The translations under genes were made by a program, and so were the position numbers. 51,254 bases of DNA from Candidatus Xenobia bacterium (lineage in GTDB: Bacteria; Vulcanimicrobiota; Xenobia; Xenobiales; QWHO01): the NCBI GenBank assembly GCA_045863235.1, contig BTUM01000057.1:1-51254 (forward strand), written 5' to 3'. Shown piece by piece: positions 1-51,254 of this stretch; within the stretch, counting starts at the first letter, position 1, and every line of letters starts with the position of its first letter. Below the pieces are notes generated by a model. It saw only the letters and a list, made by a program, of their open reading frames with translations, did not search any database and was not told the DNA's origin.

Positions 1-1002
1 ACCCAGAAGTATCCCTCCGACGGCGAGGACGGCGGTGGCGGCGGCGGCATCGGCACCACGCTGAAGTTCCCCTCCGATGGCGAGGACGGCGGTGGCGGCG
101 GCGGGATCGGCACCACGCAAAAGTACCCCTCTGACGGCGAGGACGGTGGAGGAGGGCCTGGCCCCATCAGCACGCTGAAGTATCCTTCCGATGGCGAGGA
201 CGGGGGCGGTGGACCGGGTCCCATCAGCACGCTCAAGTTCCCCTCTGACGGCGAGGACGGCGGTGGAGGCCCGATCGGTGGCGGCCCGGGCCCCATCACC
301 ACGCTCAAGTTCCCTTCCGATGGTGAGGACGGTGGAGGCGGACCTGGCCCCATCGGCACGGCCAAGTATCCCTCCGACGGCGAGGACGGCGGAGGAGGCC
401 CTGGCCCCATTACCACGCTCAAGTTCCCTTCTGACGGAGAGGACGGCGGTGGGGGACCTGGCCCCATCAGCACCTTGAAGTTCCCCTCCGATGGGGAAGA
501 TGGCGGCGGAGGCGGCCCGATCGTGAAGATCCGGGCGGACGACGACAACGGGCCCCCCATGCAGACCATGAAATACCCCAGCGACGCCGAGGATGGTGGC
601 GGCGGTGGCCCCGGGCCCATCAACACCACGCTCAAGTTCCCTTCCGATGGCGAGGACGGGGGCGGAGGGGGCCCGATCGTCAAAGTGCGAGCTGACGACG
701 ACAACGGTCCCCCCATGCAGACCATGAAGTATCCCTCCGATGGGGAGGACGGTGGCGGCGGAGGCGGCCCGATCGTGAAGGTGCGGGCGGATGATGACAC
801 CGGTCCCCCCATGCAGACCATGAAGTATCCCTCGGACGGCGAGGACGGAGGAGGGGGCGGCCCGATCATCAAAGTGCGGGCCGATGACGACAACGGTCCG
901 CCCATGCAGACCTTGAAGTATCCATCCGACGGGGAGGACGGGGGAGGTGGCGGCCCCATCGCTGTCACCAAGAAGTTCCCGTCCGACGCTGAAGACGGAG
1001 GA
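1..1002 (+). repeat. Coding tandem repeat: mostly 57-bp units (19 aa), then 93-96-bp units (31-32 aa)
   Basis: Core Thr codons start at 1, 58, 115, 172, 229, 301, 358, 415, 472, 565, 628, 721, 817, 910 and 967. Confidence 0.95.
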
Positions 1003-1017
1003 GTCCGCACCGCCTAG
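1..1017 (+). CDS. Multi-core microviridin-type (graspetide) precursor peptide, 5'-truncated by the window edge
   Basis: Frame +1 is open from base 1 to TAG at 1015-1017; the ORF track shows only 475-1017. Manual translation gives 15 copies of TxK[YF]PSD[GA]ED, matching the microviridin core TxKYPSDxE[ED]. It lies directly upstream of two ATP-grasp ligases. Confidence 0.93.
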   Translation, partial: TQKYPSDGEDGGGGGGIGTTLKFPSDGEDGGGGGGIGTTQKYPSDGEDGGGGPGPISTLKYPSDGEDGGGGPGPISTLKFPSDGEDGGGGPIGGGPGPITTLKFPSDGEDGGGGPGPIGTAKYPSDGEDGGGGPGPITTLKFPSDGEDGGGGPGPISTLKFPSDGEDGGGGGPIVKIRADDDNGPPMQTMKYPSDAEDGGGGGPGPINTTLKFPSDGEDGGGGGPIVKVRADDDNGPPMQTMKYPSDGEDGGGGGGPIVKVRADDDTGPPMQTMKYPSDGEDGGGGGPIIKVRADDDNGPPMQTLKYPSDGEDGGGGGPIAVTKKFPSDAEDGGVRTA

Positions 1018-1964
1018 TGATCCTGTTGTTGACCCACGCGGGCGACTTCTACACCATCGATGGCGTAGAAGCCGCCCTGCAGCGTTTTGGAGCGCAATAT
1101 TTCCGCCTGGACACCGATCGGTTCCCGATGGAGTATACGCTCACGTCCCGAGCCGGCGAGGGCAGCTTTCTCGAGGCCGCTGGCCAGACGCTGGCTCTGA
1201 GCCAGACGACCGCGGTCTGGAACCGGAGGCTGTACCCCGGGCACGTCCCGCCCGAGCTGCCCTTCGAACAGGCCCGCTTCAGCGCCGAGACCTGCCGCAC
1301 GGCCTTCCTCAACGCCTTTGACCGGCTGGATCAGGCCTACTGGATCAACCCTCTGCGAGCCCAGGATGCGGCCGAGTCCAAGCTGTTGCAGCTCGATCTG
1401 GCCCGCGAGGTGGGCCTGCGCGTGCCGCCCACGCTGATCACCAATCGGCCTCAGGAGGTGCGCGACTTTGCCCAGCACCACCCCCGCCTGGTGACCAAGC
1501 TCCTGGTGCAGCAGGTGCAATCCATGCAGGCTCATCCCGCCTTTGGCTACACGACCAGGGTCCAGCCCGAACATCTGGATCAGCTCGAGCAACTGCGCCT
1601 GATGCCCCAGATCTTTCAGCCCGAGCTGACCAAGAAGGTCGAGTACCGGGCCGTGGCGGTGGGCGGGAAGCTGTTCGTGGGAGGTCTGCGCGGCCTGGGC
1701 GACCTGATCGACTGGCGCCAGGCCCCGGTCGATTCGGGCCTGGCCTGGGAGAAGGCCACGTTCGATGGGGCCCTGCACGGCAAGATCCTGATGCTCCTGC
1801 AACGACTTGGTTTGCGCTTCGGCGCCCTGGACTTCATCGACGACGGCTCGGGCGAGCCCTGGTTCCTTGAGTGCAACCCTGCTGGAGAATGGGGCTGGCT
1901 GGAGCGCGACCTGGGCATGCCCATCGCCGAGACCATCGCCCGGGCGCTGGTGGAACGCTCGTGA
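1017..1964 (+). CDS. mvdC: ATP-grasp RiPP ligase, MdnB/MvdC-like (probable omega-amide forming)
   Basis: N-terminus ILLLTHAGDFYTID, RLDTDRFP, VWNRR, ESKLLQL, PPTLITN and FLECNPAGEWGWLERDLG follow the MdnB/MvdC pattern. The GTG start overlaps the precursor stop (TAGTG). Confidence 0.88.
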   Translation: MILLLTHAGDFYTIDGVEAALQRFGAQYFRLDTDRFPMEYTLTSRAGEGSFLEAAGQTLALSQTTAVWNRRLYPGHVPPELPFEQARFSAETCRTAFLNAFDRLDQAYWINPLRAQDAAESKLLQLDLAREVGLRVPPTLITNRPQEVRDFAQHHPRLVTKLLVQQVQSMQAHPAFGYTTRVQPEHLDQLEQLRLMPQIFQPELTKKVEYRAVAVGGKLFVGGLRGLGDLIDWRQAPVDSGLAWEKATFDGALHGKILMLLQRLGLRFGALDFIDDGSGEPWFLECNPAGEWGWLERDLGMPIAETIARALVERS

Positions 1965-2959
1965 GCGTCCTGCTCATCACCCGCAGCGACGACAACGACA
2001 GCGTCAAGATGGTGGCCCGGGCGCTGACGGACCTGGGTCTGGAGCCCATCCGCCTGGACACCGATCTTTATCCCATTTCGGTGCGTCTGACCACCAGCTT
2101 CGACGGCCCGGTGAGGCGGATGCTGGAGACGAAGGCAGGGCGCTTCGACCTTTCGCAGGTGAGCGCCCTGTGGTATCGGCGCTACTTCGCCGGCGGCCGC
2201 CTGCCGCTCGAGCTCGGCGACACCCGCGAGGCCTGCGTGGGCGAGGCTCGGCGCACCATGTACGGCTGCATCGCCTCCATGGGGTGCTTTCAGCTCGACC
2301 CCCTGATCTGCGTGCGGAAGACCGACCACAAGGAGCTGCAGCTGCAAAAGGCTCGCGAGTTCGGCCTGGAGATCCCGCCCACCTTGATCACCAACGATCC
2401 CGAGGAGGTCAAGGCCTTCTTTCATGCTCACGACGGCAACATCGTGACCAAGACCCAGTCGAGCTTTGCCATCTATCGCGGAGGCGAGGAGCAGGTGGTC
2501 TTCACCACTCCGGTCCGCAAGGAGAGCCTGGAGCAACTCGACGGTTTGCGCTATGCCCCTATGATGTTTCAGGCCCTGATCCCCAAGAAGGTGGAGCTGC
2601 GCTCCACCGTGACCGGCAAGCGCGTGCACACCGCTTACGTGGACTCGCAAAAGAGCGAGCTCAGCTCGGTGGACTGGCGGCGCGACGGGGTCGGCCTGAT
2701 CGATTCCTGGCACCCCTATGAGCTGCCCGATCAGGTGCGCGAGGGGTTGTTGCGCGTCACCGAGCACTTCGGGCTGAACTACGCGGCGGCCGACTTCATC
2801 GTCACCCCGGATGATCGCTACGTGTTCCTGGAGATCAATGCCGGGGGAGAGTGGTTCTGGCTGCAGCGCATCCTGCCCATCGCCGAGAGCCTGGCCGAGG
2901 TACTGGCCGGCAAGGCGCAGCGCATCCAACCTCTGGACCGCACCTTGGAGCTGGCTTGA
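1961..2959 (+). CDS. mvdD: ATP-grasp RiPP ligase, MdnC/MvdD-like (probable omega-ester forming)
   Basis: From GTG at 1961 (GTGA overlap): VLLITRSDDNDS, ALWYRR, HKELQLQ, TKTQSSFAIY...EEQVVFTTPV, DWRRDG and FLEINAGGEWFWL are colinear with MdnC/MvdD as recalled. Confidence 0.9.
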   Translation: MSVLLITRSDDNDSVKMVARALTDLGLEPIRLDTDLYPISVRLTTSFDGPVRRMLETKAGRFDLSQVSALWYRRYFAGGRLPLELGDTREACVGEARRTMYGCIASMGCFQLDPLICVRKTDHKELQLQKAREFGLEIPPTLITNDPEEVKAFFHAHDGNIVTKTQSSFAIYRGGEEQVVFTTPVRKESLEQLDGLRYAPMMFQALIPKKVELRSTVTGKRVHTAYVDSQKSELSSVDWRRDGVGLIDSWHPYELPDQVREGLLRVTEHFGLNYAAADFIVTPDDRYVFLEINAGGEWFWLQRILPIAESLAEVLAGKAQRIQPLDRTLELA

Positions 2960-3369
2960 GGCTGCTGCTGGCCCTGTGCGCTCTCTTGTTGCTGGCGGCC
3001 GCCCCAACCGACGAGGTGGCCAGGAGCACGGCCTTGCGCTGGCTGGCACGGGTGGATGCAGGCGACAACGGCCAGGTCTATTCCGGCCTGACCACGGCCA
3101 CCCGCGAGGGGATCAGCCGGGCCAGGTTGATCAACACCATCAAGGATGGCCGGGGACGGCTGGGCGAGTGCAAGAGTCACAAAGTGGTGGAGTGCAAGCG
3201 CGCCGAGGCTCACATCTTGATCGAGGTGATGAGCCGCTTTGAGGATGGTGTCCAGGCCACTGAGTTCGTCTGGCTGAGCGAGGACACCGATCAGCAATGG
3301 CGCGTCTCGGGCTACGAGCTGTATCACAACGGCAGCTCGCTGGTCAGGGTCGGAGTTACGCCCCGGTAG
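2956..3369 (+). CDS. Small secreted protein, DUF4019-like
   Basis: The TTG start overlaps the mvdD stop (TTGA), with GGAG upstream. Signal peptide MRLLLALCALLLLAAA; motifs WLARVDAG and EDTDQQWRVSGY. Confidence 0.6.
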   Translation: MRLLLALCALLLLAAAPTDEVARSTALRWLARVDAGDNGQVYSGLTTATREGISRARLINTIKDGRGRLGECKSHKVVECKRAEAHILIEVMSRFEDGVQATEFVWLSEDTDQQWRVSGYELYHNGSSLVRVGVTPR

Positions 3370-3411
3370 TCGAACCAGGCCGTCAGGGTAAGCTGGGGGA
3401 AACGCGGGTTC

Positions 3412-3495
3412 CTAAGCCATGAGGCCGGGTAACTCTAAGACCTCGGCGATCCAGCGGCCGTCAGTCTCTTGCTCGATTTCGATGGTGAATTCCAT
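3412..3495 (-). pseudogene. Truncated HicB-family antitoxin fragment
   Basis: Minus-strand translation MEFTIEIEQETDGRWIAEVLELPGLMA* resembles the HicB/UPF0150 N-terminus. It stops at TAG where YG is expected. Confidence 0.7.
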
Positions 3496-3730
3496 GCCCC
3501 CATCTTAACACTCGCCTCCGGACAGGAGGAACAGAGCAAGGGCCTGAGATTGGCCTCAAGCCGCCAACGCCAAGCGTACTCCTACCCGCCCCCCCCGTGA
3601 TTCGCCCGGACCAAAGTCGGCCAACCTCGAGTGGCCAGAGCTCGGGGGCTCTAGAATGGCGCCCTGACTCAGTTTGTGGTGTGCGGTTCTCATCTTCGCG
3701 GCGGCGTCGCGCCAGGCGTCTTTGCGCGGC

Positions 3731-4012
3731 CTAGACCATCTTTCTCAGTTCGTCAGCGGCCTGAGAGACTTCTGTCCATCGCTCGGCCAGACCTAGCTCG
3801 CCAGACGTGGCATGAGCAAATCCAGCCTCCCGTAGGGAGCGAACGATTCGGTCTGGGTCTTGACTGAGCACAAGGAGGTCCAAGTCCCTGGTGCCGCGCA
3901 CACGACCCCGCAATGGAAGGGCGGCCCCCCCGATCAGTGCCCAGGTAGTTTGAACCTGAGCGAACACCCGGACCAGCAACCTCAGAAGGTCAAGGGTCTT
4001 TTCTGCGAGCAA
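3731..4012 (-). pseudogene. Nucleotidyltransferase (AbiEii/MNT-like), probably internally deleted
   Basis: WALIGGAALPLRGRVRGTRDLDLLV is a Pol-beta-type NTase motif (GG...DxD), but the ORF is only 93 aa. Confidence 0.6.
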
Positions 4013-4127
4013 GTTCCAATGTCTTCCAGCGCTGCAGTTTCTCTGTCAGCCGGAGTGCGTCTTCTCGCTGCCAGCGAGCCCCAAGCTGACGCTCTGCTTG
4101 TTCACGTGTTGCGGCGCCGGCTTGCAT
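3990..4127 (-). CDS. Small hypothetical protein (45 aa), possible partner of the nucleotidyltransferase
   Basis: ATG at 4127 with GGAG upstream; the ORF overlaps the start of the NTase ORF. Confidence 0.35.
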   Translation of the reverse strand: MQAGAATREQAERQLGARWQREDALRLTEKLQRWKTLELARRKDP

Positions 4128-4146
4128 TTCTCCAGCCACTCCTAGA

Positions 4147-4229
4147 CTAGAAGTCCGGCCGCAAACCCCCATGTGGTGTCGGAGGGAACCTCCGCCACCA
4201 CAAGATGTTGTAGGCGGCCGGACTTCTAG
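4147..4229. repeat. Long hairpin with a perfect 16-bp outer inverted repeat
   Basis: CTAGAAGTCCGGCCGC (4147-4162) pairs with GCGGCCGGACTTCTAG (4214-4229). Inner stems are TGTGGTG/CACCACA and CGGAGG/CCTCCG. Confidence 0.85.
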
Positions 4230-4245
4230 CACAATATGTTGGGCG
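4197..4245. promoter_or_regulatory. Tandem NrdR-box-like sites
   Basis: CACAAGATGTTG at 4199 and CACAATATGTTG at 4230 are 31 bp apart and resemble the NrdR consensus acaCwAtATaTwGtg. Confidence 0.5.
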
Positions 4246-4800
4246 TCGCGCAGCCGGAAAACTGTGTCAAGGGGGTTTCCGGCTGCGCTCCTAGACTAGA
4301 GCCCATCCCAGATCGAGAGCTTCCGAAGACGCTCTTCTGGCGTGAGACTCATGACCCACGAATCGAAGGTTCCACGCAAGTAGGTTCGCTTTGTAGAGTC
4401 AGGGCGCCTTCACCAGGTGCGGAGCAAGCGCGCTGCTTCCTCTGCACTTCGCTCTCCTGTGGAGAACCAGCTTGAGCCTGGCGATCAAGCCGAGTTGGTA
4501 GGGGCCAGGGGCGTAAGACGCAAGTCAAGCCTCCTGGGGAGGGGTCCGTTGGTCCCCGGGTCGCGCACTATCGCACGTTTTTCCGTTCTTGCCCAGAGAA
4601 CCTGATATGGGCTTCTGTCACCCAGAGTCTGAAGGGCCAAGAGCCAGGTGCCTGGCCGCAGGGATTACAAGTTGACACCAATCGGTGTCGATAATTTGTT
4701 GATTGTGTTTAGGAGGAATGGGTGATGTCACAAATATTTAATAGCAAGGACATTTTTTGGAAACATGTCTTGGTTAGAATTAAGTCGGAGGGACGAACAC

Positions 4801-5994
4801 ATGACCATCGACTTCAACCCCGCTCTCAACAACATCTCAGGACCCGCCCGGGTCTCTCGGCCAGAGCTCGTGCCGCTCTCGGAAGCGCACGAGATGGGCC
4901 TGGTAACCGCGCCTTCGCCGGAGCAGATCAGGCAGCTTCAGGCCTACTATGGCGACGTGCTCGGGTCGTGTGATTGCATCCGGGGGCTTGGCTCGCAGTG
5001 CTATCGCTTCGAGGATGCCGGCGCCGGTCAGGCCATCGAGAACCTCCAGCACCAGAACCCGCAGGGCCCACTGACCGCCGAGCAACTCGTGCGCCTGATT
5101 CAGAGCGCCACCGAAGACCTGGATAACAGCGCGGCCGGCGCCGAGTTCAACGATCTGCAGAAGTTCGTCCAGAGCAACTGGAACCGGATGGACGACAAGG
5201 CCAAGCAAGTCTGGCAGGTTTACTACGAGAAGGTCATGGAGTCTCGCTCCCAGGGCAAGAGCGGCATCGACAATCAGCAGTATGAAGAGATGCTGAAGGA
5301 CATGAAGGAGATCGCTGGCTGCCAGGACGACAAGCAGTTCAAGGACGCCAGCGCCGGCGAGGCCATCAAGGCCCTCGAGCAGGAGAACCCCGAGGGCGTG
5401 ATCTCGGGCGATCAGATGCGGCGTTTGATCTACGATGCCACCAGCGACGCCGACAGCCAGGCCGCCGGTAAGGAATTCGACGACCTCTCCAAGTTCGTCA
5501 AGAAGAACTACGGACGGCTCTCGGCCGAGGCCAAGGAGATGTGGGACATCTACGCTCGCACCGTGGAGGAGCTGCGCGGCCAGGGTCAGACCGGCATTCC
5601 CTCCGACCGCTATGAGCAGATGTTCGAGGAGATGGAGGAAATTCAGGAATCGAACGAGGAGGCCAGCGAGAACTACGAGGACCCCGGGGCCGGTGACGCC
5701 ATCGAGAGCCTGCAGCGGCGCAACCCGGAGGGACAGATCTCGGGCGTTCAGATGCGCCGGCTCGTGCTTGACGCCACCAAGGACAAGGACGGTCAGGCTG
5801 CCGGAGCCGAGTACGAGGATTTGAAGCGCTTCGTGGACGCCAACCGCGACCGCCTGTCCGACGAGGCGCTGGCCATCTGGCAGGTGTACAGCCGCACGGT
5901 CGAGCGCGCGCGCTCTCAGGGCCAGGACTTCATCGACGATGAGTCCTACCAGGAGATGGTGGGCGAGATGAAGGACGTGCTCGAAGGGGATTGA
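4801..5994 (+). CDS. Hypothetical protein with three tandem ~110-aa helical domains
   Basis: RBS GGAGG precedes ATG 4801. Repeats begin FEDAGAG (5008), FKDASAG (5338) and YEDPGAG (5674). Confidence 0.85.
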   Translation: MTIDFNPALNNISGPARVSRPELVPLSEAHEMGLVTAPSPEQIRQLQAYYGDVLGSCDCIRGLGSQCYRFEDAGAGQAIENLQHQNPQGPLTAEQLVRLIQSATEDLDNSAAGAEFNDLQKFVQSNWNRMDDKAKQVWQVYYEKVMESRSQGKSGIDNQQYEEMLKDMKEIAGCQDDKQFKDASAGEAIKALEQENPEGVISGDQMRRLIYDATSDADSQAAGKEFDDLSKFVKKNYGRLSAEAKEMWDIYARTVEELRGQGQTGIPSDRYEQMFEEMEEIQESNEEASENYEDPGAGDAIESLQRRNPEGQISGVQMRRLVLDATKDKDGQAAGAEYEDLKRFVDANRDRLSDEALAIWQVYSRTVERARSQGQDFIDDESYQEMVGEMKDVLEGD

Positions 5995-6050
5995 CAGCGC
6001 CGGGCACAGTCCGGTAGGAGCCGGCCCGGGTCGGTCGCGAAGCGCCTCTC

Positions 6051-6437
6051 GTGGGGGATCGAGCCAACATCTACGTCGTCCAGCACCCGGTCGGCCCGCC
6101 CAAGGGCGGAGTCTACCTCTACACCCACTGGGGCGGCGAAGACCTTCCCAGGGTCGTTCAGGCCGCTTTGAAGCGGGGCCGCGACCGCTGGGACGACGAG
6201 TGCTACCTGGCCCGCATCCTCTTGAGCCAGATGACCCGCGGAGATGCCATGGGCACCACCGGTGTGGGCATCACCACCTATCTGACCGACAACGAGTATC
6301 CCATTCTGGTGATCGATACCGACAGCGCGACCGTGGGGTTCGCCAGGCCGGGCAAAGAGCCCAAGTGCTTCGTCAGCTATTCCTTCGAAGACTTCCTGGC
6401 GCTCAAGAAGTTCCCTGACTGGGAACCGGTCGACTGA
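6051..6437 (+). CDS. Hypothetical protein
   Basis: 128-aa ORF with normal GC3 bias; MGDRANIY...VYLYTHWGG...RWDDECYLARI. Confidence 0.75.
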   Translation: MGDRANIYVVQHPVGPPKGGVYLYTHWGGEDLPRVVQAALKRGRDRWDDECYLARILLSQMTRGDAMGTTGVGITTYLTDNEYPILVIDTDSATVGFARPGKEPKCFVSYSFEDFLALKKFPDWEPVD

Positions 6438-6526
6438 GCCGGCAGGGTTCCCCCCTCCTTCAGGAAGAAGTCCGGCCGACTTTCCGACCAGAGCCAGACC
6501 AGAACCTTTGAGAGGGCTTCCAACCG

Positions 6527-9500
6527 ATGCGGCTTCGCGCCTTGTTGTTACTCATGCTGATCCTGTGGGGGGCCATGCAGGCCTTCTCGGAAGAGGAGGA
6601 TGAGGCCGTGTCCACCCCCGCTGCCCCTCAGGGCCTTCGCTTTCAACTGAGCGAAGGCGCGCCCGCCGACGGCGGCGCCGACCGCGTGCCCCCGGCCCAG
6701 GCGCGACCCCTCTCGACCTCGGAAGCCGAAGCCGTGCTCAAGCGCATGCCGCCTTTCAAAGTGGCTGGCCAGACCACCGAGTTCGCCCTGCGCGAAAAGT
6801 CCCAGCCGGCTCCTCGCACCGGCAAGACCGTGGAGATGCCCTTCCCGCCCCCACAGGCTCCGGATCGGCCGGCGGTGGCCCCCAAGACGCTGGAGGTGCT
6901 GCGCAAGATCCCCGAAGGCGCGGTGCCGCTCGCTCCCCAGCTCTCGGTGACCTTCAACCAGCCCATGGTGGCGGTGACCTCGCATGCCGAGTTGGCCTCC
7001 CAGACCCCCGTCAAGCTGACCCCGCAGCCTCCGGGCAACTGGCGCTGGGTGGGCACCCAGACCATCCTGTTCGACCCCCGCGGCGGCAGCAGCGTCAAGG
7101 CGCGCTTCCCCATGTCCACCGACTACCGCATCGAGGTGCCGGCGGGCACGAAGTCGGCTTCAGGACAGGCTCTCAGCTCGGCTGTGAGCTGGTCGTTTCA
7201 GACTCCCACCGTCCAGATCGAGTCCAGCTCCCCGAGCAGCGGCCATCCGCAGCCCCTGGACCCGCTGATGCACGTGACCCTCAACCAGGACATCGACCCG
7301 GCCGCCGTGCTGGCCTCCATCAAGCTTTCCGCCGATGGCCAGCCAAGCTTGCCGCTGCGGGCGGCCACCACGGCCGAGATCGAGAAGGCCGGGCTGAAGG
7401 ACCTGCCCGCCAACCGCCGGGTGATCTTCAAGGCGGTCAGTCCCCTGGTGCCGGCCACCAATTATGCCGTCACGATGGGGCCTGGCACCCCTTCCTTGGA
7501 GGGCCCGCTCAAGACCACCTCCGCTCAGACCTTCGGCTTTCGCACCTACGACATGTTCAAAGTGGTGGAGGCGCGCTGCGGCTGGAATGACAACTGCCCG
7601 CCCCTGACCCCCTTCGTGATCGAGTTCAATAACCCGATCGACGTCAAGAAGTTCAAGCCCTCGATGGTCAGTGTCAGCCCCGAGCTGCCGCGCATGAAGA
7701 TCGACGCCTCGGGCGGCACCCTGGTCATCCGGGGCGAGTCCAAGGGCCGCACCACTTACAGCGTGCGCCTCTCCAGCGAGCTTCCGGACAGCTTCGGCCA
7801 GCGGCTGGAAAAGGAAGAGCTGCTCACCTTCAAGGTGGGCTCGGCCAACCCCACCCTGATCAACATCGGCGGGCAACTCGCCGTGCTCGACCCCTATGGT
7901 CCGCCCAGCTACTCGGTGTACTGCATCAACCACCAGAGCCTCAAAGTCAAGATTCACGCCGTTACGCCCGAGGATTGGAGCGAGTTTTCCAAGCGGCTGG
8001 CCAGCGAGACCCATAAGACCCCGTTCGTATCGCCCGGCCAGCGCGTCTTCGACGGCAACGTGCCCACCGGGGCCAGGCCCGACGAGCTGACCGAGGTGCG
8101 CATCGACCTCAAGAGCGCCCTCAAGGAAGGCCGCGGCATGGCCGTGGTGGTGGTCGAGCCGGCCGTGCAGCCCAAGGAGGACTACCGCCGCCAGCGCATC
8201 GTGACCTGGGTTCAGGTCACCGAGCTGGGCCTGGACGCTGCCAACGACGCCACTATCCTGCAGGGGTGGGTCAATTCGCTCAAGGACGGCCAGCCCGTAA
8301 GCGGAGCCAGCCTGACCCTGCTGGACGTGGACGGAAAGCCCGTCGCCAAAGGGGAGACCGGTGCCGATGGCCTGGCCAGGCTGCAACTGGGCGCCAACGC
8401 TCCGCTGCTGGTGGCCCGTAAGGGCGCCGACACGGTCATGCTGCCCCAGCAGGCCAACTACTGGGGCTACGCCAACGGCTGGCGCGCCTCGCCGCAGTCG
8501 GACTCGATCAGCTGGTTCGTGGTGGACGACCGCAAGATGTACCGTCCCGCCGAGACCGTGCACCTCAAGGGCTGGCTGCGCCGCTACGGGGCCGGTCCTA
8601 CCGGCGACGTGAGCCCCCTCAAGGGCGAGGTCACCAAGCTCAGCTACACCGTGGACGACTCGCGGGGCAACGAGATCCTCAAGGGCGAGACGCCGGTCAC
8701 AACCGACGGAGGCTTCGACCTCAAGCTGGATCTGCCCAAAACCCCGAACCTGGGGCACGCCCGGGTGGAGCTATCGGCCTCGCCTGCTTCCGGCTTGAGC
8801 GGCTCGACCTACAGCCACGGTTTCCAGATCCAGGAGTTTCGACGGCCCGAGTTCGAGGTGAGCGCCAGCGCCGACCCCTCGAGCTCGATCGTGGGCAGCT
8901 CGGCGGTGGCCACCGTGGCTGCCAGGTACTACGCCGGCGGAGGCCTGGCCGGGGCGCCGGTGAGCTGGTCGGTGAGCAGCTCGCCCGGCTCCTACACACC
9001 GCCCGGACGCAGCGAGTACAGCTTCGGCACCTGGACCCCCTGGTGGGGCTGGGGCTGGGAAGGGCGCTATTATTCGCGCCCGGGCCACTCCACCTACAAG
9101 AGCTTCCAGGCGGTGACCGATTCGGCCGGGGTGCACCATCTGAAGATGGACTTTCAGGCCATGGAGCCGCCCGCGCCTACGGTGGTGCGGGCCGAAGCCT
9201 CGGTGACGGACGTCAACCGGCAGGCCTGGAACGCCTCCACCTCGGTGCTGGTGCACCCGTCCGACCTGTACCTGGGGCTCAAGACGCCCCGCTCCTTCGT
9301 GGAGAAGGGCCAGCCCATCGAGCTGGAGGTGCTGGCCTGCGACCGTGAGGGCAAGGCTGTGGCCGGGCGCCCCATCGAGGTGCTGGCCTACCGCCAGGAC
9401 TACGAGGTGGTGGAGGGGGAGTACCGCCCCACCCGTACCGATGTGCAGAAGCAGTCGGTCGTCTCCTCATCTGGCGCCCCCAGCAAACTGAGCTTTCAGA

Positions 9501-12496
9501 CGCCGGCTGGAGGCACTTACAAGCTCGAGGTGCGTGGCACCGACGAGCAGGGCCGCGCCAACCTGAGCGAGCTGACGGTCTGGGTGGCCGGCGGCAAGCG
9601 TCCCCCCGAGCGCAAGGTGGAGCAAGAGCAAGTCACCCTGATCCCCAACCAGAAAGAGTTCCGGGCCGGCGATGTGGCCGAGATCCTGGTCCAGGCTCCC
9701 TTCTACCCGGCCGAGGGCGTGATGACCCTGCGCCGCTCTGGGCTGCTCTCCACGAAGACCTTCCGGATGGAAGGACCATCGACGATTCTGAAGGTGCCCA
9801 TCGAGGAGGGCTACGTGCCCAACCTGTACGTGCAGGTGGACCTGGTGGGGGCAGCCGAGCGGCCTCCCTCCAAGCGCCCGGCCTACGCGGTGGGCTCGCT
9901 CAACCTGCCGGTGCCGCCTTACGCGCGCACCTTGAAGGTGGCCGTGCAGCCCGCCCACCCGGCCACCGAGCCGGGGGCCCAGACCTCGCTCGAGGTCAGG
10001 ATCACCGATCCGGCCGGCCAGGGCGTGGCCGGGGCTGAAGTGGCCCTGTTCGTGGTGGACGAGGCGGTGCTGTCTCTGACCGGCTACCAGTTCCCCGACC
10101 CGCTGAACGTGTTCTACGGCCAGCGGGGCGCCGGGGTGAGCGACTTCCATCTGCGCCAGTATGTGCTGCTGGCCGAGCTCGATCAACTGCAGCAGGCGGT
10201 CGAGGAGAAGCAGCGGGACGGCAGAATGAACGGCGGAGTGGTGCCCATGCCCGCCGCTGCTCCTGCAGCCCGGCGGGCCAAGTCGGAGGCGCTCACGTCG
10301 GCCGAGATGGCCGATGACGAAGGTCGAGCCGGCAAGGACAAGGATGCCAGCAGCCCCATCGCCGTGCGCACCGATTTCAACCCTCTGGCCCTGTTCGCGC
10401 CGGTGGTGCGCACCGACGCCTCGGGCAAGGCCAGCGTGCCCTTCAAGTTGCCCGACAACCTGACCCGTTACCGCATCGTGGCCCTGGCCGCGCGCGGGCG
10501 CGATTTCGGAAAGGGCGAGGCGGGCCTGGTGGCGCGCCTGCCCCTGATGGTGCGCCCCTCGCCGCCGCGCTTTGCCAACTTCGGCGACCGCTTCGAGCTG
10601 CCGGTGGTGCTGCAGAACCAGACCGACCGTCCCCTCGAGGTGCAGGTGGCGGCTCGCTCGAGTAACGCCAGCCTCACGGCGGCCACAGGCTACGCCCTCA
10701 AGGTGCCGGCCAACAACCGCCTCGAGGTGCGCTTCCCCACGGCCACCGAGCAGGCCGGACGGGCCGCCTTCCAGGTGGGCGCGGTATCGGGCATCTACGC
10801 CGATGCGGCCGAGTTCAACCTGCCCGTGTGGACCCCCGCCACCAGCGAGGCCTTCGCCACCTACGGCGTCATCGACGAGGGCTCCATCGCCCAGCCGGTC
10901 AAGACGCCCGGCGCGGTTTTCCCCCAGTTCGGCGGACTGGACGTGACCACCACCTCCACCGCCGTCCAGGAGCTGACCGACGCCGTGCTCTACCTGGTGC
11001 GCTATCCCTTCGACTGCTCCGAGCAGGTGTCGTCGCGCTTGCTGGCCATCGCCGCCCTCAAGGACGTGCTCACGGCCTTCAAGACGGCCCAGATGCCCGA
11101 TCCCGCAGCCTTGAAGGCGGGGGTGGACCAGGACATCGAGCGCCTGCGCCTCTTGCAGGCCTATAACGGCGGCTTCGGGTTCTGGAACACCTCCGCGGAG
11201 ACCTGGCCCTACCTAAGCGTGCACGTGGCTCACTCGCTGGTGCGCGCCCGCGAGAAGGGCTTCAAAGTGCCCGACGACATGCTCAACCGCAGCTCGAGCT
11301 ACCTCAAGCAGATCGAGAGCCACATCCCCGGCTGGTACGGCCCCGACGCGCGTCGGGCCATCATCGCCTATGCTCTCTACGTGCGCCATCGCATGAAGGA
11401 CTCCGACTACGCCAAGGCGCGCTGGTTGATCGCCGACGCGGGCGGGGTGGACAAGCTGCCCATGGAGGCGGTGGGCTGGATCCTCTACGTGATGAGCAAA
11501 GACCCTGGCTCGGCCCAGCAGGTGCAGGCCATCCGGGCCTTCCTCAACAACCGCGTGACCGAGACCGCCAGCACGGCTCACTTCGTGACCTCCTACAACG
11601 AGGACAGCGGCTGGCTGGTGCTGGCCTCCGACCGTCGCGTGGACGGCATCATGCTGGAAGCGTTGATCGAGGATCAGCCCAAGAACGACATCATTCCCAA
11701 GCTGGTGCGGGGGCTCTTGAGCCACCGCAAGGCGGGTCACTGGCTCAATACCCAGGAGAACTGCTTCGTGCTGCTGGCCCTGGACCGCTACTTCAACACC
11801 TACGAGAAGATCACGCCCGACTTCGTGGCCCGCGTCTGGCTCGGCGACAAGTTCGCCGGCGAGGCCAAGTTCGCCGGGCGGCAGATCGAGCGCCAGAACA
11901 TCCGCGTGCCCATGAGCTACCTCGAGGGTAAGGGCACCCAGAACCTGATCCTGAGCAAGACCGGGGCGGGACGGCTGTACTACCGACTGGGGATGGAGTA
12001 TGCCCCGCGCAACCTCAAGCTCGATCCGGCCGATCACGGCTTTGCAGTGGAGCGGATCTACGAGGGCGTGGATTCGGAGAAGGACGTCTCTCGCGACGCC
12101 GAGGGAGTGTGGCACGTGAAGGCGGGCTCGCGGGTGAGGGTGCGCCTGACCATGGCCGCCCCCTCGCGGCGCTACCACGTGGCTCTGGTGGATCCGATGC
12201 CGGCCGGGCTGGAGGCCCTCAACCCGGCCCTGGCGGTGACCGGCAGCGTGCCGGCCGACCCCAAGGCCCGAGGCGCCTACTGGTGGTGGATGAGCACCTG
12301 GTACGAGCACCAGAACATGCGAGACGAGCGGGTGGAGGCCTTCGCCTCGCTGCTCTGGGCCGGGGTCTACGAGTACAGCTACGTGGCTCGCGCCACGACG
12401 CCTGGCAACTTCGTGGTTCCGCCGGCCCGGGCCGAGGAGATGTACGCCCCCGAGACGTTCGGGCGCTCGGCCAGCGACCGGGTGATCGTGGAATAG
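6527..12496 (+). CDS. Bacterial alpha-2-macroglobulin family protein
   Basis: 1989 aa with a signal peptide, Ig-like N-terminal domains, DRKMYRPAETVHLKG, VVDEAVL, LPDNLTRYR, thioester motif YPFDCSEQ (~11015), W-NTQEN and C-terminal PARAEEMYAPETFGRS. Confidence 0.95.
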   Translation: MRLRALLLLMLILWGAMQAFSEEEDEAVSTPAAPQGLRFQLSEGAPADGGADRVPPAQARPLSTSEAEAVLKRMPPFKVAGQTTEFALREKSQPAPRTGKTVEMPFPPPQAPDRPAVAPKTLEVLRKIPEGAVPLAPQLSVTFNQPMVAVTSHAELASQTPVKLTPQPPGNWRWVGTQTILFDPRGGSSVKARFPMSTDYRIEVPAGTKSASGQALSSAVSWSFQTPTVQIESSSPSSGHPQPLDPLMHVTLNQDIDPAAVLASIKLSADGQPSLPLRAATTAEIEKAGLKDLPANRRVIFKAVSPLVPATNYAVTMGPGTPSLEGPLKTTSAQTFGFRTYDMFKVVEARCGWNDNCPPLTPFVIEFNNPIDVKKFKPSMVSVSPELPRMKIDASGGTLVIRGESKGRTTYSVRLSSELPDSFGQRLEKEELLTFKVGSANPTLINIGGQLAVLDPYGPPSYSVYCINHQSLKVKIHAVTPEDWSEFSKRLASETHKTPFVSPGQRVFDGNVPTGARPDELTEVRIDLKSALKEGRGMAVVVVEPAVQPKEDYRRQRIVTWVQVTELGLDAANDATILQGWVNSLKDGQPVSGASLTLLDVDGKPVAKGETGADGLARLQLGANAPLLVARKGADTVMLPQQANYWGYANGWRASPQSDSISWFVVDDRKMYRPAETVHLKGWLRRYGAGPTGDVSPLKGEVTKLSYTVDDSRGNEILKGETPVTTDGGFDLKLDLPKTPNLGHARVELSASPASGLSGSTYSHGFQIQEFRRPEFEVSASADPSSSIVGSSAVATVAARYYAGGGLAGAPVSWSVSSSPGSYTPPGRSEYSFGTWTPWWGWGWEGRYYSRPGHSTYKSFQAVTDSAGVHHLKMDFQAMEPPAPTVVRAEASVTDVNRQAWNASTSVLVHPSDLYLGLKTPRSFVEKGQPIELEVLACDREGKAVAGRPIEVLAYRQDYEVVEGEYRPTRTDVQKQSVVSSSGAPSKLSFQTPAGGTYKLEVRGTDEQGRANLSELTVWVAGGKRPPERKVEQEQVTLIPNQKEFRAGDVAEILVQAPFYPAEGVMTLRRSGLLSTKTFRMEGPSTILKVPIEEGYVPNLYVQVDLVGAAERPPSKRPAYAVGSLNLPVPPYARTLKVAVQPAHPATEPGAQTSLEVRITDPAGQGVAGAEVALFVVDEAVLSLTGYQFPDPLNVFYGQRGAGVSDFHLRQYVLLAELDQLQQAVEEKQRDGRMNGGVVPMPAAAPAARRAKSEALTSAEMADDEGRAGKDKDASSPIAVRTDFNPLALFAPVVRTDASGKASVPFKLPDNLTRYRIVALAARGRDFGKGEAGLVARLPLMVRPSPPRFANFGDRFELPVVLQNQTDRPLEVQVAARSSNASLTAATGYALKVPANNRLEVRFPTATEQAGRAAFQVGAVSGIYADAAEFNLPVWTPATSEAFATYGVIDEGSIAQPVKTPGAVFPQFGGLDVTTTSTAVQELTDAVLYLVRYPFDCSEQVSSRLLAIAALKDVLTAFKTAQMPDPAALKAGVDQDIERLRLLQAYNGGFGFWNTSAETWPYLSVHVAHSLVRAREKGFKVPDDMLNRSSSYLKQIESHIPGWYGPDARRAIIAYALYVRHRMKDSDYAKARWLIADAGGVDKLPMEAVGWILYVMSKDPGSAQQVQAIRAFLNNRVTETASTAHFVTSYNEDSGWLVLASDRRVDGIMLEALIEDQPKNDIIPKLVRGLLSHRKAGHWLNTQENCFVLLALDRYFNTYEKITPDFVARVWLGDKFAGEAKFAGRQIERQNIRVPMSYLEGKGTQNLILSKTGAGRLYYRLGMEYAPRNLKLDPADHGFAVERIYEGVDSEKDVSRDAEGVWHVKAGSRVRVRLTMAAPSRRYHVALVDPMPAGLEALNPALAVTGSVPADPKARGAYWWWMSTWYEHQNMRDERVEAFASLLWAGVYEYSYVARATTPGNFVVPPARAEEMYAPETFGRSASDRVIVE

Positions 12497-12497
12497 C

Positions 12498-13460
12498 TCA
12501 GAGGGGGATGGGCAGCCACGGCCGCCTCGGGACGGTGCGGCGGAACTCGTCGATGACGAGGTCCACGTCGCGGCGCGTAGAGGTTTCACGCAAAGCGTCC
12601 AGGTACAGGCAGCGCCGGGCCACTCCATCGACCTCGAAGGCAAAGTAAGTGGACATCAGGGGATTGATGAACAGGGTCTGGCCCCGGGTGCGGTCGAGCA
12701 CGTGGTCGTCGCCAAAACGCCCCAGCCCGGCAGCCGCGATGGAGGTGTTAACGATGCTCTCATTGTCGGGCATACGCTGGAAGATGTACTGGAGAGCCTG
12801 CAGGTAGGCTCGGAACTCGGGCATGCTCGGAAGCAGGGAGAGGCCTCCCAGGAAGGCACCCTGCGCGGTCAGCTCAGCCATGGACTCGAGCACGTAGGCG
12901 TGGCAGACCCCGTGGTATCGGTCGACCCCGAATCCGAGGCACACCAGCAGTCGCACGGGAAGGTCGAGACAGTGGGCGGCAGCCAGGCTGGCAATGTCCT
13001 CATGCGGAGTGCCCAGGCCAGGCTCATCTCCCCGCATGAGGATGTCGCTGCCTCCGTCCACCAACACCAGAGCATCCAGCTCGAGCAGCTTTGCAAGGTG
13101 CCGAAAGATTGACTCCAGCACCCGAACGCCGGCGGCTTTGTAGGCGTACACCGGAGCAGGCTGGCCCCGGGACGCCAGCCATTCTGCAAGGTAGCGCTCG
13201 GGGAAATACTCCTCGACACCTCCACAGTCTCCCAGCACTTCCAGCACGAGCGGAATCTGCTCAATCTCGATCCAGCGACCCCGGGCTCGGCGCAAACTGG
13301 AGAACGAAAGGTTGGCCAGGAAGACTTCCTTCCCCAGCCCTCTGAGGCACTCGTAGAGCGGGAGACCAGCCAGGATATCATAGCCACCGCCTGCCCCGGC
13401 CAGGAGAATCCGTTGACATGAAGACAGGTGATCAAATAGTGGAGGGATGTCGAGCCGCAC
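12498..13460 (-). CDS. DUF1152 family protein
   Basis: Motifs ILLAGAGGGYDI, LANLSFS, LVDGGSDILMRGDEPGLGTPHED, GFGVDRYHGVCH and LFINPLM. Confidence 0.85.
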   Translation of the reverse strand: MRLDIPPLFDHLSSCQRILLAGAGGGYDILAGLPLYECLRGLGKEVFLANLSFSSLRRARGRWIEIEQIPLVLEVLGDCGGVEEYFPERYLAEWLASRGQPAPVYAYKAAGVRVLESIFRHLAKLLELDALVLVDGGSDILMRGDEPGLGTPHEDIASLAAAHCLDLPVRLLVCLGFGVDRYHGVCHAYVLESMAELTAQGAFLGGLSLLPSMPEFRAYLQALQYIFQRMPDNESIVNTSIAAAGLGRFGDDHVLDRTRGQTLFINPLMSTYFAFEVDGVARRCLYLDALRETSTRRDVDLVIDEFRRTVPRRPWLPIPL

Positions 13461-13573
13461 GGGGCGGCTCTTTCGTCAATGTTGGGCGAAGCTCTTGCTG
13501 CACCCGTTCCCGGCGCAAACGAAGGCTTTGCGGGCATGCTGCCCGTAGGCATTCCTCGTCCTGGCGTCGGGCT

Positions 13574-14131
13574 TTAAGCCGAGGCCGCCCCAAGGCCCTG
13601 AGCCCCTCGCTTCTTCAGGCGAACGCCCGGCAAGTGGACCTCTTTATCCGACTCGAAGATGGCGCTGGCGCGCTTGATCCCCTCCCCGAGCCGCCGGACC
13701 TCGTCTTCGGCCTCACCCGCGACGAGCGCTTCGCGGGCCTGGTTGAGCAGGCTCTTCACCTCGCCCACGGCCTTGAGCGAGTGGTCGAGCCTCTTCTGGT
13801 AGAAGGCCCGCTCGCTCTTGTAGACCCGCACCTCCATCAGGTGCTGATACGAGTCGCGCCAGCCTTTGAAGAAGCAGCCGAAGCCAACCAGCGCGGCCAG
13901 ATTGGCTCCGGGCACGCTGAGGCCCACCGCGATGCCCGTCAGCCCGCCGGCTACCCAGAGGCAGGACTTCGTCAGGCTCTTTTTGGCCGTCTTGACGGCC
14001 GCCTCGCAGCTGTTGACCTCGCTGGTGTACATGTCGAGCATTGGCTGCCAGGCTGCGATGTGTAACTCGTGGGCCTGGATGCGGTCGCGCAAGTCATTCG
14101 AGCGAGGAGTGGGGGCTCCGATCTGGATCAT
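13574..14131 (-). CDS. Hypothetical protein with coiled coils and a central hydrophobic hairpin
   Basis: 185-aa ORF; hydrophobic segment CLWVAGGLTGIAVGLSVPGANLAALVGFGCFF. Confidence 0.7.
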   Translation of the reverse strand: MIQIGAPTPRSNDLRDRIQAHELHIAAWQPMLDMYTSEVNSCEAAVKTAKKSLTKSCLWVAGGLTGIAVGLSVPGANLAALVGFGCFFKGWRDSYQHLMEVRVYKSERAFYQKRLDHSLKAVGEVKSLLNQAREALVAGEAEDEVRRLGEGIKRASAIFESDKEVHLPGVRLKKRGAQGLGAASA

Positions 14132-14203
14132 GGTCTGACCTTAGTGGGGCGGGCTGAAAAAGCCCTCACAGGGAGGGCATCAGGCGGAGAGCCGTCTGCA
14201 ATC

Positions 14204-14217
14204 CGAACAAACGTTTG
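14204..14217. promoter_or_regulatory. Gram-positive-type LexA (SOS) box
   Basis: CGAACAAACGTTTG matches CGAACRNRYGTTYG at all positions and is intergenic. Confidence 0.6.
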
Positions 14218-14390
14218 TCCCCCGGGGGGACGAAAACATGCCGAACACTGGACCGCGAGACCGTTGCGAGGAAGGCCATTGTTCGGCTGCAGTTCTGGCC
14301 GCTGTTCGGCAGGCATCAGCGACGACAGGACCCTTTGAGAGGTTTTTCAGACCCTTGAGTTAGGCTGCACGCTGAGAGAGGAGGGGCTCG

Positions 14391-16472
14391 ATGCAGATTG
14401 GAGCAAACGTCCGCGAGCGGCTTTCTCGCAACTTCTCGCTGCAAGAAGGCGGGCAACAGCACTTCTTCAGCCTGGAGCCGGGAGAAGCTGAGTCGCAGCT
14501 GGTGGTGCGGCCCGACTCGCGCATCATCGCCGCCTTCCCGGCTGACAACACGGGGGTGTCCCTCTGGTTCGAGCCGGGTGCCAACGTCACCGCCAAAGCT
14601 CCCCCCAGCTCGCATTCCGGGGACGGCCGTCAGGAGCTCGAGGTGGAGCTGCGCTCTCACAACTCCACCCTGGGCATCTCCGAGGCCATCCTGGGCAGCA
14701 TCCGCACCATCCGCGAGAAGCTCCAGGATACCGGCGAGGTCGAGCGTGTGCGCCGCGAGTCGGCCGCCTTCGCCGAGGCCACCGGGGCGCCCCAGAGCTG
14801 GGTCACCGAAGAGGCCCGCGTCAGCCCCGGCCAGCTGCGTTTCCTGCGCACCGAGCTCGACGGCCGTCCCTACGAGGCCACCCTCAGCCTGCCCCCCGAG
14901 GTGAGCGTGACCCGCGGCCCCCAGGGCTTTCAGCTGCAAGCTCCGGCACCGTTCGATTTCCGCCTCAAGGTTGCGCTGCCGCGCAATCCGCTGGGGGGCT
15001 ATGCTCCCGAGGAGCTCTTCTCGCCCCGGGCCCTGGACCTGGCCGAAAAGCTCGACAAGCAGAGCGATCCCCGCGCCGAACGCTGCCTGTCGTCCATGCA
15101 GAGCCTGATGTTCCTGGCCCGTCAGGATAAGTTCATGGCCGGTTCCTGGCGCTTCATGACCTACTTTGGCCGCGACACGATGCTCAGCCTGATGCTGTTG
15201 CAGCCGGCCATCACCCCGCAGGCCTACGCCGACGGCCTGCAGAGCGTGGTCGACCGGCTGAGCCCCCAGGGGGTGGTGGCCCACGAGGAAGACCTGGGGC
15301 CGTGGGCTGAGCAGCACCGCATCCATCAAGAGCTGGCCACCCCGGCCCTGGCTGCCGGGGGAGGCCTGGCGGCGCTGGCCGCCGGCGCCCGTCAGGAGCC
15401 CATCTACGACTACAAAATGGTCGACGACGACTTCCTCTTGCCCCTGGCCACCGAGCGAATGGACAAAAGCTTCGTCGAGCGCAACCTCGACAAGCTGGCT
15501 GCCAACTGGGATCACGTCCTGACCAGGGCCGAGAGCCAGGAGCGTATCCGCATCCTGGACGGCCTGAACGTGGGCGATTGGCGCGACTCGGAGGAGGGGC
15601 TGGGCTGGGGCAAATACCCCGGCAGCGTGAACGTCGACCTGGTGGCCGCCAGCGTGCGCAGCATCGCGCGCATGGCCGAAGGGCTGGAGCTTTCCCCCGA
15701 GCTGCGGGCCAAAGTGGACAAGAGCGAGCAGATCGCCCAGCGCTGGGACCGCTCCCGCGAGGATTTCCGCGTCAAGCTCACCCCCGACCAGGTGCGCTCG
15801 CGCCTGCAGGACTTCATGGAGAGCGCTCCCCTGAGCCCGGCCGAGACGGCCTTCTACCTGAGCCGCCCGGTGGGGGAGGGGGGTCCCACTCTGGGAGAGT
15901 TCCTGCACCAGGGGGTGGTACCGCCCGCTCTGCAGGACGGCCTCTCCTTCATGGCTCTCTCGCTCGACGAGCATGGCAAGCCGGTGGAGATTCCCAATAC
16001 CGATGGCTCGTTTCGCCTGTTCCTGGGGGATCCGCCCCGAGAGGACGTGGAGGAGATCCTCAAGCTGCTCGAGTTGGAGTATCCCGTGGGCTTGATGACG
16101 GCCGTCGGTCCGGTGGTGGCCAATGCCGCCTACAGTAAGGATCCTGTCCACCACCGAGAGCTCGACCGCCAGGGCTACCACGGAGCGGTGGTCTGGTCGT
16201 GGCAATCGGCCATGCTGCAGGCCGGGCTGGTACGCCAGAAAGAGCGCCATCCGGAGCTGGCTCCCCGCCTGGATGCAGCCATTCGGCGCCTGCAGCAGGC
16301 CGAACACCAGGCCGGACCGCTGGCCACCTCGGAGCTGTGGACCCACGAGGTGGTGGACGGCGAGTGGAAGGCGGCTCCGTGGGGAGGTCAGGCGGCGGCC
16401 GGAGGAGATGAGTCCAACGCCGCCCAGCTCTGGAGCACAGTCTATCCGGCCGTTTTGATGCGCACCGGTTAA
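14391..16472 (+). CDS. Six-hairpin glycosidase / glycogen-debranching-enzyme-like protein
   Basis: RBS GAGGAGG; motifs KFMAGSWRFMTYFGRDT, AHEED, DYKMVDDDFLL, VGDWRDS, YHGAVVWSW and ESNAAQLWS. Confidence 0.7.
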   Translation: MQIGANVRERLSRNFSLQEGGQQHFFSLEPGEAESQLVVRPDSRIIAAFPADNTGVSLWFEPGANVTAKAPPSSHSGDGRQELEVELRSHNSTLGISEAILGSIRTIREKLQDTGEVERVRRESAAFAEATGAPQSWVTEEARVSPGQLRFLRTELDGRPYEATLSLPPEVSVTRGPQGFQLQAPAPFDFRLKVALPRNPLGGYAPEELFSPRALDLAEKLDKQSDPRAERCLSSMQSLMFLARQDKFMAGSWRFMTYFGRDTMLSLMLLQPAITPQAYADGLQSVVDRLSPQGVVAHEEDLGPWAEQHRIHQELATPALAAGGGLAALAAGARQEPIYDYKMVDDDFLLPLATERMDKSFVERNLDKLAANWDHVLTRAESQERIRILDGLNVGDWRDSEEGLGWGKYPGSVNVDLVAASVRSIARMAEGLELSPELRAKVDKSEQIAQRWDRSREDFRVKLTPDQVRSRLQDFMESAPLSPAETAFYLSRPVGEGGPTLGEFLHQGVVPPALQDGLSFMALSLDEHGKPVEIPNTDGSFRLFLGDPPREDVEEILKLLELEYPVGLMTAVGPVVANAAYSKDPVHHRELDRQGYHGAVVWSWQSAMLQAGLVRQKERHPELAPRLDAAIRRLQQAEHQAGPLATSELWTHEVVDGEWKAAPWGGQAAAGGDESNAAQLWSTVYPAVLMRTG

Positions 16473-18199
16473 CGGACCTGGTCGGAGGGCCAGGGTCCCT
16501 GATGCTGGAAAGCGTCGAGCAAGATCCCGTGGACCTCGCCGTGAGCGGTCTCGACCCAGGCCGGCCCATCCGGTCCGAAGTCCCCCTGGTGCTCTTCCGC
16601 CATCGTGGTCAGGAATTCCTTGCGGCGGACCCCGTAGGAGGAGGCGAGGAGCCCTCCCTGGCTGAGGATGTCGCTGTGGATCCGATCCAGTCGGTCCAGC
16701 ACTTCTGGCTCGAGATACCGATCCTCGAGCAGATGGACCAGCTCGTGGCGCGCCAGGCCTGGCTTGTCGGTCAGGTTGGACTTGTTGGTCATCACCACGT
16801 GGCCGACGTCGGACCGGAGGTGGCATCCGGAGCTGTAGCCCAATTCGGACACAAGCAGAGCTCTGATCGAGTCGGAGAAGATGGGAAGACTGGTGAAATG
16901 CTTGCCTTCCGGGACCACGAAGAGATGGACCGGCAAGGCCATGCTCGAAAGACGGCTGGCGAGAAGCTTGAGACGGCCCCTGGCCTCCTCCTCGCCCCAC
17001 CCCTCGGCGCTCGCCCCACACTCCTGGCGACAGAGCTCGAGCAGGTCCGGGGAGGGGGGGCCTTCTTCGAAGCGGGCGAGCAGCCCGTTGACCCGCTCCA
17101 GCCTGGACTGGAGCTCATCGGGCTGCCGTTTGGCCTCGGAGGGGCCGCAGATCTCCTGGAACATCTGCTTGAATCGCTCGGCCGATTCCTCATCGGGAGC
17201 ATAGAGAAAGACCTTGGGAGCGATCTCCACCCCTTTCTGGGTCCAGGCCTGCTTCTCCATGGGCTCCAGCTCTTCGGCTGTGGCCGGGGAAGGGCTCAAG
17301 ATCTCGAGGCGATCACGCAACACGTGGACGGGTCGACTCAGCGGGCCCCACTCGGTTTCGTACACGGTGCGATGGACCCACACCGGCGGCGCGTGGCCGG
17401 TATCCTTCTGGTAGCGCTGGGCAAAGGATGTGGAAGCCAGACCCGGCCCGGTGTCCCGGTGAGGGAAGATGACTTCGCCGCGGGGCTCATACACGATGGC
17501 ATCCTGCTGCACGGCCCAACGGGTGAGCTCAGGGGTAAAGCGGGCCAGGACCTGATCGGTCGACCCGCGGTCGTTCAGAGCGGGGCCCTGAAACACTTCT
17601 CCCTCGCGGGGAGTCTCCGCGTAGCGCAAGTGCTTGCACTGGAGGGTGAACTGGCCGGTAGCGTCCAGTTTCACCTCGGCCAGTTCGGCCGGCACGCCGT
17701 AGCCGTGGGGTCCGCGCGCAATCCAGAGAGGGGGAGGTTTCTCCTCGTCACGCCGGGCCCGGTCTCGAATCTGCGGGTGAACGAGATCGATCGGCTCGGA
17801 GGCGGCCGGGCGGACCTCGGCAGTGGCCAGGTCGACTCCGGCGCCCAGGCTCTGGAGTTTGGCCACGGCCTCGGGACTGAACCGGATGGCAAACGAGCAC
17901 GGAGCGCCGTGCCAGTCCCGCGTCTCGACCTGGTACTCGCGCCCGGGCTCGGGCACCAGCAGACCGGGAAGACTGAGCTCGGTCAGGGTCACCGGGACGG
18001 CGCCGGGAGGCGCCGTGGCGGACTCGGACGAGGCGGCGGAAGGTTGTTGCGTCGCGGCAACCGACTCTTGCCGGGTGGGAGCCTCACTTACGGGGCCGGA
18101 CACGTATTGATCGCGGACCGGCTCGAGCTCAGTTCCTGGCGTGAAGGCTCGGGCAGGGAGAACGTGAGCCCCGGTGATGATTGATTCGACTGACCTCAC
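16469..18199 (-). CDS. Hypothetical protein with a C-terminal HExxH zinc metallopeptidase-like (lethal-factor-like) domain
   Basis: ARHELVHLLED (16733-16747) is followed by SSYG...KEFLTTMAE; the N-terminus is low-complexity. Confidence 0.6.
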   Translation of the reverse strand: MRSVESIITGAHVLPARAFTPGTELEPVRDQYVSGPVSEAPTRQESVAATQQPSAASSESATAPPGAVPVTLTELSLPGLLVPEPGREYQVETRDWHGAPCSFAIRFSPEAVAKLQSLGAGVDLATAEVRPAASEPIDLVHPQIRDRARRDEEKPPPLWIARGPHGYGVPAELAEVKLDATGQFTLQCKHLRYAETPREGEVFQGPALNDRGSTDQVLARFTPELTRWAVQQDAIVYEPRGEVIFPHRDTGPGLASTSFAQRYQKDTGHAPPVWVHRTVYETEWGPLSRPVHVLRDRLEILSPSPATAEELEPMEKQAWTQKGVEIAPKVFLYAPDEESAERFKQMFQEICGPSEAKRQPDELQSRLERVNGLLARFEEGPPSPDLLELCRQECGASAEGWGEEEARGRLKLLASRLSSMALPVHLFVVPEGKHFTSLPIFSDSIRALLVSELGYSSGCHLRSDVGHVVMTNKSNLTDKPGLARHELVHLLEDRYLEPEVLDRLDRIHSDILSQGGLLASSYGVRRKEFLTTMAEEHQGDFGPDGPAWVETAHGEVHGILLDAFQHQGPWPSDQVR

Positions 18200-18303
18200 T
18201 CGGAGGAAGTATTCTCTAAGTCCGGCAACAAACCCCCTCGAGGTTGACCTGCCGGGCGCCTGTTTCGGGCCCTTTTCAGGCTGGCGTTCTACCCTGAGGC
18301 CAG

Positions 18304-19563
18304 ATGAGCTTCAAAACCTCCTGGTTGCGCTTCACCGGGGTGATCCCGCCGGGTCGCTATGATCCGGCCTCGGGAGAGGTTCGTCATTACCTCGAGACTC
18401 GCCGCGGGATGCTCGAATCTCAGGAACGACACGGCTCGGTACTGGTGCGCCGCACCCAGAGTGGCGAGTGGAGGCCGATCGAGCCACGCGACGGTCTGAC
18501 CCTGACCCACAACAATTCTCAGCTCGGCTTCTGGAAGGACGGAGCGGCCATCTTGCCGGCTGATGGCAGGATCTCCGGAACGGAGGTTGTCTCCTTTCAG
18601 GAAGCCTACCCGGAACGGAAGAACTGGGAGCTCGACCTGTGGGCCGACCACGCCGTCCTGACCTTTCACGATGGCAAGCCTCGCACGGGCAAGATCGAGA
18701 CCCCCCAGGTGGGAAAACTGCGCAAGCCGGTCAAGCACAAGGCCGTGCAGCAGCTCAAAAGCGACCCGCTGGCGGCCGTGTCCAGACGCTTCGTGGGCCT
18801 GCTCGAGCGACGCATCCCCACCAACTTCGAGATCCCAAGCCAGGAGCGGCGCGACAAGATTCTAGCTGCCCTGGAGCCGGGTGACGTGATTTTGGAGACC
18901 AATCTGGCTTACCCGGGCTGGAAGCAGATGCTGCACCACGGGCTCGGCTCCAACTACACCCACGCGGCCATCTACGAGGGGGACGGCAAGTTTCTGGAGG
19001 CAACCCCGCACGGTGGCGTGCAGCGCTCCGACCTGGAGAAGTACTTCAACGACACGGTCAAGATAGCCATTATCAAGATGCCGTACGCCACCGAGGCCGA
19101 CCGCCAGGCGGCTCTGAACAACTTCCGCTCCATTCGGGGCAAGCCGTACAATCGCACCCCGAACTTCCTCGAGTCGGCCCATCCCCAGGCTTTTGGCTGC
19201 ACCGAAGCGGTCACTTACTGCCTGGAGAATCTGCCCAACCCGATCCGGGTGCCTCGCGCCGTGGTGCTGACCGGGCATGAGGCGGTCAGTCCGGCGGCCT
19301 TCAAAGAGATCCCGGGGGCGGTGGTCAAGTACGATGATGAGGCAGACTACTACCAGGACCTGCAGCACAGCTGGCCGGTTGGAGCTGTGGGCCTGGGTAC
19401 CGGGCTGGTCACCGATGCCCTGGCTACGTCCTTGCTGGGCCTGTCACCCCTGGCGGCGGCGGCCGTCGGGGTGGTCGGTGGGGCGGTGGGCTACTATCTC
19501 ACCGTCTCGTTTGGCAACTGGCGTCAGAAAGGGAAGTTCGGGATGTTCGTGGACGGAAAGTAG
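18304..19563 (+). CDS. Permuted NlpC/P60 (YiiX/YebB-like) papain-like hydrolase with a C-terminal hydrophobic Gly-rich region
   Basis: LEPGDVIL, YTHAAIYEGDG, GKPY and FGCTEAV show the His-before-Cys permuted order. Confidence 0.8.
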   Translation: MSFKTSWLRFTGVIPPGRYDPASGEVRHYLETRRGMLESQERHGSVLVRRTQSGEWRPIEPRDGLTLTHNNSQLGFWKDGAAILPADGRISGTEVVSFQEAYPERKNWELDLWADHAVLTFHDGKPRTGKIETPQVGKLRKPVKHKAVQQLKSDPLAAVSRRFVGLLERRIPTNFEIPSQERRDKILAALEPGDVILETNLAYPGWKQMLHHGLGSNYTHAAIYEGDGKFLEATPHGGVQRSDLEKYFNDTVKIAIIKMPYATEADRQAALNNFRSIRGKPYNRTPNFLESAHPQAFGCTEAVTYCLENLPNPIRVPRAVVLTGHEAVSPAAFKEIPGAVVKYDDEADYYQDLQHSWPVGAVGLGTGLVTDALATSLLGLSPLAAAAVGVVGGAVGYYLTVSFGNWRQKGKFGMFVDGK

Positions 19564-19566
19564 TCC

Positions 19567-20010
19567 CTACTGTCCGTTCCAAACCGGCGGCTCGCCGTCG
19601 AACTTGACCGGCTCCTCGCCGCCACCGTTGTAGTAGACCCAGACCTTGGGCTTGATAGTGGTGGCGCCGTAGATTTCCCACTTGAAGTTGAGGTACTTTT
19701 TGTCGCCGGCGTTGAGCTCGCCGATGTCCTTGGTGAGAGTCTCCAGTTTGCGGCCGTTGTTGCCGTTGTAGATCACCATCTCGACCTTCACGCCGTCCAC
19801 GGCGACGTCGCTCACGTTCTTGAGCCAGATGGTGGCGTCGCCTCGCATGGCGCCGAGCGTGGTTCCATTGTCGGAGTTGATGACGCCTTTGAGCACTGCC
19901 AGAGGGTGCTTGCCCTTGAGCTTCTTATCGTCGTCATCGGCCCGGGCGGCCAGGGCCACCAGAGCGACCAGAAAGGCGCATGAGAGCGCCAGCAAACTGT
20001 TTCGATTCAT
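19567..20010 (-). CDS. Secreted hypothetical protein (beta-rich, Ig-like)
   Basis: RBS AGGAGG; signal peptide ending ARA; LKNVSDVAVDGVKV...GELNAGDKK. Confidence 0.8.
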   Translation of the reverse strand: MNRNSLLALSCAFLVALVALAARADDDDKKLKGKHPLAVLKGVINSDNGTTLGAMRGDATIWLKNVSDVAVDGVKVEMVIYNGNNGRKLETLTKDIGELNAGDKKYLNFKWEIYGATTIKPKVWVYYNGGGEEPVKFDGEPPVWNGQ

Positions 20011-20218
20011 TGACCATCCTCCTGAAAGCGGTGGCTCATGTGTTGAGCGTTACGTGCTGAAGGTTTTTGCCATCCTTCGGGTGCGCCTCCAACCAGGCCT
20101 ATCGGCGCAAAATTACCGCGAAACCTTGTTCACTTTAACTCTGTCCGTTGAACCGTAGGAAACCGCAGAAGTTGCGCAGACGGTTCTCAACCCGCTCGCA
20201 GATTCTGGCTCCGGCCGG

Positions 20219-20926
20219 TCAACCCTGCAATGCGCGAGTGAGAAAGTCGAGCGCCTCGAGCACTTCCTCGCGCGAGCGGCTCTCCAGCGTCAGCTCCACC
20301 TTCCAGACCTCTTCTTCGGCGTAGGGATACGAGCCCAACCGGAGATCGGGAAAGCGCTCCACGGCCTGCTCCAGGATCAGGGCGATGTCGGCCTCCTGGG
20401 CCACCAGCTTGAGCTTCTCCAGATGGTAGGGGATGCCGGCGAAGTGATCGGCCACCGCCTCGAATTTCTCCCGCAGCAGCTCGGGCACGCCCGGAAAGAT
20501 GTACACGTTGCCTACAACCAGCTGGGGAAAGCGCCGGCCCCTGGGATAGATCAGCTTCGAGCCGGCCGGCACGCGCGTCATGCGGGCCTGGACCTCGGTC
20601 AAGCGCTCGACCTTGTAGTAGGCCCTGACCAGGGCTTCCAGCTCGGGCAGGGCCTCGAGCTCCGTGCCCAGACCGTGCGCGACCCCGGCCAGAGTCACGT
20701 CGTCGTGGGTCGGACCTACCCCTCCACTGGTCACGACCAGGTCGAAGGCGCGGCTGGCCGATGCCACCGCCCGGCCGACCTCCTCCACCTCGTCGCTCAC
20801 CACCTCCACCCGGCGCAGCTCGGCGCCCAACTCGTAGAGCCTTCGGGCCAGAAAGGGGGTGTTCTGATCGTGCACCTTGCCCGTCAGAATCTCGTTGCCG
20901 ATGATCACCAACCCGACGCTGGGCAC
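20219..20926 (-). CDS. CinA N-terminal-like (molybdopterin-binding domain) protein
   Basis: From GTG 20926: IIGNEILTGKVHDQN, TSGGVGPTHDDVT and IFPGVP; no C-terminal PncC domain. Confidence 0.85.
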   Translation of the reverse strand: MPSVGLVIIGNEILTGKVHDQNTPFLARRLYELGAELRRVEVVSDEVEEVGRAVASASRAFDLVVTSGGVGPTHDDVTLAGVAHGLGTELEALPELEALVRAYYKVERLTEVQARMTRVPAGSKLIYPRGRRFPQLVVGNVYIFPGVPELLREKFEAVADHFAGIPYHLEKLKLVAQEADIALILEQAVERFPDLRLGSYPYAEEEVWKVELTLESRSREEVLEALDFLTRALQG

Positions 20927-20928
20927 TC

Positions 20929-22626
20929 TTAGAAACCCTCCACCAGGCCGGGTCTGCGCGGGTCCGTGCCTCCCTCCCACCAACCATCGGGACGCCGCCA
21001 GATCATCTGCACGTGGCCGAAAGTGTTGCGGGGGCTAAGAGTATGGCCGTAGGAGCGCAACAGCCCAAGGGTATCAGGGCTGATCCCTTCTTCGAAGTAG
21101 AGCTCGTCGGGCAGCCACTGGTGGTGAACCCGGGCGGCAGCAACCGCCGATTGGGCGTTGAGATGGAAGTCGATCACGTTCAAAATAGCCTGCAACACGG
21201 CCGTGATGATACGCGAGCCGCCCGGCGAGCCGACTACGGCCACCAGCTGGTCGTCCTTCTCCAGGATGGTAGGGGTCATCGAGGAGAGGGGGCGCTTGCC
21301 CGGCTGCACGGAGTTGGCTTCGCCGCCTACGAGGCCGAAGCCGTTTGGCGACCCGGGAGCGGCGGAGAAGTCATCCATCTCGTCGTTGAGCAAGATTCCG
21401 GTGCCCTCGGCCACTGCTTTGGAGCCATAGGAGAAGTTCAGCGTATAGGTGAGGGAGACCGCCATTCCGTGGCCATCCACCACCGAAAAGTGGGTGGTCT
21501 GGGGAGGCTCGTCGGGTGGCTTGCCGGCCTGAACCTGGCTCGACTTGCGGGCTACCCCGGCCTTGATCTGTCCACGCAGCTCGGTGGCGTAGCCTTTGGA
21601 GGTCAGCCAGTCCACCGGCACCTTGAAGAAGTCGGGATCGCCAAGCCAGGTCGCCCGGTCGGCGTAGGCACTGCGCATGGCCTCGGCCAGGAGGTGCAGC
21701 GTGGCGGCCGAGTTGTGGCCCAGAGCGGCCAGGTCGTAGCCCTCCAGGATGTTCAGCATCTGCACCAGGTGCACGCCGCCCGAAGATGGCGGCGGCATTG
21801 CGTAGACCGCAAAGCCCCGGTAGGTGCCCTCCACGGGCTTGCGCCAGAGGGCTCGGTAGGCGGCCAGGTCGGCCATGGTCATCACGCCGCCATTCTTCTG
21901 GATGGACGCGATCATTCGCTGGCCTACCTGGCCGCGGTAGAAGGCGGCCGAGCCCATCTCGCCGATCTGCTCCAGGCTCCAGGCCAGGTCTTTTTGAAAC
22001 AGGCGGTCTCCCACCTCGGGCACCTTGTTCCCCGGCAAAAAGATGGCGGCCGTGGCGGGGAATTTGCGCAGGTCGTCCTGGACCCTGGCGAGGTCGTCTG
22101 CCAGGTCTCGGGTCACCAGCATGCCCTCGGCGGCCAGCCTGCGGGCCGGCTCGACGGCCTTTCGCAGGCTGATTGTCCCGTAGCGTTTCAAGACGGCCTC
22201 CATGCCGGCCACCGTGCCAGGAACGCCGCAGGACTGGTAGCCGAGCGTGATGCGCTGGCGGTCGACCTGGCCCTGGGCGTCGAGGTAGAAGTCGCGATGG
22301 GTGGCGGCGGGGGCCGTCTCCCGAAAGTCCAGGGCCTCGATCTGGCCGTCTCGGGTTCGCACCAGCAAGAAGCCGCCTCCGCCCAGGTTGCCCGCGCTGG
22401 GCAGGGTGACAGCCAGGACGAACGCGGTGGTCACAGCCGCGTCCACGGCGTTGCCGCCCTGCCGCATGACCTCCAGGCCGGCCCGGGTCGCATGGGCCTC
22501 GGCCGAGGCCACCATCGCGTGGTGGGCTCGAGTGCTCTGGAAGCGGCTGGGAGCCTCCTCGGGGATAGGGGGCTGGGCCCGGACCAGGCCCGTCAGCAGG
22601 CAGAAAAGGAGAAGCATCGAGCGCAT
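20929..22626 (-). CDS. ggt: Gamma-glutamyltransferase
   Basis: Motifs GGNAVDAAV, LDFRETAP, QTTHFSVVD (catalytic Thr), LLNDEMDDF, PLSSMTP and GSPGGSRI; signal peptide. Confidence 0.95.
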   Translation of the reverse strand: MRSMLLLFCLLTGLVRAQPPIPEEAPSRFQSTRAHHAMVASAEAHATRAGLEVMRQGGNAVDAAVTTAFVLAVTLPSAGNLGGGGFLLVRTRDGQIEALDFRETAPAATHRDFYLDAQGQVDRQRITLGYQSCGVPGTVAGMEAVLKRYGTISLRKAVEPARRLAAEGMLVTRDLADDLARVQDDLRKFPATAAIFLPGNKVPEVGDRLFQKDLAWSLEQIGEMGSAAFYRGQVGQRMIASIQKNGGVMTMADLAAYRALWRKPVEGTYRGFAVYAMPPPSSGGVHLVQMLNILEGYDLAALGHNSAATLHLLAEAMRSAYADRATWLGDPDFFKVPVDWLTSKGYATELRGQIKAGVARKSSQVQAGKPPDEPPQTTHFSVVDGHGMAVSLTYTLNFSYGSKAVAEGTGILLNDEMDDFSAAPGSPNGFGLVGGEANSVQPGKRPLSSMTPTILEKDDQLVAVVGSPGGSRIITAVLQAILNVIDFHLNAQSAVAAARVHHQWLPDELYFEEGISPDTLGLLRSYGHTLSPRNTFGHVQMIWRRPDGWWEGGTDPRRPGLVEGF

Positions 22627-22685
22627 TCCAACGCGTTCGCCGAATCGGTAGGGGAGCCCTCGCTGATGGCGAAGCCCACTCCACT

Positions 22686-23843
22686 ATGGCAAACACGCGA
22701 CGAGTCAAGAGCTTTGATGATTGGAAAGAGTACTTTCGGGAATGGCAGAAGGACCTCGGTCTGGAGGAGGTTGCCGAATCGATTGGAGGCCTTCCGCCCT
22801 ACGAGTTTCACATCGGCTGGGGGGATCTCAAGAGCGATGAGGTCGAGTTTGGCGCCCATCGCGGCAATCGCAAGTGGGAAAAGCTCGTGGAAGTGCCCGA
22901 TCAGCGGGCCCGCGACACCCTGTATGAGCTGATTCGCTACCAGGGCGATACCGAGTTCGCCTCCTCCGAGCAGCAGCGCCACCTTTTGACCGTTGCGCCC
23001 TCTCAGGCAGACCTCACCTCGCTGATCCGGGTGATCCGTGAGGAGGGCCGTCACGGCTGGCAGATGGCCTACCTGCTGATCGACCATTATGGTCGTGAAG
23101 GGGCCCGCGAGGCGGAAAAGCTGCTCGAGCGCCGCTCGACCGCTCTCAGTGGCAGCCGGGCCAACCGCCGTCTGCTGCACACATTCAACGAGCCCATCCG
23201 CGACTGGATCGACCTCTACTATTACGCCGAGCTCGTGGACCGGGACGGCAAGTTCCAGCTCGACATGCTGAGCCGCTGTGGATTCGCTCCGCTGGCCCGC
23301 TCCACGGTTTACATGCTGGGGGAGGAGTCCTACCACCTGCGCTTCGGCCACCTCGGACTCAAACGTATCATTCAAGTCGGCCACGTGCCCATGGCGATCA
23401 TGCAGAGATACCTCAACAAGTGGGTCTCTTCGGCCCTGGACCTGTTCGGCAAGGACGCGTCCTCAACAGCTACCTGGGCCTATGAGTGGGGCTTGAAGAG
23501 CCGTTTCAACGAGCATCGGTGCCCGCCCCTCGACGAGGGCGAGCGCGAAGAGCTCAACGACTTCTCGCGCCTGGCCTACTACCGCGAGGTTCAGGGACTG
23601 ATGCGCCAGTTGAACCGATTCCGCAAGAAAGGCGAGCCCGAGCTGACCCTGCCCGACTTCCGCTTCAATCGCAAGGTCGGCAAGTATGCCGGCAAGTGCT
23701 TCGGGGTGGATGGCAAGGAAGTCAAGCCCGAGGAATACAAGGACTACGTCAAATCCCACCTGCCCACCGAGAAGGATGAGTCCTTTTTGAAGGGGCTCTT
23801 CGAGTCGGGAGAGCAGTGGGTGGCCCCGATGGTGGCTGACTGA
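22686..23843 (+). CDS. BoxB/PaaA-like ferritin-fold di-iron aryl-CoA epoxidase subunit
   Basis: Motifs QGDTEFASSEQQRHL, EEGRHGWQMAYLL, DRDGKFQL, FAPLARS, EESYH and LDLFG. Confidence 0.8.
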   Translation: MANTRRVKSFDDWKEYFREWQKDLGLEEVAESIGGLPPYEFHIGWGDLKSDEVEFGAHRGNRKWEKLVEVPDQRARDTLYELIRYQGDTEFASSEQQRHLLTVAPSQADLTSLIRVIREEGRHGWQMAYLLIDHYGREGAREAEKLLERRSTALSGSRANRRLLHTFNEPIRDWIDLYYYAELVDRDGKFQLDMLSRCGFAPLARSTVYMLGEESYHLRFGHLGLKRIIQVGHVPMAIMQRYLNKWVSSALDLFGKDASSTATWAYEWGLKSRFNEHRCPPLDEGEREELNDFSRLAYYREVQGLMRQLNRFRKKGEPELTLPDFRFNRKVGKYAGKCFGVDGKEVKPEEYKDYVKSHLPTEKDESFLKGLFESGEQWVAPMVAD

Positions 23844-23859
23844 GGCGTCAGATTCTGTG

Positions 23860-23889
23860 TTGACAAACCCGTAAGGGTTACGTTATAGT
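23860..23889 (+). promoter_or_regulatory. Sigma70-type promoter of the tRNA/rpmG operon
   Basis: TTGACA-18 bp-TATAGT. Confidence 0.7.
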
Positions 23890-23952
23890 TGCGATGCACT
23901 GGCGAGTCCAGTGCATCCTCGTTTTAGCAAGCCAAATGCTGAAGCGGATCTT

Positions 23953-24028
<76 letters not shown>

Positions 24029-24044
24029 GAGTACATAGGATGAC

Positions 24045-24120
24045 GCTGGGGTAGCTCAGCAGGCAGAGCACGTCCTTGGTAAGGACGAGGTCGGCGGTTC
24101 GAGCCCGCTCCCCAGCTCCA
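24045..24120 (+). tRNA. tRNA-Thr(GGT)
   Basis: 76 nt; anticodon arm CGTCC-TTGGTAA-GGACG, CCA end. Confidence 0.97.
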
Positions 24121-24231
24121 ATTTGTCAAATCGGCGCCTTTTCGGCGGCTGGCTTGCCAGTCTCTGGAGGGGTCGTCGGCCAATCTCGGGAGCTTTTTTT
24201 TTGCCCCGGAGAGAGAGATGGAGGATAAGTC

Positions 24232-24396
24232 ATGGCGAAAAAAGAGGTGCGAACCATCATCACTCTCGCCTGCCAGACTTGCAAGAACCGGAACTATGCT
24301 AGCAAGAAGAACCGGCAGCATAATCCGGATCGAATGGAACTGAACAAGTACTGTTCGACTTGCCGCAAGCACACTCCCCACAAGGAGACGCGCTAA
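24232..24396 (+). CDS. rpmG: 50S ribosomal protein L33 (zinc-binding form)
   Basis: Manual translation [54 protein letters not shown]; not in the ORF track. Confidence 0.96.
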
Positions 24397-24398
24397 CC

Positions 24399-24851
24399 AT
24401 GGCGGCCCAGGAACCGGCCTCCAGCCCCGAGCCTCGCAAGAAGCGTCGGGGCCTGGAGCGTTCGGGCGAGGGGGGCGAAAAGGGCCCCAAGCGCAAGAAG
24501 AAGGGTTCGGGAGCCAAGAAGGCGGCCGCTGCGGCAGCCGGGGCCCCGGTTGCGGCTGGCGTTCCTGCGACGACCGGTGAGCGAGCTGGTAAGGTGAAGA
24601 AGGCGGCTGCGCCGCCTCTTCCTCGCCCGCCCAGCCCTGCCTGGATTCGCATGATGTTGGAGGAGTTCGTCAAGTACCTCCGCTCCGTGCGAGCCGAGAT
24701 GAAGCGTGTGACCTGGCCCAGCGGCAAGGAAGTTCGCCTGGCCACCGTGGTGGTTCTGATTACTCTGGTCGTGGTCACGGGCTATATCGCCATCGTGAAT
24801 ATGTTGCTGAATCTAATTTTTCAGCAAAACCCGACCGGAGTTGGAATGTAA
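24399..24851 (+). CDS. secE: Preprotein translocase SecE with an N-terminal extension
   Basis: YLRSVRAEMKRVTWPS followed by a transmembrane helix; position between rpmG and nusG. Confidence 0.92.
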   Translation: MAAQEPASSPEPRKKRRGLERSGEGGEKGPKRKKKGSGAKKAAAAAAGAPVAAGVPATTGERAGKVKKAAAPPLPRPPSPAWIRMMLEEFVKYLRSVRAEMKRVTWPSGKEVRLATVVVLITLVVVTGYIAIVNMLLNLIFQQNPTGVGM

Positions 24852-24939
24852 GGTGAACCGATGAGAGTTTTGCCGAAACCAGCAAGGTAAGCAAGACTTT
24901 CATCAACGAACGCTCAACAGTTTAAGAGGAGTCCTGGGA

Positions 24940-25545
24940 ATGTCTGAGATCGTCGAGAACACGCCCACCAGTTCCGAGCCGGAAGTGAGCGAAGAAGCCC
25001 CCCGCGACCCGCGGGTGCAGTGGTATGTCGTGCACACCTATTCGGGCTACGAGAACAAGGTCCGCGAAGACCTGCTGCGTCGCATCGAGTCGATGAACAT
25101 GAAAGACTTCATCTTTCAGGTTCTCGTGCCTACCGAGGAGGAGCTCGAGTTCAAGGATGGCAAGAAGAAGACCGTCCAGCGCAAGATTTATCCGGGCTAT
25201 GTGTTCGTGGAGATGATCCTCACCGACCGCTCCTGGGCGGTGGTGCGTCACACGGCCAACGTGACCGGCTTCGTGGGCTCGGGCAATCCCGGTGCCAAGC
25301 CGGTTCCTTTGCCCGAGGAAGAGGTTCGGCGGGTGCGCCAGTTGATGGGTATGGAAGCGCCCACTCGCGTCAAGATCGACCTGGCCGTGGGCCAGGGCGT
25401 GCGGGTCATCCACGGCCCCTTCCAGGACTTCCACGGTCTGGTGGAAGAGGTCAACCCCGAAAAAGAAAAAGTGCGCGTGCTGATCTCCATCTTCGGCCGC
25501 GAGACCCCCGTCGAGCTGGATTTCAGCCAGGTCGAGAAGCTCTAA
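24940..25545 (+). CDS. nusG: Transcription factor NusG
   Basis: Motifs WYVVHTYSGYENKV, YPGYVFVEM and IFGRETPVELDF. Confidence 0.97.
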   Translation: MSEIVENTPTSSEPEVSEEAPRDPRVQWYVVHTYSGYENKVREDLLRRIESMNMKDFIFQVLVPTEEELEFKDGKKKTVQRKIYPGYVFVEMILTDRSWAVVRHTANVTGFVGSGNPGAKPVPLPEEEVRRVRQLMGMEAPTRVKIDLAVGQGVRVIHGPFQDFHGLVEEVNPEKEKVRVLISIFGRETPVELDFSQVEKL

Positions 25546-25569
25546 ATACGTACGAGGTGTTAGCGAGAA

Positions 25570-25995
25570 ATGGCTAAGAAGCTGAAAGCGATCGTCAAAC
25601 TGCAGGTGCCCGCTGGCAAAGCCAACCCGGCTCCTCCGGTCGGCCCCGCCCTGGGCCAGCACGGCGTCAACATCATGGAGTTCGTCAAGCAGTACAATGA
25701 GCGGACGGCCTCCCAGGTGGGCATGATCATCCCCGTCGAGATCAGTATCTTCGAGGACCGCTCGTTCACGTTCGTGACCAAGACCCCTCCGGCCAAGACT
25801 TTGCTCTTGAAGGAAGCGGGGTTGGACAAAGGCTCGGGCGAGCCCAACAAGAAGAAGGTCGGCAAGGTGACGCGGGCTCAGGTCAAGAAGATCGCGGAGA
25901 TCAAGATGCCCGATATCAACGCTCTCGACATGGCCGGCGCGATGAAGATCATCGAAGGCACTGCCCGCAGCATGGGAATCGAAGTCGAAGGGTAA
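25570..25995 (+). CDS. rplK: 50S ribosomal protein L11
   Basis: [21 protein letters not shown]. Confidence 0.98.
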
Positions 25996-26005
25996 CTCCC
26001 TTCAA

Positions 26006-26047
26006 CAGACGTGGAAGGCTCACCGAGCCGTCTGACCACAAGGAGGA
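26006..26047 (+). promoter_or_regulatory. Probable L1 autoregulatory mRNA element before rplA
   Basis: GTGG-AA-GGCTC-ACC-GAGCC...ACCAC stem/internal-loop structure abutting the AAGGAGG RBS, similar to L1-binding leaders. Confidence 0.55.
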
Positions 26048-26056
26048 ACAATCCGG

Positions 26057-26767
26057 ATGCCTACCAAGACCAAGAAATACGTCGACGCCTGCAAGCAGTT
26101 CGACGCCAATACCCTCTACAGCCCCGAGGAGGCGCTCGAGATCGTCAAGAAGATCGCGTTCGCCAAGTTCAACGAGACGGTCGAGGCCCACATCAAGCTC
26201 GGCATCGATCCGCGCAAATCCGATCAGACCGTGCGAGGCACCACGGTATTGCCTCATGGCACCGGCAAGACCCCGCGCGTGATCGTCTTCACCAAGGGCG
26301 ACAAGATCCAGCAGGCTGAGGCGGCCGGCGCCGACGAGGCCGGGGCCGAGGAACTGGTCGCCAAGGTGAAGGGTGGCTGGAGCGAGTTCGATATCGCCGT
26401 GGCCTCGCCCGACATGATGGGCCTTCTGGGCAAGGAGCTGGGCCGCGTGCTCGGCCCGCGCATGCCCAACCCCAAGGCCGGCACGGTCAACCCGGACGTG
26501 GCCAAGGCCGTGGCCGAGCTCAAGTCGGGCAAGGTCCAGTACCGAACCGACAAGCTGGGCATCGTGCACTCGCCCATCGGCAAGGTCAGCTTCGAGGCAG
26601 AGCAGCTCACTCAGAACCTGCGCACACTGATGGATGCATTGGTGCGTGCCAAGCCGGCCACCGCCAAGGGCACCTACATCCGCTCGGTCTATGTGACCCC
26701 CACCATGGGCCCGGCGGTGCGCATCGATCCAGCCCGCGCAGCCGTTGCCGTTGCGGCCAAACAGTAA
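26057..26767 (+). CDS. rplA: 50S ribosomal protein L1
   Basis: Motifs [23 protein letters not shown] and [13 protein letters not shown]. Confidence 0.98.
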
Positions 26768-26780
26768 ACTGTCGCTGGAA

Positions 26781-26809
26781 TTGACAAGCAAAGGTGCCTG
26801 AGCTATTAT
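26781..26809 (+). promoter_or_regulatory. Sigma70-type promoter for tRNA-Ala
   Basis: TTGACA-17 bp-TATTAT. Confidence 0.75.
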
Positions 26810-26843
26810 AATGCTCGTCGCTCGAGGGCGACGAGCCGTTCGT

Positions 26844-26919
<76 letters not shown>

Positions 26920-26936
26920 TAAGGCACAGGACCCAG

Positions 26937-26964
26937 AGGGGCCTGCCGCGAGGCAGGCCCCTTT
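26937..26964 (+). terminator. Rho-independent terminator-like hairpin
   Basis: AGGGGCCTGCC-GCGA-GGCAGGCCCCT followed by TT. Confidence 0.7.
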
Positions 26965-27201
26965 AAGTATGCCGGGGTGAAAACGTGAAGAAACTTCCTC
27001 TACCTGGAGGAACTGTTCGACCCTGAAAGAATAGCTTTAGCTGTTCCACCCGGGTGGCCGGGATGAGCAGGCCCCGACAAAACTTTTTTTGGCCGGGGCC
27101 ATTGATGCCGTTTCCAGGGCAGGGGATCTCTGGCCCAGTTCAGAATGGGGCCCCCGACCCTGTTGGCACGTTGGCTGACGAAAGCGAGATGGTGACCGAA
27201 T

Positions 27202-27495
27202 ATGGCTTACAGGCCCTGTAGATTCCGAAGTTCGGTGCTGGGTGTTTTCCAGTGCGAAAAGCACATGTTTCAGCACAGTTACCCGGAAATCTACAATGAG
27301 CTTTATGAGTTCTGCCTCGAGAACGTCCCCGACCGTTTTTGCGGTTACGTGGACTTCGGGTTCAGTCTCGAAGGGGAGACCCCCCGCATCTTCATCAACT
27401 GCACTCATCCCTACCAGAGCCGTCCCTTGAAGAGCTTTCGAGACTGCATCGAAGAGTGCGACTACCACGACAAAGAGGGCGAATCCCTCGGATAA
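27202..27495 (+). CDS. Cys/aromatic-rich hypothetical protein (97 aa)
   Basis: ORF with 7 Cys, immediately upstream of the radical SAM gene on the same strand. Confidence 0.6.
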   Translation: MAYRPCRFRSSVLGVFQCEKHMFQHSYPEIYNELYEFCLENVPDRFCGYVDFGFSLEGETPRIFINCTHPYQSRPLKSFRDCIEECDYHDKEGESLG

Positions 27496-27648
27496 CCAGG
27501 GCCCGGAAGCATCCGGGCTCTTTGCTTTTTCAAGCAGGTGGCCCCCTGTCCGGGAGAGAATGGAATTCGGACTTGCCTGCAAACATGCGACTTCTTCAGC
27601 AGTCTCGAACTCGAATACTCTTCATCCTTCCCCGCGAGGACGCACCTC

Positions 27649-28950
27649 ATGGTCGGCGCTGAAGTGGCCCTGGCTCCCTTCGTTGCGCGCCGCGAGTATT
27701 TCGGCTGCTTGATCTATGATCGGGCGCACAGCGACTACATCCCGTTTGATCAGGATGCTACCGAGATCTTCCTGCGCAGCCAGACCCAGACCCTGGATGA
27801 GATCTACCGCGACCTGTCCGACAAGGTGACCCGCCAATCGTTCGACCAGTTCATCCAGCTTTGCAGCAGCATCGAACTGATGAAGAACGGCACCTTCCAG
27901 GGCACCTTCATCGAATCCACCTCCCACGAGCGGCTCAAGCATCTTTCGGCTCCCACCATGATCTACTTGCAGCTGACCCGCTACTGCAACCTCGCCTGCA
28001 AGCATTGCTGGGCCGAGGCGGGCGTGGCCCGGCCCCGAGAGCTGACCATTCTCGAGGTGCGCGACCTGATCGATCAGATGGCCGCCATGGGCACCTTCAA
28101 GCTGCGCCTGGGCGGGGGTGAGCCACTGGGCCGCGGGGACTGGGCCGACATCGTGGCTCACGCCAACTCGAGGGGTATCCGGGTCAGTCTCTCCACCAAC
28201 GCCACCATGGCCACCAAGGCCGTGGCCGAGAGGCTGGCTGAGCTCGACATCGAGTCGATCAAAGTCAGCCTCGAGGCGGGTAGCGAGAAGAGCTATGACT
28301 ACATCCGGGGCGATCGGGCCTATCGCAAGGCGATTCGGGGAATCAAGAACCTGATCGAGCTGAGCAAGGCGCCGGTGTACTTCCACGTCGTCTTGCAGAA
28401 GGACAATCTCACCGAGATCCCTTCCCTGGTCAAGACCGCCGAGAAGCACGGAGTCTCGCGCATCGTCTTCGACGTGGTGGTTCCCGTCGGCCGAGCCAAG
28501 GAGAACCCCCGCATCCTCCTCACTCCCGATGAGGCGAGCTCGGCGCTCGACCTGGCCCGGCGTATCGGTGAGACCAGTCGAGTGGAGGTCGAGGTGGCCG
28601 CCCGGGTGCCTCCTCCCTACCAGAAGAAGCGCGTCTTCGAAGGCTTCGGTTGCGAATGTGGCCACGTTCACTGTCATATCAGCTCGGAGGGCGTCGTCTC
28701 GGCCGGGGGCTTTGTCAGCCATCTCCTGCCCGGCGGCTCGATTCGCGAGAAATCCCTGGCGGAGCTGTGGGAGAACGGTCAGGGGTTCAAGCTCCTGCGT
28801 GGCAACCCGGGCAACAATGTCTGCAAGCGCTGCAACTACTACCGCTCGTGCCGAGGAGGATGCCGCACGCGCACCTACGCAACCATCGCGGCCCTCACCG
28901 AGCCCGATCCGCTCTGCCTGATCGCTCGCGACACGCCGCCGGCGGGCTGA
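27649..28950 (+). CDS. Radical SAM/SPASM protein (PqqE/MftC-like) with an N-terminal RRE-like segment
   Basis: RBS GAGGA and ATG at 27649; CNLACKHC, GGGEP, STNAT and SPASM tail CKRCNYYRSCRGGC...PDPLC. Confidence 0.88.
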   Translation: MVGAEVALAPFVARREYFGCLIYDRAHSDYIPFDQDATEIFLRSQTQTLDEIYRDLSDKVTRQSFDQFIQLCSSIELMKNGTFQGTFIESTSHERLKHLSAPTMIYLQLTRYCNLACKHCWAEAGVARPRELTILEVRDLIDQMAAMGTFKLRLGGGEPLGRGDWADIVAHANSRGIRVSLSTNATMATKAVAERLAELDIESIKVSLEAGSEKSYDYIRGDRAYRKAIRGIKNLIELSKAPVYFHVVLQKDNLTEIPSLVKTAEKHGVSRIVFDVVVPVGRAKENPRILLTPDEASSALDLARRIGETSRVEVEVAARVPPPYQKKRVFEGFGCECGHVHCHISSEGVVSAGGFVSHLLPGGSIREKSLAELWENGQGFKLLRGNPGNNVCKRCNYYRSCRGGCRTRTYATIAALTEPDPLCLIARDTPPAG

Positions 28951-29132
28951 TGGAACCGACCTCCAAAGCGCTTGCACGCCTCATTCTGCCCGATTGCCCG
29001 GGCTGCGACGAAGGTGTGGCGGTGGAGAACCTTGCCCCCAATGAGCTGACAAGGTGCCCAAACTGTCACAGCACGCTGTTGCTCGTTCGCATTGATGGAG
29101 TCTTGATGTTTCTGCGCGATGGTTGGGTTTGA
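28950..29132 (+). CDS. Small zinc-ribbon protein (60 aa)
   Basis: The ATG overlaps the rSAM stop (TGATG); CPGC...CPNC. Confidence 0.7.
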   Translation: MEPTSKALARLILPDCPGCDEGVAVENLAPNELTRCPNCHSTLLLVRIDGVLMFLRDGWV

Positions 29133-29245
29133 GTGGCTCGAACGAGGACGCCTGGCGTCGCATGGAGAACGTTAACAGCGCCGTTCGCGCAGAGTTCCTG
29201 CGCGCGGCTCGGGAATCCATCGAGCCAGTGAGGAGTCATTCGTGA
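29129..29245 (+). CDS. 38-aa micro-ORF, possible RbfA N-terminal remnant
   Basis: MSGSNEDAWRRMENVNSAVRAEFLRAARESIEPVRSHS, with 4-bp overlaps at both ends (TTGA, GTGA). Confidence 0.4.
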   Translation: MSGSNEDAWRRMENVNSAVRAEFLRAARESIEPVRSHS

Positions 29246-30276
29246 GCCAGCGCAAGCACGTCCCCCCCGAAGTTGCGGAGGAGATCGCCCGAGCGAACCG
29301 GGTTTTGCTGGTTTCTCACATCGGACTGGACGGTGACCACCTGGGCTGCATGATCGCCCTGCACTCGGCTCTGGAGAAGATGGGCAAACAGGTGGTTGCC
29401 TACCTGCCCGAGTCGGTGCCTGACAACTTCCAGTTCATGAAAGGCATGGAGCGCCTTTCGCCCACCTTGCCGATGGAGCGCTTCGACCTGCTCATCGCCC
29501 TCGAGTGCCCCGAGATGCACCGCTTCCCCAAGGGTTTCGACTACAAGAGCTCGGCCGAGCGGGTGCTCAACATCGATCATCATCCCGACAACCAGATGTA
29601 CGGCGATGTGGTCTGGGTGGAGCCGCAGATGGGCTCGTTGGGTGAGATGGTGTTCGACCTGCTGGAGGTCATGGAGGTCCCCTTCGATGACACCATCGCG
29701 GTCGCTCTCTACACGGCCATCTTCAGTGACACTGGCTCGTTCCAGTACTCGCGGGTGACTCCCCGCACCCATCAGCGTATCGCGCGCTTGCTCGAGTTCG
29801 ACGTCAACACCGATCTGGTGGGTCGGTCCCTGTACCGGCAGCTTCGCTTTGAAGCCATGAAGCTGCTCGGAATCGTGCTGCAGAACACAACCCGGTCCGA
29901 GGACGGACGGTTGATCTGGGCCGAGATCCCCTGGGCCGAGATGCAGCGTTACCAGGTTCAGCCCGAGGACACGCTCTACTTCGTCGACCAGCTCGATACC
30001 GTGAAGGGAGCCGAAGTGGTCATGCTCTTCCGCGAGCTCGAGGACGGTCGGGTCAAGGTCAGCATTCGCTCGCGCCACTATCCGGTCAACCAGGTCGCGG
30101 CCAGCTTCGGAGGGGGAGGCCACGCAAAGGCCGCCGGCTGCGTGGTGGAAGGGGCCCTGGGTCAAGTCAGCGGCAAGGTGGTCAAAGCCATGAGTGAGTC
30201 TTTGAGCCAGTCCATCCTCCAGGACCGCGACACCTTGCCCAGCTCCCCGGCAGTTTCCGCTCTCAAGCGAGGCTGA
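29242..30276 (+). CDS. nrnA: DHH/DHHA1 phosphoesterase (NrnA-like oligoribonuclease/pAp phosphatase)
   Basis: Motifs HIGLDGD, NIDHH, SDTGSFQY, KVSIRS and GGGGHAKAAG. Confidence 0.9.
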   Translation: MSQRKHVPPEVAEEIARANRVLLVSHIGLDGDHLGCMIALHSALEKMGKQVVAYLPESVPDNFQFMKGMERLSPTLPMERFDLLIALECPEMHRFPKGFDYKSSAERVLNIDHHPDNQMYGDVVWVEPQMGSLGEMVFDLLEVMEVPFDDTIAVALYTAIFSDTGSFQYSRVTPRTHQRIARLLEFDVNTDLVGRSLYRQLRFEAMKLLGIVLQNTTRSEDGRLIWAEIPWAEMQRYQVQPEDTLYFVDQLDTVKGAEVVMLFRELEDGRVKVSIRSRHYPVNQVAASFGGGGHAKAAGCVVEGALGQVSGKVVKAMSESLSQSILQDRDTLPSSPAVSALKRG

Positions 30277-30279
30277 CCC

Positions 30280-31554
30280 CTGCCTACCTTCGCGGTGCAT
30301 ACCCTGGGTTGCCGCGCCAACCAGTCCGACTCCGAGCGGCTGCGCGAGATCCTTTTGGGGGCGGGCTTCCAGGAGGTGGAGTTTTCCCAGCCTGCCGATG
30401 TGCGCGTGGTCAACACCTGCACGGTAACCTCCGAGGCCGATCGAAAATCGGCCCAGGTTGTGCGGCGCGGGCTGCGGCTGGGGGGGCAGGTGGTGGCCAC
30501 CGGCTGCGCCGTGGCCGCCCGGGGAGGCCTGGCTGGAGGCCGGTTGCCCGGCTCGGTGTTGCGCCTTCCTCCGGCTCAGAGCGAGCGGCTGCTCAGTCTG
30601 ATCGGGGCCGACAATTGTCCCAGTACGCAGCTGGTCGACCAGGACACGGTCAAGGTGCGCACCCGGGCTCTGCTGCGGGTGCAAGATGGCTGTGACCAGT
30701 TCTGCACTTTCTGCATCGTGCCTTACGTACGGGGGCGAAGTCGCAGCTTTCCCGTCGAGCAGCTGGTGGAGGAGGCCCGCCGGCTCGAGCGGGCCGGCTA
30801 TCGCGAGGTGGTGCTGACCGGCATTCACCTGGCCGTCTGGGGCCGCGAGCTTGGCCTTGATCTGTCTCACCTGCTCGAGGCACTCCTTTCGGCCACCAGC
30901 CGGGTTCGCTTCCGGCTCAGCTCGATCGAGCCCGATTGCTTCCCGGTAGCTCTCTTCGAGCTGATGCGGCGACACCCCGAGCGGGTCTGCCCGCACCTGC
31001 ACCTGGCCCTGCAGCACGCCAGCGACCGTGTGCTCGAGCGCATGCACCGCGACTATGACCAGGCCCACTTCAGCCGGCTGGTGGAGGCATTCTTCGCCAT
31101 TCCCGGGGCCTGCCTCACCAGCGATGTCATGGTGGGCTTTCCGGGCGAGAGCGAGGAGGACTTTGCCATCCTCAAGCGCTATCTGCGCGACCGGCCCTTC
31201 TTTCGGCTGCATGTTTTCCCCTACAGCCCCCGGCCGGGGACGGCCGCTGCCCGTTTTCCCGATCAGGTTCCGGTGGAGGTGCGCAATCGCCGGCGCGACG
31301 AGCTCCTGGCCCTGGGGGAGCGCAAGCGATTGGCCTATCTCCGGGCCCAGCGGGGCTGCGAGAGGGATGTTCTGGTGGAGGCTCCCGGCCCGCGCGACGG
31401 CACGATGGAGGGCTTGACCGAGAATTATGTCCCTGTCTTGTTGCGCGGTGGACCTGCGCTCAGAGGCCACCTTCTGCGGGCGCGACTGGGGCGCGTGAGC
31501 GGGATGGCCGTGCAGGCTGCGCTTGTTCGAAAGGAGTTCCTGCCGGGCTCTTGA
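30280..31554 (+). CDS. mtaB: tRNA methylthiotransferase MtaB-like radical SAM enzyme
   Basis: Motifs HTLGCRANQ, VVNTCTVT, GCDQFCTFCIVP, RLSSIEP and HVFPYSPRPGT. The start is uncertain (CTG 30280 or GTG 30295). Confidence 0.88.
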   Translation: MPTFAVHTLGCRANQSDSERLREILLGAGFQEVEFSQPADVRVVNTCTVTSEADRKSAQVVRRGLRLGGQVVATGCAVAARGGLAGGRLPGSVLRLPPAQSERLLSLIGADNCPSTQLVDQDTVKVRTRALLRVQDGCDQFCTFCIVPYVRGRSRSFPVEQLVEEARRLERAGYREVVLTGIHLAVWGRELGLDLSHLLEALLSATSRVRFRLSSIEPDCFPVALFELMRRHPERVCPHLHLALQHASDRVLERMHRDYDQAHFSRLVEAFFAIPGACLTSDVMVGFPGESEEDFAILKRYLRDRPFFRLHVFPYSPRPGTAAARFPDQVPVEVRNRRRDELLALGERKRLAYLRAQRGCERDVLVEAPGPRDGTMEGLTENYVPVLLRGGPALRGHLLRARLGRVSGMAVQAALVRKEFLPGS

Positions 31555-31568
31555 ATTGCCGGCCCTCA

Positions 31569-32450
31569 ATGGCCGGTCTATTTGATAAGTTTCGGGTCAA
31601 CCGACCCAAGGTGGATCAAAGTCGCAGTGATGAGACGCAGCGGGCGGAGCTTCCCTCCGATCTCTGGATCAAGTGCTCTGACTGCGGCAACGCGATGTAT
31701 CGCAAGGTCTTCCTGGATAACCTGAAGGTCTGCGACAAGTGTGGCTTCCACCACAAGCTCACCGCCCACGAGCGGCTCGAGCTGCTGGCCGACCCGGGCA
31801 GCTTTGAAGAGTGGGACAAGGGCCTTTTCTCCGGCAACCCGCTGGGCATCGAGGGGGAGTACCTCGAGAAACTGGTCAGCGATCGCAAGAAGACCGGACT
31901 GGAAGATGCCGTGCTTTCGGGCAAGATCGAGTTGACCGGCATTCCTGTGGGTATCGCCATCATGGACTTTCATTTCCGAGGCGGCTCGATGGGCTCGGTG
32001 GTGGGGGAGAAGATCACCCGCATGCTCGAGCGCAGTGGAGAGCTGCGTGTCCCCGCCCTGGTGGTCACCTCTTCGGGCGGAGCTCGCATGCAAGAGGGAA
32101 TGCTGAGCCTGATGCAGATGGTGCGCACCTCGGCGGCGGTTCGGCGCCTGAACGACCTGGCCGTGCCCTACTTTTGCCTGCTGACCGATCCGACCACCGC
32201 GGGCGTGGCCGCCTCGTTCGCCGCTCTGGGCGACGTAATCGTGGCCGAGCCCCGCGCCATCATTGGATTCTCGGGGGCACGGGTGATCGAGCAGACCATC
32301 CGTCAGAAGCTGCCGCCCGGATTTCAGACCTCCGAGTTCTATCAAAAGCACGGTTTTATCGACATGGTCGTGCCGCGCCCGGAGCTCCGAGCCACCATGG
32401 CGCGCCTGATCGGAATGTTCGCCCAACCCGCGCTGGAGTCGCCCGCATGA
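31569..32450 (+). CDS. accD: Acetyl-CoA carboxylase carboxyltransferase beta subunit
   Basis: Motifs LWIKCSDC...[16 protein letters not shown] and SGGARMQEG. Confidence 0.96.
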
Positions 32451-33415
32451 GTATGATCTTGGAAGTCGAGAAGCCCTTGCTGGAATTAGAGAACAAGATC
32501 AAGGAGCTCAAGGAGGTCAACCTGACCGGCCGGGTGGATCTCTCCTCGGAGATCCGGTTGCTCGAGCGCAAGGCCGAGCAGCTCAAGAAGAGCATCTACG
32601 AGAATTTGTCGGCCTGGGACCGGGTCCAGATCGCCCGCCATTCGGCCCGTCCGGGGACGCTCGATTACATTCAGGCGCTGTTCACCGACTTTATGGAGCT
32701 GCACGGTGACCGGCTGTATGCCGATGACCCGGCCATCGTGGGCGGCCTGGCTCGCTTCGAGGGGCGCAGCTGCGTGGTGGTCGGCCACCAGAAGGGGAAA
32801 GGGACCAAGGACAATCTTGCCCGCAATTTTGGCATGCCCAACCCCGAGGGCTTCCGCAAGGCGGGCCGTCTGATGAGCCTGGCCCATCGCTTCAAGTTGC
32901 CCATCTTCACCTTCATCGACACGCCTGGCGCCTACCCCGGCATCGAGGCCGAGGAGCGCGGCCAGTACGAGGCCATCGCCAGCAACATCGCCCTGATGAC
33001 CGAGTTGGGCTCGCCCATCGTGACTGTGGTCATCGGCGAGGGCGGCAGCGGTGGAGCGCTGGGAATCGCGGTGGGCGACCGGGTCCTGATCCTGGAAAAC
33101 TCGGTCTACTCGGTCATCTCCCCGGAAGGCTGCGCTACCATCCTGTGGCGGGATGCGAGCAAGGCCGAGAAAGCCGCCTCCTGGTTGGGTCTGACCTCGG
33201 ACAAGCTGCTCAAGCTGGGGCTCGTGGACGAGGTGCTGAGCGAGCCTCTCGGTGGGGCTCATCGCGAGATTGAGAATGTTTATGAGACGGTGCGCGGCGC
33301 GCTGAGACGGCACCTGGGTGAGCTGTTGCTCTGGACTCCGGCCGAGCGGGTCACCTCCCGTTACGCCAAATATCGCAGGATGGGCGTCGTGCTCGAGCAA
33401 GCTCTGACCCCATGA
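32447..33415 (+). CDS. accA: Acetyl-CoA carboxylase carboxyltransferase alpha subunit
   Basis: From ATG 32447: [23 protein letters not shown] and GEGGSGGA. Confidence 0.96.
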
Positions 33416-34827
33416 GGCCGACCCGGACCCGTATCGTTTGCACGATCGGCCCTGTTTCGTGCACCGAGGAGATGCTGCGCAGCCTGATCGGAGCCGGCAT
33501 GGACGTGGCCCGGCTCAACTTCTCCCACGGCACCCACGAATGGCATGCCGAGCGTATCGAGCTGATCCGCCGGGTCGCTCAGGAGTTGGGGGAGCCGGTG
33601 GCCATTTTGCAGGATCTGTGCGGCCCCAAAATCCGCCTGGGCAAGGTTGCCGAGGGCACCGTGCTGACTGCCGGAGCGCCCTTCGCGCTGACCACCGAGG
33701 AGTGTGAAGGCGACGCGCGGCGGGCCACCATCACCTACCCATCGCTGCCGGCCGAAGCGCGGCCCGGAGACCCGATTTTGCTCGACGACGGTCTGCTCGA
33801 GCTGGTGGTGACAGAGAACACCGCCACCGAGGTGCGAACGCGGGTGGTGGAGGGAGGGCCACTTTCTTCTCGCAAAGGGGTCAATCTTCCCAACACCCGT
33901 CTGTCGGTCCCCGCCATGACCGAAAAGGACGCCGTGGACTTGCGCTTCGGGCTCGAGCACGGCGTGGACTATGTGGCGCTCTCGTTCGTGCGCCAGGCAA
34001 GCGATCTGGTGCCTGTGCGGGCCATCATGAGCGAGCTGGGCATCTATCGCCCGGTGGTGGTCAAGATCGAGAAGCGCGAGGCGGTCGACAACCTCGAGAG
34101 CATCGTGGCGGCGGCCGACGCCATCATGGTCGCCCGGGGTGACCTGGGCATCGAGGTGCCCATCGAGGAAGTGCCCATCATCCAGAAGCGCACCATCCGA
34201 CTCTGTCGGCGCTACGAACGACCCGTCATCACAGCCACCCAGATGCTGGACTCCATGATCAGAAATCCCCGGCCCACCCGGGCCGAGGCCACCGATGTGG
34301 CCAATGCCATCCTGGATGGCACCGATGCGGTCATGCTGAGCGGTGAAACGGCCAGCGGCCAGTATCCGCTGCAGTCAGTCCAGGTCATGGACCGCATCGC
34401 GCGGGAGGCCGAGCAGCTGGTGGAGTTCGTGCCTGACATCGACCCGGTGGTGGAGTCCGACAGCGACCACCTCGTCAACTCGGTCGCCCTGGGCACCTGC
34501 CGCCTGGCTCAACAGCTCAAGGCCAGCGCCATCCTGGCCTGCACAACCTCGGGACGCACCGTGCAGGCCATCGCGCGCCACCGACCGGGCTGCCTGGTGG
34601 TGGGCATCACCGCCGAGCCGGAGATTGCCCGCCAGTTGAACCTTGTCTTTGGCGTACGTCCCCTGGTCATCGCCCAGTACGCCACCACCGAAGAGCTGAT
34701 GCACGCATCCGTTCAGGCCGCTCGGGCGGCCGAGCTGGTTCATTCGGGGGACACGGTGGTGTTGGCGGCCGGCTTCCCTCCCGGCAGCCCGACCAACCTG
34801 GTGCAGGTCGCTCAGCTCGGGACATGA
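33412..34827 (+). CDS. pyk: Pyruvate kinase
   Basis: Motifs [31 protein letters not shown] and MLSGETA. Confidence 0.97.
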
Positions 34828-34863
34828 CAGGAACCGGGCTGGTCTTTGAGGAATATTCTTCAA

Positions 34864-35322
34864 ATGACCCGTCACGTTTCCGTTGAGACGCGTTCCAGCG
34901 AAGAATCCATCGAGTCCCCCGCCTTCCGGCACGGCCGTTCCCTCATCAGCTTGCTGCTCCTGGTGGCGCTGGCCGCGGTGGGCTACAATTTCTACTTTCT
35001 GTGTGCCCGCAAGCAGGCGGCCCACGAGGCGAAACTCACCGAGATCGACCGACTGGAGTCCGAGCTGGCTGTGCTCGAGCAGCAAAACAAGATTCTGACC
35101 GAGCGGGTGGCTTATCTGCGCACCGACGCCGGGGTGGAGGAGGTCGCCCGCGAGAAGCTTGGCCTGGTGCGCAAGGACGAGGTGGCTTTCGTGGTGGTGC
35201 CGGCACTCAGCTCCGAATCACCCGACGCACCGGTCTACGTCCCCCGCCCTCCGGCCCGCAAACCGACCTTGATGCAGCGGGCCCTGCACGCCATCTTCGA
35301 ACCCGGATTTCCTCGACAGTAG
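34864..35322 (+). CDS. Septum formation initiator FtsB/DivIC family
   Basis: Transmembrane helix, coiled coil and VEEVAREKLGLVRKDE. Confidence 0.85.
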   Translation: MTRHVSVETRSSEESIESPAFRHGRSLISLLLLVALAAVGYNFYFLCARKQAAHEAKLTEIDRLESELAVLEQQNKILTERVAYLRTDAGVEEVAREKLGLVRKDEVAFVVVPALSSESPDAPVYVPRPPARKPTLMQRALHAIFEPGFPRQ

Positions 35323-35407
35323 CGCCGTTCTCGGCGGTTGACGGTGGGCTTGATCGGGCGCTATACTGAAGGCCTGAGACATCTTCGTTCAGAGGACGTT
35401 TTTTTCG

Positions 35408-35824
35408 ATGGCCCTTGAGGTCGGTTCCATCGTCGAGGGTACGGTGACCGGCATCACCAACTTTGGGGCCTTCGTCGAGTTGCCGGAAGGGCACACGGGA
35501 CTGGTGCACATCTCTGAGGTGGCCGATACCTTTGTCACCGACATCCGTCAGTATGTACAGGAGCGCTCTGTCATTCGCGTGAAGGTGTTGAAGCTCAACG
35601 ACAAGGGCAAGTACGACCTCTCCATCAAGCAGGTCGCGCATCCCGAGCCGGCCACTCCTCCAGCCTTTCGTGCGCCTCGTGGGAAACGGCCCCGCCAGGG
35701 GGACCATTCGGGGAATCCCCACTTTGAGGAGATGCTGCAACGCTGGAAGAAAGACTCCGATGAGCGGCAGTTAGACGTCAAGCGTCACAACGAAGGGAAA
35801 CGCGGCCGAGGCCGCAGCCGCTAA
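35408..35824 (+). CDS. S1 RNA-binding domain protein (YabR/YugI-like)
   Basis: GTVTGITNFGAFVEL...GLVHISEV; FEEML...DSDER tail. Confidence 0.9.
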   Translation: MALEVGSIVEGTVTGITNFGAFVELPEGHTGLVHISEVADTFVTDIRQYVQERSVIRVKVLKLNDKGKYDLSIKQVAHPEPATPPAFRAPRGKRPRQGDHSGNPHFEEMLQRWKKDSDERQLDVKRHNEGKRGRGRSR

Positions 35825-35829
35825 CAAAC

Positions 35830-35913
35830 GCGGGAGTGGCGAAATGGCAGACGCACGGGACTTAAAATCCCGGGCCGCAAGGCGTGCGGGTTCGAGTCCC
35901 GCCTCCCGCACCA
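35830..35913 (+). tRNA. tRNA-Leu(TAA)
   Basis: 84 nt with a long variable arm; anticodon arm CGGGA-CTTAAAA-TCCCG; CCA end. Confidence 0.96.
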
Positions 35914-35988
35914 ACTCTTCTACGCCCACCGATCTTCTGCTGAAAATCTTGGGATGATTTTCCGACCGGATCGAGAACCCGGCGCCTC

Positions 35989-38331
35989 ATGAAGAAGCTG
36001 CTGCTCGCCCTCCTGCTCTGCCTGGCCAGCCCCCTTGTGGCCCAGGATTCGCCCGACCCCTGGCCCAAGACGGCCCAGGCGGCCGGGGCTACCTTCACCA
36101 TGTATCAGCCCCAGCTTGAAAAGTGGGATGGGGTCACCTTCGTGGGTCACGCGGCGGTGGCCGTGCAGCCTTCGGGGTCTGAGCAGCCCACCTACGGTGC
36201 CATCAACCTCAGCGCCAGCACCCAGGTGAATCGCGTTACCCGCACGGTGCACTTCGACAACGTGGCCGTTACTCGGGTCAACTTCCCGTCTGCCCCGGAT
36301 CAGGCAGCCACCTATCAGCAGGCTCTTCAGGGGTTGCTCCAGGGCAAAGAGTCCGTAATGCCCCTGGATCGCCTGGAGTCCGAGCTGGCCATCCAGGACG
36401 CTCAAAACCAGGCTCGGGCGGTACCGGTGCTGAACCCGGTTCCCAGCATTGTGTTTGCCACTCAACCCACCGTGCTGGTGACTGTGCAGGGCCAGCCCAG
36501 TTGGGGCCTGGTGACCGGCACCACTCTACAGCGCCTCATCAATACCCGGGCCCTGGTGCTCAAGGATGCCTCCGGAGCCGTCTACGTGCACGTGCTGGAT
36601 GGCTTTTTGCAGGCCCCCGGGTTGTCCGGTCCCTGGATGGTCTGCGACCAACCTCCCGCCGACGCCGCGACGACTGCGCAAAAGCTGGCGACTGCAGGCG
36701 TGGTCGACTTGTTGCAGGCGCCCCCCGACACGACCGACCCCCCGACTCTGGCCAGCCATCCCCCTCAGGTTCTTGTGGCCACCAGTCCTACCGAATTGAT
36801 TGTGACTCAGGGTCAGGTTCAGTGGCAGCCCCTGGATGGCACCAACCTGCTCTACATCTCCAATACCAGCGGCAACGTTTTCAAGAGTCTCACCGACCAG
36901 CAGACCTATGTGCTGGTCACGGGACGCTGGTTCCGGGGCCCCGGGCTGGCCGGGCCCTGGCAGTACGTGGATGCGACCCTGTTGCCAGCAGACTTCGAGA
37001 CCATCCCCGACGACAGTCCCAAGGAGAACGTCAAAGCCTGCATTCCTGGCACGGTGCAAGCCCAGGAGGCGTTGATCGCCAACCAGATCCCCCATACCGC
37101 CACGGTGACTGCAGGTCAGACGACCTTCATTCCCCAGTTCGACGGAACGCCGACCGTAGTTCCCATTCGGGGCACCTCGTTAAGCTACGTGGCCAACAGC
37201 CCGACTCCCATTCTGGTCCTCCAGTCAGGCCAGGTCTATGCCTGCTCCAACGGAGTGTGGTTCCAGGCCGCCCAGGTGAAGGGCCCGTATACCGTGGCTC
37301 GCTCGGTGCCAGCCGTGATCTACTCCATTCCTACCAGCTCTCCGTTGCACTATGTGACCTACGTAAAAGTCTACAACGCCGATTCTGGCCAGGTCGTGGT
37401 GGGATATACTCCCGGCTACATGGGGTCGGCCGTGGACAGCGACGGCGTGGTGGTTTACGGCACCGGCTACGACTATGATCCCTACGTGACCGACGATGTC
37501 TGGTATCCTGTTCCGACCACCTACGGCTACGCCGCCAACATGGCCTGGACTCCAGGCACCGGCTGGGCCTTCGCCATGGGCATGGGCTGGGGGATCGCCG
37601 CTTCCAACTGGTACGACTGGGGCTGGGGCACCATGCCCTACTGGGGCCCCTGGGGCTATCACTACTGGGACCGCGGCGCCTATGTCGGGGCACGGGGAGC
37701 GGCTTACTGGGGCCCGGGTGGCTGGGCCTCCACCACCGGCAACGTCTATTCACGCTGGGGCAACACCGGCGTGGTGACCCGCGACTCGGCAGGCTTCAAC
37801 GCCTGGACCGGCAACCAGTGGAATACCCACGTGGGAGCCTCTTACAACTCGACCACCGGACGGATTTCGGCCGGGCAGAGCGGCACGGTGCAGAACGTCT
37901 ACAGCGGCAACTGGGCCAGCGGCGCCCGGGGAGGCACCTACAATCCGACCACCGGTCGGGTCACGACCGCCGGCGCGGCCACCGGCTCACAGGGTAACAC
38001 CATTGCCGGCGGCACGACCTACAATCCGCGCACCGGTACGGGCACCGGAGTGGTGGACGTGAACAACAACGTCTACGCCGACCACAACGGCAACGTCTAT
38101 CGGAACACCGACAGCGGGTGGGAGCACTACAACAACGGCAGTTGGAACGACGTCAATCGCCCCGACCTGAACGCCCAGGCCCAGGCTCGCAGTTGGGGAG
38201 AGCAGCGTTCCAGCTCGTTTGGAGACTTCGGTGGCTACGGCGACCGCTCGGGCTTCGGGCAGCGTTCGGGCTTCTCGGGTCGAGCCGGTGGATTTGGAGG
38301 CTTCGGGGGCTTCCGAGGGGGCCGGCGTTAA
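35989..38331 (+). CDS. Large secreted hypothetical protein with a Trp/Gly/Tyr-rich C-terminal half and an RGG-like tail
   Basis: Signal peptide MKKLLLALLLCLASPLVA; 780 aa. Confidence 0.85.
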   Translation: MKKLLLALLLCLASPLVAQDSPDPWPKTAQAAGATFTMYQPQLEKWDGVTFVGHAAVAVQPSGSEQPTYGAINLSASTQVNRVTRTVHFDNVAVTRVNFPSAPDQAATYQQALQGLLQGKESVMPLDRLESELAIQDAQNQARAVPVLNPVPSIVFATQPTVLVTVQGQPSWGLVTGTTLQRLINTRALVLKDASGAVYVHVLDGFLQAPGLSGPWMVCDQPPADAATTAQKLATAGVVDLLQAPPDTTDPPTLASHPPQVLVATSPTELIVTQGQVQWQPLDGTNLLYISNTSGNVFKSLTDQQTYVLVTGRWFRGPGLAGPWQYVDATLLPADFETIPDDSPKENVKACIPGTVQAQEALIANQIPHTATVTAGQTTFIPQFDGTPTVVPIRGTSLSYVANSPTPILVLQSGQVYACSNGVWFQAAQVKGPYTVARSVPAVIYSIPTSSPLHYVTYVKVYNADSGQVVVGYTPGYMGSAVDSDGVVVYGTGYDYDPYVTDDVWYPVPTTYGYAANMAWTPGTGWAFAMGMGWGIAASNWYDWGWGTMPYWGPWGYHYWDRGAYVGARGAAYWGPGGWASTTGNVYSRWGNTGVVTRDSAGFNAWTGNQWNTHVGASYNSTTGRISAGQSGTVQNVYSGNWASGARGGTYNPTTGRVTTAGAATGSQGNTIAGGTTYNPRTGTGTGVVDVNNNVYADHNGNVYRNTDSGWEHYNNGSWNDVNRPDLNAQAQARSWGEQRSSSFGDFGGYGDRSGFGQRSGFSGRAGGFGGFGGFRGGRR

Positions 38332-38332
38332 A

Positions 38333-38689
38333 CTAACTCCCGTCTTCCTGGTCCATGATGGTAAGCTCGGCCTCGAAGCGCTCGCGTTTGGCAAGTCGCT
38401 CGGCCTGCACATGCTCAGACTCCACGTGGCTGATGTGAAAGCCAGGGGGGAGGGCGTCGAAGAGAGCCCGCACGTACTCCAGCGACTCGGCCGGGGCCAC
38501 CTCCTTCACCCGGGTCAAGAGCTCGCCCCGCCCATCGGTCTCGTAGTGGACGAAGCCCAGCGAGCGTAAGTCGGCTTCGGTGAGGCCCCCGGGAAACTCG
38601 CCTTCCAGTCGGACCTGGCCGCCCTCGACCAGCACCCGAGCCACCTCCTGGTTGTTCGAGTCGCTGATGGACACGACCATGGCCTTCAC
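38333..38689 (-). CDS. Hypothetical protein
   Basis: 118-aa ORF overlapping the stop of the upstream PGI-like gene. Confidence 0.7.
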   Translation of the reverse strand: MKAMVVSISDSNNQEVARVLVEGGQVRLEGEFPGGLTEADLRSLGFVHYETDGRGELLTRVKEVAPAESLEYVRALFDALPPGFHISHVESEHVQAERLAKRERFEAELTIMDQEDGS

Positions 38690-39918
38690 CGGGCTGCTCC
38701 CAGGTGCAGGGGGTGCTCGTCAAAGGCGCTGGCTTCTCGAGCCAACTCGGCCAGAGCGTTGCTGCGCTGGAAGAACGCGCACAGCGCTCCCAGGTGGAAG
38801 GCGTCCAAACGGGGCAGGCCGATGGTTAAGTATCCGTCACTGGCCTGGCTTGCGATCGCCTGAGCGCGCAACCGGGGGAAGAGCTCGGCCAGTTTCTGGC
38901 CCGCCAGGGCAGCGGCAGCGGGCCAGCCAGGAACCTCGGGCACGGTGCTCTCATTCTTTACAACCTCGAGGGTGAGCACGGTGTTCAGGGTCTTCTCCCG
39001 ATTGTGGCGTTGCCAGGGCTCGATCATCCAGCGGTCGGAGTTGAGCCCGGCCCGGGTGGGCAACAGGGAGCCGCCGGCCAGCAGGTAACGCCACAGATTG
39101 GCCAGCCCCTCCCAGCGCGGGCCCTCGGTCCACAGCAGCTCCACCGTGCGCCCGGCCTCGATGGCTGCCAGGCGAGTCGTCGCGTAGGCCATGGCGGGGT
39201 TCTCCTCGAGCGATTTGGATTCCATTCCACGAATTTGAGAGCGAGCCCCCTCCGCCACCTGCAGCACGTCGAAGCCGCAGGCCGCCAGGGGCATCAGGCC
39301 GGCGGCTGTGTACATTGCCGAGCGTCCGCTCAGCCCGGGTGATACCGGCAAGAGACGATACCCCTCGTGCCCGGCCAGTTGGATCAGCTCGCCGCAGTCG
39401 CCGTCGGCGGCCACGACGATACGGCGCTGGGCTTCGGCCGGGCCGTGCCGCTGGCGCACCAGCTGGCGTACCAGGGCGGTGGCGGCGGCCGTCTCGGCCG
39501 AGAGCGGGCCCTGCCCGGCCACGACCAGGCTGAGGCGACGATCGGTCAACTGGCTCAGCTCGCCCAGCGCGTTGGGGTCGAGATTGTCTCCCGCGAAGAG
39601 CACCTCGAATCCGTCGTCCAGGGGCGAGCGCAGGGTTTCCAGCAGTCCGCGGGCGGCCAGCGAGGTTCCCCCGGTGGCCACGAAGATGAGAACGTCGCTG
39701 TTGGCTCTCAGCTCGCTGGAAACGCTCTTGATCTGCTCGATTTCTGCGTCGCGAAGCGAGAAGGGGGCATTGAGGCGCAGGGCCAGGGGACGGCTCGACT
39801 TGAGGATCTCGTCGAGCTTCTCGGGGACCCCGGCCAGCGCGGAGGTTGACGCGAGCCAGCCCTCAGGCAGATGCTCGGTGGACAGGGTGATGAGCGAGCG
39901 TCGCTTGGGTGTGGCCAT
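38686..39918 (-). CDS. Glucose-6-phosphate isomerase-like protein with a degenerate active site
   Basis: Colinear with Bacillus-type Pgi (SDVLIFV, EAQRRI, LEENPAMAYA, LAGQK, AFHLG), but the catalytic motifs are substituted. Confidence 0.8.
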   Translation of the reverse strand: MATPKRRSLITLSTEHLPEGWLASTSALAGVPEKLDEILKSSRPLALRLNAPFSLRDAEIEQIKSVSSELRANSDVLIFVATGGTSLAARGLLETLRSPLDDGFEVLFAGDNLDPNALGELSQLTDRRLSLVVAGQGPLSAETAAATALVRQLVRQRHGPAEAQRRIVVAADGDCGELIQLAGHEGYRLLPVSPGLSGRSAMYTAAGLMPLAACGFDVLQVAEGARSQIRGMESKSLEENPAMAYATTRLAAIEAGRTVELLWTEGPRWEGLANLWRYLLAGGSLLPTRAGLNSDRWMIEPWQRHNREKTLNTVLTLEVVKNESTVPEVPGWPAAAALAGQKLAELFPRLRAQAIASQASDGYLTIGLPRLDAFHLGALCAFFQRSNALAELAREASAFDEHPLHLGAAR

Positions 39919-39980
39919 GGCTTGAAGTCAGTTCCACCTGTCCCGGCCCGCGCCCTGCGGTCGCCCAGGAAATTCCGAAG

Positions 39981-42191
39981 TCAGAAGCCGCGGCCGGGAA
40001 TGCCCATCACGGGCGGAGCTGCATCACTAGCGTCGGCATGCAGCCTGGTCTTGCGGGGACGGGCTGAAAGGATGTTGGCGCTCTGAGCCTTACGCTCGAA
40101 GATCTCGTTGACCTTGCCGCTGTCGATGAGTTGCAGGAAGATTCTCACCGCGTCGGGATCGAACTGAACTCCTGCATTCTTGCGCAGCTCCTCGATCGCT
40201 TGCTCGATCGGCATGCCTTTGCGGTAGGGACGGTCGCTGGTCATGGCGTCGAACGAGTCGGCCACGCAGAGAATACGGCCCTGCAGCGGGATCTGCTCAC
40301 CCTTCAGGCGATGCGGATAGCCGCCGCCGGTCCATTGCTCGTGGTGGTGCAAGATGCCAGGGAATACCTTGTGGAAGGCCTTGACCGGCTGCATGATTTC
40401 CACCCCATACTCGGGATGGCGCTTCATCTCGGCAAACTCCTCATCGGTCAGCCGACCGGGCTTATTCAGAATGTGGTCGCGGATGCGGATCTTGCCGATG
40501 TCGTGCAGCAGCCCCGCGTAACGGATGTTCTCGACGTCGTCGGGAGACAGGCCCATGCCCTCGGCGATCAGCACCGAGTACTCGGTGACCCGCTCGGAGT
40601 GGCCACGCGTGTAGGGGTCGCGGGCGTCGATGGAGTTGGCCAGGGCTTTGATGGAGTTGACGAAGAGATTCTGCAACTCATCGTGCAATTCGGCGTTCGA
40701 GATCGAGACGGCCGCGACCGCCGCCAGGCGGCTGGCCAGAGCCAGGTCTTCCGTGTTGAAGTCGCTACCGTCCTTCTTGCCGCGCACGTTGAGCACGCCC
40801 ACCACCTTGTCCTGGGTGATCAGGGGCACGCACAGGGCCGAGGCCAGATCGGCCGAGGCGGTGAGGTCGTCGTGGTCGTGGCGACCGTGGGGGAGGAGGG
40901 CGGGTTTTCGCTCGAGGGCTACCCGGCCGGCAATGCGCTCGCCCAGCTTGACGCGGGTGCGCTTGATCACGTCGTCGGGCAACCCGTGAGCGATGCGGAT
41001 GGAGAGCTCCTGGGTCTGATCGTCGAGCAACATGACCGAGGCGGCCTTGGCCTCGAGAAGCTCGGTGGCGTGGAAGAGCACCTGGGGCAGGATTTTTTCG
41101 AGCTCGAGGCTGGAGTTCAGGGCGTTGCCGACCTCGTGGAGGGCTTTGAGCTCGTTCACCTGCCGTTTGACCTGCTCATAAAGCTGGGCATTGTCGATGG
41201 CCGAGGCGGCGTGGCTGGCCAGGATCGTGAGTACCTTCAGGTCCTGCTCGGAGAAGTCTCCGCCGCCGCGGCGGCCGCTCAAGTTGAGAACCCCGATGCA
41301 GCGATCCTTGACGATCAAAGGCACGCACATGGCCGATTCGATCTCGTTGGAGGGTCGCTCGAAGCGGGTGTCATCGTCGCGGATGCCCTTTTTGAGCAGG
41401 CGGGGGCGACCTTCCTGGGCCACCCAACCGCTGATACCCTCACCCAGGTTCACCCGGGTGGTGGTCACGATCTGCTCGTCGAGACCCTGAGCCACCAGCA
41501 TCTTCAGCTCGGAGCGTACCTCATCGAGCAGCATCAGGCTGCCGTTCTCGGCTTCGAGCAAGGAGATCGCGTGGTCGAGCACCTTGCGCAGCACCTCCTC
41601 GAGCTGGAGGGTGGAGCTGATGGCGGTGCCCACCTCGTAGAGAGCCGCCAGAGTGGAGAGACTGCGGCTCTGCCGCTGTTGGTCCTGGAAAATCTGAGCC
41701 GTCAGCTCGGCCAGCGAGATGATCATGTCTCGCCCGCGGGCCACGTCCAGGGGCACCGGCGCAGGGTGCTTGAGCAGCGCCTCTTTGAATTCGGGCTCGC
41801 TCATTTGGAGAAGGTTGCACAGTTCCTCGCGCTGGCTGGCCGAGGGGGGCACTTCCCAGACCGGCCCGCCCATCACGTAAGCCAGAACGCGCCCCTCGAA
41901 GACCACCGGCTGGATCAGGAACTGCAGCCTTCCGGGGCCTTCGGCGACCCGAAACACTCCGTTGCTGCTAACGATCATCTGCTTGAAGATGTGCCGCGCT
42001 TCCAGCAGCCGGGGGTGGATGAGATCGCCGGGATGGCTGTAGTGGGCGACCAGCGCCGCTGTCGGGGAACAGACGGTTAGCGACAGCCCGGTGGCCAGGC
42101 TGAGCGTCTGTTGAAACTTTTCCAGGGGTTTTAAGTTGAGGTTCAGATCCAAGCTTTCAATCCCCTGGGTCGCCTCAGCGCCCACTGTCAT
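39981..42191 (-). CDS. HD-GYP phosphodiesterase with a PocR-like and two GAF sensor domains
   Basis: Motifs TRGHSERV, LHDIGK, HHHEQWTGGGYP and DSFDAMTSDRPYR; two GAF repeats (SLMLLD...CVPL...GVLN). Confidence 0.92.
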   Translation of the reverse strand: MTVGAEATQGIESLDLNLNLKPLEKFQQTLSLATGLSLTVCSPTAALVAHYSHPGDLIHPRLLEARHIFKQMIVSSNGVFRVAEGPGRLQFLIQPVVFEGRVLAYVMGGPVWEVPPSASQREELCNLLQMSEPEFKEALLKHPAPVPLDVARGRDMIISLAELTAQIFQDQQRQSRSLSTLAALYEVGTAISSTLQLEEVLRKVLDHAISLLEAENGSLMLLDEVRSELKMLVAQGLDEQIVTTTRVNLGEGISGWVAQEGRPRLLKKGIRDDDTRFERPSNEIESAMCVPLIVKDRCIGVLNLSGRRGGGDFSEQDLKVLTILASHAASAIDNAQLYEQVKRQVNELKALHEVGNALNSSLELEKILPQVLFHATELLEAKAASVMLLDDQTQELSIRIAHGLPDDVIKRTRVKLGERIAGRVALERKPALLPHGRHDHDDLTASADLASALCVPLITQDKVVGVLNVRGKKDGSDFNTEDLALASRLAAVAAVSISNAELHDELQNLFVNSIKALANSIDARDPYTRGHSERVTEYSVLIAEGMGLSPDDVENIRYAGLLHDIGKIRIRDHILNKPGRLTDEEFAEMKRHPEYGVEIMQPVKAFHKVFPGILHHHEQWTGGGYPHRLKGEQIPLQGRILCVADSFDAMTSDRPYRKGMPIEQAIEELRKNAGVQFDPDAVRIFLQLIDSGKVNEIFERKAQSANILSARPRKTRLHADASDAAPPVMGIPGRGF

Positions 42192-42392
42192 TCGTCCGTC
42201 CCTTCCGGGCGCGGATCGACACAACCGCCATGATCCGCACTCAGTCTAGCACGCCCCCCGCACGACGAGCAATAAGACAAATGTGTCCCGGAGTGGTGAA
42301 CCGGGAGGAGATCCTTGGCCTTTATCTCCCACTATTGTGATTCCTTGGGCGCGGAAGGGTTCCTGCAAACCCTTGGCCAAAGGAGTCCCCCG

Positions 42393-43112
42393 ATGGGCTT
42401 CAATACCTCCGGCGACATCGTCTTAGCGCTGCTGCGAAAGGTCCCGCTGTTTGCCGGTCTGGAAGAGGACGACCTGCGGCATCTGGTGCGAATCTGCCAC
42501 CGGAAACGTCATCCCCGCGGCACGGTGATCTTTCAGCAGGGCGATCCGGGCGACGAGTTCCTGATTTTGATCGAGGGCAGCGTCAAGGTCGAGCTGATGA
42601 ACTCGGAAGGCAAGGAGCTCACCCTGACCATCCTGCAGCCCTTCCAGTTCCTGGGCGAGCTGGCCTTGCTCGACGACGTGCCCCGCTCGGCCACCGTGGT
42701 GGCTCTCGAGAACACCACCTTCCTGGTGATCAGCAAGGTGGACTTCTATCGCATGTTGGAAACCTATCCTGGCATCAGCGTGCCGATCTTGAAGCACTTG
42801 ACCCGACGTTTGCGCATCCTGACCGACGACATCGCCAGCCTGGCCTTCATGGATGCCTACACGCGGGTAGCCCGCAAGCTGCTTTCTCTGGCCGAGGACA
42901 TGGGCCAGAAGACCACCGAAGGCCACCTGGTCATCGAGCAGCCGCTCACTCATCAGGAGTTCGCCAATCTGGTCGGAACCACGCGCGAGACGGCCACGAA
43001 GATTCTCAACGAGATGAAAGAGCACGCTTTGATCTCCATCGCGCGTCACAAGATCTCCATCCTCGACCCTCGCGAGCTGGCCGTTCGAGCCAACTTCCCT
43101 TCCTTCAGTTGA
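42393..43112 (+). CDS. Crp/Fnr family transcriptional regulator
   Basis: cNMP-binding motif GELALLDDVPRSATV and HTH THQEFANLVGTTRET. Confidence 0.93.
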   Translation: MGFNTSGDIVLALLRKVPLFAGLEEDDLRHLVRICHRKRHPRGTVIFQQGDPGDEFLILIEGSVKVELMNSEGKELTLTILQPFQFLGELALLDDVPRSATVVALENTTFLVISKVDFYRMLETYPGISVPILKHLTRRLRILTDDIASLAFMDAYTRVARKLLSLAEDMGQKTTEGHLVIEQPLTHQEFANLVGTTRETATKILNEMKEHALISIARHKISILDPRELAVRANFPSFS

Positions 43113-43267
43113 ACATTTCCTGCTGAGGGTTTTGCCCATCTTGTCGGGGGCGCCCGGGTTGAGAATTCATCGCCCGGGTCCACCCGTGGAGCTGGAAGTC
43201 TCGGCGGCTCGAAGCTCGATTCGGCGCCAAAATCCCTGCTCAGATCGGGTCGGTGCCGAGCGGCTCC

Positions 43268-43392
43268 TTGACTCCGGGCCCGGTATTTGTTAGTATCTTA
43301 TCACAACTGAAACCGACACAAGGTACCCTGGCTCAGGTTGACAGAAACCATGGGCTAGGGTATTGACGTGTTCTGGGGGCATTTGGTAGAAT
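43268..43392 (+). promoter_or_regulatory. Tandem sigma70-type promoters upstream of rpoB
   Basis: TTGACT-17-TAGTAT (43268-43296) and TTGACG-18-TAGAAT with extended TG (43363-43392). Confidence 0.65.
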
Positions 43393-43639
43393 GCCTCTTA
43401 CGCCTGGAAAAGCGCACCCGAATTGACGCGAAGGGGTCTCAGGGTTGGCGGATCCTCTCCAAAGTGAGGATTTGCCCGGCAGTTTGGGAGCGAAAGCAGG
43501 CGTAAGGTGGACCCTGAAAGTTTTGACCAGGAATCGTCGCGACAGTCACTAGGTTGGTTTGAGAAGCGAGGCGGGCCCGCAAGGCTGACGCCTGGCTTTT
43601 TGTCATTTTTGCCAGAATAAAACGGAGGAAGCCCACTCC

Positions 43640-47623
<3,984 letters not shown>

Positions 47624-47701
47624 CCCCTGGCAGCGCGCCGCCCGGCGCGCTGCTCGCTCAGGCCATAGCTGCTAGATGATTTAGAAGGAGCCCATCGGAA
47701 C

Positions 47702-51254
<3,553 letters not shown>

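Follow-up and report, generated by a model that had tools for sequence, protein, structure and literature searches.

A predicted microviridin-class graspetide cluster with at least 17 tandem cores in one precursor from an uncultured Eremiobacterota bacterium

Described microviridins and multivalent graspetides

Class II microviridins (classification of Ahmed et al. 2017, as quoted in the available portions of PMC13039773 and PMC7823629) are represented by AMdnA/AMdnB/AMdnC of Anabaena sp. PCC 7120 (PMC5934393, in excerpt). The cluster analysed here resembles them in having tandem TxKxPSDx(D/E)(D/E) cores behind one leader that carries a PFFARFL-type motif, and in having B-type and C-type ATP-grasp ligases encoded directly downstream, in the same order. 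It differs in its 17 cores (15 to 19 in the genus), compared with up to five in the accessible parts of PMC13039773 and PMC7823629 and three in the characterised case; about 17 cores in one protein is more than three times the copy number described in these texts. It also differs in that no double-glycine stretch follows the leader motif and no C39-peptidase membrane protein was found, although in class II a double-glycine motif and a C39-domain membrane protein are usual, not obligatory (PMC7823629, in excerpt). Further differences are the Eremiobacterota host, the Gly or Ala at core position 8 and a KxxxD motif in four linkers. Class I microviridins (MdnA-E of Microcystis, MvdA-E of Planktothrix) share with this cluster the core motif, the A-B-C gene order and the two ligase types, but their precursors contain only one core and yield products 13 to 14 residues long, whereas the present precursor is multi-core. 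The GNAT acetyltransferase and ABC transporter of class I were not found here in the stretches scanned (see below).

Three other graspetide types are relevant. In plesiocin and thuringinin (groups 2 and 3), tandem cross-linked repeats make up one uncut, multi-headed protease inhibitor, and the potency of plesiocin climbs with the number of cyclised motifs (PMC13097080 and PMC12291112, both in excerpt). They differ from the present system in topology (hairpin esters), in using one ligase, in having three to four repeats and in their core motifs. Corallotide (CorA/CorB/CorC, Corallococcus exercitus), also uncut and of 22 kDa, consists of repeated KxxxD motifs with a Lys-Asp isopeptide, to which four linkers of our precursor are very similar; according to the same partial text (PMC13097080), it has no microviridin cages, and it is made by a TIGR04187-family ligase and a 2OG oxygenase that hydroxylates Lys; no oxygenase of this kind was seen here. 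Myxomiditides (myx cluster, Myxococcota; PMC12848669) combine a microviridin cage with extra lactams on an N-terminal Lys/acid motif in a non-cyanobacterial host, but are single-core, have a (KxxE)2 motif and depend on dedicated third and fourth ligases, MyxF and MyxD2, whereas only two ligases are present in our cluster.

The core array, its leader and two ligases

The window (the whole stretch of 51,254 nucleotides analysed) starts at base 1 of its contig, and frame +1 is open from the first base to a TAG at 1015-1017. This frame (1..1017, + strand, as are all features below) encodes the 3' part of the precursor, 338 aa comprising cores 3-17 of 17. The initial annotation had reported 15 TxK[YF]PSD[GA]ED cores in one frame, and all 15 were recovered. 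The core TLKFPSDGED occurs at 58..87, 229..258, 301..330, 415..444, 472..501 and 628..657; TQKYPSDGED at 1..30 (core 3 of the joined gene) and 115..144; TLKYPSDGED at 172..201 and 910..939; TMKYPSDGED at 721..750 and 817..846; TAKYPSDGED at 358..387; TMKYPSDAED at 565..594; and TKKFPSDAED, the last core, at 967..996. Each fits T-x-K-[YF]-P-S-D-[GA]-E-D with its six cross-linking residues, in keeping with the class motif TxKxPSDx(D/E)(D/E) as printed in PMC12848669. Position 8 is Gly in 13 and Ala in 2 cores, as the annotation had noted; that Trp is the usual residue there is its own statement. Because the precursor scored 189.7 bits (E 8.1e-57, cut-off 21) with Pfam PF12559 (Inhibitor_I10) and 225.8 bits (cut-off 26) with NCBIfam NF033738, the array lies far beyond chance. 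Among the 105 pairs of window cores, the codons for T1, K3, P5, S6, D7, E9 and D10 showed 296 synonymous and 0 non-synonymous differences; all 155 non-synonymous differences were at positions 2, 4 and 8. Purifying selection therefore acts on the whole motif of seven positions, Pro5 as well as the six cross-linking residues.

The frame does continue past the left edge, as had been annotated. The gene start sits at the 3' end of contig C53 (54602-55043), where the first 442 bases of the gene encode the start codon, an 89-aa leader and cores 1-3, and overlap the window at 1-55. The overlap is exactly 55 bases and the join is in frame, giving about 467 residues (45 kDa, pI 4.2, 27% Gly) with 17 tandem cores joined by Gly/Pro-rich linkers behind the single leader; all 17 keep the six cross-linking residues. 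No other contig of the assembly shares 31-mers with the array. The copy number of 17 is a minimum, because the contigs part within the array, at exactly the position where a same-genus relative carries 19 cores and an additional degenerate unit, and because in two Logan contigs the sequence 'goes back' inside the array.

The upstream sequence also yielded the PFFARFL-like motif that the annotation had proposed to look for. PFFGHLLQGQ in the leader aligns column for column with PFFARFLEGQ of the Nostoc, Oscillatoria, Flavobacterium and Sorangium precursors, and by this family likeness PFFGHLL is the predicted ligase-docking motif. It has His in place of the canonical Arg, which, like the Gly or Ala at core position 8, counts against the identity of the cluster.

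Two ATP-grasp ligases follow, ligase 1 (315 aa, 1017..1964) and ligase 2 (332 aa, 1961..2959), in both of which PF21068, the MvdD pre-ATP-grasp domain, scored above cut-off (82.3 and 95.3 bits, respectively). The stop/start overlaps said to link the precursor, the ligases and a fourth gene are present at all three junctions: TAGTG at 1015-1019, where the GTG start of ligase 1 shares one base with the precursor stop, GTGA at 1961-1964 and TTGA at 2956-2959. When compared with the MvdC and MvdD families, a check the annotation had suggested, the ligases proved to be one of each type and not non-RiPP ATP-grasp enzymes. With the NCBIfam models, ligase 1 scored 291.3 bits for MvdC (TIGR04185) versus 196.7 for MvdD, and ligase 2 scored 380.2 bits for MvdD (TIGR04184) versus 249.7 for MvdC. 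The same reciprocal split appeared among solved structures, the best relatives being 5ig8 (247.8 bits) and AMdnB (7m4s, 231.8 bits) for ligase 1, and 5ig9 (282.9 bits) and CdnC (7mgv, 255.3 bits) for ligase 2. We take 5ig8 to be MdnB and 5ig9 to be MdnC; the search output names them only 'ATP grasp ligase', and the AMdnB and CdnC entries agree with this assignment. The alignment of ligase 2 to 5ig9 spans residues 1-319, and since it begins at residue 1, the start at 1961 is supported. Both ligases missed the equivalog cut-offs (425 for TIGR04185, 475 for TIGR04184), as expected for a distant phylum; this weakens strict equivalence and leaves family membership unaffected. The order precursor, B-type, C-type was also found in the cyanobacterial, Flavobacterium and Sorangium loci that we fetched.

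Taken together, the match of the precursor to the family models, the two ligase types and the PFFARFL-like leader bear out the annotation of a microviridin-type graspetide cluster. Judged from sequence, this is very probably a genuine microviridin-class (group 1) cluster with the cross-linking chemistry of the family, a judgement that leaves the fate of the product aside. By analogy with the family, the PFFGHLL helix would dock on both ligases. The MdnC/MvdD-like ligase 2 would close two esters per core, Thr1-Asp7 and Ser6-Glu9, probably distributively and core by core, as in three-core AMdnA/AMdnC (PMC5934393, in excerpt), after which the MdnB/MvdC-like ligase 1 is predicted to close the Lys3-Asp10 amide. 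This could yield up to 51 cross-links and a loss of 918 Da. Each cage would be a substrate-like serine-protease inhibitor whose specificity depends on the residue that separates Thr from Lys; the chemistry and the specificity rule are those in the available parts of PMC5934393 and PMC7823629. Because this residue is mostly Leu in the 17 cores (Leu 9, Gln 3, Met 3, Ala 1, Lys 1), the targets may be mainly subtilisin- or elastase-type. Full modification of 17 cores is not assured, because AMdnC left its three-core substrate incompletely processed in vitro, five dehydrations being the main species (PMC5934393, in excerpt), and conversion by an engineered ligase was less complete for trivalent than for divalent substrates (PMC12291112, in excerpt). 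The absence of a signal peptide from the precursor, and of an exporter from the cluster, also counts against this explanation.

Fate of the product and the KxxxD linkers

We put roughly even odds on a product that remains a single multi-headed inhibitor, or large fragments of one, and is not divided into 17 peptides. We lean to the uncut form because no double-glycine leader stretch, C39 exporter or cluster peptidase was found. The leader alignment did not contain the stretch ending in double glycine that is seen in cyanobacterial class II leaders. A whole-genome search with PF03412 (C39) returned only two stand-alone ORFs of 223 and 259 aa, located on contigs C5 and C31, and no exporter with a C39 peptidase fused to it. 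Pfam searches of 7 ORFs in the 6 kb upstream and of the 16 ORFs scanned in window 1 to 23843, which takes in 20 kb downstream, matched no family of peptidases, ABC exporters or acetyltransferases; several of these ORFs match no Pfam family. The missing cluster peptidase is weak evidence, since class I microviridins, too, are freed by a protease whose gene lies away from the cluster (PMC13039773, in excerpt).

The same chemistry could instead yield some 17 individual tricyclic peptides that differ in specificity, if a protease that is encoded elsewhere or is unspecific cut the Gly-rich linkers. We consider this somewhat less probable, but a serious contender. The class I precedent for an outside protease speaks for it, as do the 2 to 8 Gly that directly follow every core: diverged genera of the order share them, although their linkers otherwise vary; double-glycine is the usual cut site in class II and III precursors (PMC13039773 and PMC7823629, in excerpt). 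In addition, a gene for a secreted member of the S9 prolyl-oligopeptidase family comes immediately behind a 13-core precursor in a related genome (G068). This gene has no counterpart in the present genome at E 1e-10, however, and the missing fused exporter and recognition stretch argue against cutting. Moreover, flexible Gly-rich linkers help ligases reach tandem cores (PMC12291112, in excerpt), which accounts for the Gly runs with no need of cleavage.

Four linkers carry the KxxxD motif: IVKIRADD (520..543), inside a 21-aa linker and a candidate Lys-Asp lactam site, IVKVRADD (676..699 and 772..795) and IIKVRADD (865..888). We searched all six frames of the 8.36-Mb genome for [IV][IV]K[IV].ADD and found 4 occurrences, all 4 in the precursor gene; the motif is also present four times in each of the two closest relatives. 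A hybrid product is conceivable, in which, alongside the 17 cages, the four 21-residue linkers ([IV][IV]K[IV]RADDD) act as a second type of core with a Lys-to-Asp (i to i+4) lactam each, so that four units would be tetracyclic; we hold this to be possible but rather unlikely. In its favour, besides this distribution, 8 of 11 positions aligned by eye agree with the modified corallotide repeat (PMC13097080, in excerpt), including the linked Lys and Asp, and myxomiditides are a precedent for extra N-terminal lactams on microviridin cages (PMC12848669). Against it, the likeness is that of a short motif only, which is absent from a third same-genus cluster (L010) and from 129 other fetched proteins; the cluster encodes no CorB-type ligase and no CorC-type 2OG oxygenase. 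Ligase 1 scored 217.7 bits with TIGR04187, less than with MvdC. The stretch may equally be a spacer or, given its Lys and Arg, a cut site.

Joining the uncut form with these lactams gives the broadest reading, which we put forward tentatively and think improbable as a whole: a 45-kDa uncut 'RiPP protein' with at least 17 cages and four corallotide-like lactam modules, serving as an intracellular multivalent trap with an array that changes by unit duplication. If true, it would be an acidic, Gly-linked string with five different P1 residues and 55 side-chain cross-links from two ligases, stored in the cell and acting with a broad spectrum on the serine proteases with which grazers or predatory bacteria digest. 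Through unit duplication the array would expand and contract, 15, 17 and 19 cores being seen in one genus; a second precursor family with a different leader has similarly large arrays (13 to 16 cores).

Relatives, integrity of the array and the fourth gene

The annotation had called the array exceptionally long and undescribed, in a non-cyanobacterial host. The host assignment agrees with the same-genus records, which are Candidatus Eremiobacteraeota and Vulcanimicrobiota; the host is uncultured, and the habitats are sludge and bioreactors. As to novelty, there is no description in print, but relatives with 13 to 19 cores are already in public data. They comprise clusters that are near-identical, with identities of 90% and 82% and with 19 and 17 cores, as well as unrelated precursors of 13 to 16 cores, all of them unannotated. 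The array is thus less exceptional than the annotation had it, and the cluster is not unique.

These relatives also bear on whether the array is real. The break inside it and the 'goes back' joints in two Logan contigs would fit an array inflated by short-repeat misassembly or a chimera of contigs that are not adjacent, but we regard either as highly improbable. Three independent MAG assemblies have unbroken 15-, 17- and 19-core genes, one of them a same-genus MAG (L009) that carries the same 17-core gene in one piece on a 163-kb contig and shares its neighbours, including the genes flanking both sides of the break. Most of the array is also matched, at 99% identity or higher, by Logan contigs from four studies, so that a fault of a single assembly does not account for it. 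The many synonymous changes between units indicate that they are not collapsed copies of one unit, and the two contigs join in frame. Equally improbable is an ordinary Gly/Pro-rich acidic repeat protein left unmodified, its neighbouring ligases acting on something else: the biased composition would suit it, but the strict conservation of the cross-linking residues under synonymous drift, the docking-type leader, the translational coupling to both ligase types and the recurrence of the precursor-ligase pairing across phyla in the loci fetched all argue against it.

The fourth gene encodes a DUF4019 protein (2956..3369; 137 aa from a TTG at 2956 that overlaps ligase 2; PF13211, 46.8 bits). The annotation had it as secreted; an N-terminal hydrophobic stretch is indeed present, and that stretch, read by eye, is the sole basis of the label. 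The protein has an NTF2-like fold (AF2 model, pLDDT 89.5, from a 6-row alignment), and Foldseek matched the model to 4r1k (TM 0.66). The gene stays beside the cluster within the genus only: of the loci compared, just L009 (91% identity) and L010 (48%) have it.

A 17-core precursor gene split by the assembly

The initial annotation described an open frame with 15 cores, entering the window from its left edge, and noted that the true number might be higher. Both statements held. Frame +1 is free of stops from base 1 to a TAG at 1015-1017 (3' part of the gene, window 1..1017, + strand) and encodes the core T-x-K-[YF]-P-S-D-[GA]-E-D 15 times. The assembly behind the window (8.36 Mb, 166 contigs, 97.6% complete, 2.6% contaminated) was scanned for the core motif, and the missing upstream part was located in the 3'-terminal stretch of contig C53, where a start codon is followed by a leader of 89 residues, containing the predicted PFFARFL-like motif as PFFGHLLQGQ, and by three cores. 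C53 ends in the same 55 bases with which the window begins, and this 55-mer occurs at these two places only. No 31-mer in common with the array was found on any other contig of the assembly. Joining C53 to C57, the contig whose first 51,254 bases form the window, gave an in-frame gene of 1,404 bases with a single terminal stop. It encodes 467 residues (45.4 kDa, pI 4.17; 27% Gly, 11% Pro, 11% Asp) and contains 17 cores, with linkers of 9 to 22 residues. The precursor scored 189.7 bits against Pfam PF12559 (Inhibitor_I10; cut-off 21) and 225.8 bits against NCBIfam NF033738 (microviridin/marinostatin family tricyclic proteinase inhibitor; cut-off 26). The microviridin-class cluster with a very long multi-core precursor in a non-cyanobacterial host, a member of the Eremiobacterota, is real and had been rightly read, 17 cores being the minimum.

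A scan of species-representative genomes gave 18 loci. In L009 (Candidatus Eremiobacteraeota bacterium KLAP168), the gene lies unbroken on a 163-kb contig and encodes 473 residues with 17 cores (82% identity). This locus shares the gene order on both sides of the break, i.e. Sir2, an FAD oxidoreductase, a lactate/malate dehydrogenase and two small unknown genes upstream, and both ligases, the DUF4019 gene and a 409-residue repeat protein downstream. The L008 gene (CAYYHB010000143.1), from a genome placed in the window's genus, is 90% identical and has 19 cores plus one degenerate unit, and that of L010 (Vulcanimicrobiota bacterium) has 15. Four metagenome studies of sludge, bioreactors and digesters also yielded Logan contigs that cover most of the array at 99% identity or higher; such contigs, built from 31-letter words, are unreliable in repeats. 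The unbroken genes of the same genus, the neighbours shared with L009 and the contigs from four studies establish that the array is real. Core copy number changes within the genus (15, 17, 19). Two Logan contigs contain joints that go back inside the array (395 to 1, and 473 to 121), hinting at other repeat arrangements. Because of these joints, and because the extra units of L008 fall exactly at the break of the present assembly, 17 is a well-supported minimum. L008 is titled 'uncultured Burkholderiales bacterium' yet belongs to the window's genus (genome G104), with a 90%-identical cluster, so that the label looks wrong.

Codon comparison among the 15 window cores (105 pairs) gave 296 synonymous and 0 non-synonymous differences at T1, K3, P5, S6, D7, E9 and D10, and all 155 non-synonymous differences were found at core positions 2, 4 and 8. 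The Ser codon is AGC in one core and TCN in the others. This pattern indicates that each core is kept by selection and that the units are old enough for drift; the synonymous drift also counts against a collapsed or inflated repeat.

Ligases, leader and neighbouring genes

The precursor gene overlaps ligase 1 (1017..1964, +), which overlaps ligase 2 (1961..2959, +), itself overlapping the DUF4019 gene (2956..3369, +). All three stop/start overlaps reported earlier are present (TAGTG 1015-1019, GTGA 1961-1964, TTGA 2956-2959). Both ligases contain an MvdD pre-ATP-grasp domain (82.3 and 95.3 bits, respectively; cut-off 27). Comparison with the MvdC and MvdD models, through which the initial annotation proposed to check the two enzymes, showed a reciprocal split: ligase 1 scored 291 bits with MvdC versus 197 with MvdD, and ligase 2 scored 380 bits with MvdD versus 250 with MvdC, neither reaching the NCBIfam equivalog cut-offs of 425 (MvdC) and 475 (MvdD) bits. 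Among solved relatives, ligase 1 was closest to 5ig8 (248 bits), which we take to be MdnB, and to the AMdnB entry (232 bits), with only 147 bits for 5ig9, presumably MdnC. Ligase 2 was closest to 5ig9 (283 bits) and CdnC (255 bits), with only 212 bits for 5ig8. The alignment with 5ig9 begins at residue 1 of ligase 2, which fixes its start codon at 1961. A complex prediction for ligase 2 with the 89-residue leader had a score of 0.00 and allowed no call either way. The order precursor, B-type ligase, C-type ligase was found in every two-ligase locus fetched (Eremiobacterota, cyanobacteria, Flavobacterium, Sorangium).

Alignment with 16 other precursors showed that the leader motif columns match PFFARFLEGQ. 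In this alignment, the Eremiobacterota leaders have their first core within about ten residues of the motif and lack the stretch ending in a double glycine of cyanobacterial class II leaders. The N-terminus of the precursor is not hydrophobic. The C39-like ORFs of the genome are just two, both stand-alone (223 and 259 residues) and on other contigs; no exporter carrying a C39 peptidase domain was found. The search for accessory and peptidase genes suggested at the outset left acetyltransferase, ABC transporter and peptidase families all unmatched among 7 ORFs within 6 kb upstream and 16 ORFs scanned over 24 kb downstream; several ORFs of these stretches match no family. Promoter and terminator scans around the cluster and 5' of the precursor gave sites no commoner than in shuffled sequence. 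The two small genes just upstream, one for 127 residues and the other for 85 residues that include two hydrophobic stretches, accompany the cluster in the window's genus only. Neither protein matched a Pfam family, and the shorter one is a member of a wide family of unnamed small proteins.

The fourth gene, with a TTG start at 2956, encodes 137 residues with a DUF4019 domain and, as read by eye, an N-terminal hydrophobic stretch. A single-sequence AlphaFold model was unusable (pLDDT 40.9), and the prediction was redone with a 6-row alignment. The resulting six-sequence model (pLDDT 89.5) has an NTF2-like fold with 4r1k as best solved match (TM 0.66), in agreement with the protein atlas. Since the gene lies beside the cluster in L009 and L010 only, it is a genus-level accessory outside the conserved system.

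Over the 1.4 kb after the cluster (window 3370-4764), G+C drops to 0.57-0.62 from 0.65, and neither an ORF with a coding signature nor an Rfam match was found. The next gene (4765-5994, +) encodes the 409-residue repeat protein, which is acidic, has three internal repeats of about 115 residues and is 91% identical in L009. It is followed by a gene for a 128-residue protein (6051-6437, +), which comes after the cluster in L009 as well (70% identity). Neither protein matched a family above cut-off. A secreted bacterial alpha-2-macroglobulin of 1,989 residues is encoded at 6527-12496 (+), with bMG10, A2M bait-region, A2M, MG2 and bMG3 domains and a CSEQ thioester-type motif visible in the translation. 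This protease trap thus sits 3 kb downstream of a protease-inhibitor cluster, possibly by coincidence. The only Rfam matches in the window were four tRNA genes, none near the cluster (23953-24025, 24045-24117, 26844-26916 and 35830-35910).

Proposed maturation and fate of the product

In microviridins, the residues are paired Thr1-Asp7, Ser6-Glu9 and Lys3-Asp10. What can be read directly from the sequence is a leader with a docking motif, 17 intact cores and one translationally coupled ligase of each type. By family, the two esters (Thr1-Asp7, Ser6-Glu9) would be made by ligase 2 and the amide (Lys3-Asp10) by ligase 1. This agrees with the review PMC7823629, which ascribes the bicyclic ester form to MvdD/MdnC and the lactam to MdnB/MvdC. 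The three-core precursor AMdnA is described in PMC5934393 as being processed distributively, core by core, in a loose N-to-C order and without inter-core links. The same distributive processing would be expected here, leading to up to 51 links. The 17 cores represent a natural substrate on which to ask how one leader and two distributive ligases finish 51 ring closures over 370 residues.

According to the same review (PMC7823629), the residue between Thr and Lys occupies the S1 pocket of the protease and sets specificity, engineered microviridins with Leu favouring elastase, those with Met subtilisin, and those with Arg or Lys trypsin. In the joined gene this residue is Leu in 9 cores, Gln in 3, Met in 3, Ala in 1 and Lys in 1. 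With five different specificity residues, one chain should carry several specificities, and the predicted targets should be mainly subtilisin- and elastase-like enzymes. The chain would be a ready-made scaffold for multi-specific or multivalent inhibitors.

As to the fate of this chain, we give about an even chance to a product that stays uncut, or is only coarsely cut, and less than that to a cut one. We lean to the uncut form because the leader lacks the double-glycine stretch, because neither a C39 exporter nor a cluster peptidase was found, and because uncut multivalent graspetides exist. PMC13097080 and PMC12291112 present plesiocin and thuringinin as tandem-repeat graspetides, plesiocin gaining potency with more cyclised motifs; PMC13097080 describes corallotide, the CorA/CorB product, as a full-length 22-kDa protein. 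As it lacks an exporter, a cut motif and a peptidase, the system is a good test case for the idea that some 'RiPP precursors' are in fact finished proteins. Cutting of the precursor into separate cages is somewhat doubtful. The releasing protease of class I microviridins is encoded outside the cluster, as stated in PMC13039773, and double-glycine sites are usual cut sites. A Gly run indeed follows every core and is kept across the order; however, it need not be a cut site, since a more flexible linker improved the modification of tandem cores in an engineered system. In one related genome (G068), a secreted S9 peptidase gene lies directly 3' of a 13-core precursor, but we rejected this enzyme as the one cutting the linkers here, as it has no counterpart in the window's genome. 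At that locus (L043, G068:C8, 8034-11698), the S9 protein (prolyl oligopeptidase family) has 808 residues and both ligases are encoded 4.6 kb further downstream.

Four linkers of 21 to 22 residues contain the sequence [IV][IV]K[IV]RADDD, and the core after each of them has Met or Leu as its second residue. Corallotide contains five KxxxD motifs, each closed by a Lys-Asp isopeptide bond (PMC13097080), and its modified fragment, as printed there, agrees with the linker stretch at 8 of 11 aligned positions (counted by eye), both linked residues included. Searched in six frames of the whole genome, [IV][IV]K[IV].ADD occurred four times, always in the main precursor gene. L008 and L009 likewise have four copies each; L010, all other loci and the 129 other proteins fetched have none. 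Extra lactams N-terminal to the microviridin cage have a precedent in myxomiditides (PMC12848669). No CorB-type ligase or 2OG oxygenase was found in the cluster. From this likeness of a short motif, the linker KxxxD might be a second cross-link motif, a lead that we regard as rather unlikely to hold.

Distribution and other graspetide genes

Few protease-inhibiting RiPPs have been studied as well as the microviridins, whose ligases serve as tools for making cage peptides. Class II precursors are credited with 'up to five' cores, after Ahmed et al. 2017, in PMC13039773 and PMC7823629, and the characterised multi-core microviridin has three (PMC5934393). In the full-text literature searched, to which Ahmed 2017, Lee 2020 and Ramesh 2021 and their supplements do not belong, we found no description of more than five microviridin cores, no paper with both 'Eremiobacter' and 'microviridin', and none linking the phylum to graspetides. 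The novelty claimed for the array survives with respect to this literature but not to public sequence data, which already hold long arrays. Of 119 proteins fetched with the precursor as query, seven had 15 strict cores, one had 14, three had 13 and one had 10; the remaining 107 had 8 or fewer, including 15 with none. Many long-array proteins represent a different lineage with helical leaders of 150 to 340 residues, and some have their cores embedded in proteins of 800 to 950 residues, one of which is assigned by its source to a Myxococcota MAG. Six proteins (P0051-P0055 and P0059; 670 to 950 residues) have 8 to 16 cores and a PFFARFL motif between long helical N- and C-terminal regions, with Ala or Ser at position 4 of several cores. 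They look like proteins with inhibitor modules rather than peptide precursors.

When 201 genomes of the phylum were searched with the precursor protein, matches were found in 15 (the window's own included), all in one order; by family, these were 4 of 4 genomes in f1, 8 of 16 in f3, 2 of 19 in f2 and 0 of 161 in the others. A PF12559 scan of the same genomes was too insensitive, giving one match in the window's genome and missing the 15-core array. Core counts in the matching genomes were 19, 17, 15, 13, 10 and then smaller, as compared with 2 to 4 per gene in 15 cyanobacterial, Flavobacterium and myxobacterial loci. Public data thus hold a layer of 13- to 19-core precursors outside the published classification. 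The cluster is notable for its scale, its missing release and export parts, its change of copy number within the genus and a possible second cross-link motif; it is microviridin-class and not a new kind of system.

Besides the main precursor, the genome contains at least five further graspetide precursor candidates, in line with a heavy investment of Eremiobacterota in graspetides. It has seven ATP-grasp maturase-like genes, of which only ligase 1 is of the B (amide) type; this fits the Lys-free cores at single-ligase loci. A second multi-core precursor (G000:C114:8866-9885; L053:2867-3886) has a PFFAQLL leader and 9 cores, some with Ala for the lactam Lys. No ligase gene lies next to it; its neighbour, in convergent orientation, is an ABC-2-type transporter pair, a layout also seen in L051, of the same genus. 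The ligases of the window probably act on this precursor in trans. In a third (G000:C84:28313-31160; L054), the leader motif is PFFAHFL and the 7 cores have Lys replaced by Arg or Ala, so that only esters are expected. It has one ligase only, of the MvdD type and sharing 56% identity with ligase 2, encoded some 0.8 kb downstream past an intervening ORF.

A further graspetide pair lies some 10 kb upstream of the main precursor (G000:C53:43283-44943; L002). Its precursor, of 235 residues with PFFGRFL in the leader and AKHETDRDE repeated three times (a non-microviridin motif), overlaps an MvdD-type ligase. Another precursor, on C156 (1-1000, -), has PFFTSFL in its leader and TMAYPSDSD as core sequence and is truncated by the contig end; its GIEAPEP repeats recur at the end of C148 (8240-9527, -), just 5' of a divergent ATP-grasp ligase (145 bits, MvdC). 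The two are probably one more cluster split by the assembly. On C45 (L056:3335-6623, -), short Glu-Lys repeats make up almost all of a 478-residue protein, and the next two genes are of the ATP-grasp kind, with TIGR04187 as best match; the protein may be a very large lactam-type graspetide. Locus L049 (G076:C184, 8097-11089) combines a Lys-free precursor of five cores with, in downstream order, an MvdD-type ligase and a radical SAM enzyme, and may represent a hybrid tailoring cluster.
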